In this document: in pieces, positions 1-64,000 of the stretch | Layout of the letters: each line of letters opens with the position of its first letter | Numbering within the stretch: the stretch's first letter is position 1 | Origin: an uncultured Thermoleophilia bacterium | GTDB taxonomy: Bacteria > Actinomycetota > Thermoleophilia > UBA2241 | Length of the DNA: 64,000 nucleotides | Direction of reading: 5' to 3' | Assembly: GCA_963715985.1 (NCBI GenBank) | Contig: CAVQSP010000009.1 | Coordinates: 32,001 to 96,000 of the forward strand | Translations under genes and position numbers: made by a program | Notes under the pieces: generated by a model | The model's database searches: none | What the model saw: the letters and a program-made list of their open reading frames with translations, nothing else | What the model was told of the DNA's origin: nothing

Positions 1-84
1 ACGTGGCATGGTCCTAAGGTGATGCTCGTACCCCGCCTTGTGCGGTCGAGCACAAGACAGTGACTGACGGCTGGAGGGGCGGCA

Positions 85-1386
85 GTGGGCCTGCAGTCAA
101 CGCTTCGCTATCTGGATCCGTTCCGCGAACGGGGGACGCGGCACAAGATCAGCGCCGACGAGCGCGCCACGCTGCGCATGGTCAACCAGAAGGTCGCCGC
201 CAAGCAGTCCCTCAACGATATCGCCGACTTCCTCTTCGAACGCACGAGGTCACTCGTGCCCTGCGATCGCATCGGGCTGGCGTTCATCGACGACAGTGGC
301 GAGCGCGTCATCGCCCACTACGCCCGGGCCGACTATCAGCCTCTCCTGCTGACGAAGGGGTACGCCGCCGACCTCAAAGGCGGCTCGCTGGAGCGGGTCA
401 TCAAGAACGCCCAGCCGCGCATCATCGACGATCTCGAGACGCACGCCCACGAGCACCCCGCGAGCCACTCGTCTCACCTTCTGCTGCGCGAGGGTGTCCG
501 ATCCAGTATCACGTGTCCTCTGACCGTCGAGGGGCGCGTCGTCGGGTTCATGTTCCGCGATTCGCGCCGCCCCGGCGCCTTCAACGCCCACCACGTCGAT
601 CTGGAGATGGCCATCTCCGAGCGTCTGAGCCAAGCCGTCGAGAAGGCGTGGCGCATCGAGCAGCTTACGGCCGCCAATCAGGCGTACCTGGAGATGCTCG
701 CGTTCGTGAGTCACGAGATCAAGAACCCCATTGCGTCGCTCGTGACGGATGCGCGCCTGCTGTCCCAGGGGTATCTCGGCGCTCTCGAACCTCAGCAGGT
801 GGACAAGGTCGACCGGATGATCGGCAAGGGGGAGTATCTCCTGAGCCTCGTGCAGGACTACCTGGATCTCGCCCGGATCGACGGGGGCGGTCTCACCCTC
901 ACCAAGCGCGAGGATGTGGACATCGTGACGGACGTCATCGCGCCGTCCATCGACCTGGTGCGCGCGGACATGGATCGCCGCGGCATGCAGCTGGAGCTGG
1001 ACCTTCCGCGCGACACGGTGAAGGCCGAGTGTGATCCCATGCTGTTGCGCATCGTGATGGTGAACCTCATCGGCAATGCGGTGAAGTACGGCGACGAGTC
1101 CGGCACCATCCGCGTGCGAGTCCTGCGGGAGCCCTCCCGACTCGAGGTCTCGGTGTGGAACGAGGGTCCCGGGTTCCAGCCTGAGGACCGTGGGCGCCTC
1201 TTCCAGCGGTTCTCGCGCCTGCGAACGCCGCACGGCGAGACCAGGCGCGGGACCGGCGTCGGGCTGTACAGCGCCTGGCGCATCGTGCGCCTGCACAACG
1301 GGCGCATCCGCGCCCGCTCCGAACCGGGCTCCTGGGCCGAGTTCTCCTTCGAGCTCGCGCAGCCGCTCGATCTTCCCGGGACCTGA
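85..1386 (+). CDS. GAF-domain sensor histidine kinase (HisKA + HATPase)
   Basis: N-terminal GAF-like region, H-box SHEIKNP, N-box NLIGNAVKY, G-boxes NEGPG and GTGVGL. Confidence 0.9.
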   Translation: MGLQSTLRYLDPFRERGTRHKISADERATLRMVNQKVAAKQSLNDIADFLFERTRSLVPCDRIGLAFIDDSGERVIAHYARADYQPLLLTKGYAADLKGGSLERVIKNAQPRIIDDLETHAHEHPASHSSHLLLREGVRSSITCPLTVEGRVVGFMFRDSRRPGAFNAHHVDLEMAISERLSQAVEKAWRIEQLTAANQAYLEMLAFVSHEIKNPIASLVTDARLLSQGYLGALEPQQVDKVDRMIGKGEYLLSLVQDYLDLARIDGGGLTLTKREDVDIVTDVIAPSIDLVRADMDRRGMQLELDLPRDTVKAECDPMLLRIVMVNLIGNAVKYGDESGTIRVRVLREPSRLEVSVWNEGPGFQPEDRGRLFQRFSRLRTPHGETRRGTGVGLYSAWRIVRLHNGRIRARSEPGSWAEFSFELAQPLDLPGT

Positions 1387-1397
1387 GAGAGCGCCTC

Positions 1398-2498
1398 ATG
1401 GATGCGGCTACACTCCCAGATGCCGAGACTCGCGCGCGGACGGCGACAGGCCGCGCCGACGGCGGACGCGCCGGCGGGCGACCGCGGCCGCGACGCCCCA
1501 TGGTCCTGCGGGTGGTGCTCGTGAACGCAGTGTTGGCGGCGTGCGTGGCCGGCGGGAGCGTGATGGCCGCGAGGACGGCCGGAGACCGGCAGGGCCTCGT
1601 CGCGGCGGCGCTGGTCATCGGCGCAGCGTGCGCAGCCGTACTGGTCAACATCCTCTTCGTGGGCCCGGCGGGAAGGCTGCTGGGCGACCTCGCCGGCGCC
1701 ATGGAGAACGCGCACCGCGGTGAGATGGAGTGTCGCGTGAAGGACGACTGGCGCGACCCGGACCTCCGCCGGCTGTCGACATCGTTCAACGAGATGTGCC
1801 GCCGCCTCGGGAACGAGTCTCTGAACTACGCGGAGAGGCAGCTCGGCAGCGTGGAGGAGGAGCGCCGGCGGATCGGACGGGAGCTCCACGACGAGACCAG
1901 CCAGACCCTCACCGCCACGCTCGTGCGCCTGGATCTGTGCGACAAGGCGATGCAGGACCACGACGCGGCTGAAGCCCACCGTCAGGCCGTCACCTGCAAA
2001 GAGCTCATCGGCCACGCGATCGAGGAGATCAAGCTGCTCGTGTACGACCTGCGGCCCGTGATGCTCGATGACTTCGGCCTGGTCCCGACCCTGCGCTGGT
2101 ACATCCAGTCGCACCTGCAGGATGTGGGGCCTGCGATCGACACCGACTTCGAGGAGGCCGATCGGCGCCTTCCCGGCGAGATCGAGACCGCGCTGTATCG
2201 CATCTCTCAGGAAGCTCTGGGCAACGCCGTCCGGCACGCCGAGGCCACCAAGATCCATCTGCGTCTGGTCACCAAGCCCGGGTTCGTGAGCCTGGCGGTG
2301 ATCGACAACGGGCGGGGCTTCGAGATGGACTCCCTGCACCACAGCGACAGCCGCCGCGGCGTAGGATTGGTCTCCTTGAGAGAGCGCGTCGAGCTGGTGG
2401 GGGGGACGGTGAACGTCGAGTCGGCAATCGGCCGCGGGACACGTTTGTACGTGCTCATACCGCTGAACGGCGAGACCACCGGCGAGGGAAGACCATGA
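1398..2498 (+). CDS. Membrane sensor histidine kinase, HAMP + HisKA_3 (NarX/DegS-like)
   Basis: Two TM segments, ERRRIGRELHDETSQ, LRPVMLDDFGL, QEALGNAVRHA, DNGRGF. Confidence 0.9.
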   Translation: MDAATLPDAETRARTATGRADGGRAGGRPRPRRPMVLRVVLVNAVLAACVAGGSVMAARTAGDRQGLVAAALVIGAACAAVLVNILFVGPAGRLLGDLAGAMENAHRGEMECRVKDDWRDPDLRRLSTSFNEMCRRLGNESLNYAERQLGSVEEERRRIGRELHDETSQTLTATLVRLDLCDKAMQDHDAAEAHRQAVTCKELIGHAIEEIKLLVYDLRPVMLDDFGLVPTLRWYIQSHLQDVGPAIDTDFEEADRRLPGEIETALYRISQEALGNAVRHAEATKIHLRLVTKPGFVSLAVIDNGRGFEMDSLHHSDSRRGVGLVSLRERVELVGGTVNVESAIGRGTRLYVLIPLNGETTGEGRP

Positions 2499-3169
2499 GT
2501 CCGAGCGAGAGAAGTGAACCTATCAGGGTCCTGCTTGTCGACGACCACGCCATCCTGCGCCAGGGCGTGCACGCCCTGCTCGCGCGCGAGCCGGACATCC
2601 TCGTGGTGGGAGAAGCCGGCGATGGGCAGGAGGCGCTGGACCAGATGCCCGAACTGCTCCCCGACGTCGTCATCATGGACATCGTCATGCCCCGCATGAA
2701 CGGCCTCGAGGCGACACGGCTGCTCAAGGAGCGGTATCCGCATGTCCGTACCCTCATCCTCAGCATGTACGACGACCAGGAGTATGTCGTGCAGATCATC
2801 CAGGCGGGCGCCGCCGGCTACGTGCTCAAACGGGTGGTGACCGAGGATCTTGTGAGAGCCATCCACGAAGTCCATGCGGGAGGCTCGTTTCTCTATCCGC
2901 CCATCGCGGCCACGCTCATCGGCGACTACCTGCGCGTCACTCAGGGCGAGCAGCCCGCCGACCAGGGCGAACCCCTCACGGCCAGGGAGCGCGAGGTGCT
3001 CAAGCTGATCGCCGAGGGCAACACCAACATCGCGATCGCCGAACGCCTCGGCCTGAGCCGCAAGACCGTCGACACCCATCGCGCGCACGCCATGCGCAAG
3101 CTGGACCTCCACGAGGTGACCGAAGTCGTGAAGTACGCGCTGCGCACGGGGCTCATCACGCTGGACTGA
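2495..3169 (+). CDS. NarL/LuxR-family response regulator
   Basis: LLVDDH, DIVMP receiver Asp, LTAREREVLKLIAEG HTH; 4-bp overlap with the kinase. Confidence 0.95.
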   Translation: MSPSERSEPIRVLLVDDHAILRQGVHALLAREPDILVVGEAGDGQEALDQMPELLPDVVIMDIVMPRMNGLEATRLLKERYPHVRTLILSMYDDQEYVVQIIQAGAAGYVLKRVVTEDLVRAIHEVHAGGSFLYPPIAATLIGDYLRVTQGEQPADQGEPLTAREREVLKLIAEGNTNIAIAERLGLSRKTVDTHRAHAMRKLDLHEVTEVVKYALRTGLITLD

Positions 3170-3210
3170 CGCCCAGCGGCGTGCCTTCTGCTGGCCGCGC
3201 GGCTACCGCG

Positions 3211-3429
3211 TCACGCGGTCTCCGCCTGCGGCGGCCGCGTGAAGCCGTCCACGATGCGCAGCACGCCGTACACGATGAGGTACAGGCCGATCAGCCACAG
3301 GATGGCGAGGGCGCCGCTCACCGGGTAGGCGAAGAAGACGATACCGACGACGATCGAGAGGACGCCGAGGACGATCATCAGGATCCCGGTGATGACCGAC
3401 AAAGCCATCCACGCCCCCCTGCTTCTCAT
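3211..3429 (-). CDS. Small membrane protein, DUF308/HdeD-like
   Basis: MRSRGAWMALSV...GVLSIVVGIVFFAYP...LWLIGLYLIVYG; AAGGAG RBS upstream. Confidence 0.65.
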   Translation of the reverse strand: MRSRGAWMALSVITGILMIVLGVLSIVVGIVFFAYPVSGALAILWLIGLYLIVYGVLRIVDGFTRPPQAETA

Positions 3430-3546
3430 GTGCCGCTCCTTCTCGCGATTCGACGACTGCCCCGCATGACTGCCCCGCTCATACACTATCGCGGCGGCCC
3501 GGGCGCTGTCTCCGGGCCAGGCACGGCATCCCGCTGAGCGTGAGCG

Positions 3547-3552
3547 TATACT
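3547..3552 (+). promoter_or_regulatory. -10 element (TATACT) of a probable leaderless nadA transcript
   Basis: TATACT lies 7 nt before the ATG at 3560; no SD. Confidence 0.55.
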
Positions 3553-3559
3553 GCCCCTC

Positions 3560-4489
3560 ATGACTCAGCTCAACGAACTCCAGCGGGAACTCCGCCACCT
3601 CGCGGAGGAGCGCGATGCGGTCATCTTGGCGCACAACTACCAGCGCCCGGAGGTGCAGGACGCCGCCGACTACACCGGCGACTCCCTCGAGCTCTCGCGC
3701 ATCGCGCAGAAGGACCCGCACAGCGTCATCCTGTTCTGCGGTGTGCACTTCATGGCCGAGACGGCCTACATCCTCTCGCCGCAGAAGACGGTGCTCATGC
3801 CGGACAAACGCGCCGGCTGCCCCATGGCCGACATGGTCACGGTGCACGGCCTGCGCGACCTCAAGGCCAGGCATCCCGACGCCGTGGTGGTCTCCTACGT
3901 GAACACCTCCGCGGACATCAAGGCCGAGACCGACGTGTGCTGCACGAGCGCCAACGCGGTGCAGATCGTGGAGCGCTTCCCCAAGGACCAGAAGATCATC
4001 TTCGTTCCCGACCGCAACCTGGGCGACTACGTCGCCCGCCAGAGCGGTCGCGAGGAGACCATGATCCTCTGGCAGGGCTGGTGCCACGTGCACGACGACT
4101 TCCGCGCCGCCGAGATCGAGCAGATCCGTGCCGACAACCCCGGCGCCGTGCTCATGGCGCACCCGGAGAGCCGCCGCGAGGTGCTGGACATCGCGGACGT
4201 GGTCACCAGCACGTCGGGGATGCTGCGCTACCCCGCCGGCAGCGACGCCACGACGTTCATCGTCGCCACGGAGACCGGCTTGCTGTACCGCCTCGGCATC
4301 CTGTACCCGGAGAGGAAGTTCATCCCCGCCTCGAGCAGGGCCGTGTGCCCCAACATGAAGCTCACCACGCTGGAGAAGTGCGTCGCCGCTTTGAGCGACG
4401 AGTGGGACGACGTGCTCGACCACGAGGTCACCGTCGGCGAGCACATCCGCCTCAAGGCGCTGGCCGCCGTCCAGCGGATGCTCGAGTAG
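3560..4489 (+). CDS. nadA: Quinolinate synthase
   Basis: ILAHNYQ, FCGVHFMAET, AGCPMA, YVNTSA, CHVH, AHPE, CPNMK motifs. Confidence 0.97.
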   Translation: MTQLNELQRELRHLAEERDAVILAHNYQRPEVQDAADYTGDSLELSRIAQKDPHSVILFCGVHFMAETAYILSPQKTVLMPDKRAGCPMADMVTVHGLRDLKARHPDAVVVSYVNTSADIKAETDVCCTSANAVQIVERFPKDQKIIFVPDRNLGDYVARQSGREETMILWQGWCHVHDDFRAAEIEQIRADNPGAVLMAHPESRREVLDIADVVTSTSGMLRYPAGSDATTFIVATETGLLYRLGILYPERKFIPASSRAVCPNMKLTTLEKCVAALSDEWDDVLDHEVTVGEHIRLKALAAVQRMLE

Positions 4490-4530
4490 CTCGCACGTCC
4501 TGCGGGGCCGCGTGCCCGCCGGTTCTGCCG

Positions 4531-4747
4531 CTATCGCGTCGCCAGCAACTCCGAGACCGTCACGAAGCCGTAGCCGCGTGCGGCCAGCGCCTCCAGGATC
4601 AGCGGCAGCGCGCGCCGTGAGGCGTCGGCGGCTCTGGCCCCACGGGTGCAGCAGGATGATGGAGCCCGGCCGCACGTTGGCGAGCACGTAGCGCACCATG
4701 GCCTGCGGGTCGCCGGCGCATGGGCTCCGGGCTGGGAACTTCGCCAC
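4531..4747 (-). pseudogene. C-terminal remnant of a polysaccharide deacetylase (NodB family), frameshifted
   Basis: YVLANVRPGSIILLHPW in one frame, ALPLILEALAARGYGFVTVSELL in another; N-terminal catalytic motifs absent. Confidence 0.65.
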
Positions 4748-4843
4748 AGCGCTCTAAGATGAACGCAGTCATCGAGCAGACGCGGAGTGCGCCGAGGCCG
4801 ACCGGTGCCCCGGCGAAGCATCCCCGAGAGGAGTTGAGCGAGC

Positions 4844-6598
4844 ATGACATACATGACCGCCAGCGAGGCCATGGTCGAGACCCTCCGCATGGAGGGTGTG
4901 ACCGAGGTCTTCGGCATCGTCGGATCCGCCTACATGGACGCGCTCGACCTGTTCCCGGCCGCAGGCATCCGCTTTCTCGCTGTGCGGCACGAGCAGTCAG
5001 CGGCGCACATGGCCGACGCCTACGCGCGCGTCACCGGGCGCGCCTCCATGTGCACGGGTCAGAACGGCCCGGGCATCACGAACATGGTGACCGGCATCGC
5101 CGCGGCCTACCACGCACACTCGCCCGTGATCCTGCTCACCCCGTCATCGATGAGCGCCTTCCGCGGCCTTGACGGCTTCCAGGAGGTGGACCAGCTCCCC
5201 ATCTTCAGCACCGTCACGAAGTTCCAGATCCAGGTGAACCGGCCCGACCGCATCGCGGAGGCTTTGCGCACCGCCATCCGTGCCGCCTACGCCGAGCGCG
5301 GGCCGGTGCAGATCGACGTCCCGCGCGACTACTTCTACGGCGAGGCCGATTACGCCATCCTCGAACCGCAGGAGTACCGGGCCTGGAAGCGGGGCGCCGG
5401 CGACGATGAGTCGCTGGACCTCGCCGCCGACGTGCTGGCCGCCGCGAAGAACCCGGTCATCATCGCGGGGCTCGGCGTCACCGAGACCGATGCCGCCGGC
5501 GTGGTCTCCCGGCTGGCGCAGCAACTCGGAGCGCCGGTAGTGACGTCGTACCAGCACACCGACGCGTTCCCATACACCGACCCGCTCGCGGTCGGGCCGA
5601 TCGGCTACCAGGGATCCAAGGCGGCCATGACGCTGCTCTCCAGAGCCGACGTCGTGTTCGCGCTCGGCACCCGCCTGAACCCGTTCGGCAACCTGCCGCA
5701 GTACGGGTTCGACTACTTTCCCAGCGACGCGAAGATCGTCCAGGTCGACATCGACTATCGCCAGGTCGGCCGCATCAAGCCACTCGCGGTGGGCATCATC
5801 GGCGATGCCAAAGCGGCTGCCGAGGCCATCCACAGCCGCCTCGTCGCTCGACAGGGGGCCAGGATCGCGGACCCCGCCCGCCTGGCCGAGATCGCCGGAG
5901 CCAAGCTCGCCTGGACGGAGGAGCTCGCCTCCTGGTCGCGCTCGGATGCGAGCCCCATCAGCCCGCGTCGCGCGCTGGCCGAGCTCGCCGCCGCTCTGCC
6001 CGAGGACGCCATCGTGACCAGCGACATCGGCAACGTCTGTTCGGTCGCGAACGCGTACCTGAGGTTCGCAAGGCCGCGCTCGTTCCTGCCGGCGCTGGGC
6101 TTCGGCAATTGCGGCTTCGCCTACCCGGCCGCGCTGGGAGCCAAGGTCGCCGCCCCCGAGCGCCCTGTGGCGGCCATCATCGGCGACGGGGCCTGGGGGA
6201 TGAGCCTGCATGAAGTCATGACCGCGGTGGAGGAGGATCTCCCGGTCGTCGCCCTCGTCTACAACAACCAGCAGTGGGGCGCCGAGAAGAAGAACCAGAT
6301 CGACTTCTACGACGACCGCTTCGTGGGCGCCGACATCGGCAGGAGCATCGGCGGCTTCGACTTCGCGGCGATCGCCACCGCGATGGGAGCCGACGGTATC
6401 CGCGTGACGCACCCGGGCGACCTCGCCGACGCCTATCGCTCGGCCTTCGCCTCCGGTCGTCCGACCGTCCTCGAGATCATGGTGGACCCGGAGGAGCTGG
6501 CGGAACCGTTCCGCCGGGACGCGCTCCAGACGCCGAAGCGCTACCTGGACCGCTACCGGCATCTGGACGTGGACAACTTCTCCGCGCCCCCGGAGTGA
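4844..6598 (+). CDS. xsc: Sulfoacetaldehyde acetyltransferase (ThDP-dependent)
   Basis: FGIVGSAYMD, HEQ, GQNGPGITN, GDGAWGMS...NNQQWGAEKKNQIDFYDDRFVG and EPFRRDAL, typical of Xsc. Confidence 0.85.
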   Translation: MTYMTASEAMVETLRMEGVTEVFGIVGSAYMDALDLFPAAGIRFLAVRHEQSAAHMADAYARVTGRASMCTGQNGPGITNMVTGIAAAYHAHSPVILLTPSSMSAFRGLDGFQEVDQLPIFSTVTKFQIQVNRPDRIAEALRTAIRAAYAERGPVQIDVPRDYFYGEADYAILEPQEYRAWKRGAGDDESLDLAADVLAAAKNPVIIAGLGVTETDAAGVVSRLAQQLGAPVVTSYQHTDAFPYTDPLAVGPIGYQGSKAAMTLLSRADVVFALGTRLNPFGNLPQYGFDYFPSDAKIVQVDIDYRQVGRIKPLAVGIIGDAKAAAEAIHSRLVARQGARIADPARLAEIAGAKLAWTEELASWSRSDASPISPRRALAELAAALPEDAIVTSDIGNVCSVANAYLRFARPRSFLPALGFGNCGFAYPAALGAKVAAPERPVAAIIGDGAWGMSLHEVMTAVEEDLPVVALVYNNQQWGAEKKNQIDFYDDRFVGADIGRSIGGFDFAAIATAMGADGIRVTHPGDLADAYRSAFASGRPTVLEIMVDPEELAEPFRRDALQTPKRYLDRYRHLDVDNFSAPPE

Positions 6599-6664
6599 AC
6601 CGGGAGGCCGGCGGCATGCCGATCCGCGCGGCGCTTGCGGACCCGCCGGGTCGCGCCTCCCGGT
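6599..6664. terminator. GC-rich stem-loop between convergent xsc and cysK
   Basis: ACCGGGAGGC (6599-6608) pairs with GCCTCCCGGT (6655-6664); no U-tract. Confidence 0.4.
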
Positions 6665-7620
6665 CAGCCTGCGACGCCCGCTCCGGCCACGGGCTCCGGC
6701 TCCGCGAACAGGACCGTGGAGAGGTAGCGCTCGCCTGTGTCGCACAGCACCGTCACGATGAGCTTGCCACGGTTCTCCGGACGGCTGCCGACCACATACG
6801 CGGCGTACACGTTGGCGCCGGCGCTGATGCCCACCAGCACGCCCTCGGCGGCAAGCTCACGAGCGGACTCCAGGGCCTGGTCGTTGGTGACCTTGACGAC
6901 CTCGTCGTACACCGCGGTGTCGAGCACCGCGGGCACGAAGCCGGCGCCCATGCCCTGGATCTTGTGCGGCCCCGGATCCCCACCGCTGAGCACCGGCGAG
7001 TCGGCGGGCTCGGCGGCCACGATCTGCACGCCGGGCTTGCGCTCCTTGAGCACCTGACCCACGCCGGTGACCGTGCCACCCGTCCCCACGCCGGCCACGA
7101 AGACGTCCACGGTGCCGTCGGTGTCGGTCCACACCTCTTCCGCGGTGGTGCGGCGATGGACCTCAGGGTTGGCGGGGTTCTCGAACTGCTGCGGCATGAA
7201 CGCGCCGGGGATCTCCTGGCTGAGCTCCGTGGCCTTTGCGATGGCGCCCTTCATGCCCTGGGCGCCGGGGGTGAGCACCAGCTCGGCGCCGTACGCGCGC
7301 AGCAGGTTGCGGCGCTCGATGCTCATCGTCTCCGGCATGGTGAGCAGCACCTTGTACCCGCGCGCCGCAGCGACCATGGCGAGGGCGATGCCGGTGTTGC
7401 CGCTCGTCGGCTCGACGATGGTCGTGCCGTCCGGCGAGACGAGACCGGCCCGCTCGGCGGCGTCGAACATGGAGAGACCGATGCGGTCCTTCACGCTGCC
7501 GCCGGGGTTGAACGACTCCAGCTTGCCCACGATGGTGGCGCCCGAGCGCTCCGAGATGCCGCGCAGCTTGACGAGCGGCGTGCCGCCGATGAGCTCCGTG
7601 ATGTCGTTGGCGATCCTCAT
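6664..7620 (-). CDS. cysK: Cysteine synthase A
   Basis: [47 protein letters not shown]; start at MRIANDIT. Confidence 0.95.
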
Positions 7621-7655
7621 GGTTGTCTTCTCCTTGTGGATGGACGTGTCGCTGA

Positions 7656-8096
7656 TCAGATCTGGTACATGGGCTGGCCGCCGCGCTGCTGACGCTCGCG
7701 CTCGGCCAGATCGGAGATGCTGGTGCCGGCGAGGACGCCTTCGAACGCCGCCTCTGCCTCGTGCCATACCACGGACGGCCCGCAGAGGTCCTCGAGGTCG
7801 CAGTGGCCCGAGGTACAGGCGGCGACGCTCACCGGACCATCCAGGACCTCCACCACATCGAGGACGCTGACGTTCTCCGGACGGCGCGCGAAGGCGAAGC
7901 CGCCGCCGGCGCCGCGGTGACTGCTGAGCAGCCCGCCGCGGCGCAGCGACCCGAACAGCTGCTCGAGAAACTGCGCCGGCAGGTCACGCTCGCCGGCCAG
8001 GTCGGCTACTCGCACCGGGCGCACATCGCCGCCGGTGCGAAGCGCAAGTTCCACGAGGGCTCTGACTGCGTAGCGGCTCTTGGACGAGACGTGCAT
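7656..8096 (-). CDS. Rrf2-family regulator (IscR/CymR-like) with three Cys
   Basis: [39 protein letters not shown]. Confidence 0.92.
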
Positions 8097-8109
8097 GCGA
8101 CCTTACTTG

Positions 8110-8166
8110 AGTTAGCTTATAAAATTGGTCAACAATTACTCTAGCGGTCGCCGCGGAGTCTGTCAA
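8110..8166 (-). promoter_or_regulatory. SigA promoter of rrf2-cysK with AT-rich putative Rrf2 operator
   Basis: TTGACA (8166-8161), 17 nt, TAGAGT (8143-8138), then AATTGTTGACCAATTTTATAAGCTAAC. Confidence 0.75.
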
Positions 8167-8263
8167 GCGGTGGGTCACACGGAGGTGGCGGGGCAGGCGA
8201 GGCGTCAGAGGCGGCCCGGCGTGGCATACTGAGTCAGGCAAGAAGCGACGAACGGAGTCTCGC

Positions 8264-8530
8264 GTGGCCAGCGTCCAGATCAGCCTGCCCTCCACGCTCA
8301 CGTCCCCCGAGCCCCCGACGACCATGGAGTGCGACGGCGCCACCGTCGCTGAGGCGCTGCGCGACATCGCGGCACAGAAGCCGCGCTACGAGCAGCGCAT
8401 CTTCTACAACGACCGCCTGCTGGTGAGCGTGGTGCTCAACGGCGGTCACCTCTCTCCGCTGGTCGCCCGGGACACCGAGCTGCACGACGGCGACCGCCTC
8501 GAGCTGGTCACTCCCGTGGCCGGCGGCTAA
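8264..8530 (+). CDS. MoaD/ThiS/CysO-family sulfur carrier
   Basis: 88 aa beta-grasp pattern, LHDGDRLELVTPVAGG with C-terminal GG. Confidence 0.9.
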   Translation: MASVQISLPSTLTSPEPPTTMECDGATVAEALRDIAAQKPRYEQRIFYNDRLLVSVVLNGGHLSPLVARDTELHDGDRLELVTPVAGG

Positions 8531-8550
8531 GCAATGAGGAAGGACACGAC

Positions 8551-9042
8551 ATGAGCCTGTGGGCAACGCGCGAGTCCCGCAACCAGCTGCTGCTCGCCGG
8601 CCTGCGCATCCTCATGGGCGTGATCTTCCTCGCCGTGTGGTCCGACAACCTCGTCAAGGGCTACTACTCGCCGGACGGATGGGCGCACTTCGTGCAGCGC
8701 TACGCAGACACGACCAAGGTGGCCCCCTACGCCTCGGTGCTCGACAACGTGCTCATCCCGAACGCCGCCATCGTCGCCCGCGGCCAGCTCGCCATCGAGT
8801 TCGTCGTCTTCGGGCTGTTCCTCGTGTTCGGCGTGTTCACGCCGGTGTCCGGGCTGCTGGCGGCCGGCTTCCAGCTGAACCTCTTGATCGCCACGTCCGG
8901 CATCCCGACGGAGTGGCCGGGCACGTACATCATCATGTGCCTGCTTCTGGTGGCGGTGGCCCTGGGGCAGTCGGGGCGCACGCTGGGCGTGGACGCGCTG
9001 CTGGCGAAGAGAAACCCGCACCCGCGCCTGCCGGTGTATTAG
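8551..9042 (+). CDS. DoxX/DoxD-family membrane protein
   Basis: LRILMGVIFL, four TM segments, GRTLGVD; GAGGAAGGA RBS. Confidence 0.8.
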   Translation: MSLWATRESRNQLLLAGLRILMGVIFLAVWSDNLVKGYYSPDGWAHFVQRYADTTKVAPYASVLDNVLIPNAAIVARGQLAIEFVVFGLFLVFGVFTPVSGLLAAGFQLNLLIATSGIPTEWPGTYIIMCLLLVAVALGQSGRTLGVDALLAKRNPHPRLPVY

Positions 9043-9817
9043 GCGACGCGCCAGGCGCGACGGTCGCTGAGCGGTGGAGTGGGGCCTGAGGGCCTGGGCG
9101 AAAGCCGAACAGCCGCAGGCGGAAGAGGCACCAGAAGATGTCCCACACGGCGCCCAGCGTGCCGCCCCAGGTACCGGCGATCTTGGAGCGCCCGGCCCGC
9201 GGCCGGTACCGCGTGTCGCGCACGACGATGCGCGCGCCGAGCAGATGCGCCTTGACCGCCATCTCGGTGGGGAACGCGTAGGCGCGCTCCTCGAGGCGCA
9301 GCCGCTCGAGCAGGTCCAGGCGCACGGCCCGGAACGGTCCGTCGTCGCTGAGCCGCAGGCCGAACCAGAAGAGGAGGCTCACGGCCAGCCAGTCGTTGCC
9401 GCGCCGCTGGTGAAGGGGCATCCTCCCGGCCGAGGCGCCGCGCACGGCCCGGCGGCGCGAGCCTATCGCGAGGTCCGCCACGCCGGCGAGCACCGGCCCG
9501 ACGAGGCAAGGGACCTGGGAGGGGTCGTCCGTGCCGTCCGCCTCCATGAACACCACCGCGCGAGCGCCACGGGCGGCGGCGGCGCGGGCGCCGGTGAGGC
9601 ACGGGTAGCCGTAGCCTCGCCGCCGCTCGTGCAGCACATCGGCCCCGGCGGCGCGCACGATCTCCGGGCCGCCGTCCGAGGAGCCGTTGTCCACGAAGAT
9701 CGTGCGGCCGAGCAGGCCGAGGCCGTGGAGCTCGGCCAGCAGCGCCGGCAGCGCCTCCGCCTCGTCCAGCATCGGCACGACGATGCAGTAGTCTGGGCCG
9801 TGTGATGAAGCGTCCAC
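8933..9817 (-). CDS. Glycosyltransferase family 2 (DPM1-like); 3' end uncertain, may really stop near 9039
   Basis: IVVPMLDE, VDNGSSDG, RRGYG, FMEADG, IGSR, GPFRAV, YRPRAGRSKIAG. Confidence 0.85.
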   Translation of the reverse strand: MDASSHGPDYCIVVPMLDEAEALPALLAELHGLGLLGRTIFVDNGSSDGGPEIVRAAGADVLHERRRGYGYPCLTGARAAAARGARAVVFMEADGTDDPSQVPCLVGPVLAGVADLAIGSRRRAVRGASAGRMPLHQRRGNDWLAVSLLFWFGLRLSDDGPFRAVRLDLLERLRLEERAYAFPTEMAVKAHLLGARIVVRDTRYRPRAGRSKIAGTWGGTLGAVWDIFWCLFRLRLFGFRPGPQAPLHRSATVAPGASPNTPAGAGAGFSSPAARPRPACAPTAPGPPPPEAGT

Positions 9818-11091
9818 GCCTGCGCGCCTACCTCGGTCTGGGCCTCCTGGCCGCCGGTCTGTGCGGCCTCGCGCTCTCGGGCGACCTGCTACAGCACCCT
9901 GAGCGGCTGTGGGCATTCTACGGCCTGTCCCTGGCCGGGTTCGGGCTGCTCGCGAGCGCGGCGACCAGCCTGCCGCTGCGCGTGGCCGTGGTCGCCGCCG
10001 TGGTCGTCCGCCTGCTGTTCCTGCCCGGCGTGCCCAGTCTCAGCGACGACTTCTACCGCTACCTCTGGGACGGACGCGTGCAGCTGGCCGGCGAGAACCC
10101 GTATCTGTACGCGCCGGCCGATCCGCGGCTGGACGGCGTGGCGTTCGCCGGCCGCGCCGACGTCAACCACCCGCGGCTGCGGACGGTGTACCCGCCGCTG
10201 GAGCAGGCCACGTTCCTCGGCGTCGCCGCGGCGAGCGACGCCGCCGGACGGCTGGCCGGCGGCGGCGAGCAGGCGATCGGCGCCGCCGGAGCCGCCGCTG
10301 GAGCCGCCGCCGAAGGCGCATCGGCCGGCGCGGTGAGACGCGGGCTGCTGGCGTTGAAACTGGTAGCTGGGGCCGCCGATCTGCTGACGGCGGCGGCCGT
10401 GTGGTGGCTCGCCGGCGCAAGGCGGAGACGGCAGGCCACCGTGCTCTACCTGCTGTGCCCTGCCGTGATCGTACAGACCTGGGAGTCAGCGCATCTGGAG
10501 GTGGTCGCCGTCGGGCTGGCGGTTCTGGCGGCCGGGCTGCTCGTGCGCGGCCGCGACTGGCAGAGCGGGATCGCGCTCGGCCTGGCGGCGGCGTTCAGGC
10601 TCATGCCGGCCGCGCTGCTGGTGCCGGCGCTGCTGGGCGGGCGGGCGAAGCCCGCCCGCTTTCTCGCCGGCTTCATCCCCGCGCTCGTCATCCCCTACCT
10701 GCCGTACCTGCTCCGCGGCGGCGCCTTTGGCTCGCTCTGGCAGAGCGGGACCGGGTGGACCGGCAGTTCGCTGCTCTTCTTCCTTCTCAGCATCGCGCTC
10801 TCACCGCAGATCGCGCGCCTGCTGTGCCTGGCCGTCTTTGTCGCCGGTGCGGTGCTGATCGCGCGGCGGCTGCGCGGGAGGCCGCGAACGGCCGAAGCGT
10901 TCGCCTGGACGCTCACACTGCTCGTGGTCTGCCTGCCGGTGGTGCACGCGTGGTACTGGCTCATGCCGCTCACCTTCGGGCTCGTGGCCGGCGTCTGGCT
11001 GCCCGTCGTGCTGGGCCTTGCGGCGCCGCTGCCCGAGGCCCTCACCACCCGGTGGCCGCGCGGGCACGCCTGGACCATACTGGGCCGATGA
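9802..11091 (+). CDS. Polytopic membrane glycosyltransferase (GT87/DUF2029-like, GT-C)
   Basis: SLSDDFYRYLWDG, NPY, TVYPP, PVVHAWY, many TM segments. Confidence 0.8.
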   Translation: MMKRPRLRAYLGLGLLAAGLCGLALSGDLLQHPERLWAFYGLSLAGFGLLASAATSLPLRVAVVAAVVVRLLFLPGVPSLSDDFYRYLWDGRVQLAGENPYLYAPADPRLDGVAFAGRADVNHPRLRTVYPPLEQATFLGVAAASDAAGRLAGGGEQAIGAAGAAAGAAAEGASAGAVRRGLLALKLVAGAADLLTAAAVWWLAGARRRRQATVLYLLCPAVIVQTWESAHLEVVAVGLAVLAAGLLVRGRDWQSGIALGLAAAFRLMPAALLVPALLGGRAKPARFLAGFIPALVIPYLPYLLRGGAFGSLWQSGTGWTGSSLLFFLLSIALSPQIARLLCLAVFVAGAVLIARRLRGRPRTAEAFAWTLTLLVVCLPVVHAWYWLMPLTFGLVAGVWLPVVLGLAAPLPEALTTRWPRGHAWTILGR

Positions 11092-13068
11092 TGAGCACCG
11101 AGGCAGACACGCGCCGAGGGCCGGCACCCTCTCTCCTGAACGGCGCCGCCGTGCTCGCCGTGATGGCCAGGCCCCTGCTGCGCGGCGCCGTGAAGAGCCG
11201 GCTCGCCGCGTCCGTCGGCGCCGACGAGGCGCTGGCCGTGTATGCACGTCTGCTCGACGAGACGCTGCGCAGCGCCGAGCAGGTCCCCGGCGCGACGCTG
11301 GTACTGGCGGAGGCCGTTCCGGAGGGCGACGGAGGACCGCGTGACCTCGCTGAGCGCCCCGCCGATCCGCTCGCCGGCCGATCTCCGCGCTGGCGCCGCC
11401 TGCCCCAGCGGCGCGGCACGCTCGGCGAGCGCCTCGCGGGGGTGTTCGCCGACCTCTTCGCCGCAGGTGCGGGGCGCGTCGTGATCGTGGGCAGCGACAG
11501 TCCGTCGCTGCCGGCCGAATACCTCGAACAGGCCTTCGACGTGCTGGGCAGCGACGGAGCCGCCGAGCCGGGGAGCTCCGCGCGGCCGCACGCGCCACGC
11601 GCGAGCGGCGACAGGCTGGTGCTGGGCCCGGCCGCCGACGGCGGCTACTACCTCATCGGGCTGGCGCGCGCGCGCCTGGGAACGGCACGCGGCGGACGTG
11701 ACCGGCATCCTCCGCACCGCGCCCATGAGCACGTCCGGCCTGCTGGCCGCGACACTCGCGGCCGCCACTGCGCGCGGCCTGGCGGTGGCGCAGATCCCGC
11801 TGTGGGTGGACGTCGACCGCGTCGAGGACCTCGTGCTGCTCGATCGCCTCGCGTGCGAGAGCGACGCGCGCGGCGAGCCGGGCGGCGGGGAGCTGCGCGA
11901 GGTCTACCTGCACGTCACGCACCGCTGCGGGCGGGACTGCCGCCACTGCTACGACAAGGGCGCCGAGCGCGCGGCCGGCGAGCTCACGACCGCCGAATGG
12001 AAGGGCGTCGTCAACCAGTGCGCCGCCCTCGGTGCGCGCAGTTTCGTCTTCATCGGCGGCGACCCGCTCCTGCGCGACGACTTCCTGGAGCTCGTCGACC
12101 ACATCGCGGGGGTGCACGAGGCCCGTGTGCGGTTCTTCTTCAACAGCCGCGTGACAGAGGCGGAGGCGGCCGCGCTGGCCCTGGCGGGCCGCGGCCGCCT
12201 GACCCCGCTGGCCAGCATCGACGGGCCGCGGGAGATCAACGACGAGCTGCGCGGCCCGGGCAGCTACGACGACGTGATGACGTCCATCGCGCACCTGCAG
12301 GCGGCCGGGCTCGAGCCGGTGGCGAACACGGTGCTCGTGCGGCCGGCGCTGGCCGGCCTGACGCAGCTCGCCCGCGAGCTGCGCGACGCCGGCGTCCGCC
12401 GGCTCCACCTGATCCTGCCGCACCAGCAGGGCGGCCTGCCCGACGACCTCGACCTCGTGCCGTCGGGAGAGGAGCTGCTGGCCGCCGTGAGAGAGCTGCT
12501 GATCGTCGCCGGCGACATCGGCCTGACGGTGGACAACCTGCCCAGCTGGCGGCGGCGTGTGGGCGCGCGCAACGACCTCTGTGCGGCCGGCTGCCGCGAC
12601 GTGGCCGTGGACCCCTACGGCAACGTCCACGCCTGCGTGATCACCGCCGGCGACCCCGCCTTCGTGGCCGGCTCGCTGCGCGAGCGCCCGCTGGCCGAGA
12701 TCTGGCGCACGTCCAGCAGCCTGCGGCTGCTGCGCGCGGCGCGCGCCCGCGACAGGGCCGAGTGCGCCGCCTGCGCCGTGGTGGACTCCTGTGGCGGCGA
12801 GTGCTGGGTGCAGGCGCACTACGCCGCCCGCGCCCACGACGAGCCGGCCGGCTACGCCGCGGCGTTCCCCTACTGCGACCTCGTGCGACCCATCTTCGAG
12901 GAGCTCGCCGCGGAGCTGGTGGCCGAAGAAACGCGCGCGGCCAGTCTCGGCGCAGCGACCGGAGGCGAAGGCAGCGCGGCCGCGGCGGATGCCTGCGCGG
13001 CCGCCGGCGCCTGCGGCGGTCAGGCCGCCGCGGGCGCGGACGCCTACTCCCTCTTCGACTGCATATGA
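11088..13068 (+). CDS. Fusion of DUF2064/TIGR04282-type transferase with radical SAM/SPASM domain; frameshift in (GC)6 at 11664-11675
   Basis: Frame 1: VKSRLA, TLGERL, IVGSDSP, LGPAADGGYYLIG. Frame 2: the transferase C-terminus (PMST...WVDVDRVEDL) runs directly into CGRDCRHC and a SPASM Cys cluster (CAAG...HAC...CAACAVVDSCGGEC...YC). Confidence 0.8.
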
Positions 13069-13164
13069 GGATACTGACGGCGCGGGCGTGACCCGCGCGA
13101 AGCAGACCGTCGCGGCGCCCGAGCGCGTCCCGTCCGCGACAGGCTCCGAGCCCGCATCCAGCCT

Positions 13165-13422
13165 CTAGCCCAGACCCAGCCGGCGGTCGAGCTCGCCCGT
13201 GGCGTTGAGCCGTGCGAGCTCGTCGTACCCGCCCACGAACTCGTCGTCGATGAAGATCTCGGGCGCGGTACGCCGCCCGGAGCGCTCCTCCATCTCTCGC
13301 CGCAGTGCATCGTCGTACGTGACGTCGATCTCGCGATAGTCCAGGCCCTTGGAGGCCAGGAGCTTCTTGGCCATGACACAGTAGGGGCACCACTCCGTAG
13401 AGTAGACCTCGATGTCCGCCAC
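13165..13422 (-). CDS. grxC: Glutaredoxin 3
   Basis: WCPYC, RTAPEIFI, GGYDEL; GTG start after AGGAGGT. Confidence 0.92.
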   Translation of the reverse strand: MADIEVYSTEWCPYCVMAKKLLASKGLDYREIDVTYDDALRREMEERSGRRTAPEIFIDDEFVGGYDELARLNATGELDRRLGLG

Positions 13423-13773
13423 GATCACCTCCTCGATCTCAGTGGAAGCGTCCGGTCGACCCGCACGGTCCCAGACGCCTCTGCAAGCATGGCGCAGCGC
13501 GGCCCGAAGCGCGACCTCGGTCAACTCCTTCGACCGCTCCCGCCGCTTCCCGTCGCGCGCACCGCACACGGACCCCACAGCGCACTCCCGGCCCGTCGGC
13601 AGGCATGTTCCGCGGCGCCCTTACAGTCGCACGTACGTCCAACGGTGCTCTCTATTGAAATCGCGATCAGGACCATGCCCACCGGCCGACGTCGCCGCAC
13701 TCTGATTTCAGACACCGGCGATCGGTCTGCCGCCGTGGGATCGGCGGCGGTACGCTGCGCCTGGTGGCGCAGT

Positions 13774-14949
13774 TCACGACGCGTCGGCCGCCACCTTCAG
13801 CACCGCCGAGCCGCGCACCCTGTCCTCCTTGAGGTCGAGTAGCGCCTGATTGGCCTGCTCGAGGGGGTACTCCTGCACGCGGCTCACCACGGGGACCAGA
13901 GCCGCGTCGCGCAGCAACTCGCGGGCGTCCTGGCGCGTGGAGTTGGCCACGCTGCGCACCACGCGCTCGCCATAGATCCACGGGTACTCGATGGGCGGGA
14001 TGGGCGACGAGTAGATCCCGCCCAGCGCCACGATGCCGCCCTTCTCGAGCCGGCGCAGAGCGTCCACGGCGAGCTCGCCGGCCGGCGCGAACACGATGGC
14101 GGCGTCGAAGAGCACGCCCGGATCCTCGCCGGCCTGGCCGGCCCAGACCGCGCCCAGCTCCAGGGCGAGGCTGCGGTGCTCCTCGTCGCGGGCGATGCCG
14201 TACACCTCCCAGCAGCGCCAGATGGCGATCTGCGCGCACAACGAGGCGGCCGAGCCGAACCCGTAGATGGCGAGGCGGCCCAGCCGCTCGGAGCCCGGGC
14301 GCGGCGGCGGCCAGATGGGCCAGCGTTCGCGTTCCTTGACGGCGGTCAGCTCGGACGCGGCGTCATGCGTCGCGCCGCCGCCGAGGCCCGCCCCCTCGCC
14401 CACGATGCCCACGAGGCGCAGGCAGCGGTACCCGATGATGCCGGCGCACAGCAGCGGGGCAGCGGCCATGGGCGACATGTCGAGCGGCAGGCGGTAGACG
14501 AACGCCGCCGGCGCCACCGTGTACTCGGCGAAGCCGCCGTCCACGTCCCACCCCGTGAACAGCGCGTCCTCGCACAGGTTCTCCCTGCCGCGCGCACAGA
14601 AGCGGCAGGTCCCGTCGGTCTGGTGCAGCCACGGGACGCCGACGCGCTCGCCCACGATGAGCGGCGGCGCGCCGGTCTCGCCGCCGGGCACCACGCCGTC
14701 GGCGCCGGGCCCCAGCGCGACGACCTCGCCGACGATCTGGTGTCCCGGTACCACGGGCGAGCGGTGCGGCGGCAGCTCGCCCTCGAGGATGTGCAGATCG
14801 GTGCGGCACACGCCGCACGCCAGCACGCGCAGCAGCACCTGGCCGTCGCCGGGCTCGGGCACCGGCAGCTCGACGAGCTTGAGCGGCGCCTCCGACACCG
14901 GAGCCGGCGCCGCCAGCTGCATGGCCTTCATCGTCGCGGGCATGGCCAC
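13774..14949 (-). CDS. Zinc-dependent alcohol dehydrogenase family protein
   Basis: CGVCRTDLH, PGHQIVG, CRFC...ENLC, APLLCAGIIG. Confidence 0.9.
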   Translation of the reverse strand: MAMPATMKAMQLAAPAPVSEAPLKLVELPVPEPGDGQVLLRVLACGVCRTDLHILEGELPPHRSPVVPGHQIVGEVVALGPGADGVVPGGETGAPPLIVGERVGVPWLHQTDGTCRFCARGRENLCEDALFTGWDVDGGFAEYTVAPAAFVYRLPLDMSPMAAAPLLCAGIIGYRCLRLVGIVGEGAGLGGGATHDAASELTAVKERERWPIWPPPRPGSERLGRLAIYGFGSAASLCAQIAIWRCWEVYGIARDEEHRSLALELGAVWAGQAGEDPGVLFDAAIVFAPAGELAVDALRRLEKGGIVALGGIYSSPIPPIEYPWIYGERVVRSVANSTRQDARELLRDAALVPVVSRVQEYPLEQANQALLDLKEDRVRGSAVLKVAADAS

Positions 14950-15129
14950 TCCCTCTCGCCTACTCGCCGTTGATCACCATCACGGTCACGTCGCCAGACC
15001 GGCGCTCGCCGGTGGCGTGCAGCGCCACGCCGCCGGGGTATGCATCGGTCGGCCCGGCCAGAGCTTGAGCCTACGTCACCCGCGCGGAATCACCAAGGCC
15101 CGCCCGGCGCGGGGGACCCGGGCGTCTCC

Positions 15130-15429
15130 TCAGGAAGCGGCGACGGTACGGCGGGGATGCGTGAAGGCGGCCACCAGAAGCGCGACGGCAGCCGGCACGA
15201 AGAAGAGGCCGGCCTGGGTCGTCATCAGCACGCACGCGGCGACCAGCAGGATCGCGAGCGCCCGGCGCAGCCAGGAGGTGTGGGCGAAGCGGGCGACGAG
15301 CAGGACACCGGCGGCGGCCAGAGCCCACGCGCCCACCAAGGGCCAGGAGTCCTCCCCGATGACCACGAAGACGAGCGCCTCCGCGGCGAGGAACAACACG
15401 ATGCTGGCTTCCAGCGGCCTCGGCACCAT
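15130..15429 (-). CDS. Hypothetical small membrane protein
   Basis: MVPRPLEASIVLFLAAE... hydrophobic ORF directly after the ABC permease. Confidence 0.5.
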   Translation of the reverse strand: MVPRPLEASIVLFLAAEALVFVVIGEDSWPLVGAWALAAAGVLLVARFAHTSWLRRALAILLVAACVLMTTQAGLFFVPAAVALLVAAFTHPRRTVAAS

Positions 15430-15446
15430 GCGTGCCTTGGCCACGC

Positions 15447-16370
15447 TCAAGAGAGCACGTCTTTGCGGCGGAACACGAGGTAGGCGACGAAGGTGAGACC
15501 GAAGCTCCACGCCGCGAACACACCCAGGCCCTTGAGGATGGGTCGCCAGTAGATGGGGTCGCGGAAGAAGTTGGAGAAGTCCAGCAGGTAGTTGGGGAAG
15601 ACCCACGGCCGCAGCCAGTCGAAGTAGCTGAAGGCGATGAGCACCGTGATGACGATGTAGACGACGATCGTGCCGATGAGGGCGGTGAGACTCGAGTCGG
15701 TGAGCGTGCTGAAGAGCAGCGCCATGGAGACAATGCACGACATGGCGGCCAGGCCGTAGAGGCAGGAGAGCAGGATGAGGCCGAGGCCGTGCCACACGCC
15801 GACGGTGGAACCGGAGAGCGTGATCATCGGGTGCAGGCCGAAGAAGAGGCCGCCGAACAGCAGCCCGCCGGCCACCATGAGGGCGAAGCCCACGGCCAGA
15901 TACACCATGGCCATCGTCCACTTGGACAACAGGAAGCCGCCGCGGCGCACGGGACGCAGCAGCACGATGCGCAGCGTGCCGAGCTCGGCCTCGCCGGCGA
16001 TCATGTAGCCGGCGACCATGGCCGCAGCCATCGGCAGCAGGAACGGCAGCAGCGATGACAGCGCCGCCATGGTGACGAACATGCCGTTGCTGGTGATCTG
16101 CTCGATGAACAACGGCCCGCCGCCCTCGTCGTGCGGGTTGGCGTTGCCCGCCAGGTACAGCGCCAGGGAGATGAGGAAGGGGATGAGGAAGGCGCCGCCC
16201 CAGATGAGGTAGCTGCGGCGCTGGAAGAGAAGCTTGATCCACTCGCGCCGCAGCGCCCCCCAGGCGTGGCCGCGCATGCCGCCGGCGGTGCTGCCGTGGG
16301 CGTGGCCGGCGGAGCCGGCCGTGACGGCCGGGTCGCCGGCCTGCACCGGCGGGGCGGGGGCGGCGCTCAT
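15447..16370 (-). CDS. ABC-2 type transporter permease
   Basis: RREWIKL, IAGEAELGTLRIVLLRPVRR, FRRKDVLS; six TM segments. Confidence 0.88.
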   Translation of the reverse strand: MSAAPAPPVQAGDPAVTAGSAGHAHGSTAGGMRGHAWGALRREWIKLLFQRRSYLIWGGAFLIPFLISLALYLAGNANPHDEGGGPLFIEQITSNGMFVTMAALSSLLPFLLPMAAAMVAGYMIAGEAELGTLRIVLLRPVRRGGFLLSKWTMAMVYLAVGFALMVAGGLLFGGLFFGLHPMITLSGSTVGVWHGLGLILLSCLYGLAAMSCIVSMALLFSTLTDSSLTALIGTIVVYIVITVLIAFSYFDWLRPWVFPNYLLDFSNFFRDPIYWRPILKGLGVFAAWSFGLTFVAYLVFRRKDVLS

Positions 16371-17425
16371 CGCCGGCCTCCCGGCAGGATGCGGGCGAGG
16401 CCGGCGCGCCGCTTCTTCTGCGCCGGCCGGTCCCCGTCGCTGCCGGTCAGCTCGAGGAAGAAGTCCTCGAGGCCCTGCTCGGTCGCCGGCACCACGGCCC
16501 GGACCTCGACGCCGTCGGCGACGAGCCGCCGCACCATCTCGGGCACGGCGTCCTCGTCGGCCTTGACGATCAGGTAGCCCTCGTCCACGCTCACGCCGCC
16601 GGCGCCGAACTGGCCGCGCAACACGTCGGCGGCGCGGCCCTGGTCGCCGGTGACGACCTTGATGGCGTCGTCCTTGGGGCGCAGCTCGCTCACGGGCCCC
16701 TGCACCACGACGCGGCCCCTGTTGATGATCACGGCGCGCGTGCACACCTGCTCCACCTCGTGCAGCAGGTGCGAGCTCAGGAAGACCGTGGTGCCGGCGG
16801 CGCCGAGGTCGCGGATGAGCTCGCGCACGTCCTTCATGCCGCGCGGGTCCAGGCCGCTGGTGGGCTCGTCCAGCACGATGAGCTCGGGGCTGTGCAGCAG
16901 CGCCTGGGCGATGCCGAGGCGCTGCTTCATGCCGTGGCTGAAGCCGCCCACGCGGTCGTTGGCGCGGTCGCCGAGGGCGACGATCTCGAGCACCTCGTCG
17001 ATGCGCTCCTCGCTCACGGGGCCCGTCATGCTGCCCAGCAGGCGCAGGTTCCGGCGCGCGCTCATCAGCGGGTAGAAGGTGGGGTCGTCCACGAACCCGC
17101 CCACGTGCCGGAGCGCGTCCTGGAGCTCGCCCGGCACCCGGTGCCCGCAGACCTCCACGTGGCCGCTGGTCGGGTGGATGAGGCCCAGGGCGAGCCGGAT
17201 GACCGTCGTCTTGCCGGCTCCATTGGGCCCGAGAAAGCCGAACACGTCGCCCCGGCACACCTGCATGTCCAGACCGTCCACGGCGCGGAGGGCACCGAAC
17301 TGCTTGGTGAGGGCGTGCGTGGTCAGGACGGGGGCGCGGCCTTCGCAGCTCTGCTGCGGCCGCGCCCCCTCCTGTCCACTCACCTGCTGCGCGTCGGTGA
17401 CGTCTTGCGTCTCGCCTTCTTCCAC
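16367..17425 (-). CDS. ABC transporter ATP-binding protein
   Basis: GPNGAGKT, FSHGMKQR, LDEPT, SSH; start uncertain. Confidence 0.93.
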   Translation of the reverse strand: MEEGETQDVTDAQQVSGQEGARPQQSCEGRAPVLTTHALTKQFGALRAVDGLDMQVCRGDVFGFLGPNGAGKTTVIRLALGLIHPTSGHVEVCGHRVPGELQDALRHVGGFVDDPTFYPLMSARRNLRLLGSMTGPVSEERIDEVLEIVALGDRANDRVGGFSHGMKQRLGIAQALLHSPELIVLDEPTSGLDPRGMKDVRELIRDLGAAGTTVFLSSHLLHEVEQVCTRAVIINRGRVVVQGPVSELRPKDDAIKVVTGDQGRAADVLRGQFGAGGVSVDEGYLIVKADEDAVPEMVRRLVADGVEVRAVVPATEQGLEDFFLELTGSDGDRPAQKKRRAGLARILPGGRR

Positions 17426-17426
17426 A

Positions 17427-18776
17427 TCAACGCACGGACTGCACGAAGGCCTCGAGGTCAGCGGCCGGCACCATGCCGCCGGCCATGAGGGTCGTGTCGC
17501 CCTGCTGCCAGATGTACACGCCACCCAGCGGCGTGGTCATCGAGCGCACGGGTGACCCGCCGACCGTGGCCGTGCCGACCAGCGCCGGCAGCTGCTTGAG
17601 CTGCTTCTCGAGCTCGGGCGTGGTCCTGGTCTGTGCCAAGGCGATGCTGCCGAAGCCGTCCCCGTACAGGAGCACCGAGGCCGGCCCCATAGCGGCGGCG
17701 TCCGCCGGGGCGCCGGAAGCGCCGCCGAGGCCCATCTGCGCGAGGTCGAACACCGGAGTGCCGAGCGCCGTGAGCGGCATGCCGTTGTCGAACACGTAGG
17801 CCCACTTGAACGGCCGGGCGGTGTAGCCCTGCGCCGAGGCGATCGGGTAGTCCACGAGCTTCTGCGCCTGCGCCTGCGTCAGCAGGGCGTGCCGCGCGAG
17901 ATCCATGTGCTGCGCCTCTGCAGCCGCACCGGAGTGCCCCTGCGGGCTCGCGTCGCCCTGCCTCTTCTCCAGCTTCTTCTGGAGCTCGGCGGCGTCCACG
18001 GACTTCGTCGTCACCTGGGCGCCCGCGGGCGGTGTGAACTCGAACAGCTTGGGGTCGACCGGCGCGTACGACACGCTGTCGAAGCCGAACCTGAGCACCG
18101 CGGGGCCGCCGCTCCTGGCGTAGACCTCAAGGCTGAGCGGCATCATGGTCTCGCCGTCGACGGCAGCCTGTACGGCGCCGAGGGCGGTGTCGTTCGCGAC
18201 GGGCGTCATGCGCAGCAGGTACGCGGCCCGGCCGGCCACCGTGGCCTGACCGGCCACGTCGACCGTGGCGTACGGCGCCAGCTGCTGGAGGAACATCGCG
18301 ATGGTGAGCGGCGTCATCGCCGATGGTGCCGGCTCCGGCGACTGCGCGGGCAGATCGCCGGTGAGCGACCACTGCTCGGCCGTGTTGGTGGCCGAGTCAT
18401 ACGTCCACGCCGTCTGCGCGGCCTTGCTGACGCCGGCGACCTGGTCGCCACCGCTGCCCTGCGACTCGACGCGCACGCCGGCGTCGCTGACCCAGATGCG
18501 TCCAGAGCCGCTTGACGTGAGCGGCGACTGCGCCGGCAGCTGCGCCATGCCGGAGGCGGTGCCGATGTCTCCGAACAGCGTGTTGTTCCACGAGACTTCG
18601 CCGCTGACGGACGTGACCGAACCCTCGGTGGTGGCCATCTTGGCCATGAGGTCCTGGGCCGAGATCGCCGGCAGGTCGGCCGTGGACCCGGCACCGGCCA
18701 CAGCCACCACACCGGCCACCAGTGCGATGGCGGCGACGACCGCGATGACGACGTACAGCCAGACTCTCGATCTCAT
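17427..18776 (-). CDS. LolA/DUF2092-like exported lipid or lipoprotein-carrier protein
   Basis: Signal anchor, VAGRAAYLL, AVDGETMMPL, LFEFTPPAGAQV. Confidence 0.7.
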   Translation of the reverse strand: MRSRVWLYVVIAVVAAIALVAGVVAVAGAGSTADLPAISAQDLMAKMATTEGSVTSVSGEVSWNNTLFGDIGTASGMAQLPAQSPLTSSGSGRIWVSDAGVRVESQGSGGDQVAGVSKAAQTAWTYDSATNTAEQWSLTGDLPAQSPEPAPSAMTPLTIAMFLQQLAPYATVDVAGQATVAGRAAYLLRMTPVANDTALGAVQAAVDGETMMPLSLEVYARSGGPAVLRFGFDSVSYAPVDPKLFEFTPPAGAQVTTKSVDAAELQKKLEKRQGDASPQGHSGAAAEAQHMDLARHALLTQAQAQKLVDYPIASAQGYTARPFKWAYVFDNGMPLTALGTPVFDLAQMGLGGASGAPADAAAMGPASVLLYGDGFGSIALAQTRTTPELEKQLKQLPALVGTATVGGSPVRSMTTPLGGVYIWQQGDTTLMAGGMVPAADLEAFVQSVR

Positions 18777-18905
18777 GGGGACCCCTTCCGCGCGTTGCTG
18801 CTGTCTACGGTGTACCCCCCACGCCCCGCGGCTGCAACCTTACGCTCGCGACCGTAACGCGGCTTCACACGGTTCGGGGTGCCCGACGAGCCGCAGGAAC
18901 GCCCG

Positions 18906-20156
18906 TCACTGCAGCGATGGCACGTACTCCAGCCAGCCTTGGTAGAAGTCGTCCCAGCTCACGCCCAGCGCGTCGTGCACGGCGGTATCCAGGCCGTCGG
19001 CGGAGAGATCCGAGTCGGCCAGGGCCTGCAGCAAGGGCCGCAGCTTGGCCAGGCCCCAGCGGTCGAGCACGTAGTGCACCATGGAGGCGGCCTCGAGGTA
19101 GGCGAGCCGGACGTCGTCGGTGGACGAGCCCATCCACAGGTTCCCGGTGCCTATGGCGTCGACCAGCGGCCACAGCTGGTTGCCGGTCGCGACCTCCTCG
19201 AGCAACGGCGACCAGTCGCGCCCTCCCTCCACGGCCGTGGCCAGGCCCTCCATCAGGAACGTGGGTGCGTGCTCCGTGTGCGCGAACCACTGGCCGGTGT
19301 AGGCGTGGGTGAGCTCGTGCGACAGCATGAGCGGCATCCAGTCGCCGGTGCCGTCCAGCGAGGGTCCCAACACGCCCACGTCGCGGATGCGCCAGGGGCG
19401 GGTGGACATGCGCGGCCCGGCGTTGGAGAAGAAGCGGATGCGGTCCTCGTCCGGGCCGCCCCCGAGCGAGGCCTTGAGGTCGCCGAGCGACGAGTAGACG
19501 GAGGCGAGGACCTCCTCGTCGGGCTTGACGCCCACCAGTGACAGGCGCGGCAGGGCGGTGACGGCGGCGTCGGCAAGCCTCTCCGCGCGGGCCTTGGAGC
19601 GCCTGTCGGCGATCACGAGGAGCCCATTGCGCTCTACGGTCACGGGGTCGTGGAAGGCCATGAGGAACTCGCGGTCGACGGCCTTGGGCGTCTGGTCGGC
19701 GAAGGCGACCACGCGACCGTCGAGCACTTCGAGGTCGAGCACGCGCTCGCCGCCGACGCGGTCGTCCGGGCCCGTGCGCGCGAGGCGCCCGCTGCCGAAG
19801 ACGTCGAAGCGACCAGGCACACCGGGGATGGGGCGAACGACGAACTCGAACGAGGTCCACGGCAGCGGTGAGAGGTGGCGGAACAGCTCGCCGAGGGCCC
19901 TGCGCGCGGGCTTGCCGGTGGCGGGCAAGGCGGCGCGGAAGGCGGCGCGGTCGCCGGCGCGCAGCGCCGCCGCGGCGCCCGCGAGCGCCGCCTCGGCCTC
20001 GGCCCGGGTCGCGGCGCGCACGACGGGCGGCGAGGTGGCGGCGGGCTCCTGGAAGGCGAGCGGCAGGAAGGCGACGAAGCCGGCCAGCACAAGCAGGGCG
20101 CCGGCCACCGCCATGAGCACGAGCCACGGCCGCACGCGTGAACGTGACGGAGTCAT
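18906..20156 (-). CDS. Membrane-anchored peptidase MA-like (gluzincin) protein
   Basis: HELTH followed by FLMEGLA; N-terminal TM segment. Confidence 0.7.
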   Translation of the reverse strand: MTPSRSRVRPWLVLMAVAGALLVLAGFVAFLPLAFQEPAATSPPVVRAATRAEAEAALAGAAAALRAGDRAAFRAALPATGKPARRALGELFRHLSPLPWTSFEFVVRPIPGVPGRFDVFGSGRLARTGPDDRVGGERVLDLEVLDGRVVAFADQTPKAVDREFLMAFHDPVTVERNGLLVIADRRSKARAERLADAAVTALPRLSLVGVKPDEEVLASVYSSLGDLKASLGGGPDEDRIRFFSNAGPRMSTRPWRIRDVGVLGPSLDGTGDWMPLMLSHELTHAYTGQWFAHTEHAPTFLMEGLATAVEGGRDWSPLLEEVATGNQLWPLVDAIGTGNLWMGSSTDDVRLAYLEAASMVHYVLDRWGLAKLRPLLQALADSDLSADGLDTAVHDALGVSWDDFYQGWLEYVPSLQ

Positions 20157-20160
20157 GCGG

Positions 20161-21131
20161 TCATTGTACGCGGTGGCGAGAGGCGGCGCGCCGGGCCCGG
20201 CGCTCGGCTTCGGCGCGGCGGCGCAGCTCCCGCGCCGTCTCCGTGCGCGCCGGCGGAGGCGGCGCCGGCAGCAGGCCGGTCACGAAGGAGCCGACCGCGG
20301 CGGCCTCCGCATCGCCGCTGGCGCACATGATGCGCACCAGCCGCTCGTAGTGCGCCACGGCGATCCTGCCGGCGTGCTCGGGCAGCAGCACCTCGGCCGC
20401 GAATGTCGCCGTCTGCCGCTCCAGCAGGCCGGCCGTGGCCGCCGGCGCGATGACGAGCGCAGCGAAGTCGGCCCGCCCGCTCAGCTGCGCGCTCCGCGCC
20501 GCGAAGAGGAGCGTGCGCGCCAGCTGGTAGAAGCGGTGCAGCGGGCAGCTGCCGGGCTCACCGCCTGCCGGTACGAGCGCCTCCGGACGAAAGAGGCCCG
20601 CCGCCACGTCCCAGTAGCCGCGCGCCTCGCGCCTGCCCTCGCGGAGGGCCAGTCGGCACGGCGCAGACGTGCCCGTCGCCCTGTCGGAGCCGGGCCCGTA
20701 GAAGCCGCGGCAGGCGTCCGGGACCTGGCCGCAGCCGCGCGAGCCCGCCAGCGCGTCGCGCAGGAACTTGGACTCCACGGCCACGACGGCGTCGCCGGAC
20801 TCCAGCAGCGCGTCCACGGCGGTGGCCCGGGCGCCGCGCTCGTGCAGCACGTCCGGGTCCGAGACCTCGAGCGCGACCCGCCAGCGTCGGCCGGCGCGCC
20901 GCCGAGCGGCTCGCCCAGCCCCGGCAGGCACCCGCTGAGGAGCTCGTCGATGACTGCGTGCCGCACCTCGAGCGCGCCCAGCGGCGCCCAGGCGCTCAGG
21001 CACAGCGCCTGGGAGGAGCGCGGGCTGGCGGCGTGCGTGTGCCACGGGAAGCCGGGCCCGAGGGCGGCGGCCACGCCGGGGTACAGCGACGGGTTGCGCA
21101 GGATCCGCTCGAAGCGCGACGGCGACATCAT
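20161..21131 (-). CDS. PD-(D/E)XK restriction-endonuclease-like protein (PGN_0703-like), frameshift near 20890
   Basis: SSQALCLS in the first frame; TAVDALL...AVESKF...YQLAR in the second. Confidence 0.65.
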
Positions 21132-21218
21132 CGCTCCAGTGTAGTACCCGCCGTGACGGGAGCGCGGCGGGCGCGCGAGTGGCCCGACCGCCGCGCCGCG
21201 TGTACTCTTGCGAGAACG

Positions 21219-22649
21219 ATGGCGGACCCCGGCAGAGATCCCAAGCCCTACAACGTGTATCGCAGCGGCGAGCCGCAGCCCGGCGAGCCGCCGGCCGCCT
21301 CCCTGCCGGCCGCTTCCCCGCGCGCCGGCGCGCAGACCGCCGCTGCACCACCCGCCACGCCCCCCGTCGCCGGCCCTCTGGGCCCGGCCGCGGGCGGCGC
21401 CCCGCCGCGCGGGCCGTCCCGGCCCGCGGCCCGGGGCGCCCGCCCGCCGCGCCGCCGCAGGCGCCGCGGCGGGCTCGTGCTGCTCGTCGTCCTCCTCGTC
21501 GTGCTCGCGCTCGCCGCCGGCACGCTCGCCATGCTGCGACCCTTCGGCGGCAAGGACGCCTCCGCGGGCGCGCAGACCTCCGCGTCCGGACAGACCGGCG
21601 GACAGCAGGACGGCACGCAGCCTGCCGCCCAGCCCTCGGCGACCGGCTCCCCCATCGTCAACCCCACACACTCGCCGACGCCCAAGCCCTCGCCCAAGGT
21701 GGCCACCGTCACCGGCGGCGGCGACGTGATCGGCGGCTTCGGCGTCAGCTCCGTGGTGGGCAGCATGGGCTCCGGCCTCTTCAAGAGCATCGCCCCGCAC
21801 TTCGAGGCCAGCGACTACGGCTTCGTGAACCTGGAGTCGCCGCTCACCACCGGCGGCGACCCGCAGGGCTGGAAGGACGTCGTCATCAAGGGCAACCCGG
21901 CGCTGGCCAAGGCCATGGCCAAGAGCGGCATCAACGTCGTGACCATGGCCAACAACCACGCCGGCGACATGGGCGACAGCGGCCTGCTGGACAGCTTCAA
22001 GTACTGCGAGAAGGCCGGCATCACCGTGGTGGGGGCCGGCAAGACCCTCAAGCAGGCGCAGGCCGGCGCCGTGCTCACCAGGAACGGCGTCAAGACCGCC
22101 TTCCTCGGGTTCACGGACGTGCTGCCGGTCGGCTACCCCGCCACGTCCACCAGCCCCGGCACGTCGCCGGGCAGAGCCAACATCAACGCGGTCAAGACCA
22201 ACATCCGCAACGCCGCCAGGAAGTCCGACTTCGTGGTGGTGGGCTGGCACTGGAACTTCGAGTACAAGCGCGCGCCCAGCTATCTGGAGTCGAGCGAGGG
22301 CAAGGCCGCGGTCGACTCCGGCGCCGACATCGTGTTCGCCCACCACCCACACCTGCTCGACGGCGTGCAGGCGTATCACGGCGGCCTCATCTTCTACAGC
22401 CTCGGCAACCTGGTGTTCAGCGGCTTCTCCGGTGAGACCGCTCAGACCATCCTCGTGAAGGCGAAGATGACGAAGGACTCCATCGACGCCAAGCTCATCC
22501 CGGTGACCATCAGCGGCTCCGGCGTACCCACCGTGGCCGGCGGCTCCACAGGCCTCAGCATCCTGCAGCGCGTCCAGAGCCTGTCGGCGAGCCTGGGCAC
22601 CAAGGTGACGATCTCCGACGGGCGCGGCTACGTGCACGTGAAGCGCTGA
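21219..22649 (+). CDS. CapA-family (PGA_cap) metallophosphoesterase, membrane-anchored
   Basis: GGDV, NLESP, ANNHAGD, HW, HHPH, YSLGN. Confidence 0.9.
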   Translation: MADPGRDPKPYNVYRSGEPQPGEPPAASLPAASPRAGAQTAAAPPATPPVAGPLGPAAGGAPPRGPSRPAARGARPPRRRRRRGGLVLLVVLLVVLALAAGTLAMLRPFGGKDASAGAQTSASGQTGGQQDGTQPAAQPSATGSPIVNPTHSPTPKPSPKVATVTGGGDVIGGFGVSSVVGSMGSGLFKSIAPHFEASDYGFVNLESPLTTGGDPQGWKDVVIKGNPALAKAMAKSGINVVTMANNHAGDMGDSGLLDSFKYCEKAGITVVGAGKTLKQAQAGAVLTRNGVKTAFLGFTDVLPVGYPATSTSPGTSPGRANINAVKTNIRNAARKSDFVVVGWHWNFEYKRAPSYLESSEGKAAVDSGADIVFAHHPHLLDGVQAYHGGLIFYSLGNLVFSGFSGETAQTILVKAKMTKDSIDAKLIPVTISGSGVPTVAGGSTGLSILQRVQSLSASLGTKVTISDGRGYVHVKR

Positions 22650-22671
22650 TGCGCCTCTCCCTCCCCAGCTG

Positions 22672-23467
22672 ATGCGCCCGCTCCTCTTCCAGATCGGCGA
22701 CTTCAAGGTGTACAGCTTCGGGCTCATGGCCGCCCTTGCCCTCATCGTGCCGGGCATCACCATCGTGCGGCCGCTCGTGCGGCGTCGCGGCGTGCGCTCG
22801 GACTTCGCCTACGAGCTCATCGTCGCCGCGGGCATCGGCGGCTTCGTGGGTGCGCGCATCTACTACATGATCGAGAACTGGAGCGCGGTGCACACCGCCT
22901 TCTGGAGCACCCTGTTCGGCGGCATCGGCTTCGTGTGGTACGGCGGCCTCATCGGCGGCTTCGTCGGCGTGGTCGGCTGGACCCTCATCCGCAAGGTGCC
23001 GCTGGACATCATCGCCAACGCCATGGCCCCCGCGACCGCGATGGGCTACGCCATCGGCCGCATCGGCTGCCAGCTCGCCGGCGACGGCGACTACGGCAAG
23101 CCTTCCACCCTGCCGTGGGCGATGGGCTACCCCAAGGGTACCGTCCCGACACCGCCGGGAGTGCGCGTCCACCCCACGCCCATCTACGAGATCATCATCA
23201 TGGCGTTCGTCGTCTGGATCCTGTGGCGCCTGGCCACGCGCTACGACAAGTCGGGCTGGTGGACGTTCGGCTGGTTCCTCGTGCTCTCGGGAGTGGAGCG
23301 CTTCTTCGTCGAGTTCCTGCGCCGCAACCCGGTGTGGTTCTGGCACCTCACGCAGCCGCAGTGGGTGGCCATCGTGAGCATGCTCATCGGAGCGGTGCTC
23401 ATCTTCGCCTTCACGAAGAAGCGCGCCGTGCTGACCGGCCGGCGCGCCGGTGCCCGGCTCCGCCTGA
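22672..23467 (+). CDS. lgt: Prolipoprotein diacylglyceryl transferase; probable frameshift just before the stop (ORF reads on to 23763)
   Basis: GARIYY, WYGGLIGG, IGRIGC, HPTPIYE, RFFVEFLR. Confidence 0.9.
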
Positions 23468-23499
23468 CCGTCCGCGGCCGCCGGGCCGGCGCGGCGCTC

Positions 23500-24771
23500 T
23501 TACAGCTCACTCAGCGGCAGCGAGGTGACGTCGTCGCCCAGCGGCAGGCGGCGGTCGCCAAGATAGACCACGTAGCCGGGCGCCACGGCGTCTCCCAGAT
23601 CCGCCCGCAACCCGCGGATACCCCGAGTCATTCGTGCCGTGGCGGTGGCGGAGGTCTTGATCTCCAGCGGGACCAGGCGCTCGCGACCGGCGTCCCCCGT
23701 CTCGGCGAGGACGTCGACCTCGACGCCTGTGGCGGTGCGCCAGAAGTGCAGGCGAGGCGTTAGAGCGCGGTGCAGCGCGGCCTTGAGGAGCTCGCCGACG
23801 ACCGCGGTCTCGGCCAGCACGCCGGCCATCGGCCCCGCCGCCGCGTGCGACGCGTCCCGCAGGCCGACGAGGTGACACAGCGTGCCTGTGTCGGTGAAGT
23901 ACACCTTGGGCGTCTTGACCAGTCGCTTGCCGAGGTTGGCGAAGTACGGGCGGAGCGTGAAGACCTGGTAGCTGGCCTCGAGGATCGACAGCCAGCGCCT
24001 CGCCGTAGTGACGGCAATGCCGAGGTCGCGCGCGAGGCTGGTGAGGTTGAGGAGCTGGCCCGAGCGTGCCGCGAGCGCACGCAAGAACAGCTGGAACTGC
24101 ACGACGTCACCCACCTGGGTCATGCTGCGGACATCGCGCTCGAGATAGGTGCCCACGTAACTGTCGTGCCACAGATCGGCATCGAGCTGGGGTTCGGCGG
24201 CGAGCTGGGGGTACAGCCCGCGGACGAAGGTCGTCCAGAAGTCCAGCGGCGAGCCGAAGGCGGCGGCTTGGGCTGACGGCCCGGAGGTGGCGGTGCGAGC
24301 GGAAGGCTTCTGCGTATGCTCCCACGGCAGTGGCCTCTCGGGGCTTCCGGCCAGCTCGCGCAGCGATAGCGGGAGCAACCGCAGCAGGGCGACGCGGCCG
24401 GCCAGCGACTCCGTCACGCCGGCCGCAAGCATGATGTTCCGCGAACCGGTGAGGACCCACTGTCCGCGAGCCGCGCGGTGCTCGTCGATCCGCTCCTTCA
24501 CGTACGAAAGCAGAGCCGGGGCGTTCTGGACCTCGTCCAGGATCAGCGGCGGCGGAAACGCGGCCAGAAAGCCGCGCGGGTCGCGGGTCGCGGCTTCACG
24601 CGCATCAGGCGCATCGAGGGAGACGTACCCATGGGTGGCCGCAAGCGCGTGGCGCAGCAGCGTGGTCTTGCCCGCCTGGCGTGGCCCCGTGAGCATGACG
24701 GCGGGGAACTGCTCGAGGGCGTGCAGGAGCGTCGCCTCGAGCGTGCGTGGAATGTAGACAGGGTCGCTCAT
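23500..24771 (-). CDS. AAA_14/DUF4143 ATP-binding protein
   Basis: GPRQAGKT, LDEVQ, LTGS, ESLAGR, TYLERD, KTPKVYFTDTG, EVD...EIK. Confidence 0.92.
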   Translation of the reverse strand: MSDPVYIPRTLEATLLHALEQFPAVMLTGPRQAGKTTLLRHALAATHGYVSLDAPDAREAATRDPRGFLAAFPPPLILDEVQNAPALLSYVKERIDEHRAARGQWVLTGSRNIMLAAGVTESLAGRVALLRLLPLSLRELAGSPERPLPWEHTQKPSARTATSGPSAQAAAFGSPLDFWTTFVRGLYPQLAAEPQLDADLWHDSYVGTYLERDVRSMTQVGDVVQFQLFLRALAARSGQLLNLTSLARDLGIAVTTARRWLSILEASYQVFTLRPYFANLGKRLVKTPKVYFTDTGTLCHLVGLRDASHAAAGPMAGVLAETAVVGELLKAALHRALTPRLHFWRTATGVEVDVLAETGDAGRERLVPLEIKTSATATARMTRGIRGLRADLGDAVAPGYVVYLGDRRLPLGDDVTSLPLSEL

Positions 24772-24773
24772 GT

Positions 24774-24810
24774 CCTTGCAATTATGCTACGTAAAAGCAC
24801 GATTACAAGG
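24774..24810 (-). promoter_or_regulatory. Imperfect palindrome spanning the promoter of the AAA/DUF4143 gene
   Basis: CCTTGCAATTATGCT-7 nt-AGCACGATTACAAGG (12/15 complementary), containing TTGTAA and CATAAT on the minus strand. Confidence 0.55.
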
Positions 24811-24868
24811 TTTGTCGCGCAGCGGCCGCCCGCGCCCGGGGCCGCAAGGCGGATCCCGCGCCGGCCCC

Positions 24869-25996
24869 TCAGAAGTACGACGTCAGCCCGCCGCGCCGGC
24901 GCACGTCCACGCTGGCGCAGTGGAACCCGCCGCCGATGGTCTCGAAGTCGTAGAAGGGGCACTCGATGGGCGTGAAGCCCCAGCGCTTCAACGCGCTGAT
25001 GAGGCGCTCCTCGCCCTTGGCGACGATGACCCGCTGCTCGTCGAGCATCACCACGTTCATGCTGATCCAGCGTGAGCAGTTGTACATGGGGTGGTCCGGC
25101 GGCATGTCCGGCTCCGGGCAGGTGAGCACGTCCCAGCCCGCCTGCGCGAACATGTCCGGGACCTTGGCGCAGCGTTCCGGGTGCACGAGCAGCTTGCCGG
25201 GCGCCAGCGGGTAGAACGTGGCGTCGATGTGCATGGGGTGGGTGTCGTAGACCTCCACCTCGTGCACGCGGATCTCGGGCTCCAGGTGGCGCCGCAGCCA
25301 CTCGATGCCGAAGCTGTTGCAGCAGCTCGACCGGGCGATGAAGAGGTCGCGGCCGCACTTGATGGCGTCGGCCGCGTCGAAGAGCGGCTCGAACTCGGTG
25401 GCGATGGTGCGCTGCGGCTCGCCCTCCTCCATGGGCACGTAGTCCGGCAGGTAGGAGGCGTCGCTCAGCTCGGGGCGCGGGGCGGAGACCCAGCGCGCCC
25501 CTCCCCGGAAGTACTCCTTGCACAGGTTCTTGTAGGCGTGGTGCTCGAAGAAGCGACTGCGCCAGCCCATCGGCGCCTCGATGATCTGGTCGCCGACGAT
25601 GAGCAGCACGTCGCGGGGCATGAGCGCGTAGCAGGAGCTGGGGAGGGACCAGCCGGGGGCCGCGATGGGCCGGTCCCAGGCGAACCGCTCAGGGCGCCGC
25701 ACGGTGACGCCCTCGGCCTCGAGGATGTGCACGAAGGCCTCGATGTCGGCCTCGGCCTTCTTGAGCATCTCGGCCGGCCAGCGCCGCCCGCCCTCCGCCT
25801 GGAAGAACGGCCACTGCGTCTTGTCGTGCACCACCGCCGGGGTGATGGTCTCCCACGGCGGGACGAGCGCGTCCTCGACGATGCCGACGACGATCTCCTC
25901 GAGAGGGTCCCACTCGTTGAAGGTGTTGACGGGGCCTGTCACGGCGGGCGGCCGGCGGGCCGCGGGCTGGGATCCGCTGGGACTCACGACGTTCAC
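24869..25996 (-). CDS. Amidinotransferase (glycine/inosamine-phosphate amidinotransferase family)
   Basis: NEWDPLEE, MPRD, FDAAD, MHIDAT, GGGFHC (Asp/His/Cys triad intact). Confidence 0.9.
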   Translation of the reverse strand: MNVVSPSGSQPAARRPPAVTGPVNTFNEWDPLEEIVVGIVEDALVPPWETITPAVVHDKTQWPFFQAEGGRRWPAEMLKKAEADIEAFVHILEAEGVTVRRPERFAWDRPIAAPGWSLPSSCYALMPRDVLLIVGDQIIEAPMGWRSRFFEHHAYKNLCKEYFRGGARWVSAPRPELSDASYLPDYVPMEEGEPQRTIATEFEPLFDAADAIKCGRDLFIARSSCCNSFGIEWLRRHLEPEIRVHEVEVYDTHPMHIDATFYPLAPGKLLVHPERCAKVPDMFAQAGWDVLTCPEPDMPPDHPMYNCSRWISMNVVMLDEQRVIVAKGEERLISALKRWGFTPIECPFYDFETIGGGFHCASVDVRRRGGLTSYF

Positions 25997-26230
25997 TCCT
26001 TGTCATCTACACGGAGCCTCAGGGCGCTGCCTGAGACGTGGGGCATGAGTTGGCCGAGTGTACCCGACTCGCTCGGACCCCGAGCCCGTGAATGCAGTCG
26101 TGGCGGGAGCCGAGGTGCGGTCGCACACCGTCCACGGGCCTCTTCCCGCAATGTCCACCCGGGTACCTCCTGTCACCCGCAGACCGCGGGTGGGCGGGAG
26201 CGTATCCTCTCAGCATGGACCTGGCATCTC

Positions 26231-26256
26231 GTGTTCCACGGGATCCGTGCTACACT
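26231..26256 (+). promoter_or_regulatory. Putative antitoxin operator overlapping the -10 (TACACT)
   Basis: GTGT..CACGG-GAT-CCGTG..ACAC palindrome directly before the antitoxin ATG. Confidence 0.5.
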
Positions 26257-26265
26257 GGCACCGCG

Positions 26266-26502
26266 ATGGCGAATCTCACCATCACCGTGGACGACCGGCT
26301 GCTGAAGCTTGCCCGGCTTCGCGCTCTGGAGCAGGGCACGTCGGTCAACGCGCTCCTGCGGGAGTATCTGGAGGCGTACGCGGGCGCCGCGGACGCACAG
26401 GCTCGGGCTCTCGACGATCTTCTCCAGCTCTCCGCCGCCACGACGTCGCACAGCGGCTCGGCGACCTGGACCCGTGAGGACCTCCACGAGCGCGACGCGT
26501 GA
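26266..26502 (+). CDS. Ribbon-helix-helix antitoxin (DUF6364-like)
   Basis: MANLTITVDDRLLKLARLRALEQGTSVNALLREYL; overlaps the PIN gene. Confidence 0.82.
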   Translation: MANLTITVDDRLLKLARLRALEQGTSVNALLREYLEAYAGAADAQARALDDLLQLSAATTSHSGSATWTREDLHERDA

Positions 26503-26915
26503 GGACGTTCGTCGACACCAACGTCCTCGTCTACCTCTTCGACGCCGGTGAACCCGCCAAACAGGAGAGAGCCCGCCAGGTGATCAGCGACCTCTGCCGC
26601 GCCGGCACGCTGGTGGTGAGCTCCCAGGTACTGAGCGAGTTCTACGTCGCCGTCACCCGCAAGCTCGAGGAGCCACTGCCGCCCGACCTGGCGCTTCGGG
26701 CCCTCGCCGACCTCGCGGCGTACCCGTGCGTCGCCATCGACGCCGCGCTCGTCCAGCGCGCGGCGGCGCACTCCGCCGCCGACCGCTTGTCGTACTGGGA
26801 TGCGCTCATCGTCGAGGCTGCCGTCGAAGCCGGGGCGGACGTCCTCTGCTCGGAGGACTTCCAGGCGGGCCGCTCCTATCAGGGCGTGCTCGTCGACGAC
26901 CCCTTCGCGAGCTGA
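26499..26915 (+). CDS. vapC: PIN-domain toxin
   Basis: FVDTNVLVY, QVLSEF, SYWDALI, SEDF. Confidence 0.9.
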   Translation: MRTFVDTNVLVYLFDAGEPAKQERARQVISDLCRAGTLVVSSQVLSEFYVAVTRKLEEPLPPDLALRALADLAAYPCVAIDAALVQRAAAHSAADRLSYWDALIVEAAVEAGADVLCSEDFQAGRSYQGVLVDDPFAS

Positions 26916-26933
26916 CGCCCGGATCCGCTGCCG

Positions 26934-27843
26934 TCACGGCGGGCACTTGCCGCAGATCGACCTGAACTGCATGGTGCTGAGATAGCGGTCGCCGCGGTCG
27001 GGGAGGAGCACGACGATGGTGCCGCTCGTCGATCTCGGCGGCGATCTGCATGGCCACGGCGACGGCGGCGCCGCTCGACGAGCCGACGAAGAGGCCCTCG
27101 CTTCTGGCCAGCAGCTTCGTCATCTCGAAGGCCTCGCCATCCCCCACCAGGCGCCGGTCGTCGAGGTCGTCCGGCCGGAAGATGCCCGGCACCATCGACT
27201 CCGTCATGTTCTTGAGGCCCTGGATGGCGTGGCCCTCCACGGGCTCCACGCCGACGATGCGCACGCCGGGCTTCACGGACTTCAGGTAGCGGCCGGTGCC
27301 CATCAGCGTGCCGGTCGTCCCCATGCCGGCGACGAAGTAGTCCACCTCGCCGGCGGTCTGCTCGTAGATCTCGGGGCCGGTCGTCCTGACGTGGGCGAGC
27401 ACGTTGTCGGGGTTCTCGTACTGGTTGGGCATGTAGTACGTCTCGGGCTCCCGCTCCACGAGCCTGTGGGCCTCCCAGATGGCCCCGTCGATGCCCTCGT
27501 GGGCCGGGGTCAGCGACACCTCCGCGCCGAGCCCCTGCAGGATCATGCTGCGCTCGGCGCTCACGCACTCGGGCATGCAGAGGTGCACCCGGTAGCCCTT
27601 GGCGGCACCGATCATGGCGATGGCGATGCCGGTGTTGCCGGACGTGGGCTCGAGGATGGTCTTGCCCTTGACGAGCTCGCCGCGGGCTTCGGCGCCGGCG
27701 ATCATCGAGAGCGCCGGGCGATCCTTGACCGAGCCGCCGGGATTCGCTCCCTCCAGCTTGCAGAGGACACGCACGCCGGGCTTCCGGCTGATGTTCATGA
27801 GCTCAACGAGCGGCGTGTTGCCGATCGCCTCGAGGAGGTTCAT
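26934..27843 (-). CDS. cysM: Cysteine synthase B-like PLP enzyme, frameshift near 27025
   Basis: [27 protein letters not shown]; alternate frame restores GTIVVLLPDRGDRYLSTMQFRSICGKCPP*. Confidence 0.82.
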
Positions 27844-28000
27844 CGCGGCGCCTTTCGTGGGGAGGACCGGCGCCTATGATAGTGGGCACGGCCTCGCCGA
27901 AGAAACACTCGTGCGACTGGCCCGTGACGCCGGGAGCACGGATACTGACGGCAGCAGTGGCAAAAAGGGGGCGGCTCTGTCCGGAGACGGGCTCGAACGC

Positions 28001-29292
28001 GTGCGGATCGTGCTCGGCAGCCGTGACTTCCGCGTCCTCCTCGCTGCCCGCCTGGCCAGCCAGGTCGCGGAGGGCGCCTTTCTGGCCTCCGTGATGAACA
28101 CGGTCGTCTTTCTGCCGGAATCTCAGAGCACCGTGCGCGGGTTCGCCATTGCGACGGCCATCACCCTGCTGCCCTTCTCGCTGCTCGAGCCCGTCGCGGG
28201 CGTGTTCGTGGATCGCTGGCCACGCCGTCCCATCCTGGTGGCCCTTCCGCTGGTGCGAGCGGCGGCGGCGCTCCTGGCGGTCCCGGGGCTGAGCGCCGTG
28301 GCCGCGGTCTACGCAGGCACGTTCATCGTGTTCTCGGCGAACCGGCTCTTCCAGGCCACCACGGCGGCCGTCATCCCCCGCGTGGTGGGCGGCGAGGGGA
28401 GCATGCGCCGGAGCCCGACGCGCCGTCTCAGGTCGGCGCCGGAGGTCGGCCGCGGCCGTCCGACGACGCCCTGCTCTTCAGCGCCAACATGATCACGGCC
28501 GTCGTCGGGACGGTGGCTCTGTTCGGCGGCGTGCTCGTGGGCGGCCTCCTGTCGGGGGCGGGGGGCACGCCGGCGGTGATCGCCTTCTCCGGGGTGACCT
28601 GGGTGGCGGCGGCGGTCTTCAGTGCGAAGCTGTCCAACCCGCTGCCGCCGAAGAACCCGCCTGCCACTGCATTGAGAAGCCAGCTGGTGGCCACCATCGC
28701 CGACCTCGGGGACGGCTTCCGGCGCATCGGCAGGACGCCGGCCGCCCTCGCGCCGATCCTGACGGTGGGCGTCGGCCAGTTCCTGCAGGTGCTGGTCATC
28801 GCCGCCGCCCTCGTGGTGATCAGGGAGAGCCTCGGCGCAGGTCTCATGACGTTCTCCGCGCTCGTGGCCGCCGGTGGCGTGGGGGTCTTTCTCGGCTTCT
28901 CGACCGCCGGGCTGATGCGCTCGCGCCTGCCCAACCAGCTGCTCATCGCCGCGGCCTTCATCCTCGCGGCCCTGGCCCTGTTGCCCGCCGCCGTGGTGGC
29001 CCTGAACGCGTTCACGCTGACCGTCGGGGCCGTGCTCCTCGGCGCCTCCTACGGATGGACGCGAGTGCCCGTGGACACGCTCGCGCAGCGGGCCGTGCCC
29101 GACAACTACCGCGGCCGGGTGTTCACGGCCATCGACCTGGCCTTCAGCACCGCGCGCGTGCTGGCAGCCCTCGCAGCCGTGGTGGTCGTGCCGCTGCTCG
29201 GCCCACGGACGACGTTCGTCGTGCTGGCGGTCCTCTTCCTCCTCTGGGCACCAGTAGTCCCTCTCTGGCTCCATGGCGACCGCGGCGGGTGA
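28001..29292 (+). CDS. MFS transporter, frameshift near 28440-28480; start approximate
   Basis: GVFVDRWPRR motif A in the first half, PDNYRGRVF in the second. Confidence 0.82.
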
Positions 29293-29328
29293 TCTGCGGC
29301 GGCTCGTCGCACGACTCGCCGCGCGCGC

Positions 29329-29811
29329 GTGCACCGCGTAGAGTCCGGGACGATGCCGACCGGGATGGAGCAGAGCGGGATCGTGATTCGTCGCAGCGAG
29401 GACTTCGCAGCAGCGCTCGAGCTCGCGAGGGAGGCGGAGCTTGAGGTCGCCCAGGATGCGAGCGAGCCGCTCGCGCTGTGGGGTGCCTTCGACGGTGAGC
29501 TGCTGGTCGGCGTGGTCACGCTGGCGGCTGAAGGCGACATCCCGATCGTGGGGTGGATCGCGGTCAAGGCCGCGTACCGCGGCCGGGGTATCGCGAGCCG
29601 GCTGCTGGCCGCCGCGGAGGAGGAAGCGCGCAGACGCGGCGAGACCGTCCTCTGGGCGACGGCCCGCGCACCCGGGTTCTTCATCTCCAGAGGCTACGAG
29701 GTGATCGCCTCCGGCGAGCAGCGGGACCTCCTGCTCACCGACTGCCGCGACTGCCGGCAGCTGGACAGCACCTGCTGGCCCCAAGTGGTGCGTAAGACCC
29801 TCGTTCCCTGA
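29329..29811 (+). CDS. GNAT N-acetyltransferase
   Basis: AVKAAYRGRGIASRL, FFISRGY; C-terminal CRDC. Confidence 0.85.
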   Translation: MHRVESGTMPTGMEQSGIVIRRSEDFAAALELAREAELEVAQDASEPLALWGAFDGELLVGVVTLAAEGDIPIVGWIAVKAAYRGRGIASRLLAAAEEEARRRGETVLWATARAPGFFISRGYEVIASGEQRDLLLTDCRDCRQLDSTCWPQVVRKTLVP

Positions 29812-29846
29812 GTCGCCGGGCGTCCCGCTCGACTGCCCTGCGGAAC

Positions 29847-30371
29847 TCAGGCCGGCGCCGGCGAGAGGCTCCACTGCGTCCACGTCATCCCCGTGGTCAC
29901 AAGCCACGTGCTCAGCAGGTCCAAGCCCACCACGAGAATCAGCAGGACCACCTCGAGCAGCGAGATCCAGTTCATCTGCCGGCTGTTGAACGTCGAGACG
30001 GTCACGATGCCCCCCGTAGGGCTGCGGCTCTCGGAGCCGCCGACGCTGCGGCACGCCGCGAACGCGGTCACGGCCATGGTGGAGGCGACGGCCGCGCTGC
30101 CGAAGTGGGGATCGCCGTGCTGCGCAAGGACCAGCAGGCACACGGCCACGAAGATGCCCACAACGCGGACCGTGGTGGGCATGCTCCTCGTGAGGATGGA
30201 AGCGTTGCGCGGCCGGGGCTTGCGCAGCATGAGCCCCGGCGTCTCCAGGCCGAAGCCCAGCGCCACACCGAGAGGAGCGTCGACGAGGAGGTCGATCCAG
30301 AGAGTCTGCGGGGCCGTGAACGGCTCGCCGGCGAGGATGTCGAAGATCGTCGCCTCGATGAAGGTGAGCAC
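29847..30371 (-). pseudogene. C-terminal remnant of a cation-transporting P-type ATPase (CtpF-like)
   Basis: PQTLWIDLLVDAPLGVALG.E.PGLM.RKPR and ASTMA; no DKTGT or N-terminal domains. Confidence 0.75.
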
Positions 30372-30423
30372 GAAGGCGGCCGGCGGGCGTGTCGCGGCCG
30401 GCCGGCAAGGCCGCTCCGGCCGT

Positions 30424-31195
30424 TCAGCCGGCCGGGACGATGAGCAGCGGGCAGGGGGCCGTGGCCAGCAGGGCCTTCACCACGGCCCCGTGACCGTCGG
30501 CGAAGCTGCCGTTCCAGCTGAGCACGATGAGCTCGGCGGCCAGCGACTCGCATCTCCTTGACGATGGTGGGGGCAGGCGCGCCGACACGCACGCAGACGC
30601 GGTGCCGGCCGCCCTCCGGGCACTGCGAGAAGCGCATGCAGAACTCGTCCTGCCAGGCGCTCCACTCGTAGTGCTCCTGGTCGACGATGCGCGGCGCCGG
30701 GAAGCTGCCCTCCTCGCCGGGCGTGGAACCGGTCATCACGTGCAGCATCACGATCTCGCGGCCGCGCGCGCACAGCGCGTCATCGGCGTGCTTCATGGCC
30801 GCCGACGCCGACGGACTGCCCTCGAGGGGCACGAGCAGACGGCGCAGGCCCGTGAGCGGGCGCATGCCCGGCCGCACCAGGAAGAGGGGCACGCCGTGAC
30901 CGCCCAGCAGGGTCTCGGTGACGTGGCCCAGGCCCGGCCCTGAGCGCGTGCGCAGCCCGAGGGCGACGGCGTGTACCTCCACTTTGCCGACGATGTCGGC
31001 CAGCGCACCGGCGGCGTCGCCCTCCAGCTCGACGATCTCGAGGCCGTCCACGTCTGCGCTGGGCAGCTCCGGCTCCCCGGGGTCGTGCACGTGCACGGCA
31101 CGCACTGTCCAGCCGGCAGCCTTCGCCAGGTTGCGGGAGCCGGCGACGAGCTCTGCGTCGGCGCGCGGGTCGGAGATGGCGACGAGGAGCGTCAA
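30424..31195 (-). CDS. Tandem-domain universal stress protein, frameshift near 30548
   Basis: LGHVTETLL...PLFLV, RLLVPLEGS; alternate frame ELIVLSW...LLATAPCPLLIVP*. Confidence 0.82.
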
Positions 31196-34100
31196 AGCTG
31201 GACGACCTCCCAAGGGCATCCGTCGGATCGCCGCAGACGGTGCTTGCCGGGAGAGAACTGCCGCTCCACCCCGTCGAGCAGAACCGTGAGCGCGGCTCGT
31301 TCTACTGTTATACCCACGTGGTCGGCGTGCTTGCTGCGACGCAGGTCGAACTCCGCCCGCGTGCCGCGGAACCACAACGGCACCCGCACCCGCTTCCACT
31401 GCGGCGGCAGGTGCGGGTCGATGAGCAGCGCCTCGTCGCGGCGCTGCAGCCCGGCGAAGCCCATCACCGCGGCCTGCCAGAGGCCACCCATGGTGGCCAT
31501 GTGCAGGCCGCGCGCCGCGTTGCCCATGTTGTCGGCGAGGTCGATGGCGGCCGCCATCTTGAAGTCCTCCACCGCGGTGGCCACGTCGCCCAGGCGCGCC
31601 GCGACGGCCGAGTAGATGCCCGGGCTCAGCGAGCTGCCGTGGCAGGTGATGGGCTCGTAGTAGTCGTAGTTGGCGCGTGCGATGTCGTCGCCGAACTCGT
31701 CCGAGAGGATGTGACACAGCATCACGACGTCGGCCTGTTTGACCACCTTGGCCTGCAGCGTCACGTCGCGCCCCAGAAGGAGGTCGGCGGGCATGGGCCG
31801 CGGCCGCAGCTTCTCGATGGGGATGTCCTCCATGCCGTAGAAGCCGGCGAACTGCTCGAACAGCTTGGTGTGCGGGTCGTACCCGTCGACGAGCCCGTAG
31901 GCGACCTCCAGCCAGTCCGAGATCTCCGGGTCTCCCAGGTCCAAGCGATCGCGCAGCTCCTGCGCGTACCCCGAGTCCACGCGCTCCAGCCACGCCAGCG
32001 CCTCCACGGCCTTGCCGATGTTCCAGCGCGCCAGCACGTTGGTGTACGCGTTGTCGTCGACGCCCTCGTGGTACTCGTCCGGTCCCACAACCAGGCGGAT
32101 GTGGTAGCGGTCGTCCTCCCCGCGCGACGCGCGCGAGGCCCAGAAGCGCGCCGTCTCGAGCATGATCTCCACGCCCATGGAGGCCATGAACGCGTCATCG
32201 CCCGTGCCCTTCCAGTACTCCCACACGCCCCACGCCACGTCGCCGGAGATGTGGTGCTCCATCAGCCCGGAGAGGATGGGGATCATCTCGCCATCGGGGC
32301 CGCGGCCGTAGGGCGGCGTGGTCTCGGTGCCCTTATCGGCCGATTCCCACGGGTACAGCGCCCCCCGGTGGCCCATGTGGCGCGCCTTCTCGCGGGCGCC
32401 GTCGAGGTTGCGGTACCGGTACGCAAGCAGCGTGCGCGCCGTCTGCGGGTGCGTGTAGATGAAGAAGGGCAGCACGAAGATCTCCGTGTCCCAGAACACG
32501 TGCAGGAAGTACGACATGCCGCCCAGGCCGCGAGCCCCCACCGACACTGTGTCCTTGGTCGGGTGCGCCGTGCTGATCATGTGGTAGATGCTGAAGCGCA
32601 GGGCCTGCTGGTCTGAGGGGTCGCCGTCCACGCGCAGGTCGGCGTCGCGCCAGCGCTCGGCCCACGCCGCGCGGTGGCGGCTGAGGAGCTCGTCGAAGCC
32701 CAGCTCCTCGGCCTTGTCCAGCACACGGCGCGCCGAGTCCGTGGAGGGCACGCGGGTGCGCGCCGACACGAGCGCGGCGAGCCGGTCCACAGTGGCGGGG
32801 TCGCCGGGCGCGAGGCGCCCGCCGATGACGTCGCGCGCCTGCTCCATGTGGCGCGCGACGGGAGAGCCGGGCGCCGGGCGCGTGGTCACGGCGAGCACGT
32901 GCCCGCCGCCGCCGCGGCCGCGCGTTCGCGCCACGAACCCCGGCCGGTCCAGGCGCTCGAACACCGTCTCCCGGGTGGGGCCGCCGGCGTGCGAGACGCC
33001 TACAGCGCCCTCCCAGGTGATGCGGCCGCTGAAGTCCTCCGGGCGCGCTTCGGCGCGGGCCGCCAGCACCTGGCGGTCGGCCAGCGACGCGAAGCGCGCC
33101 GTGCGTACCGCCAGCGTGCGGCCCTCTCCCTCGCGCTGCCGCCAGTAGCGGTAGACGACGCCGTCCCTCATGTCGAGCACGCGGTGGTGGTCCATCAGCT
33201 CGCCGGTGGAGAGATTCACGTGGCGCCCGTCCACCTTGAGTCGCAACCCGGTCCAGTCCGGCGCCGGCACCGGCTGCCTGAACGGCGGGTCGTCGGTGCC
33301 GTCGCCGTACACGCCCGCCACGAAGGTGGCCGGCGTGCTCACGGCCGAGCCCTCCTCCACGGCCCCGCGCGTACCGCTCTCACCGTTCGCCACCGTGAGC
33401 CACGTCTCCACTTCGCGCTCGCGGAACGGGTCGAACCCTTTGACCTCGAAGCGCCACGCCGCGTCGCCGGTGGGTTCCGGGAACTGGCGCAGTGCCACCA
33501 CCTCGCGCCGCGCGAGCTGGTCGTGCAGCACGCGTAGCGTCTCCTGCGGGCCGCCGCCGAGATGCAACACGCGTCGCGGGACACCGCTGGGCTCCGAACC
33601 CACGGAGACGAAGACGGAGCGCCGCAGCTCCGGCAGGAGCATCAGGTAGTCGCTGCCTGCGCTCTCGCCGAGCGGCCCGAACTGGTCGCCGAACACGAGC
33701 ATCTCCTGCGGGCGGCGCCCGCGCGCCTCGATGAGGGACCTCAGCACGTGGCGCATGCTGTCACTCTTGTCGGTGACGCCGATCTCGACGTGCTTGCCGT
33801 CGGTGGTGATGGCGGGGTGCAGGAGGCCCGCCTCCACGGCGTACAGGCGGGCCAGCTCGATGCACTCGGTCAGGCCGTGCACGCCGGCGGCGGCGAGGCG
33901 CTCGCCCACGCGGCGCTGCAGTTCGGTGAACTCGCTCTTGGGCGGGTCCGGCCAGTCGGGGATCAGGTCGACCTTGCGCCGGTTGAGGCGGTCGTAGACG
34001 ACGCCGACCTGCAAGCCCTCCGCCGTGAGCTTGTCGCGCAGCGCCTCCGCCGCCTCGGTGAGCTGCCGCTCCTCCTCCGCCGAGGCCTGGCGCCGTTCGA

Positions 34101-34389
34101 GCAGCCGAGGGCCTCCCGGGCCGACCACGTACACCTCGCTCCCGCGCGAGAGGAACAGGAACAGGCGGCCCTCGGCGTCGGGCCTGGCGCGCAGCTGCCC
34201 GTCCACGTTCTTCACGCTGGTACCACTGATGACGGCCACGTCCACGCCGACCGCCGTCAGCCGTTCGATGCGGCTGCGCACGGCCGTCGCGTCGGCCTGC
34301 CGGTCGGCGACAGCGGTGCCGTCCCAGTTGAAGCACAGCACGGCGAACTCGCGATCGAGCGACTGGCGGATGTCGAGGGGGCGTGACAT
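31192..34389 (-). CDS. HAD-IIB-like domain fused to glycoside hydrolase family 65 phosphorylase (OtsB1-like)
   Basis: FNWDGT...ISG...FGDQF N-terminal domain; HVFWDTE, YPWES, GPDEYHE, KQADV, HGSSLS GH65 motifs. Confidence 0.88.
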   Translation of the reverse strand: MSRPLDIRQSLDREFAVLCFNWDGTAVADRQADATAVRSRIERLTAVGVDVAVISGTSVKNVDGQLRARPDAEGRLFLFLSRGSEVYVVGPGGPRLLERRQASAEEERQLTEAAEALRDKLTAEGLQVGVVYDRLNRRKVDLIPDWPDPPKSEFTELQRRVGERLAAAGVHGLTECIELARLYAVEAGLLHPAITTDGKHVEIGVTDKSDSMRHVLRSLIEARGRRPQEMLVFGDQFGPLGESAGSDYLMLLPELRRSVFVSVGSEPSGVPRRVLHLGGGPQETLRVLHDQLARREVVALRQFPEPTGDAAWRFEVKGFDPFREREVETWLTVANGESGTRGAVEEGSAVSTPATFVAGVYGDGTDDPPFRQPVPAPDWTGLRLKVDGRHVNLSTGELMDHHRVLDMRDGVVYRYWRQREGEGRTLAVRTARFASLADRQVLAARAEARPEDFSGRITWEGAVGVSHAGGPTRETVFERLDRPGFVARTRGRGGGGHVLAVTTRPAPGSPVARHMEQARDVIGGRLAPGDPATVDRLAALVSARTRVPSTDSARRVLDKAEELGFDELLSRHRAAWAERWRDADLRVDGDPSDQQALRFSIYHMISTAHPTKDTVSVGARGLGGMSYFLHVFWDTEIFVLPFFIYTHPQTARTLLAYRYRNLDGAREKARHMGHRGALYPWESADKGTETTPPYGRGPDGEMIPILSGLMEHHISGDVAWGVWEYWKGTGDDAFMASMGVEIMLETARFWASRASRGEDDRYHIRLVVGPDEYHEGVDDNAYTNVLARWNIGKAVEALAWLERVDSGYAQELRDRLDLGDPEISDWLEVAYGLVDGYDPHTKLFEQFAGFYGMEDIPIEKLRPRPMPADLLLGRDVTLQAKVVKQADVVMLCHILSDEFGDDIARANYDYYEPITCHGSSLSPGIYSAVAARLGDVATAVEDFKMAAAIDLADNMGNAARGLHMATMGGLWQAAVMGFAGLQRRDEALLIDPHLPPQWKRVRVPLWFRGTRAEFDLRRSKHADHVGITVERAALTVLLDGVERQFSPGKHRLRRSDGCPWEVVQL

Positions 34390-34495
34390 GCCCTCTCATC
34401 CTGCCCCATCTGGCGCCGTCGTGCACGACACCGCGATACACTGGGCACACCGGCGTCGCCGGCGCCGGCGCCGAGACAACGGCCCAGAGGTGCCC

Positions 34496-35767
34496 ATGCC
34501 CCAGTTCGACGTCGCCCACGTGCGCAGCCAGTTCCCCGCTCTCAAGCGGATCGTCGACGATCATCCCGTGGCCTACTTCGACGCCCCCGGCGGCACCCAG
34601 ACCCCGCAGTGCGTGGCGGACGCCGTGGCCGGTTACCTGCTCGGCCACAACAGCAACATCCACGGGTGCTTCGCGGCCAGCGCCGAGACCGACGCGATCA
34701 TCGACGGCGCGCGCCGCGCGGCCGCCGACTTCCTCGGCTGCGACTGGACCGAGGTCAGCTTCGGCGCCAACATGACGACCCTGAACTTCCTCCTCGCCGG
34801 CGCCCTTGCCGGCGAGCTCAAGCCCGGCGACGAGGTGGTGATCACGGCCCTCGACCACGAAGCCAACCGGGGGCCGTGGCTGCGCCTCGCGGAGCGCGAC
34901 GTGGTGGTTCGCGAGGTGCCTGTGGACCTGGCCACGTGCACGCTGGACTGGGAGGCGTTCGAGCGCATCGTCCAGCCGGGAGGGACCAAGGTGGTCGCGC
35001 TCGGCTACGCCTCCAACGCGGTCGGCACCGTGAACGACGTGGCGCGCGCCGCGCGCCTGGCGCGCGCCGCCGGTGCGTACAGCGTGGTGGACGCCGTGCA
35101 CTACGCCCTGCACGGCCCCATCGACGTGGCCGCCGTCGGCTGCGACTTCCTGCTGTGCTCGGCCTACAAGTTCTTCGGCCCGCACGTCGGCCTCCTGTAC
35201 GCGCGCCGCGCAGCCACCGATCACGTGGAGCCACTGCGGCTGCGCACGCAGGAGCAGGAGCCGCCATACATCTGGGAGACGGGGACGCTGGACCACGAAG
35301 GCATCGCCGGCACGGCCGCCGCCATCGACTTCATCGCCGACATGGGGGGGCGCAACATGGGCCTCGTGGAGGCAAGGCTGCCCGCGGACCTCTCGGGCCG
35401 CCGCCGTGCCATCGTGGCCGGCATGCTCGCCGCTGAGGCCTACGAGCAGCCGCTTGCCGCGCGGCTGCGCGAACAGCTCGCGGCCGTCCCCGGCGTCACC
35501 CTGTACGGGCCGCCGGAGGGCAGCCCGCGCACCTCCACGGTCTCGTTCACGCTGGACGGCTTCAGCGCCGAGCAGGCCTGCCGGGCACTCGGCGCCCGTG
35601 GCATCTTCTCCTGGGACGGGCACTTCTACGCCTTCCGCCTCGTCGAGCAGCTGGGCCTGCTCGATCGCGGCGGGCTCATCCGCGTCGGGCTTGCCCCGTA
35701 CAACACTGTGGCCGAGCTCGAGCGCCTCGTCACCGCGGTCACCGACCTCTCCCGCTCCGTCAGATGA
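34496..35767 (+). CDS. Cysteine desulfurase-like class V aminotransferase (TIGR01976-like)
   Basis: YFDAPGGTQ, LDHEAN, VDAVH, CSAYKFFGPH, ETGT, WDGHFYA. Confidence 0.88.
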   Translation: MPQFDVAHVRSQFPALKRIVDDHPVAYFDAPGGTQTPQCVADAVAGYLLGHNSNIHGCFAASAETDAIIDGARRAAADFLGCDWTEVSFGANMTTLNFLLAGALAGELKPGDEVVITALDHEANRGPWLRLAERDVVVREVPVDLATCTLDWEAFERIVQPGGTKVVALGYASNAVGTVNDVARAARLARAAGAYSVVDAVHYALHGPIDVAAVGCDFLLCSAYKFFGPHVGLLYARRAATDHVEPLRLRTQEQEPPYIWETGTLDHEGIAGTAAAIDFIADMGGRNMGLVEARLPADLSGRRRAIVAGMLAAEAYEQPLAARLREQLAAVPGVTLYGPPEGSPRTSTVSFTLDGFSAEQACRALGARGIFSWDGHFYAFRLVEQLGLLDRGGLIRVGLAPYNTVAELERLVTAVTDLSRSVR

Positions 35768-36873
35768 ACGCGGCGCCCAGCCCTTCGCGCGCAGCCGGCC
35801 CTCGCAACGGCGACGGTGATTCCACGCCGGCACGCGGCGTGCGGACCGTGAGGGTCTGCCTGCTGGGCTTCGGGCATGTCGCACGGGCCTTCTGCGAGCT
35901 GCTCGCTCGGCAGGAGGCCGTGCTGGCCGAGCGTCACGGCCTGCGTGTGTTGGTGAGCGGCGTGGGGACGCGGCACGGCAGCCTCCTCGCTCCTGAGGGA
36001 CTTACGCCCGCTGCGGTGCTGGCCGCCATCGGCCGCGCTGCGGCGCCGCCCGGCCCACACCGGCCCGCCGCCGAGCTGCTCGGCGCCTCCGGCGCCGACG
36101 TGCTCGTCGAACTCACGGTGATGCAGAAGGACTTCGCACCTCAGGCCACCGCCCACCTCGAGGTGGCCTTCGCGCTCGGCATGGACGTGGTGACGGCCAA
36201 CAAGGGGCCCGTCGCCTGGAACTGGCGGCGCGTCGCGGCCGCCGCCGCGGCCGCCGGGCGCCGCCTCCGCTTCGAGAGCACCGTGATGGACGGCCTCCCC
36301 GTGTTCAGCCTCCTCGAGTTCGCCCTCCCGGACTGCCGGCTGCTCGGCTTCGAGGCCGTGTTCAACGCCACCACCAACTTCATCCTGGACGCCATGGCCG
36401 GGGGACGGTCCTTCTCCGAGGGCCTCGCGCACGCGCAGGCCGAGGGGTACGCGGAGGCGGACCCGGCCCACGACATCGACGGCTGGGACGCCGCCTGCAA
36501 AGCGGCGGCCCTGGCCAACGTCGCCATGGACGCCGGCATCACGCCCGCCGACGTGGAGCGCCAGAGCCTGCGCGACGTGCCGCAGGAGCGCATCGCGGCG
36601 GCCCGCGCCGCCGGCCGCCGCCTGCGCCTCGTCACCACCGTGTGGCGGGAGGAGCGGGCCGCCTTCGAGGCCGCCGGCCACGTCCGCGCCCACGTGCGCG
36701 CCGAGGAGCTCGACATCGACCACCCGCTGGCGTCGCTGAGCGGCGAGTCGCTGGGCGCGGTGCTGCACACCGACCTCATGGCCGACGTCGTCGTCTGCGA
36801 GCGGCACGCCCTCGTGCCGCAGACGGCCTACGGCGTGTACGCCGACCTGCTGCACCTGTGCCGGACCAGCTGA
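35764..36873 (+). CDS. hom: Homoserine dehydrogenase (no ACT domain)
   Basis: LGFGHV, VVTANKGP, FESTVMDGLP, NATTNFIL, AEADP..DIDGWDAA.K. Confidence 0.88.
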   Translation: MNAAPSPSRAAGPRNGDGDSTPARGVRTVRVCLLGFGHVARAFCELLARQEAVLAERHGLRVLVSGVGTRHGSLLAPEGLTPAAVLAAIGRAAAPPGPHRPAAELLGASGADVLVELTVMQKDFAPQATAHLEVAFALGMDVVTANKGPVAWNWRRVAAAAAAAGRRLRFESTVMDGLPVFSLLEFALPDCRLLGFEAVFNATTNFILDAMAGGRSFSEGLAHAQAEGYAEADPAHDIDGWDAACKAAALANVAMDAGITPADVERQSLRDVPQERIAAARAAGRRLRLVTTVWREERAAFEAAGHVRAHVRAEELDIDHPLASLSGESLGAVLHTDLMADVVVCERHALVPQTAYGVYADLLHLCRTS

Positions 36874-38072
36874 GCGGCAGCGGCGGCGCGGGACCCGCCC
36901 CCGGCACGCCGGCCACGGGCGCCGCGGCGGCGGGGCCGGGGGCCGCTGCGCCGCCTCTCGGATCGCCCGGGTCCGCGCCGGCCCGTCGCCGCCTCGACCC
37001 CCGCCTCCGCGCCTTCCTCGTCTCGCTGGTCGTCGTCGCGGCCGGCGCCGCGCTCGGCACGGGCGGCTTCCTCGTGGAACAGTCGCGAGCCACGTGGCGG
37101 CCGCAGGTGACGACGGCCGGCAGCGGCTGGCGTATCTCCACCTCACACGGGCAGCGCCTGGGCGGCGCGGCGCTGGGCGGCGACAAGCTCGTCTGGAACG
37201 CCGGCGCCTTCACGCTGCTCACCGACCTCGCCACCGGCAGGACCCAGCTGCTCGGAGCGGCGGCGCTCGCCGGCAACGCCTCGGCGCCGGCGGCCTCAGA
37301 CAGGTACGCCGTCTGGATGGAGATACAGCAGGGCGCGCGCTCGGGGACGATCGTGTGGGCCTACGAGATGGCCAACGGCAGACGGACGCGGCTGGAGGGC
37401 GCCGCCGGCGTCGACCGCTCGCCCGCGGTCGCCGGCTCCACCGCGGTGTGGGCCACGGAGCTCGCCGGCGGACAGGAGTGGCTGGTGCACGGCGTGGACG
37501 TCGCCTCGGGACGCGCCCTGCGGCTCGCCAAGACGCCCGTCGCCGACGACCTCACCGGCGGCGGCACGCTGGCAGCCTGGGTCAGCCGGCGGACCACCGT
37601 GACGGCACCGCCGGTGATCACCGTGGCCGACCTGGCCGGCGACCTGCGCCGGCAGGTGGCGCCCTACGTGGACGCGCAGAGCAGCCGGCTCATCGGCTTC
37701 GCTCTGGCCGGCCGCTCCCTCCTCTGGGCGCGCGCCGCCGGCGGCGCGAACGACCAGATCGTCGCGTTCGACGTGGACACCGGGGCGACACGCGTCGTCG
37801 CGAGCGCTCCCGGCGTCCGGGCAGTGGCCGCAGCCGGCGACCTGCTCGTGTGGGCCGAGGGCGCGCCGGCCGGAGGCGGGCGCGTCATGGGCCTGCGCCT
37901 CGGCACCGGCGCCTCCTACGTCGGCACGCATTCGGGCGATTCCCCGTTCGTCATCGCCGAGGTGAGCGGCGGTACCATCACCGACGTGTACGCCGGCTCG
38001 GCCACCGCGGCCTGGCGGGTCCGCGGCGCCTTGTTCTTCGACAGCTACCTGCAGACGGCGGGGGTGCGCTGA
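36870..38072 (+). CDS. Hypothetical membrane-anchored beta-rich (propeller-like) protein; start uncertain
   Basis: One TM segment followed by repeated xxVW beta motifs. Confidence 0.55.
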   Translation: MSGSGGAGPAPGTPATGAAAAGPGAAAPPLGSPGSAPARRRLDPRLRAFLVSLVVVAAGAALGTGGFLVEQSRATWRPQVTTAGSGWRISTSHGQRLGGAALGGDKLVWNAGAFTLLTDLATGRTQLLGAAALAGNASAPAASDRYAVWMEIQQGARSGTIVWAYEMANGRRTRLEGAAGVDRSPAVAGSTAVWATELAGGQEWLVHGVDVASGRALRLAKTPVADDLTGGGTLAAWVSRRTTVTAPPVITVADLAGDLRRQVAPYVDAQSSRLIGFALAGRSLLWARAAGGANDQIVAFDVDTGATRVVASAPGVRAVAAAGDLLVWAEGAPAGGGRVMGLRLGTGASYVGTHSGDSPFVIAEVSGGTITDVYAGSATAAWRVRGALFFDSYLQTAGVR

Positions 38073-38416
38073 TGGGCCGCTGGACGCGACGCCGCTCGCC
38101 GCTCACGGGCTCGTTCGGGCGCCTCGTGCTGTTCTGCACGCTCATCGAGCTGTGGGCCCTCAACGTCGCCGACCTGCTGCTCACCCGCTATGCGCTGTGG
38201 TTGGGCTTCGCCAAGGAGTCCAACGGCGTGATGGACTACTTCTTCCGCTCCGGCGCGGTGCCCACGATCGCGTTCAAGATCGGCATCGTCACCGTGGGCA
38301 CCCTGCTGCTGTGGCGCCTGCGCCGCTACGGTGCCGCGCTCTTCGCGGCCGTTCTGCTCACCGGCGTCTTCTCGGCCGTGGTGGTGTACCAGGCGCTCTG
38401 GGTGCTGAGCTTCTGA
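38072..38416 (+). CDS. DUF5658-like membrane protein
   Basis: LNVADLLLT..L..G..ESN.VM...FK; TGATG coupling with the upstream gene. Confidence 0.7.
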   Translation: MGRWTRRRSPLTGSFGRLVLFCTLIELWALNVADLLLTRYALWLGFAKESNGVMDYFFRSGAVPTIAFKIGIVTVGTLLLWRLRRYGAALFAAVLLTGVFSAVVVYQALWVLSF

Positions 38417-38450
38417 GCACGAAGCGCTGATCGTCACCTTGTCACACGTG

Positions 38451-38485
38451 CATCATGCCATCATACTGGTATCGATACCATCATG
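38451..38485 (+). promoter_or_regulatory. Putative antitoxin operator
   Basis: Perfect palindrome TGGTATCGATACCA (38467-38480) and three CATCAT repeats. Confidence 0.55.
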
Positions 38486-38755
38486 GCGACCAAGGAGCCA
38501 AGCATGGTCCGCATGCAGATCCAGTTCACGGAGGAGGAGATCGTGGCGCTGCGCACAGAAGCCGCGCAGCGCCACATGTCGATCTCTGCGGTCGTCCGCG
38601 ACGCGGTGGACGAGAGTCTGTCTCGCGGTCGTTGCACTCCGTCTCGCGACGAGCTCGTCCGCCGCTCGCTGGCGGCCATGGGACGATTCCACTCAGGGAC
38701 GGGCGACGTTTCCGCCCGGCACGACGAGTACTTCGCCGATTCCATCATCGAGTGA
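38483..38755 (+). CDS. CopG/RHH antitoxin
   Basis: MVRMQIQFTEEE...SISAVVRDAV...GRFHSG..DVS..HDEY. Confidence 0.85.
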   Translation: MATKEPSMVRMQIQFTEEEIVALRTEAAQRHMSISAVVRDAVDESLSRGRCTPSRDELVRRSLAAMGRFHSGTGDVSARHDEYFADSIIE

Positions 38756-39159
38756 CCGCCTTCGTCGACACCTCCGCGCTCATCGCTTTCCTGGACGCCG
38801 ACGATCCCGCCCACGCCGCCTGCCGCGAGGCATGGAGGCGCGCCGTCTTCGCGGCCGAAGGGCTCGTGACTCACGACTACGTGGTCCTCGAGTCCGTCGC
38901 GGTCGCTCAACGTCGGTGGGGCCTGGACGCTGTCCGCACGCTCCTGGATGAGTACTTGCCCCTCGTCGAGGTCGGCACTGTCTCGGCAGAGGATCGCACC
39001 GCCGCCCTCAACGCCCTCCTGGCAGCGGGCCGACGTCAGCTCAGTCTGGTCGATTGCGTCAGCTTCATCGTCATGCGGCGCCTGGGCATCCGCGAGTACC
39101 TCGGCCTGGATGCCCATTTCGACGAGCAAGGCTTCACACGGTACGCGCACGCCGACTGA
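38752..39159 (+). CDS. vapC: PIN-domain toxin
   Basis: FVDTSAL, YVVLE, LSLVDCVSF, LDAHF. Confidence 0.9.
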   Translation: MTAFVDTSALIAFLDADDPAHAACREAWRRAVFAAEGLVTHDYVVLESVAVAQRRWGLDAVRTLLDEYLPLVEVGTVSAEDRTAALNALLAAGRRQLSLVDCVSFIVMRRLGIREYLGLDAHFDEQGFTRYAHAD

Positions 39160-39189
39160 CGTGCGAGCCCTGCGGCGCGCACCGACCCC

Positions 39190-40548
<1,359 letters not shown>

Positions 40549-40687
40549 CTGACTGGAGGCTCCTTGAAAACGGCCGGGCGCGGCGCTGTCACCCACGGGT
40601 GTGGGGCCGGGTCCCCGGAAAGTGGTGACAGTCTACTCGATGAGGGCGCGGCGTGAAGCCGGTGGCGAGGGCCGCGGCAGCGCCCGC

Positions 40688-41395
40688 TCACACCGCGCCG
40701 TACGCGTCCAGGCGCACGTCGTCCGCGACCGCGTAGACCATCTCCGTGCAGGCGGCGATCTCGGCGACCGTGTGGCCGCGGGCGACCTCCTCGAGGACGA
40801 ACCCGCGATCGGGGTAGCGGCGGAACAGGGCACGCTCGGTGATGATCACGTCGCACTCTCCGGCGCCGGTGAGGGGCAGCGTGCAGCGCCGGACAAGCTT
40901 GGGCGCGCCCTCCTTCGTGCAGTGCTCCGTGAGCACGTACACGGTGCGCGCCCCCGCCACCAGGTCCATGGCGCCGCCCATGCCGATCTTGCGGCCCGGC
41001 ATCTCGTAGTTGGCGATGTCGCCCTCGCCGTCCACCTGCAGCGTGCCCAGCATGGTGGCGGCCACGCGGCCGCCGCGGATCATGCCGAACGAGGTGGCCG
41101 AGTCGAAGTAGGAGCCGCCGGGCAGCAGCGTCACGTAGAGGTTGCCGGCGTTACGGCGGTCCGGGTCCTCCCGGCCGGGCGCCGACACCGGCCCCACGCC
41201 GAGGATGCCGTTCTCCGACTGGATGATGACGTCGATGTGCTCGGGGATGTAGTTGGCGACGAGCATGGGGATGCCGGCGCCGAGATTCGTCACCTGGCCG
41301 TCCTCGAGCTCCAGGGCGGCGCGGGCGGCGATGACGCAGCGGTCATCGAGGGGCCCGGCCGGGCATTCCTCCGGCACGTGCGCGGCGGCGCTCAT
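40688..41395 (-). CDS. Family I CoA-transferase subunit B (AtoA/ScoB-like)
   Basis: NLGAGIP, SENG catalytic Glu, GMGGAMDLV, CTLPLTG. Confidence 0.92.
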   Translation of the reverse strand: MSAAAHVPEECPAGPLDDRCVIAARAALELEDGQVTNLGAGIPMLVANYIPEHIDVIIQSENGILGVGPVSAPGREDPDRRNAGNLYVTLLPGGSYFDSATSFGMIRGGRVAATMLGTLQVDGEGDIANYEMPGRKIGMGGAMDLVAGARTVYVLTEHCTKEGAPKLVRRCTLPLTGAGECDVIITERALFRRYPDRGFVLEEVARGHTVAEIAACTEMVYAVADDVRLDAYGAV

Positions 41396-42066
41396 CGCCG
41401 GGCCCCGCAGTAGGTGACGTCGGCGCGCACCACGGCGTCGACGAAGATGCCGGGTGTGTGGATCTTCTCCGGGTCGAGCTCGCCGATGCTGTACAGGTGC
41501 TCGACCTCCGCGATCACGAAGTCGCCGCAGGTGGCGACCACGGTGTTGTAGTTGCGCGATGTGCCGCGGAAGCACAGGTTGCCGTAGGTGTCGCCGGCGT
41601 GCGCGCGCACGAAGGCCACGTCCGCGCGCACGCGGCGTTCCCAGAGATAGTCGACGCCGTCCACGGTGACCTTCTCGTGCCCGGCCTCCACGGCAGTGCC
41701 GACGCCGACGGGCGTCAGAAAGCCGCCCAGGCCGGCGCCGCCGCAGCGCAGCATCTCGATGAGGTTGCCCTGCGGCACCCACTCCAGCTCGAGGTCGCCG
41801 TCCTCCACCGCCTTGCCCACGGCCGGCGTGTAGCCGATGTGGCAGCAGTGCAGCCGGCGCACCATCCCGGCCCTGACCAGCTCGACGATGCCGTCGTCGC
41901 CGAACCCGCCGTCGTTGGCATAGATGTCGAGGTCGTGCACGTCGCGGAGCTTCAGCGCCCTGATGAGCGTGAGCGGCACGCCCTGGCCCAGGAACCCTGC
42001 CAGGGCCAGTGTCATGCCCGATCCCACACGGGCCGCGGCCTCGTCGATCGGAATGACCTTGTCCAT
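41392..42066 (-). CDS. Family I CoA-transferase subunit A (AtoD/ScoA-like)
   Basis: AGFLG, PQGNL.E, GGAGLGGFLTP.GVGT, IHTPGIFVD. Confidence 0.92.
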   Translation of the reverse strand: MDKVIPIDEAAARVGSGMTLALAGFLGQGVPLTLIRALKLRDVHDLDIYANDGGFGDDGIVELVRAGMVRRLHCCHIGYTPAVGKAVEDGDLELEWVPQGNLIEMLRCGGAGLGGFLTPVGVGTAVEAGHEKVTVDGVDYLWERRVRADVAFVRAHAGDTYGNLCFRGTSRNYNTVVATCGDFVIAEVEHLYSIGELDPEKIHTPGIFVDAVVRADVTYCGARR

Positions 42067-42082
42067 CGTCACGACGACCACC

Positions 42083-43297
42083 TCACCCCTGCCCATCGAT
42101 GAGCACCGCCGGATCCGGCGGCGCGTCCGGACACGCGCCCACGAAAACGGCCGCGTCGACGACGCTGTCCAGCCGGGCGAGGCTCTCCACCAGCCGCCCG
42201 GCGGTCTGCTGGTCGGTGTCCACGCCCAGCGTGAGATACGTGTGTGCGCGGTCGGGCAGGCTGCGCACCACCACGGTCTCGATGTTGACGCTGCGGCGAG
42301 CCACTTGCCGGGCCACCCGCGCCAGCACCGAGGGCTTGTCTTCCACGAGGAGCCGCAACCAGCAGTGCGCGGCATGCGCGCCGGTGCCTTCGTCGCCGGT
42401 CGGGAAGGCGGCGGCCAGCGCCTCCAGCCGCGCCCACTGCTCGGCGATGTCGGCGCGCAGGCGCTCCGCGTGCTTCGCGGGACCGGTGAAGCGGCGCTGC
42501 CGTGCGAAGTACTCCTCCAGAGGCGTGCCATCGGGCCGCGCGTTGATGCGATAGCGCCGCCCGTTGAAGATCTCGTAGAGGGGGAAGATGCCGGTGGCCA
42601 CGGCCAGGCGCGCCAGTTCCACGGTGTCGGCCGGCTCCGACTTCCAGCCGGCCGGGCACGGCGAGAGCAGGAGCAGGAAGCGGAAGCCACGCGTGGCCTG
42701 CGCGACCGCGAGCTTGCGCATGAAGTCGTCGCGGTGCGCCAGTGAGAGGGTGGCCGCGTAAGGCACCCGGTGCGCGGCCATGATGGCCATGATGTCCTTC
42801 TTGGGCTCGGCCTTGCCGGCGCTCGTGGTGGTGGTGTGTGCGCCCAGGGGCGTCGCCCCGCTGCGCTGGCCCCCGGTGTTGCCGTAGATCTCGTTGTCGT
42901 AGCAGATGTAGATGACGTCCTCGTTGCGCTCGGCGGCGCCCGAGAGTGTCGACAGCCCGATGTCGTAGGTGCCGCCGTCCCCGGCCCAGCAGATCGTCGG
43001 GTCCGGCTCGTCGTTGAGGTGGTGCACGCGGCTCACGCCGGTCGCCACCGCCGGTGAGCTCGCGAAGGTCGAGGCCACGGTGGGGACACCGTAGGCGCTG
43101 TCGGGGAACGCGCCCGGCGCGACCACCGCGCAGCACGCCGGCACGACCAGCGTGATCATGCCGCCGCGCAGCGCCTGGTCCAGCCACTGCAGGCCGAGCG
43201 ACATGCCGCAGCCGGCGCAGGCCACGTTGCCCGGCCGCCAGAGTGGCTCCGAGCGCGTCACCACCGGGCCCTGCATCTGCGACGGCCCGCTGCTCAT
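42083..43297 (-). CDS. 2-oxoacid:ferredoxin oxidoreductase beta subunit with C-terminal ACT domain
   Basis: CAGCG, GDGGTYDIG...YDNE.YGNTGGQ, SPCP; tail LLVEDKPSVLARVARQVARRSVNIET. Confidence 0.9.
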   Translation of the reverse strand: MSSGPSQMQGPVVTRSEPLWRPGNVACAGCGMSLGLQWLDQALRGGMITLVVPACCAVVAPGAFPDSAYGVPTVASTFASSPAVATGVSRVHHLNDEPDPTICWAGDGGTYDIGLSTLSGAAERNEDVIYICYDNEIYGNTGGQRSGATPLGAHTTTTSAGKAEPKKDIMAIMAAHRVPYAATLSLAHRDDFMRKLAVAQATRGFRFLLLLSPCPAGWKSEPADTVELARLAVATGIFPLYEIFNGRRYRINARPDGTPLEEYFARQRRFTGPAKHAERLRADIAEQWARLEALAAAFPTGDEGTGAHAAHCWLRLLVEDKPSVLARVARQVARRSVNIETVVVRSLPDRAHTYLTLGVDTDQQTAGRLVESLARLDSVVDAAVFVGACPDAPPDPAVLIDGQG

Positions 43298-44469
43298 CGC
43301 ACCGGCTCCGGGAAGAACACCGGGGGTCCGGCGTGCTCGCGAGCGGCGAGATCGTCCACGACGGCGTCGACCACGGCGAACGGCACGTCCGAGCCGCCCA
43401 GACCCACGATGTAGTCCTGCACCACGACACCCGCACGCGTGGCGAGGCTCGTGGCCATCTCGTTCCACAGGATGCCGCCGGAGCCCGGCGAGTGGTCGCG
43501 GTCGAGGACCGCGACCCGCTGCGCCGATCCGACCGCCTGCACGAACTCCTGACGCAGGAACGGCCGGAACAGGTGAGCGCGCACCAGGCCGACCTTCTGG
43601 CCGGCCGCCCGGCGCGCCTGCACCACCTGCCACGCCGTACGCGCCATGGTGCCGCAGGCCACCAGCACGAGGTCGGCGTCCTCGGTGGCCACAGCGGGGA
43701 AGGGGTCGGCGGGTCGGCGGCCGAAGACGCTCAGGAACTCGTCGCCGGCCTCCCGGAGGACCTGTGGTACTGCCTCCATGGCCTGCTCGATGTCGGCGCG
43801 CTGAAGCTGCGTGTCCTCCGGCCACGTCATGCCGCCGTAGACCCGGGGGTGGTCCCGCCTGATGCGGTGCGGCAGGTCGAGCGGGGGCAGAAACGCGTCC
43901 ACTTGCGCCTGCTCCGGAAGGTCGAGGTCCATCAGCGTATGCGAGAGCACGAAGCCGTCCTGAGCGACGAGGGCCGGCAGCAGGACGCGTGAGTCCTCGG
44001 CCACCCGGAACGCGATGAGGATGGTGTCGGCGAGGTCCTGATGGGACTCGCAGTAGAACTGCAGCATGGCCGCGTCGCGGAGGGCCAGACTGTCACCCTG
44101 GTCCACCCAGATGTTCCACGGCGGGCCCACCGTGCGGTTGGAGGCGACGAGCACGATCGGCAGACGGTAGTAGCCGGCCACGAACACGTTCTCGGTCATG
44201 TACAGGAGCCCATTGGACGCGCTGGCGGTGAAGGAGCGAGCCCCGGCGATGGAGGCGCCGATGCACACGCCCATGGCGCTGTGCTCCGACTCCACCGGTA
44301 CCACCGCGCCTTTGGTGAACGCGAAGTCGGTGAGGTACTCCATGATCTCCGTCTGCGGTGTGATGGGGTAGACACCGCTGCAGCAGCCGCGGGCGCCGCG
44401 GTTGGCCTCGCCGGCGACGGCAAGCATGGCTCCCGCGGCCCCATTACCCGTCAACAGCGCGCGCGTCAT
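43294..44469 (-). CDS. 2-oxoacid:ferredoxin oxidoreductase alpha subunit
   Basis: YPITPQT, ESEHSA, ASNGL, NR, DGFVLSH. Confidence 0.92.
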   Translation of the reverse strand: MTRALLTGNGAAGAMLAVAGEANRGARGCCSGVYPITPQTEIMEYLTDFAFTKGAVVPVESEHSAMGVCIGASIAGARSFTASASNGLLYMTENVFVAGYYRLPIVLVASNRTVGPPWNIWVDQGDSLALRDAAMLQFYCESHQDLADTILIAFRVAEDSRVLLPALVAQDGFVLSHTLMDLDLPEQAQVDAFLPPLDLPHRIRRDHPRVYGGMTWPEDTQLQRADIEQAMEAVPQVLREAGDEFLSVFGRRPADPFPAVATEDADLVLVACGTMARTAWQVVQARRAAGQKVGLVRAHLFRPFLRQEFVQAVGSAQRVAVLDRDHSPGSGGILWNEMATSLATRAGVVVQDYIVGLGGSDVPFAVVDAVVDDLAAREHAGPPVFFPEPVR

Positions 44470-44478
44470 GACCCCGCC

Positions 44479-46747
44479 TCAGACCGCTTCGGTGAACATG
44501 ACGCCGCGTGGGCAGGTGGCCACGCAGAGGCCGCAGCCCTTGCAGTAGTCGTAGTCGGCCTCGGGGAGACCGCCCTCGGGCCGGCGCAGCACTCCCTCCG
44601 GGCAGTACACGACGCAGGTGTCGCAGCCGGTGCAGAGGCCGCAGACGAAGCAGCGTGCGGCCTCGGCGCGGACGGCGTCGCGCCCGGGCTGCTCCGCGAA
44701 GCCGCGGCGGACCTCGGCGAAGCCGGTGCGGCGTTTTCGCGGGGAGAGCCGGGACACCGGCTCCCCCGGTACGCGAGAGAAGGCACCGGCGTGGACCACG
44801 TCGGGACCGGCGAGAGCTGCGCCGGGCGCGGGGCCTGAGGCAGGTACGCCGGCGGCGGCGTCCATCCGGCCGCCGGCGTCCGATCCGGCCGGCGGCATCG
44901 GCGTCGGCCAGAGCGACGTGGATGGCGAGGGCCGCCCGGCGCCCGCTGCCGATGGCCGCCGCCACGGTGCCCTCGCCACCGGCGAAGTCGCCCGCCGCGT
45001 AGACCGGCGTACTCGCGCCGCGCAGATGGAAGGGGCCGCGCGGCTGTGCCCCCGGCGGTAGCAGCGAGAGGTCGCGGCCCTGCCCGAGAGCGAGCAGCAG
45101 CCGGTCGCAGGCGAACCCCACCCGGCTGCCCGGGCCGTCGAGGGGTACCGGCCGCGGCCGGCCGCTCTGGTCGGGCTCGCCGAGGCGCATGCGCCGGCAC
45201 GCCAGCACCCCGTGCTCCTCGCCGCCACCCAGGCCGACGGGCGCGACCAGCTCGTCGACCCGCACACCCTCTTCGAGCGCCTCCTCGACCTCCTCCGCGA
45301 TGGCCGGCATCTCGCCGCGCGTGCGGCGGTAGACGACGCGCACCTCGCGCGCACCGAGGCGCATGGCGGTGCGCGCGGCGTCCATCGCCGTCGTCCCGCC
45401 GCCGGCAACGACGACGGCCTCTCCTGTGAGGTCGACCCGTCCTCCCTGGACCGCAGCGAGGAAGTCGAGGCCCTGCTCCACAGAGACGCTGTCGCCGCCC
45501 AGATCCAGGTCTCGCTGCGCCTGCAGACCCGTGGCGACCAGCACGGCGCGGGACTCATCCGCCAGCCCCCGGAGGACGTCGCGGTCCACCCGCTGCCCGG
45601 TACGGACCGTCACGCCGTGCTCGAGGACGAAGGCGATCTCGCGGTCCAGCACGTCCCGCGGCAGCCGGTACGCGGGGATGCCGGAGCGCAACACGCCGCC
45701 GAGGTGCGCAGACGCTTCGACCAGCAGGACCGGGTGGCCGAGACGGCCGAGCTGGTAGGCGGCAGAGAGTCCGGCCGGCCCAGCCCCCACCACGGCGACC
45801 GGGCCGCAAGGCGCGCCGCGCGAGGCGCGCGGCCACGGCGCGCGGTCGGCCAGAGCGCGCTCGATGTCGCGCACGTCCACGGCGCCGTCCAGCTCGCGCC
45901 GGTTGCACGCGCTCATGCAGGGCGCCGGGCACACGCGCCCGCACACGCCGGGGAGCGGAGAAGTCTCAAGGAGGATGCCGAGCGCGACAGCGTCGTCGCC
46001 GGCGGCCGCGGCGCGCACGAAGCCGCGCACGTCGTTGCCCGCCGGGCACGCGTCACTGCACAGAGGCAGCAGCTCGCGGGTGTGCGGCCGGACGGACGCC
46101 CAGGCGCCGGTGTGGGTGGTCGGCCGCCGACCGACGCGCTCGTCCAGGAAGCCGAGATGCGCGTGGGGCGGCACCGGCGCCGGCGCGGCCACCTCGCCCG
46201 GCTCGGCCTCGGTGACCGTGCCCGCGAACGCCCGGCGGGCGGCCGCGATATTGGGCCCGCCGAAGCCCGCGTCGGCCAGAGCTCCCTCCACATCCCCGAG
46301 CTCCAGGCCCAGGACCCGCCCGACGGACCCGAGGAGCGCCGTGTTGACGATGGGCACCGCCCTCGTCCCCAGACCGTTGTCCGCGGCGATGGCGCTGGCG
46401 TCCACCGTCGCGACGTTGCGCCCGGGGAAGCAGGCCGCGAAAGCCTCGGGTGGGTGGGGCGAGTTCACGACCACCCAGCCGCCGTCACGCATGTTCTCGG
46501 CCACTTCCGGCGCCGCCAGGGAGGCGTCGACCACGACCACGTGGTCCGGCGTCGTGATGGCGTTGTGCACGACGATCTCACGCTCGTCCACGCGCACGAA
46601 CGCCTGCACGGGCGCGCCCATGCGCTCGGCGCCGTACACGCCGAACGCCTGCACGTGCAGGCCGCGGCGGTAGTACGCGCCGGCGATGAGCTTGGCGAGG
46701 GTCACGCCGCCGCGACCGCCGCGACCGTGGATGACCAGCTCGATCAT
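44479..46747 (-). CDS. Fusion of oxidoreductase gamma subunit, GltD-like FAD/NAD(P) oxidoreductase and delta (2x4Fe-4S); frameshift near 44880
   Basis: HGRGGRG...YGAERMGAPV; CGRVCPAPC, GAGPAG, GGGTTAMD, AGD; alternate frame CFVCGLCTGCDTCVVYCP...YCKGCGLCVATCP. Confidence 0.85.
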
Positions 46748-47703
46748 CGCCGGCCACGTCGCTTCCGGCCGACCTCCGAGGGGCCCTCGGAGCCGTACAC
46801 CGCCGTACACCAGCCCCGGTACTCCGCCCGCCGGCCGCGGACGACCTCGCGGTACAGCGCGGCCAACTCACGTGCGACCGGGCCGATGGCGCCGTCGCCG
46901 ACAGGCCGCCTGTCGATCTCCACGACCGGCGCCACTTCGGCGGCGGTGCCGCACAGAAAGACCTCGTCGGCGAACCCCAGCTCGCTGCGGTTCACGTCGC
47001 GCTCCACGGTCGGCAGCCCCAGCTCTCTCTCCGCGAGCTCGATCACCGTGGCGCGGGTGATACCGGCGAGCACGTCACCGCCCAATGACGGCGTGACCAG
47101 CCTGCCGTCGATCATCAGGAAGACGTTCTCCGCCGAGCCCTCGGCCACCCGGCCGTCGACGGTGAGCATGAGAGCCTCGTCGAAGCCGGCCTGCACGGCC
47201 TCCCGGCGCGCCAGGGCGAGCGAGGCATACACCCCGCCTATCTTGGCGCGCGTGGGTGCGGCGTTGCCGTGCGGGCGGCGCCACGAGCTCACGCCGCAGC
47301 GGATGCCCCCGTCGCCGATGTACTTGCCCATCGGCACGTGGAACATGACGAAGGTCTCGCTGAGGTCGGGGCGCCACAGGCCGATGACCTCGTCCGAGTA
47401 GTAGAGGATCGGCCGCACGTACACGTCCTCGCGCACCTGGTTGCGGGCGAGCAACCCGGCGGCGACCGTGCAGAGCTCCTCCACGGAGTACGGCAGCCTC
47501 ATTCCGTAGAAGCGCGCCGAGGCCTGCAGCCGCGCGCAGTGATCCGGGGCACGGAAGAGGTAGAGTTCGTCGGTGGCGGGGTCCCAGTAGGCGCGCATGC
47601 CCTCGAACACGTTGGTGCCGTAGTGAAGAGCGTGCGTGCCTACCCCGACGCTGAGGTCCGCGTACGGCAGGTAGTCGCCATCCCTGAAGGCCAGGCGGGT
47701 CAT
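46744..47703 (-). CDS. ilvE: Branched-chain amino acid aminotransferase
   Basis: ALHYG..VFEGMRAY, YVRP, AKIGGVY, EGSAEN, LAGITR, CGTAAEV. Confidence 0.92.
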   Translation of the reverse strand: MTRLAFRDGDYLPYADLSVGVGTHALHYGTNVFEGMRAYWDPATDELYLFRAPDHCARLQASARFYGMRLPYSVEELCTVAAGLLARNQVREDVYVRPILYYSDEVIGLWRPDLSETFVMFHVPMGKYIGDGGIRCGVSSWRRPHGNAAPTRAKIGGVYASLALARREAVQAGFDEALMLTVDGRVAEGSAENVFLMIDGRLVTPSLGGDVLAGITRATVIELAERELGLPTVERDVNRSELGFADEVFLCGTAAEVAPVVEIDRRPVGDGAIGPVARELAALYREVVRGRRAEYRGWCTAVYGSEGPSEVGRKRRGRR

Positions 47704-47816
47704 GTCGCCCCCTCGGACAGTGGAAACGACGCGCATAGCGTGAAAGACTAACTCAATGATACAATTCCCTCGAATGAACACAAGTAGTCGGTGCGCGAAA
47801 CGCCGGAGAGGACTCG

Positions 47817-48572
47817 ATGACGCCGCTGCGTGAGCTTGACGCGCCTGAGCCGGCCGACGCCCTTGGAGTGGCGCCGCTCGCCACGCCCAGCGCCAGTGAC
47901 GGCGTGGCTGAGGTGATCCGCGGCCTCATCTTCTCCGGGGAGCTCTCGCCCGGGGACTGGCTGCCGCCCAGCCGCGACCTGGCGGACCGGCTCGGCATCT
48001 CCTCGCTCACGTTGCGCGTCGGCCTGCGCACGCTGGAGACCACCGGCTACCTCGTCACCACGCGCGGCGCCCGCGGCGGCACCCGGGTCAACGACATCGA
48101 TGCGCTCAGCCGCATCTGGGTCGCGTGGATGGCGGCCAAGGGCGACGAAGTGCGCGACATGTGGGAGTTCCGCGAGATCGTCGAGTGCCACGTGGCAGGG
48201 CTCGCGGCGGAACGCCGGAGCGCCGCCGAGCTCGCCGCCATCGAGGCGGCGCTGTCGGCGGCCGCCAGCGACAGCCACACGGCCGTGCTGCGCTGGAACG
48301 GCACGTTCCACGACGCCCTCGCCGCGGCCGCGCACAGCACGCACCTGGCGCGCGCCGTCGTCGGCGTACGCAAGGAGCTGTTCCTGCCCGTCGAGTTGCT
48401 CCTGCGCGAGCACACCGCGGACGAGCTGCGCGCCGCCCACGCGGAGATCTGTGCGGCGGTGCGCGACCGCGAGCCGGGGCGCGCCATGGAGCGCATGCGC
48501 GATCACCTCACGGCCACGCGCGACATGGTCGCGCAGGCCCTCGCGGAGCTCACCGGCGGCGGCGGCTCCTAG
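47817..48572 (+). CDS. GntR/FadR-family regulator, divergent from the ilvE operon
   Basis: PGDWLP..RDLA..LGIS wHTH; FCD domain FHDAL...H..I. Confidence 0.9.
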   Translation: MTPLRELDAPEPADALGVAPLATPSASDGVAEVIRGLIFSGELSPGDWLPPSRDLADRLGISSLTLRVGLRTLETTGYLVTTRGARGGTRVNDIDALSRIWVAWMAAKGDEVRDMWEFREIVECHVAGLAAERRSAAELAAIEAALSAAASDSHTAVLRWNGTFHDALAAAAHSTHLARAVVGVRKELFLPVELLLREHTADELRAAHAEICAAVRDREPGRAMERMRDHLTATRDMVAQALAELTGGGGS

Positions 48573-49396
48573 ACGACGGCCGTGAGCACGCTCACGCCGG
48601 CGATGGTGCACACGATCCCGGCCCACTGGTTGGGCCTGGGACGCTCCCGCAGCAGCAGGTACCCCAGCAGCACGCCGAAGGTGCCGAACTGCGAGGTGGT
48701 CACGGCGGCGATGGTGGGCGGACCGAGGGCGAAGGTGATCGTCAGCAGGAGCAGCCCACAGACCTCCAGCGCCCCGGCGCCCAGGGCGGTGACGCGCAGC
48801 GCCTTGGGTACCACCACGCTCCCGGTGATGAGCGCCACGGGGACGGCGACGAGCAGCGACACGCCGCGCGAGATGGCCGCCTGCGAGAGCCAGTCGAGGT
48901 CGCCGTAGGCGTAGCAGAGCAGCACGCCCGAGAACAGCATCCCGGAGAGGATGGCCCACGAGGCGCCGCGCGCCGACTTGGCGCGGCCCTCGAACGACGC
49001 CAGCACCGCGCCACACACGCACAGGACGAGTCCCACCGCGAGCAGCGGGGTCACGGGCTCGCCGAGCGCGATGACGACCAGCGCCACGTAGGCGCTCTGC
49101 AGAGAGGCGAGCGCCGACACGAGGCCGAGATCCCCCGTCTCCAGGCCCTTGAACAACGAGAGCAGGGCCCCGAAGTAGAGGACTCCGGCCAGAGCGGCAA
49201 GGCCGGCCCCGCGCCACTCTCCGGGCCCCGGCAGGCCCTTGAGCAGCAGCGCCAGCGGGATGATGACGATCGCGCCGAACCCCATCACCCACACCATCTG
49301 CGTGAGCGGCCGCGTCTTGCGCGTGATGTGCTGCGAGAGCATGTCGCTGCTCGAGTACGACAGCGCGGTGAGGAGGCCGGAGAGGACAGTGAGCAT
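48569..49396 (-). CDS. EamA/DMT transporter
   Basis: About ten TM segments, ALGEP, LLRERP..NQWAG. Confidence 0.85.
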   Translation of the reverse strand: MLTVLSGLLTALSYSSSDMLSQHITRKTRPLTQMVWVMGFGAIVIIPLALLLKGLPGPGEWRGAGLAALAGVLYFGALLSLFKGLETGDLGLVSALASLQSAYVALVVIALGEPVTPLLAVGLVLCVCGAVLASFEGRAKSARGASWAILSGMLFSGVLLCYAYGDLDWLSQAAISRGVSLLVAVPVALITGSVVVPKALRVTALGAGALEVCGLLLLTITFALGPPTIAAVTTSQFGTFGVLLGYLLLRERPRPNQWAGIVCTIAGVSVLTAVV

Positions 49397-49457
49397 GCGG
49401 CCAGTGTATCCATCGGACCTCGTTGCCCGATAGGCCGCCGGGCGGGATGATGGCCCC

Positions 49458-50252
49458 ATGAGCTCTCCCTCCCCACTTCCCGTGGCCGCCTCCTGGTTCA
49501 CCTGGACGTGGCTCACGCCGCGTACGGCGGTCATCACCGAGCCCCACGTGGACGACCTGCTGGCCGCGAACCTGTGGTTCCTGCACGGCCGCGACCGCGA
49601 CCTGCTGGTGGACACCGGCAACGGCATCGCGCCGCTGGCTCCCGTGCTGGCGCGCTTCGCGCCCGGCGGGCGGCGGGACGTCGTGTGCGTCGCGACCCAC
49701 GCGCACGTCGACCACATCGGGGGGTTTCACGAGTTCGCGCGGCGCCTGCTGCACACGCAGGAGGAGCGCGTGCTGTCGCGCATCCGCGACGAGACACCGC
49801 TGGTGCCGGCGAGCTGGCCGCAGGAGGAGCGCGAGGAGATCGTGGCCAGCGGCTTCGTCCTCCCGGACGTGCTGGTGGACGCGATCCCGAACCCCGATTT
49901 CGACCCGTACACCTACCGTGTCAGGTACGCCCCTCCCACGCAGGCCGTGACGGGCGGCGACAGCGTCGACCTCGGCGACCGCACCCTCTCCGTAGTCGAT
50001 CTGCCGGGGCACACGCCGGGCAGCATCGGCCTCGTCGATCACGAGGAGAGCGCCCTTCTCTCGGGCGACGCGATCTACGACGGCGAGCTCCTCGACACCC
50101 TGCCCGAGTCGGACGTGGGGCAGTACCTCTGCACGATGGACGTGCTGCGCTCCCTCGAAGTCGACGTCGTCTATCCCGGTCACGGCCCGGCGTTCGGGCG
50201 GGAGCGGCTGCGCGATCTCGCCGAGGCCTACATCCGGCGTCGCGTGGGCTGA
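49458..50252 (+). CDS. Metallo-beta-lactamase fold hydrolase
   Basis: THAHVDHIGG, PGHTPG, SGD, PGHG. Confidence 0.9.
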   Translation: MSSPSPLPVAASWFTWTWLTPRTAVITEPHVDDLLAANLWFLHGRDRDLLVDTGNGIAPLAPVLARFAPGGRRDVVCVATHAHVDHIGGFHEFARRLLHTQEERVLSRIRDETPLVPASWPQEEREEIVASGFVLPDVLVDAIPNPDFDPYTYRVRYAPPTQAVTGGDSVDLGDRTLSVVDLPGHTPGSIGLVDHEESALLSGDAIYDGELLDTLPESDVGQYLCTMDVLRSLEVDVVYPGHGPAFGRERLRDLAEAYIRRRVG

Positions 50253-50291
50253 GCGGCGCTACGCGGACGGGTGGTCGGGCGGCGCGGCGCC

Positions 50292-51261
50292 CTAGCCGGC
50301 GGCCAGGAACGCCACCGCCACGCAGGTGAGCCCCACGCCCGCGTACTGCACCGCCGACAGGCGCTCGCGGAGCACCACGAAGCCGAGCACGGCGGCCACC
50401 AGCCCGCCCAGCGACGCCAGCACGGACGCCACGGCCACCGGGCCGATGGTGATCGCCGTGGCCAGGGCGACGAAGGCCCCGGCGTCGAAGCACCCGGCCG
50501 CGGCCGCACGCTTCGCCAGCGGCCGCGGAAGCCGCAGGCCCGAGAGCATGAGGGCCACCGGAACGAGCACGGCCATCGTCCCGAGGCGGCCGTAGGCGGC
50601 GATGGCCACGGGGTGCAGCGCCGTCGCCGCCGCCAGCAGCAGCATCGTGACCCCGAACAGCGCCGACGAGGCCAGCGCCCAGCCGGCGCCGGCGGTGGCA
50701 TGGGTGCGCCTGCGACGGGCGCGGCCGGGCAAGGGCGCCTGAGCGCCGGCGGGCGCAGGCGCGTCGCCGGCGAGGGCCGGAGACGGGTCGTTCTCCGCCG
50801 GGACGGCCTCTCGCCGGGTCCGGCCCGAACACCTCTTCTTTGGGGACGCGTTCGATGGAGGCGAGCAGCCCGCCGGCCACGGCCAGGGGAAGGCCGACGA
50901 GGGCGGCGGTGGAGAGCGACTCGCCGCCTGCCACCATGATCGCGGCCACCAGCCCTCCGGAGAGCGACGCCAGCGGCGTGACCAGGGAGAGGCGGCCGAC
51001 CACGAGGCCGCGCAGCAGGCAGGCCAGCCCAGCCGCCTCGGCCAGGCCGCTGGCCACGGCGATGCCGACGGCCTGCCACTCGGCAGAGCCGCTGGGCAGG
51101 CCGTCCAGAATGAGCGCGAGCGGCAGGAGGACGGCGAGCGCCACACCCATCGACCACGTGAGGCCGGTCCACAAGGACGCAGCACGGACCACCTTCACCA
51201 TGAGGAAGTCGTGCATGGCGTAGCCGACAGCCGTGCCGAAGCCCAGGAGGACGGTCAGCAT
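50292..51261 (-). CDS. EamA/DMT transporter, frameshift near 50830
   Basis: MLTVLLG... N-half in one frame; GAGWAL...LRERLSAVQYAG C-half in another; resembles 48569-49396. Confidence 0.8.
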
Positions 51262-51296
51262 GCCGCGTCCCCGTCAGCCCCGACGGGTGGGAGCCG

Positions 51297-52517
51297 TCAG
51301 AAGTCCGTGTCGCAGACTGCGAGGACGGCGAAGTTGCGCGGCGCCAGCTCCTTGTGCTTCTCGGCGATCGTGTCGGCGAGGGCGTCGAGGGCCGCGTAGT
51401 CGGCGGCTCGCGGCAGGCCCTTGGCCAGCACCGGCTCGAGGAGCTCGACCTTGAGCTTGGGCATCATGCCGGCGAGCGTCTCCACCGTCTTGCCGGCCCA
51501 GCCGTAGGAGCCGATCACCGTCGCCCACCTCGTGCGCGGCTTGAGCGCGTTGGCGAGGAACGCCGCATAGGCCGCCAGCGGGTGCGGCCCGGTGAGCACG
51601 GTCGGCGTGCCGAGGACGATGGTGCCGGCGTGTACCAGCGAGCTGGCGAGCTCGCCGGCGTCCAGGGTGGTGAGGTCGAAGCGCTCCACGGCAACGCCGC
51701 GGTCGGTGAGCGCGGCCGTCAGATGGTCCACCATGAGCAGCGTGCTCTCGTGCATGCTCACGAACGGCAGACAGACGATGTTCTGCGGCTCCCCGCCGGC
51801 CCAGTCCTTGTACGCCTCGATGATGAAGGCGGGGTCGTCGTACACCGGGCCGTGGCTGGGCCCGATGAACTTGATGGGGTACTTCGTCACCTTCTCGATG
51901 TTCTTCAGCACCTGGCCGCCGAACGGCATCATGATCTCGGCGTAGTAGCGCTTGGCGCCGTCGTACACCTCGTGCTTGTCGGCGAAGACGTCGTTGGTGG
52001 CGTAGTGCGACCCGAAGAAGTCGCAGCTGAAGAGGATCTTGTCCTCTTCCAGCCAGGTGCTCATCGTCTCGGGCCAGTGCACCCACGGCGTGAAGAGGAA
52101 GGTGAGCGTCTTGTCGCCCAGGCTGAGCGTGTCGCCGTCGGCCACCACCTGGAAGCGGGCGTCGTCCACGTGCAGGTGGTCGATGAGCATCGCCCGCGCC
52201 TTCTCGTTGCAGACGATGGTCAGCTCGGGGAAGCGCTCGAGGAGCTGCGGCGTGCAGCCCGAGTGGTCCTGCTCCACGTGGTTGACGACGAGGTAGTCCG
52301 GCGCCGGCAGCTCGTCGAGCTGCGCCATGAGCGTGTGAGAGCGGGCCGGGTCCGTGGTGTCGATGATGGCGTTCTTCTCGCTGCCGGTCACGAAGTAGGC
52401 GTTGTAGCTGGTGCCGTCCGGCAGCGGGATGAGGGCGTCGAAGAGGCGGCGGTCCCAGTCGACGGCGCCGATGAGATGGACGTTGGGGACGATCTGGCGT
52501 GGCTTCATGCGTGTCAC
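51297..52517 (-). CDS. fprA: Flavodiiron protein (A-type flavoprotein)
   Basis: GTSYNAY, HVEQDHSG, VHWPE, CDFFG, PSHG, flavodoxin GSYGW. Confidence 0.93.
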   Translation of the reverse strand: MTRMKPRQIVPNVHLIGAVDWDRRLFDALIPLPDGTSYNAYFVTGSEKNAIIDTTDPARSHTLMAQLDELPAPDYLVVNHVEQDHSGCTPQLLERFPELTIVCNEKARAMLIDHLHVDDARFQVVADGDTLSLGDKTLTFLFTPWVHWPETMSTWLEEDKILFSCDFFGSHYATNDVFADKHEVYDGAKRYYAEIMMPFGGQVLKNIEKVTKYPIKFIGPSHGPVYDDPAFIIEAYKDWAGGEPQNIVCLPFVSMHESTLLMVDHLTAALTDRGVAVERFDLTTLDAGELASSLVHAGTIVLGTPTVLTGPHPLAAYAAFLANALKPRTRWATVIGSYGWAGKTVETLAGMMPKLKVELLEPVLAKGLPRAADYAALDALADTIAEKHKELAPRNFAVLAVCDTDF

Positions 52518-52675
52518 CCTCGAGGAGGTCGCGGCTTGGGGTCTCGTCGCTCTGAGTATATCCGCGCCGCACGCGCACGCCGCCGCCGGAACGGGACACG
52601 TCGCGCCGCGTTGCTGGACGAATGGGCGTGGCGTGATGATGACGCGTACAGCGGCGCGATCACAAGGAGGTCATC

Positions 52676-53098
52676 GTGGAGGCACGGATAAGCGTCATCA
52701 CGCTGGGCGTGCGGGACGTGCCGAGGGCGCGGGCGTTCTACCTGGCCCTCGGCTGGCCGCTGAGCGGCGACCCTGAGGAGCACTTCGCCGTCTTCCGCAC
52801 CGCCGGTTCGCGGCTCGCCCTGTACTCGCTGCAGGGGATCGCGGAGGAGGCCGGGCAGACGCCGGCGGCGCCCGGCACCCTGCGCGCGACGCTGGCGATC
52901 AACGTTGAGAGCCGGGAGCGCGTCGACGCGTGCCTCGACGAGGCGGTGCGGGCCGGCGGGACGCTGCTGCGGCCGGCCCAGGAGCGTTTCTGGGGCGGTT
53001 ACTCCGGCTACTTCGCCGACCCGGACGGCCACGCGTGGGAGGTCGCGTTCAACCCGTTCTGGGCGCTCGGCGAGGACGGGCTGCCCGAGCTGCCCTAG
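52676..53098 (+). CDS. VOC/glyoxalase family protein
   Basis: ISVITLGV.D, FWGGYSGYFADPDGH.WEVA.NP. Confidence 0.9.
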   Translation: MEARISVITLGVRDVPRARAFYLALGWPLSGDPEEHFAVFRTAGSRLALYSLQGIAEEAGQTPAAPGTLRATLAINVESRERVDACLDEAVRAGGTLLRPAQERFWGGYSGYFADPDGHAWEVAFNPFWALGEDGLPELP

Positions 53099-54550
53099 GC
53101 GCGCCGCACCCGTCGTTCCGCGCGCTCGACGACGGCGTGGATGGCGGCGTCCACCGACGCCGGCAGAGCCGGGACCTCGTGCCCTGCGAGGATCCGCTCC
53201 ACGCGGGCGGCGGCGACCGCCGTGGCGTCCAGGCCGCCGGCAGGGCCGGCGGCCGCAGGCCCCCCGGCCCCGCCCGCCAGCCACTCGTCGCGCGAGCGCC
53301 GATCGAACACCTGCGGCTGCCAGCGGTCGCGAGCGTGCAGGCGCGTGTGCCTGTGCTTGAGGAACAGCTCGCCAGGCCCGACCTCGTCGATCACGTCCAG
53401 CCCGAGCTCCTCGTCCGTGATCTCGATGGGCTTGAGGAACGCCTTCACCCAGCCGGCGATGTCGTCGCAGAGCACCACCTGCGTGAGTGAGCCGGTGTAG
53501 GCCGACTCCATGAAGCCGATGTCGTGGATCATGTGGCCGCCGCTCACGGCGTCTGCGAGCAGCGTGAGCGCCGCCTCGGCGGCGGCCTGCTGGTCCGGCA
53601 GCTTGCCGTCGGTCACGCCGCCCAGCGTCCACATCGGCAGGCCGTACCAGTGCAGCAGGCTGGAGTACACGGCGCGGTGCTCCGGCCAGCAGAAGACGTC
53701 GACCATGGTCCGCATGTCCAGGGCCTCGCCGGCCCAGCCGATGGCGATGTAGGGCGCGCCGGCGCGCTTGAGCTGCGCCATCACGAGGCCGGCGAGCACG
53801 CCCGCGTTGACGACGACGAGCGAGCCGAGCACGGTCATCGGAGCGACGGTCCCAGCCGTGCTCACCGGGCTGTAGATGCAGGGCAGGTTCCGCCCGGCCA
53901 GGTCGAGGAGCGTGCGTACTGCCTCGGCGTTGTGCACGAGCGGGAACAGCGTGTTCTTGTAGCAGGCCACGAGGGGGCGGGCGGCGAGCGCGTCCGGCCC
54001 GCCCGCCACCGCCTCCGCCATCTCCGTCACGTCCAGGTGTGCGGTCACGTCGTTGAGCGTCACGTACACGATCGGTTTGGTGCTGTGCCGTAGCATCGCC
54101 GCCATCTGGTGGCGGTCCATGACCTCCGGCGTCACGTCGCTGGGCGTGAACAGGCTCATGACGAAGTCGAGGTTCTCGCAGGCGTCCTGCACCCGCGCCG
54201 CCTCGACGACGTCCTTGAGGACGGCGTGGCGGCGCTCGCCGTCGCGATGGTCGAAGCAGTACATGCAGTCACTGCCGCCGCCGAAGGAGTACTCGTAGCC
54301 GCCGCAGGTGAGCGCCGGCCGGCCGTCGCGGCCGTACAGCGTGACCTCTCGCGGCGCCAGCTCGAGCGCCCAGGTGACGAGACGTTCGGGGATTCGCACC
54401 CGAGTGCCGTCGACGTCGGCGCCGGCGCTGCCTCAGCAGCTCGAGAGCCTCGGGCTCGTCGACGATGAGCCCGGTCCGCTCGAGCACTCTCAATGTGGCC
54501 TCATGAAGGCGCTGGCACTGAGCATCATCCAGCCGTGAGAAGAACCGCAT
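53095..54550 (-). CDS. Trimethylamine methyltransferase (MttB) superfamily, non-pyrrolysine; frameshift near 54430
   Basis: LHEATLRVLERTG, STKP, AG..APMT.LG, GGVTDGK.PD.QA, HDIGFMES, GPG..FL...HT; no in-frame TAG. Confidence 0.88.
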
Positions 54551-54754
54551 GCGTGCCGCCAGTCCATCGCGCGAGGTCGAAGTAATCCTGACCGCTCGCC
54601 TGCCAGGATGCCACTCGCGACACACGCGACGCCGGGAGAGCTTCGTACTACGATGGTCCAATCTGGCGAGCCACGTGGAGGGGTGCCCATCCGTGCTGGT
54701 CTCAGACGGTGCGTCTGTGCTGCTCTCAGGGCCCGGTGAGGGGAGGGTCGCACG

Positions 54755-57700
54755 GTGACGGGTCCCGGGCCTCTCTGCGCCTCCTGTGGAGCAGGCCTTC
54801 CCTCCGGTGCCCGCTTCTGCCCCTCCTGCGGCACGGCGCTCGTCGAACGCCCGAGCGCAGCGACGGAGCGCAAGGTCGTCACGACGCTCTTCGCAGACAT
54901 CGTCGGCTTCACGGCGCTCAGCGAGCAGTTCGACCCCGAGGACGTCGACGCCGGGCTGCGGGGTTACTTCGAGATGGCGCGGGCGACCGTCGAGCGCTTC
55001 GGTGGCAGCGTCGAGAAGTTCATCGGTGATGCCGTGGTCGGCGTGTTCGGCATCCCCACCGCTCATGAAGACGACGCCGAGCGCGCGGTACGGGCGGCCC
55101 TCGCGATCGTCGAGGGCATGGCTTCTCTCCCCCAGGTCGGGGACCACGCCCTGCAGGCGCGCGTCGGTGTCAACACAGGGCGCTCCCTTGTACGCCTCGA
55201 TGTGTCGTTCGGCTCCGGTGAGGGAGCGCTGGTCGGCGACGCGGTGAACACCGCCGCCAGGCTTCTCACGGCGGCGGCACCTATGAGCGTGGTCGTGGGC
55301 AAGCTGACACGTTCCCTTTCCGCGCGCGCCATCGAGTACGACCAGCTCGATCCGGTGACGGCCAAAGGCAAGTCCCAGCCTCTCGACGCTTGGCTCGCCA
55401 GGCGACCGATAGCCCGGCGCGGATCGACGGCCGGGGCGTGTCGCTTGCGCCACTCGTCGGCCGTGAGGTCGAGCTTGCCGTGCTCGAAGGACTGCTCGCA
55501 AAGGCCATCGCTTCTGCGACGGCCCAGTTCGCGCTGCTCGTCGGCGAGGCCGGCATCGGGAAGTCGCGGCTCGTTACCGAGTTCTTCCGGACGCTCGACG
55601 AGCGTCCGGGTTTCTTCTGCACCTGGCGACAGGGCCGGTGTCCACCCTACGGGGAGGATCTCGCCTATTGGCCGCTTCGCGAGATCGTCACTGCACACGC
55701 CGGCATCCTCCAGACAGACCGGCCTCATGTCGTCGAGAAGAAGCTCCGCCGGGCTCTCGGCGACATCGCCGATCACGAGTGGATGGTGACGCGCCTGCTT
55801 CCTCTCGTCGGACTACCGGCGGCACAGACCGAGCACGACGACAACTTCGCGGCCTGGCAGCTGCTCCTCGAGGGAATCGCCAGGAGGCAGCCCACGATCG
55901 TGGTCATCGAGGACATCCACTGGGCGACAGAGGCCACGCTCGCGTTCCTGGGCCACTTGATCCGAGGTGCGCCCGGCGTGCCCCTCCTATTCCTCTGGAC
56001 AGCCAGGCCCGAGTTCTTGAAGGCCCACGCCGAGTTCGCAGACACGTAAACGTGGTCACGCGCATCGATCTCAGGCGTTGGCGCGGCCGAGTCAGTCGAC
56101 TCGCAGTCCACCTGGCCACAGTGCGTGGCAGAAGCCACGTGGCGAAGGTGGTCGCTGAGGCCTGCGGTGGCAATCCCCTGCTCGCTGAGGAGCTGGCGTG
56201 GTACTTGGAGGACACGGTCCCCAGTCCGAAGAGAGAGTCAAGAATCGCGCCGCCGGCACGCCTTCCCCGACGCCAGAAGGCATCACCGCGCTGTCGGCGG
56301 CAGGCTCGACGCCCTCCACGCGGCGGAACGGGCGCTGCTCCTGGAAACAACGTCCTGGAGGTGTTTGGCCGGGTGCTGTCCAGCGGCGGATTCGGAAACT
56401 GCCGGCCTGAGCCGTTGCTCGACAGTCTCGTGAACCGCGAGTTCGTGGTACCCCGGGCCGCGTCGACACTGGCGAGCGAGGCCGAGTACGCCTTCCGGCA
56501 CGCCCTCACGCGGGATGTCGCCTATGAGCAGCTCACGCGCGACCGGCGCGCGCGCAAACACGCCCGAGTCGCCGGGTGGATCGAGACGGTGGCGCCACCC
56601 GGTGGCCTTGCGGACCTGCTTACGTACCACTACGAGGCCGCTCTCGACCTGGCCGTCGCTACGTCCGACGATGAGCTCGCCTCCGCCCTCATGCCGTCGA
56701 CCGCAAGCGCCCTGGAGGCCGCGGGCGATCGGCGTTCGCCCTCGACGTCGCCACCGCGCAACGGCGCTATTCGCGGGCTGCGGCGCTCGTCGACGCGCAC
56801 GAGGCAGGCAGGGGCCGCCTTCTGGGCAAGTGGGCGGACGCCCTCTGGGAGAGCGGCCGCGAGAGGGAGGCCCTGGACCGGCAAGACGAGGCTATCGCGG
56901 CTCTGGAGGCCGAGGGCCGCGAGGAGGAGGTGGCACTCGCGAGGACGGGAGGTCGCTCGACGGTTCGAGGTGGACAGCGGCGAGTGGCCGCGGCTGCCTG
57001 GGATCGCGGACGACCTGCTCCGGGACGGCAGCGAATCGGCCGGGCTCATCCCGTTGCTCGAGTACTGGGCCTACGTCTGCTTCTTCCGCGGCGACAGAGC
57101 GGCCGGCATGGCGGCCGCGACCAGAGCCATCGAGGTCGCGGCTCGGCTCGGCCTGCCCGCGTCCGTGAAGGGGCTCCGCTGAGGGGCGTCGGGAGGTGCG
57201 AAGACGGCGACCCGGCGGGGTTCGACGATCCTGCGTCCGCGTGGAAGAGGCCCACCACCGCGGCGCTGAGCGCTACGCGGCGTCGGTGAACATCAACCTC
57301 GCGGAGCAACTGTGTGCGACACGAGGACCTGCGGCGGCGGCCGAGATCTGCCGTCAGACCGTGGAGTGGGCACAACGGCGACACGATGGCTCTTCAGCCA
57401 GCGCCGCGTCCGCCGACCTGGCCTTCAACCTGCTCTGGTGCGGTGCGTGGGACGAAGCACTCGAGCTCACGGAGGCGCTCGAACCCCTCCTGGAGCAGCG
57501 GCGCCTCGAGGTCCTCGGCTTCGTCAGAGCCTCTTCAGCTCTGCTCCGGCTGCTCCGGGGTCGCCTCGACGAGGCCGAACTCCTTGCCGAAGCGGCCGAG
57601 GCGTTCTGCAGACCGCTCAAGCGGTTCGAGACCCGTAGTGTGAGCCTGCTGGCCCTGGCCATCGTCGAGATGAATGGCGACTTCGTCCAGGCACGCTGAC

Positions 57701-58134
57701 TCTGCGCGAGTGCGTCGAGCTGGAGGGAGGAGGCCGCGCACTGCCCGAGTACACACTACCGCTCTCGTGGGCCTGCCGGGTCGCCGTCAAGGCCGGCGAT
57801 GAACGACTGGCGCTGAGATTGACCGACGGCCTCGGTCCCCGCCCGCTCGATCGCTGCGTGCGGGCTTCGCTGGCGGCGACACTCGCGAGCGCGCACGGGG
57901 ACCCTACGGCGATTGACCAGTACGCCGACTCGGCCCGCCGCTGGGGGGAGCTCGGTGTGCCCTACGAACGCGGATGGGCGCTGCTCGGCCGGGCGCGAGC
58001 CCTCGCCAAGAGCGCGGGCGGGCGGGGTGCCGAGGACGATCTGCGCGCGGCCCATGCCGTCTTCTCCGCGCTCGGAGCCACACCCGCGCTCACGGCCGTC
58101 GAAGAGCTGCGGCACGCCCTCAGCGGACGTCTAG
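54755..58134 (+). CDS. Zn-ribbon + class III adenylate/guanylate cyclase + AAA (STAND-like) NTPase + TPR-like protein; many frameshifts (errors or pseudogene)
   Basis: CASC...FCPSCG; LFADIVGFT, EKFIGDAV, GDAVNTAARL; GEAGIGKSRL, IEDIHWA; GGNPL, YAFRHALTRDVAY; PYERG...GR. Confidence 0.82.
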
Positions 58135-59939
58135 GCGAACAGCGCGAGACCGAGATACTGTCTCCCGACTGCGCCATGACCTTGAGCGAGACAAACCTCG
58201 CGAGTCGTTCGTCGAGGGTGTGCGCGCAGTCGGCGAAGCGGTCGCTGACGAGCCCCTCAAGCTGCTGGCGAGTGCGATCCGTCGCTGGCTCTGTAGATCG
58301 CCTCGTCACACGCATCAGGACGGCATCGGGGCGGTCGCAACGTCCGGATTCGCAGCGCGAGGCCGGCATCCGATTCTACCGCGCGGAGCTCTCCCTCCGT
58401 GCGGTGCCCGGCACGCCAGTCGTCGACTGCCTCGGTCAGCCGCGCGAGGTACGGCGAGGAGACGGACTGGTACTGTGCGTCGTCAGTGAAGAACAGGGCG
58501 ATCCGGGCTCAGGCTTGCCGCCGGGAAGGGGTACAGGTGCCGGTAGGGCGTCAGCGGGCGCAGGCGGTGCAGACCGTAGAGGGCGGGCTGCGCGAAGTAC
58601 GGACTGAAGCGAGGCACGAGCACGGGCCCGAGCTCCGACGGGGGCGGCAGGAATCTCACGGACCGCAGGAGATCCCAGGTCGCCGCGTAGTCCCCCTCAC
58701 TCTCCCGCGGGAACCCGCACAACATCGGCCAGCTTGGTTCCAGGCCGGACGCCCGGCACCACTTCAGGAAACGCAGGTTCTCCAGGCTCGTCGTCCCCTT
58801 GTTGGTACGGGCGAGGATGGTGTCGCTGAGGCTTTCGATGCCGCATTGCAGCTCGATGCGGGCTTGCCGCGCGAGATCCAGGATCCTCTCGTGACATCGT
58901 CGCGCGGACCTGGATGAGGAGCGGGACCGGCAGAGGTTCGTCGGCCAGCTCGGGCAGCACCCTGGAGAAGAAACTGGGCGGGACGACCATGTCGACGAGC
59001 TCGAGGTAGGACGCGTTGTTGGAAGCGGTGAGGAGCCGCGACTCGGCGAGGAAACGATGTGGTGATTTGGCCCGGTACGTGGTCCTGCTCCCATTGAGGC
59101 CGCAAAACGCACACGGGCTCTTCGCGGCCCACCAGCAACCGCGGGAGAGCTCCATCGCCAGCGCGGGCACGAACTGGTGCGCGTAGCCTGTCTCTCGCAG
59201 TTGCCGAAATACTCCGCGAAGTCCGGAGCGGGGAGCGTGTCAAGGTCAGGGACGACGACGGCCGAGCCTGTCGAGCGGGACCGGCCGCCGATCCTGTGGA
59301 CGACGCCCCGTATGCCGGGAATGGCTCCGGAGTCATGGTCGCGCAGGGCGCGGATCAGAGCAGGAAAGGAGACGTCCGCCTCGCCTGAGCACACGACGTC
59401 CACGAAGTGGAAGCGACGGTGCAGCTCGAGCCCCATCTCCCCTTCCCAGTTGCGCCCGCCGAACACGACGATCACGCGCGGGTGAGCTTCCTTGACGCGT
59501 CGCGCGAGCGCAAGTGACGCGAGGTTCTGACCGGAGTACGACGTGAAGCCGACGACGTCGTAGTCTCCCCACGGAACATCCGCCGCCAGCGACTGGACGA
59601 AGGTCTCAGCCCGCTCGCGCACCTCGAGCACCCATCGACGATGGCGCGCGGCAGCTTCCAGGTTCCGGAGAGCACCTCATCGACGTATTCGCGCCAGTAG
59701 CCATGCTGGGAACCATACAGGCTGCGCGCGAAGACCCATTCGGCCGCCAGCGCCCGCCACGAGATGCCCTCCGTCATGAAGCGATACTCCGGCAGTCCGA
59801 TCGTGCGCGCGAACGCGATGTTCGGGTAGAGGACGGAGCAAGACACTCCGGCGGCCTCCACCTCGGCCTTCAGGAGGCTGACGCCGAGGGCGGGTCGCTC
59901 GACGTCGGCAAACGGCATGCAGACGAGGGCGACGTTCAT
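58131..59939 (-). CDS. B12-dependent radical SAM C-methyltransferase of RiPP-maturation type (TIGR03975/PoyC-like); several frameshifts
   Basis: LVCMPFA...PALGVSLLKA, EWVF, VGFTS..GQN.ASLALA, FGG.N.EG.MG, SGEAD, PDF..YF, SRGCWWAAKSPCAFCGLNG (CX7CX2C), Q.GIESLS, GFP.E, RFSPYF. Confidence 0.85.
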
Positions 59940-60003
59940 CTCTCGAACGCGCCGTTGGGACGCCGCCCCGATCGCCGAATCGGCGCGTCTTTCGGGCAGA
60001 GCC

Positions 60004-60372
60004 TCAGATGTGGTAACGCCTGGATTCGACCTTGGCCAGGCGTGGGTCCGGCTCCTCGAGCGCGCTCATGGCCTGCGCCGCGGGCCGGGCAACGAGCGTG
60101 GTCGTTCTCAGGAGACCCTGCCGCGCCACGTAGTAGACGAGCTGCAGCATCGCCTCGTCGTGCAGCGATGATTGCACATGATGACGTACTCCCATTCGCG
60201 AGTGCCATATCAGCGCTGTCGATGTGACCGTCAGAGAGCTTCAGAAAGCAGCCAGCGACCCGGTGCAGGACCCCGGCCGGACCGTCTCGAGCGCGCCCTT
60301 GTCGGTGAGCTTCATGAGCACGATGTACCCGGGCTCGTGCACGTCAGCCGTCTGTGTGGGAACCTCTACCAT
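60004..60372 (-). CDS. GYD-domain small protein (about 124 aa) with N- and C-terminal extensions; about three compensating frameshifts
   Basis: After AAGGAGG: MVEVPTQTADVHEPGYIVLMKLTDKGA...(G)EWEYVIM...HDEAML...QGLLRTTTL...EEPDPRLAKVESRRYHI; start and stop are in the same frame. Confidence 0.72.
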
Positions 60373-60428
60373 GTCGCATCCTCCTTCTTCGTTGCAGAAC
60401 CGATGTGGAGCAGGAGCGCCCGGCCCGC

Positions 60429-60457
60429 ATTACATGACGTCGTCCGAGGTCAGTCAA
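60429..60457 (-). promoter_or_regulatory. SigA-type promoter of the GYD-rSAM unit
   Basis: TTGACT (60457-60452), 17 nt, TGTAAT (60434-60429). Confidence 0.65.
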
Positions 60458-60504
60458 CGTCGGGCCAGACCGCGCCCGCCGCGGCCGCGATGGCACAGCG
60501 CGGC

Positions 60505-61735
60505 AGCTATCCCGGCGGTCCAGCTCGTCCGCCAGCTGCTCCACGAACAGACCCACGTCGGTGACGATGCCGATGGCCTGGAACGACCCGCGGTCGGCGA
60601 GCTTGGTGACCACCGCGGGATTGATGTCGGCGCACACGGTGCGCACGCTGGCCGGCAGCATGTTGCCCACGGCGATGCTGTGCAGCATCGTGCTCAGCAT
60701 CAGGCAGGCGCCGGCCTCCTGCGCGTACCGGCGCATCTCGCGCTGGGCCGCCATGGAGTCGGTGATCACCTCGGGCAGGGGGCCGTCGTCGCGGATGCTG
60801 CCGGCGAGCACGAAGGGCGTGCCCGTCTTGACCAGCGTGTACATGAGGCCGCCGGTGACGATGCCCTGCTCCACGGCGGCGCGGATGCCGCCGCAGCGGC
60901 GCACCGTGTTGATGGCGCGCAGGTGGTGCTCGTGGCCGCCCTGCACAGCGGCGCCCTCGGTGAGATGGATGCCGAGGGAGGTGCCGAAGAGATCCGCCTC
61001 GATGTCGTGCGTGGCCACGGCGTTGCCGCCGAACACGGCGCCGATGTAGCCCGCCTCGATGAGGCGGGCCAGTTGTGGCGCCGCCCCGGTGTGCACCACG
61101 GCCGGGCCGACCACGGCGATGGTGAGCCGGCCCTCCTCCTTGACCTGGCGGAGGATGTGCGCCACCTCGTGCACGATCTGGGCCTTGGGCTTCTCGCTGC
61201 TCACAGCGGAGGCCATGAACTCGAACGGCTGGCTCTCGCGCGACCGCGCCAGAGGCAGCACGCGGATGCCGCGGTGCCCGGTGACGAAGAGGTCCTCGCC
61301 GCGCGCGTCGTTCATGGCCACGGTCTCCGCCGTGCCGGCAGCCGGGTCCACGCGGATACCGCAGTCCATCTCCGGGTGTGCTACGCGAATCCAGTCCCCG
61401 GCCACGCGCACGAAGGTGACGAGGTTGGTGGTGGAGTAGAAGCGCTCGGGGAAGACGCCGTCCAGGCCGGAGGCCTCGAGGACGGCGTCCTGCGGCCGCA
61501 CGGCCACCACACCGTAGTCGGTGATGGCCGTGAGCAGCTCGTCGAGGTGCGCGGCGTCGCGCCCGAAGATGCGCATCACGGCATTGGAGGGGTCGTTCTT
61601 CATGCGCCCGACCTCGAACGACAGCATCTCGAACTCGCCCTCGAGATCCATGACGCGGTCCATGATCTGCGGCATCATCAGCGAGTCGATGAGGTGGCCC
61701 TCGATCTGGACGTCTTCATACGGCAGGTCGGGCAT
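60505..61735 (-). CDS. TIGR00300-family protein (ornithine cyclodeaminase-like, ArgZ/AgrE C-terminal type); stop probably near 60507, ORF reads on to 60344
   Basis: GHLIDS, FYSTTN, EMDC, FEFM...SSE, ATHDIE, LAGSIRDDGPLP, TMLHSIAVGN. Confidence 0.88.
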
Positions 61736-61857
61736 GGTGCCTCCCGGTGACTGGGGCGCGTCGGGCGGGGCCGGCCCTCCGGGCCCCGCCCGCCCGCACA
61801 GTCTACCCTCCTGTGCGGCGAGGCGGCCCGCTGTGCGTGTGCTGCATGGGCGCCCGC

Positions 61858-62475
61858 CTACTCGTCCGCGAGGATCCAGACCATCGTCTCACCCGGACCG
61901 TGCACGCCGACGCACGACTCGTAGCCGATGTCCATGCTGCGACTGGGACCGGACATGAAGGTGATGCAGGCAGGCACGGCTTGCCCCGCCGCCGCGACGT
62001 CGTCGAGCACCTCGCCGAGCCGCGCGACGATGCGCGACGCCGGCAGGAAGAAGCCGACGACGGGCGGCAGCAGAGATGTGGTGCGCGGCGCGGCACCGTC
62101 GTGCCAGAGCACGACGGTGCCGGTCTCCGCGATGGCCCAGCGCGGCTCGTTGAGCCCGAAGGCGGCGGCGGCGAGCTCGCCGCCGCACAGCGTCTCGATG
62201 GCCGGCCAGCGCAACGCCGGCGGGCAGGTCAGCGGATCCAGCCGCCGCTCCGCCACGAGACGCTCAACGGTCAGCCGCGCTTCCTTACGGTCCGCCACTA
62301 CGACGGCCTCGCCGCCCAGATCGCGCAGCCGTTCCGCGAAGCGCCGCACGAGAGCTTCGCGGTCGGCCGCCGGAGGGACGGCGAGGCTCGGCCGGCGCGG
62401 AGCGGCCTGCGCCGGCGCTCCGCGCCGGCGGTGCAGCCTCGCGGCCAGACGGTCGAGCAGTGCCTCGCGGTCCAT
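61858..62475 (-). CDS. lutC: Lactate utilization protein C (LUD domain)
   Basis: AIAETGT, TSLLPP, SGPSRSMDI...GVHGP. Confidence 0.85.
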   Translation of the reverse strand: MDREALLDRLAARLHRRRGAPAQAAPRRPSLAVPPAADREALVRRFAERLRDLGGEAVVVADRKEARLTVERLVAERRLDPLTCPPALRWPAIETLCGGELAAAAFGLNEPRWAIAETGTVVLWHDGAAPRTTSLLPPVVGFFLPASRIVARLGEVLDDVAAAGQAVPACITFMSGPSRSMDIGYESCVGVHGPGETMVWILADE

Positions 62476-62477
62476 CG

Positions 62478-63902
62478 CTACCTCTGCTCCTCGCACCGGG
62501 TCATGGCGTCGCGGTGGCGACGCCGAAAGCTCCGCAGGACCGGAGCGCGCAGGTCGCGCGCCGCCGTCCACTTGCCCAGAAGACCCGGCGCGGACCGCAC
62601 GAAGCCGTCCCGCGCAAACGGCCGCGCCAGCCACGCGGCGGCGCACACTCCGGCGTCCCACAGCGTGGGGCGCGCGGTCGCCGCGGCGTAGCCGCGGAAC
62701 CCCGCGCGCCAGCTCGCCGGCTGTCGTCCGCTCCGCACCGCGTCCGCGCGCAGCTCCAGGAGCAGATCGGTCAGCGGGACCCGTGCTGGGCAGGCGTCCC
62801 GGCAGGCGCCGCACAGGCTCGATGCGTACGGCAGCTCCACGTGACCGTCGAGCCCGTAGAGGAGCGGCGTGAGCACGGCGCCGATGGGGCCCGAGTACAC
62901 GGAGTCGTAGGCGTGCCCGCCGATGACGCCGTACACGGGGCAGAAGTCGGCGCAGCTCCCGCAGCGTACGCACTTGAGCACGGGCTCGTACTTGGTGCCG
63001 AGGATCCGCGAGCGGCCGTTGTCGACGAGCACCACGTGCAGCTCTTCCGGACCGTCGTCATCGCCCTCACGCCGCGGCCCCGTGATGGCCGAGACGTAGG
63101 TGGAGATGCGCTGCCCCGTGCCGGCCCGCGTCAGCAGGGTCAGGGCGCAGTCGAGGCTCTGCCAGTCGGGCAGCAATCGTTCGATGCCCATCACCACGAC
63201 GTGCGTGCGCGGCAGCGTCGTCGACAGGCGCCCGTTGCCCTCGTTCGTGACGAGGACCACCGTGCCGGTGCTGGCGATGCCGAAGTTGGCGCCGGAGATG
63301 CCGAGGTCGGCGGTCAGGAACTTCTCGCGCAGGCGCGCACGCGCGTAGGCCGCCAGGGCGTCGGCGTCGCGGGGCAGCTCCTCACCGGCCTCCCGGGAGA
63401 AGAGCTCGCGGATCTGGTCGAGCGTCATGTGCAAGGCCGGCGCGATGATGTGGTACGGGGCCTCGCCGGTGAGCTGGACGATGAACTCGCCGAGGTCCGT
63501 CTCCACGACCTCGATACCCGCCGCCTGCAGCGCGTCGTTGAGCTCGACCTCGGCGGTGACCATCGACTTGCTCTTGACGACGCGCCGTGCCCGAGCCTCG
63601 CGCGCCACGCCGAGGACGTAGTCGCGCGCCTCGGCGGCGGTCCCGGCCACGAACACGTGCCCGCCATGCCCCTCCACGTTGGCCGCGAACTGCTCCAGAT
63701 AGTGGTCCAGGTGAGCGACGGTGTGGGCCCGCACGTCCGACAGCTCGTCGCGCCAGGCCTCCACGTCGTCCAGCTCGCCGAGGACGGCATCGTGCGCCTC
63801 CTGGGCGAGCACCTGGAAGTCGGCGAGCCAGTGCTGCAGCCGCCGGTCGGAGAGCGTGCGGGCCACCGTGGCGTCGAACTTCTCGCGCTCCGGGCTCTTC
63901 AT
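62478..63902 (-). CDS. lutB: Lactate utilization protein B (Fe-S)
   Basis: KSKSMV..E, ETDLGE, NEGNGR, CVRCGSC...CP, YSGPIG, SSLCGAC...CP. Confidence 0.93.
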   Translation of the reverse strand: MKSPEREKFDATVARTLSDRRLQHWLADFQVLAQEAHDAVLGELDDVEAWRDELSDVRAHTVAHLDHYLEQFAANVEGHGGHVFVAGTAAEARDYVLGVAREARARRVVKSKSMVTAEVELNDALQAAGIEVVETDLGEFIVQLTGEAPYHIIAPALHMTLDQIRELFSREAGEELPRDADALAAYARARLREKFLTADLGISGANFGIASTGTVVLVTNEGNGRLSTTLPRTHVVVMGIERLLPDWQSLDCALTLLTRAGTGQRISTYVSAITGPRREGDDDGPEELHVVLVDNGRSRILGTKYEPVLKCVRCGSCADFCPVYGVIGGHAYDSVYSGPIGAVLTPLLYGLDGHVELPYASSLCGACRDACPARVPLTDLLLELRADAVRSGRQPASWRAGFRGYAAATARPTLWDAGVCAAAWLARPFARDGFVRSAPGLLGKWTAARDLRAPVLRSFRRRHRDAMTRCEEQR

Positions 63903-64000
63903 CCCGTCCATCCCTGGGCGAGGACCTCGGCCAGGTGCTTCACGGCGACGCGCGCGCCGCGCCGGCGTAGCCGGCCCTCGATGTTCATGAGGCAGCTCAT
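63899..64000 (-). CDS. lutA: C-terminal end of lactate utilization protein A (partial, runs off the window)
   Basis: SCLMNIEGRL...VKHLAEVLA across one frameshift; overlaps the lutB start. Confidence 0.7.
   Translation of the reverse strand: MSCLMNIEGRLRRRGARVAVKHLAEVLAQGWTG

Follow-up and report, generated by a model that had tools for sequence, protein, structure and literature searches.

PoyB/PoyC and the bottromycin C-methyltransferases are putative relatives of the enzyme family considered here. NCBIfam names this family (TIGR03975) 'RiPP maturation radical SAM C-methyltransferase'. In the 64,000-nt stretch of DNA analysed here (the window), a gene of this family lies directly downstream of a small gene for a GYD-like protein. 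The locus resembles proteusin-type RiPP pathways in its enzyme, which belongs to the same family (540 bits against TIGR03975) and, on modelling, combines a B12 domain, a CX7CX2C core and an RRE-like domain. It also resembles them in its candidate substrate, which is encoded directly upstream and joins a sizeable folded or conserved N-terminal part to a variable C-terminal part. Unlike in those pathways, a GYD domain stands upstream instead of NHLP or Nif11, the conserved unit lacks a cleavage site of the Gly-Gly type as well as a protease, an epimerase and an exporter, the tail comprises only ~6-30 residues, and hypervariability within one genus extends over the entire cassette. That a full-size protein, rather than a released peptide, can be C-methylated has a precedent in MgmA and Mmp10, the C-methylases of methyl-coenzyme M reductase. 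These share the fold of the enzyme model (Z 22.7 over 359 aligned residues for MgmA, Z 10.7 for Mmp10), but they are distant (9-16% identity in the structural alignment), archaeal and directed at one fixed conserved target residue, whereas in the present locus a conserved target position cannot be seen and the neighbouring partner gene evolves fast.

The reading that we favour, at even chances, is that the downstream TIGR03975 C-methyltransferase has the GYD-fold protein as its dedicated substrate and, in effect, its precursor, the two genes forming a cassette. The comparative evidence suggests this substrate reading but does not prove it. The features of the locus are as follows.

54755 to 58133, plus strand: convergent gene (REG) for a Zn-ribbon, class III nucleotide cyclase and AAA_16 protein of ~1100 aa (from ORF pieces; domains from locus L042).
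58131 to 59939, minus strand: TIGR03975-type cobalamin radical SAM (rSAM) gene in 7 frame pieces (from the TIGR03975 profile and tblastn to locus L012).
59940 to 60003, minus strand: GC-rich spacer of 64 nt between the GYD-like and rSAM genes (direct read).
60004 to 60372, minus strand: GYD-like gene of ~123 codons in four frame pieces (tblastn to the GYD protein of L012, E 3.5e-18).
60373 to 60457, minus strand: upstream region with the RBS AAGGAGG and promoter-like TTGACT/TGTAAT letters (direct read).
60344 to 61735, minus strand: nickel-pincer-nucleotide-dependent ornithine cyclodeaminase (OCD), a conserved flank (TIGR00300, 512 bits).

The GYD-like gene starts with the ATG at 60372 and stops at 60006-60004 on the minus strand, and the RBS AAGGAGG (60386->60380, direct read) precedes the ATG with a 7-nt gap; the small gene and RBS described in the first-pass annotation are thus borne out. 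Its frame follows the path 0->2->1->0, each shift being one base short, with an apparent single missing base near 60280, 60212 and 60175. The protein has the N-terminus MVEVPTQTADVHEPG and the tail ...PDPRLAKVESRRYHI. We know of no function for the GYD domain, widespread as it is. Since Pfam found 0 families in the window's own GYD pieces and the PF08734 scan of the genome missed this copy, the GYD label of the gene rests on its orthologs. The intact ortholog L012 scored 36.4 bits against PF08734 (gathering cut-off 31.4), and other linked GYD proteins scored 83.0 (L029), 61.7 (L042) and 44.6 bits (L067), with that of L039 under the cut-off at 21.5 bits. Judged through these orthologs, the repaired ORF is GYD-like, so that the GYD pattern noted at first pass holds by orthology but not for the window pieces alone. 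In the GYD motif G-x-x-D, residues G52 and D55 do not vary among 22 linked proteins, and the window reads ...EWEYVIM... at the motif. On the upstream side, the OCD ORF of the window overruns the stop position of its relatives by ~55 codons (a relative ends ...ADELTR).

Two smaller elements of the first-pass annotation survived in part. The letters of the proposed promoter are present on direct reading (TTGACT 60457->60452, N17, TGTAAT 60434->60429), but they are no better than chance, and a promoter scan of 57800-60800 called 0 sites, passing over TGTAAT because it has no A at position 2. The spacer is indeed 64 nt long (60003-59940), but its supposed hairpin potential does not exceed that of shuffled sequences (z +0.59; 145/200 shuffles folded equally well or better). 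The intergenic spacing at other loci runs from ~4 to 117 nt.

The rSAM gene ends with a TAG stop at 58133-58131 and shifts frame near 59636, 59210, 58895, 58508, 58275 and 58157. Four of its pieces matched TIGR03975 (145.9, 122.9, 90.8 and 67.8 bits; model positions 1-478), and the remainder was recovered by tblastn; owing to the frameshifts, no single piece reaches the cut-off. Over most pieces the enzyme is 62-71% identical to that of L012, which itself scored 540.2 bits over model positions 1-606 (curated cut-off 281.85). The match to TIGR04014 was weak (E 1.2e-5). The CX7CX2C motif of the window reads CWWAAKSPCAFC, and the cluster cysteines C267, C275 and C278 are invariant among 142 aligned enzymes. 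The Pfam B12-binding family scored 27.3 bits, under its cut-off of 32.1. In the AF2 model of the L012 enzyme (pLDDT 94.8), residues 1-200 aligned to corrinoid-binding domains (Z 9.3-9.6), as expected of an N-terminal cobalamin-binding Rossmann domain, and the whole core aligned to OxsB, TokK, CysS and TsrM (Z 20-23; 22-23 for OxsB, MgmA, TokK and CysS). The earlier call of a radical SAM enzyme with a CX7CX2C motif and a cobalamin-binding region is confirmed by these results. Residues 516-593 of the model aligned to the leader-binding RRE protein TbiB1 (5v1u_A; Z 8.8, rmsd 2.1, 75/84 residues), and the C-terminal domain has beta3-alpha3 secondary structure; Pfam returned nothing meaningful for the C-terminal 109-121 residues. 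By the model, the enzyme ends in an RRE-like domain, for which leader binding is predicted. Judging only from the family name, the reaction would be C-methyl transfer to an unactivated carbon.

The GYD and rSAM genes together contain at least 9 frame changes and REG further ones, which could mean that the island is dead in this organism and that GYD, rSAM and REG are pseudogenes with real frameshifts, a view compatible with any functional reading. The open frames of rpoB (1260 aa) and rpoC (1423 aa) are unbroken, which places the frameshifts locally in the island, where they could be real decay, and split copies were also found in two further genomes of the genus (G016 and G064:C2:111814-113662). 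However, a public short-read contig that is identical at 256/256 bases carries three extra letters exactly at frame breaks (58122 +AG, 58157 +G), and a second public contig adds a C inside the C4 run at 60280, each of these contigs covering part of the stretch. The GYD shifts are all single missing bases, and the GYD and rSAM pieces showed neither in-frame stops nor large deletions. Indels unaccompanied by substitutions point to consensus error. Among public sequencing runs, none contained more than 0.10 of the words sampled from the stretch. The frameshifts are more likely local assembly errors than decay, and we regard a dead island as somewhat unlikely.

The GYD-rSAM pairing was found in at least 12/54 genomes of one uncultured Thermoleophilia genus. 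Adjacency was established by coordinates in 10 genomes of the genus, and the window, G058:C6 and one divergent case come on top of these. Eight of the nine same-genus loci have a same-strand GYD-like ORF directly upstream of the enzyme, and the contig of the ninth is cut. An upstream GYD occurs in 9/79 genome-contig loci and in 11/80 metagenome loci. The recurrence in other genomes on which the proposed pairing depended is thereby established. The GYD-linked enzymes form one clade (SH-aLRT 99, 17/83 rows in the first tree; 33/71 rows in the second), and since all GYD-linked cases come from one genus, shared descent accounts for part of the recurrence.

Inside the GYD-linked clade, the upstream slot also holds other products. 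In 3 genomes it encodes a 43-aa Pro-rich peptide with its own RBS, in which PHR occurs twice; nearly all differences among the three copies fall on third codon positions, and residues 6-40 are identical. The enzymes beside this peptide are 522-525 aa long and lack the RRE-like domain, which is the opposite of the simple prediction that the RRE reads the peptide. In 2 genomes the slot is occupied by a Trypco1-like protein of ~125 aa with a Pro-rich tail; against Trypco1/Pepco (PF19493, cut-off 24.6), one of these proteins (L212) scored 28.0 bits and the other (L210) gave no match at E <= 0.01. In the sister clade, the slot holds an S8 peptidase with PIxP repeats (49/83 rows). Given this partner swapping, GYD does not serve the enzyme as a general cofactor, and the upstream position behaves as expected of a substrate slot.

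The S8-PIxP sister system shares with the GYD locus an enzyme of 35-44% identity and a directly upstream, same-strand partner that is Pro-rich at its C-terminus. It differs in that the partner is a subtilase of 570-680 aa (PF00082, 74.7 and 88.2 bits) with an acidic tail, two more conserved genes lie downstream (24/38 and 25/38 loci), the convergent cyclase-AAA gene is missing, and divergence is much slower. The system was found across many phyla, and no description of an S8/subtilisin plus radical SAM methyltransferase system was found in the literature searched. A likeness between the C-terminal helix of GYD and the acidic S8 tail (LSxEDVxxLExLI) was noticed by eye only and was given no weight.

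The AF2 model of the GYD protein (pLDDT 87.6) shows a ferredoxin-like beta-alpha-beta-beta-alpha-beta fold with a C-terminal helix, and the pLDDT drops to ~69 over the last 18 residues. The closest solved relatives of the GYD profile are stand-alone RAM/AsnC ligand-binding domains (2djw, E 1.2e-4), a kinship by which a role as sensor or regulator is possible, and Foldseek on the model returned only generic ferredoxin-like folds at TM ~0.5, among them the ACT-like folds of Lrp, NikR and MgtC. GYD might then be an accessory or regulatory partner, either a stand-alone RAM/ACT-like ligand-binding module or a chaperone, and the true substrate might be the cyclase-AAA protein encoded nearby, some small molecule, or a peptide from an unlinked gene, for instance the one Nif11-type precursor of the genome (C14:147059-147253). 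Consistent with such a role, no residue conserved only in linked GYDs marks a modification site, and antiSMASH clusters called by the TIGR03975 rule are regarded as likely false positives in PMC9426513. We nevertheless judge an accessory role unlikely. In sister and nested enzymes without GYD, the slot is taken by a short peptide or by different proteins, so GYD is not needed for the chemistry of the enzyme; the Nif11 gene lies on a different contig, on which no TIGR03975-like gene was found; and the enzyme model has the RRE-like domain typical of peptide and protein maturases.

For the preferred substrate reading, the tails of the linked GYDs were compared with those of the free GYDs of the genus. 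Of the linked GYDs, 15/24 have a His among their last 8 residues, against 0/33 free GYDs, and P-x(0-3)-H-[RHK] occurs in 9/24 and 0/33 tails, respectively; since the motif was chosen post hoc and the sequences are related, Fisher p-values make this difference look stronger than it is. The His feature is absent from 9/24 linked tails. None of the conserved positions is confined to linked GYDs, and the invariant G and D belong to the family motif. By eye, linked and free tails showed no clear difference in Pro-richness. Co-folding of the L012 enzyme with GYD, 4Fe-4S and SAM reached 0.01-0.02, the mark being 0.32, and gives no verdict either way. Collectively, the proposal of GYD as the substrate draws support from the recurrence, the swapping of the slot to a 43-aa peptide, the RRE-like domain of the model and the distinct tails, while the missing linked-only residue and the 9/24 tails without His speak against it.

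A conventional precursor was also looked for. NCBIfam found 0 families in the L012 GYD protein, that is, neither an NHLP (TIGR03793) nor a Nif11 (TIGR03798) leader domain. No NHLP match was found in the genome, a search that was silent in control genomes too, and the sole Nif11-type leader is the one on C14, away from TIGR03975-like genes; for these two leader families, no precursor linked to the enzyme was found elsewhere. Those refuting conditions of the first-pass annotation that the analysis covered (recurrence of the pair, GYD-likeness of the repaired ORF, a precursor elsewhere) all turned out in favour of its proposal. A hidden Pro-repeat precursor, sought in 57001-61000 and at 22 GYD loci, was not found upstream, the few matches being off-frame GC-rich noise. 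The conserved co-varying unit comprises only the partner gene, the rSAM gene and the convergent cyclase-AAA gene, with no leader peptidase or exporter, and is flanked by the ornithine cyclodeaminase and unrelated genes. The first-pass statement that the window lacks a conventional precursor, protease and exporter accordingly stands within the scope of this check, which took in the island out of the 64 kb, and two leader families.

In the mechanism that we propose, the substrate would be built of a ferredoxin-like core (beta-alpha-beta-beta-alpha-beta) with a C-terminal helix and a flexible tail, and the enzyme would dock it through its predicted C-terminal RRE-like domain. The [4Fe-4S]/SAM radical pair together with methylcobalamin may then place at least one methyl group on unactivated carbons of the GYD protein. 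Of the possible sites, the variable tail at the C-terminus, frequently ending in Pro...His-(Arg/His/Lys), would be the likeliest. As the conserved unit includes neither a protease nor an exporter, the product probably remains a modified intracellular protein.

Two aspects of the locus had been overlooked in the first-pass annotation, the partner swapping and the third co-varying gene, cyclase-AAA. In the window this gene, REG, is broken into several frames (pieces at C9:86773-90127). Median within-genus identity is 91.2% for OCD, 45.6% for rSAM, 30.8% for GYD and 41.6% for REG; GYD, rSAM and REG make up a hypervariable island of 31-46% identity, and the flank next to it is 91% identical. REG is convergent with and adjacent to every GYD-clade enzyme that has enough flank, and outside the clade it was found at only two loci, L091 and L092, on one contig and with 25-30% identity. 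The rSAM and REG distances correlate with each other (r 0.73, n=11, p ~0.001; r 0.48, n=19), a Mantel signal that owes much to a handful of close pairs, and OCD distances correlate with neither of them (r 0.03 and -0.08).

The comQXP locus of Bacillus and the agrBDC locus of Staphylococcus are polymorphic loci of modifying enzyme, precursor and receptor. The island is like them in that three adjacent genes diverge together between conserved flanks and that one modifying enzyme accompanies one small putative precursor. It is unlike them in that neither export nor a membrane receptor is evident, the third gene encoding a cytoplasmic Zn-ribbon, cyclase and AAA_16 protein, and signalling is hypothetical. 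The NTP-dependent conflict systems of multicellular bacteria described by Kaur et al. 2020 (PMC7159879) likewise diversify strongly, and they resemble the island in their cNMP cyclase modules, STAND-like NTPase modules and small protein of Trypco1 type, and in a radical SAM gene for which modification of a peptide effector is predicted there. The radical SAM example of that paper belongs to FtsH/vWA ternary systems, whereas vWA, MoxR and FtsH are unseen here, and the GYD island has no peptidase.

The three genes (partner, rSAM and cyclase-AAA) might be a conflict (defence) or kin-signalling unit, in which the rSAM enzyme would mature a small effector or ligand, the STAND-like cyclase would be the sensor or trigger, and the methylated GYD would be a means and not the end product. 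The contrast in identity between OCD and the island, the adjacency of REG to GYD-clade enzymes and the rSAM-REG correlation fit such a unit. So do the radical SAM gene that PMC7159879 predicts to act on a peptide effector and the slot protein that passes the Pfam Trypco1 cut-off; the introduction of the preprint PMC12642450 equates Trypco1 with Pepco, and its abstract places Pepco among protease-unleashed latent death effectors. However, only 1/2 Trypco1-like proteins passes that cut-off, the correlation depends on few close pairs, and the adjacency of REG may be inherited synteny within one genus. At least 8 REG paralogs of ~40% identity occur in the genome, and the divergence of REG may thus be ordinary for its family. 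For REG, PADLOC reported no more than a generic similarity to Pycsar cyclases, and GYD and rSAM drew no match. We hold a conflict or kin-signalling unit of this kind to be quite unlikely.

A more specific version, which we consider quite unlikely, is that the co-diversifying trio is a new conflict or kin-recognition module, in which the enzyme would C-methylate a swappable protein tail and REG would read the tail and answer with a cyclic nucleotide, giving pherotype-like allelic types between conserved flanks. The swappable small cytoplasmic protein would be a GYD fold, a Pepco/Trypco1-like fold or the bare 43-aa Pro-rich peptide, and its methylated tail might be the specific ligand or latent effector for the equally fast-evolving Zn-ribbon, cyclase and STAND protein.

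In the literature searched, no work linking the GYD domain to radical SAM enzymes or RiPPs was found, although supplements may list such clusters, and 'GYD' does not occur in PMC7159879. For PF08734 only unrelated work was found, and for TIGR03975 only the antiSMASH rule and one expression note. If the substrate reading is true, it would be the first functional assignment for the GYD domain, as the folded carrier of a radical-SAM-methylated tail, and GYD would be a third protein-type 'leader' beside NHLP and Nif11. B12-dependent whole-protein C-methylation would then reach beyond the archaeal methyl-coenzyme M reductase enzymes. The exchange of GYD, Trypco1-like protein, 43-aa peptide and S8-PIxP protein is a natural experiment on TIGR03975 recognition, and it suggests that TIGR03975 matches dismissed as false RiPP clusters may have overlooked protein substrates. 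The hypervariable three-gene island, finally, offers a testable tie between RiPP-like chemistry and STAND/cyclase signalling.

The window's host genome (22 contigs, 70% G+C, 88.8% complete, 7.3% contamination) carries the arrangement described in the first-pass annotation. A small minus-strand gene with an AAGGAGG ribosome-binding site, a 64-nt spacer and a radical SAM gene with a CX7CX2C motif, CWWAAKSPCAFC, are all present as read:

60386 to 60380, minus strand, ribosome-binding site AAGGAGG ahead of the ATG at 60372
60372 (ATG) to 60006-60004 (stop), minus strand, GYD-like gene, read through frames 0, 2, 1 and 0
64 nt, minus strand, spacer between the GYD-like gene and the TIGR03975 gene
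59939 (start, MNVALVCMPF...) to 58133-58131 (TAG), minus strand, TIGR03975 enzyme gene in seven frame pieces

The letters of the proposed promoter, TTGACT-N17-TGTAAT, are present, but a promoter scan of 57800-60800 calls no site, and the hairpin suggested for the spacer did not hold up, its folding being no better than that of shuffled sequence (z +0.59). TIGR03975 matches the window enzyme in four pieces, together covering model positions 1-478. The identities of both genes were settled by an intact ortholog of the same genus, whose locus is 69% identical in DNA and runs in the order ornithine cyclodeaminase, 117-126-aa protein and 604-aa enzyme, all with open frames. The window enzyme pieces are 62-71% identical to the ortholog enzyme across most of its length, and the GYD pieces about 39% identical to the ortholog GYD protein (E 3.5e-18). 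The ortholog enzyme scores 540.2 bits for TIGR03975 (cut-off, 281.85) and the small protein 36.4 bits for Pfam GYD (cut-off, 31.4). The GYD reading of the repaired gene thus stands through the ortholog, but not through the window's own pieces, which have no Pfam match; a PF08734 scan of the whole genome did not pick up this copy. The extra sequence noted at both ends of the small protein is also borne out, the N-terminal extension being common to window and ortholog and the tails (...VESRRYHI and ...VEPGRYHANN, respectively) related.

The local indels claimed for the small gene were traced frame by frame to three single missing bases; every frame change is one missing base, and the gene is unreadable in a single frame. 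The breaks are local to the GYD gene, the enzyme gene and the convergent regulator gene, since rpoB (1260 aa) and rpoC (1423 aa) are open frames without breaks. A public short-read contig over 57983-58238 has 0 mismatches and three extra letters (AG behind 58122 and G behind 58157), and a second public contig has an additional C behind 60280, within a run of four C; the two span only a minority of the break sites. Indels with no accompanying substitutions point towards local consensus error, and we regard real decay of the window copy, a question separate from the kind of system, as rather doubtful. No public sequencing run shares more than a tenth of sampled words with the stretch. At 60344-60510 the ornithine cyclodeaminase ORF runs about 55 codons beyond the relatives' stop (after ...ADELTR), which suggests one further indel at the island edge.

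The pairing recurs in the genus and in metagenome loci. In 8 of the 9 same-genus loci first fetched, the enzyme gene has a GYD-like ORF immediately ahead of it on the same strand, the contig of the ninth ending before that position, and three of four linked proteins tested pass Pfam GYD (83, 61.7 and 44.6 bits; the fourth, at 21.5, falls below the cut-off). Among 54 genus genomes, 41 have GYD genes, 22 have TIGR03975 matches (E <= 1e-30) and 10 have the two adjacent by coordinates; further cases are the window, a divergent one (G058:C6) and one on a cut contig. Scanning one genome per species found GYD upstream of the enzyme in 9/79 loci, all labelled as the window's genus or Thermoleophilia, and a metagenome scan in 11/80. 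One of these metagenome loci carries an extra GYD-like gene (L105:4964-5293, tail ...PRHHTGKRHH) downstream, between the enzyme and cyclase-AAA genes. Public titles place two loci, L021 and L088, in Deltaproteobacteria and Alphaproteobacteria; L021 and the same-genus locus L012 are one contig, and the L088 flanking genes, for a substrate-binding protein and the cyclodeaminase, share 92-94% identity with their counterparts at one of the genus's GYD loci, so these class labels look unreliable.

The host genome also has a second, intact TIGR03975 gene (C11:538451-540298; 549 bits), which shares about 30-38% identity with the copy in the window and has no GYD-like ORF in its upstream region; other genomes of the genus likewise carry such unlinked paralogs. 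The one Nif11-type leader match in the host genome (C14:147059-147253; 47.5 bits, cut-off 32.3) lies on a contig with no TIGR03975-like match.

The GYD-linked enzymes formed one clade (SH-aLRT 99; 17/83 rows in the first tree, 33/71 in the second) in quick IQ-TREE searches, for which the host genome's unlinked paralog served as root. Their sister clade spans many phyla, and its upstream gene encodes a 570-680-aa S8 peptidase (49/83 rows) with 5-22 PIxP-type repeats and an acidic tail at the C-terminus. Nested within the GYD clade, the upstream slot is filled by two other kinds of product:

L220-L222 (context L223 and L224; G021:C9, G066:C3, G044:C105), 43-aa Pro-rich repeat peptide, (PHRPPEPPEPPEP) x2
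L210:831-1193, plus strand, and L212:1941-2327, minus strand, ~125-aa protein with a Pro-rich tail

The peptide, found in three genomes, has its own ribosome-binding site and sits where the GYD cassette otherwise lies, between cyclodeaminase and regulator; residues 6-40 (TLRPSPHRPPEPPEPPEPGRPNPHRPPEPPEPPEP) are identical in the three copies, whose differences fall nearly all at third codon positions. The ~125-aa protein occurs in two genus genomes, and the copy from one of them scores above the Pfam Trypco1 cut-off (28 bits against 24.6). The upstream position behaves like a substrate slot open to different proteins or peptides. Because other products fill it, GYD is not a general helper of the enzyme family, and we consider it unlikely that GYD is an accessory or sensor partner, although its profile finds stand-alone RAM/AsnC domains as nearest solved relatives.

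The S8 peptidase genes (loci L023-L099 and many of L102-L179; for example, L036:2263-3984 and L025:1908-3809) are followed directly by the TIGR03975 enzyme gene. In the peptidases, no signal peptide is obvious, the N-terminus is rich in Lys and the acidic tail reads 'LSxEDVxxLExLI'. The range of this operon takes in Acidobacteriota, Chloroflexota, Deinococcota, Nitrospirota, Pseudomonadota and Actinomycetota, and its hosts include cultured Solirubrobacter, Kribbella, Nonomuraea and Deinococcus. Two additional conserved same-strand genes lie downstream in 24/38 and 25/38 loci, the first weakly pro-kumamolisin-activation-like, below cut-off. Widespread as it is, the operon has no description in the papers searched.

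The AlphaFold2 model of the ortholog enzyme (pLDDT 94.8) has a core matching the cobalamin radical SAM enzymes OxsB, MgmA, TokK, CysS and TsrM (Z 20-23), and the three cluster cysteines are invariant across 142 enzymes. Residues 516-593, a domain invisible to sequence profiles, match TbiB1 (Z 8.8, rmsd 2.1, 75/84 residues), an RRE that binds a lasso-peptide leader and whose structure was solved together with that leader. The enzymes adjoining the 43-aa peptide (522-525 aa) lack this RRE-like domain and are unexplained by a simple model in which the RRE reads the peptide. The GYD model (pLDDT 87.6, about 69 across the last 18 residues) shows a ferredoxin-like beta-alpha-beta-beta-alpha-beta fold followed by a C-terminal helix, for which structure searches returned generic folds only. 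The free GYDs of the genus come in two conserved types, with either ...KLP or ...YRPPGA as their last residues, and 0/33 have a His within the last 8 residues, versus 15/24 linked tails; P-x(0-3)-H-[RHK] occurs in 9/24 linked tails, a motif picked post hoc among related sequences, 9/24 of which lack the His feature. The 43-aa peptide contains PHR twice. Aligning the linked GYDs revealed no position conserved in them alone.

Within the genus, median identity is 91.2% for cyclodeaminase (21 pairs), 45.6% for the enzyme, 41.6% for the regulator (15 pairs) and 30.8% for GYD. The regulator (Zn-ribbon, class III cyclase, AAA_16, then about 700 more residues) adjoins every GYD-clade locus with enough flank, peptide and Trypco1-like variants included, and is absent from S8-clade loci. 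Enzyme distances go together with regulator distances (r 0.73, n=11; r 0.48, n=19), neither tracking cyclodeaminase, but the correlation leans on a few close pairs, and all of these data come from one genus. Kaur et al. 2020 (PMC7159879), whose text names Trypco1 and in which 'GYD' does not occur, mention a radical SAM gene of NTP-dependent conflict systems and predict that it modifies a peptide effector; the introduction of a 2025 preprint (PMC12642450) equates Trypco1 with Pepco, placed by its abstract among protease-unleashed latent death effectors. That the three genes form a conflict or signalling unit seems to us the least probable of the three readings.

A further caveat on this co-variation is that the host genome holds at least 8 paralogs of the regulator, four to five of them in tandem at C13:648688-663715, each about 40% identical to a relative's island copy, and others on C10, C15 and C18. 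At L022, L029 and other loci, a GC3-based coding measure is low for GYD, enzyme and regulator versus the flanks; at L022 and L029, gaps of about 0.8-1 kb separate cyclodeaminase from GYD, with gap ORFs lacking Pfam matches.

In the literature searched, no paper joins 'GYD domain' and 'radical SAM', and no relevant one joins GYD and RiPP. There, TIGR03975 appears only in an antiSMASH rule and one expression note, and one group considers matches to the rule likely false positives (PMC9426513). The GYD-TIGR03975 pair noted at the outset is real, and the two genes make up a conserved association that had not been described before. The reading we prefer, inferred from comparative anatomy and given roughly even chances, has the GYD protein serving as protein substrate of the enzyme and being methylated in its tail.
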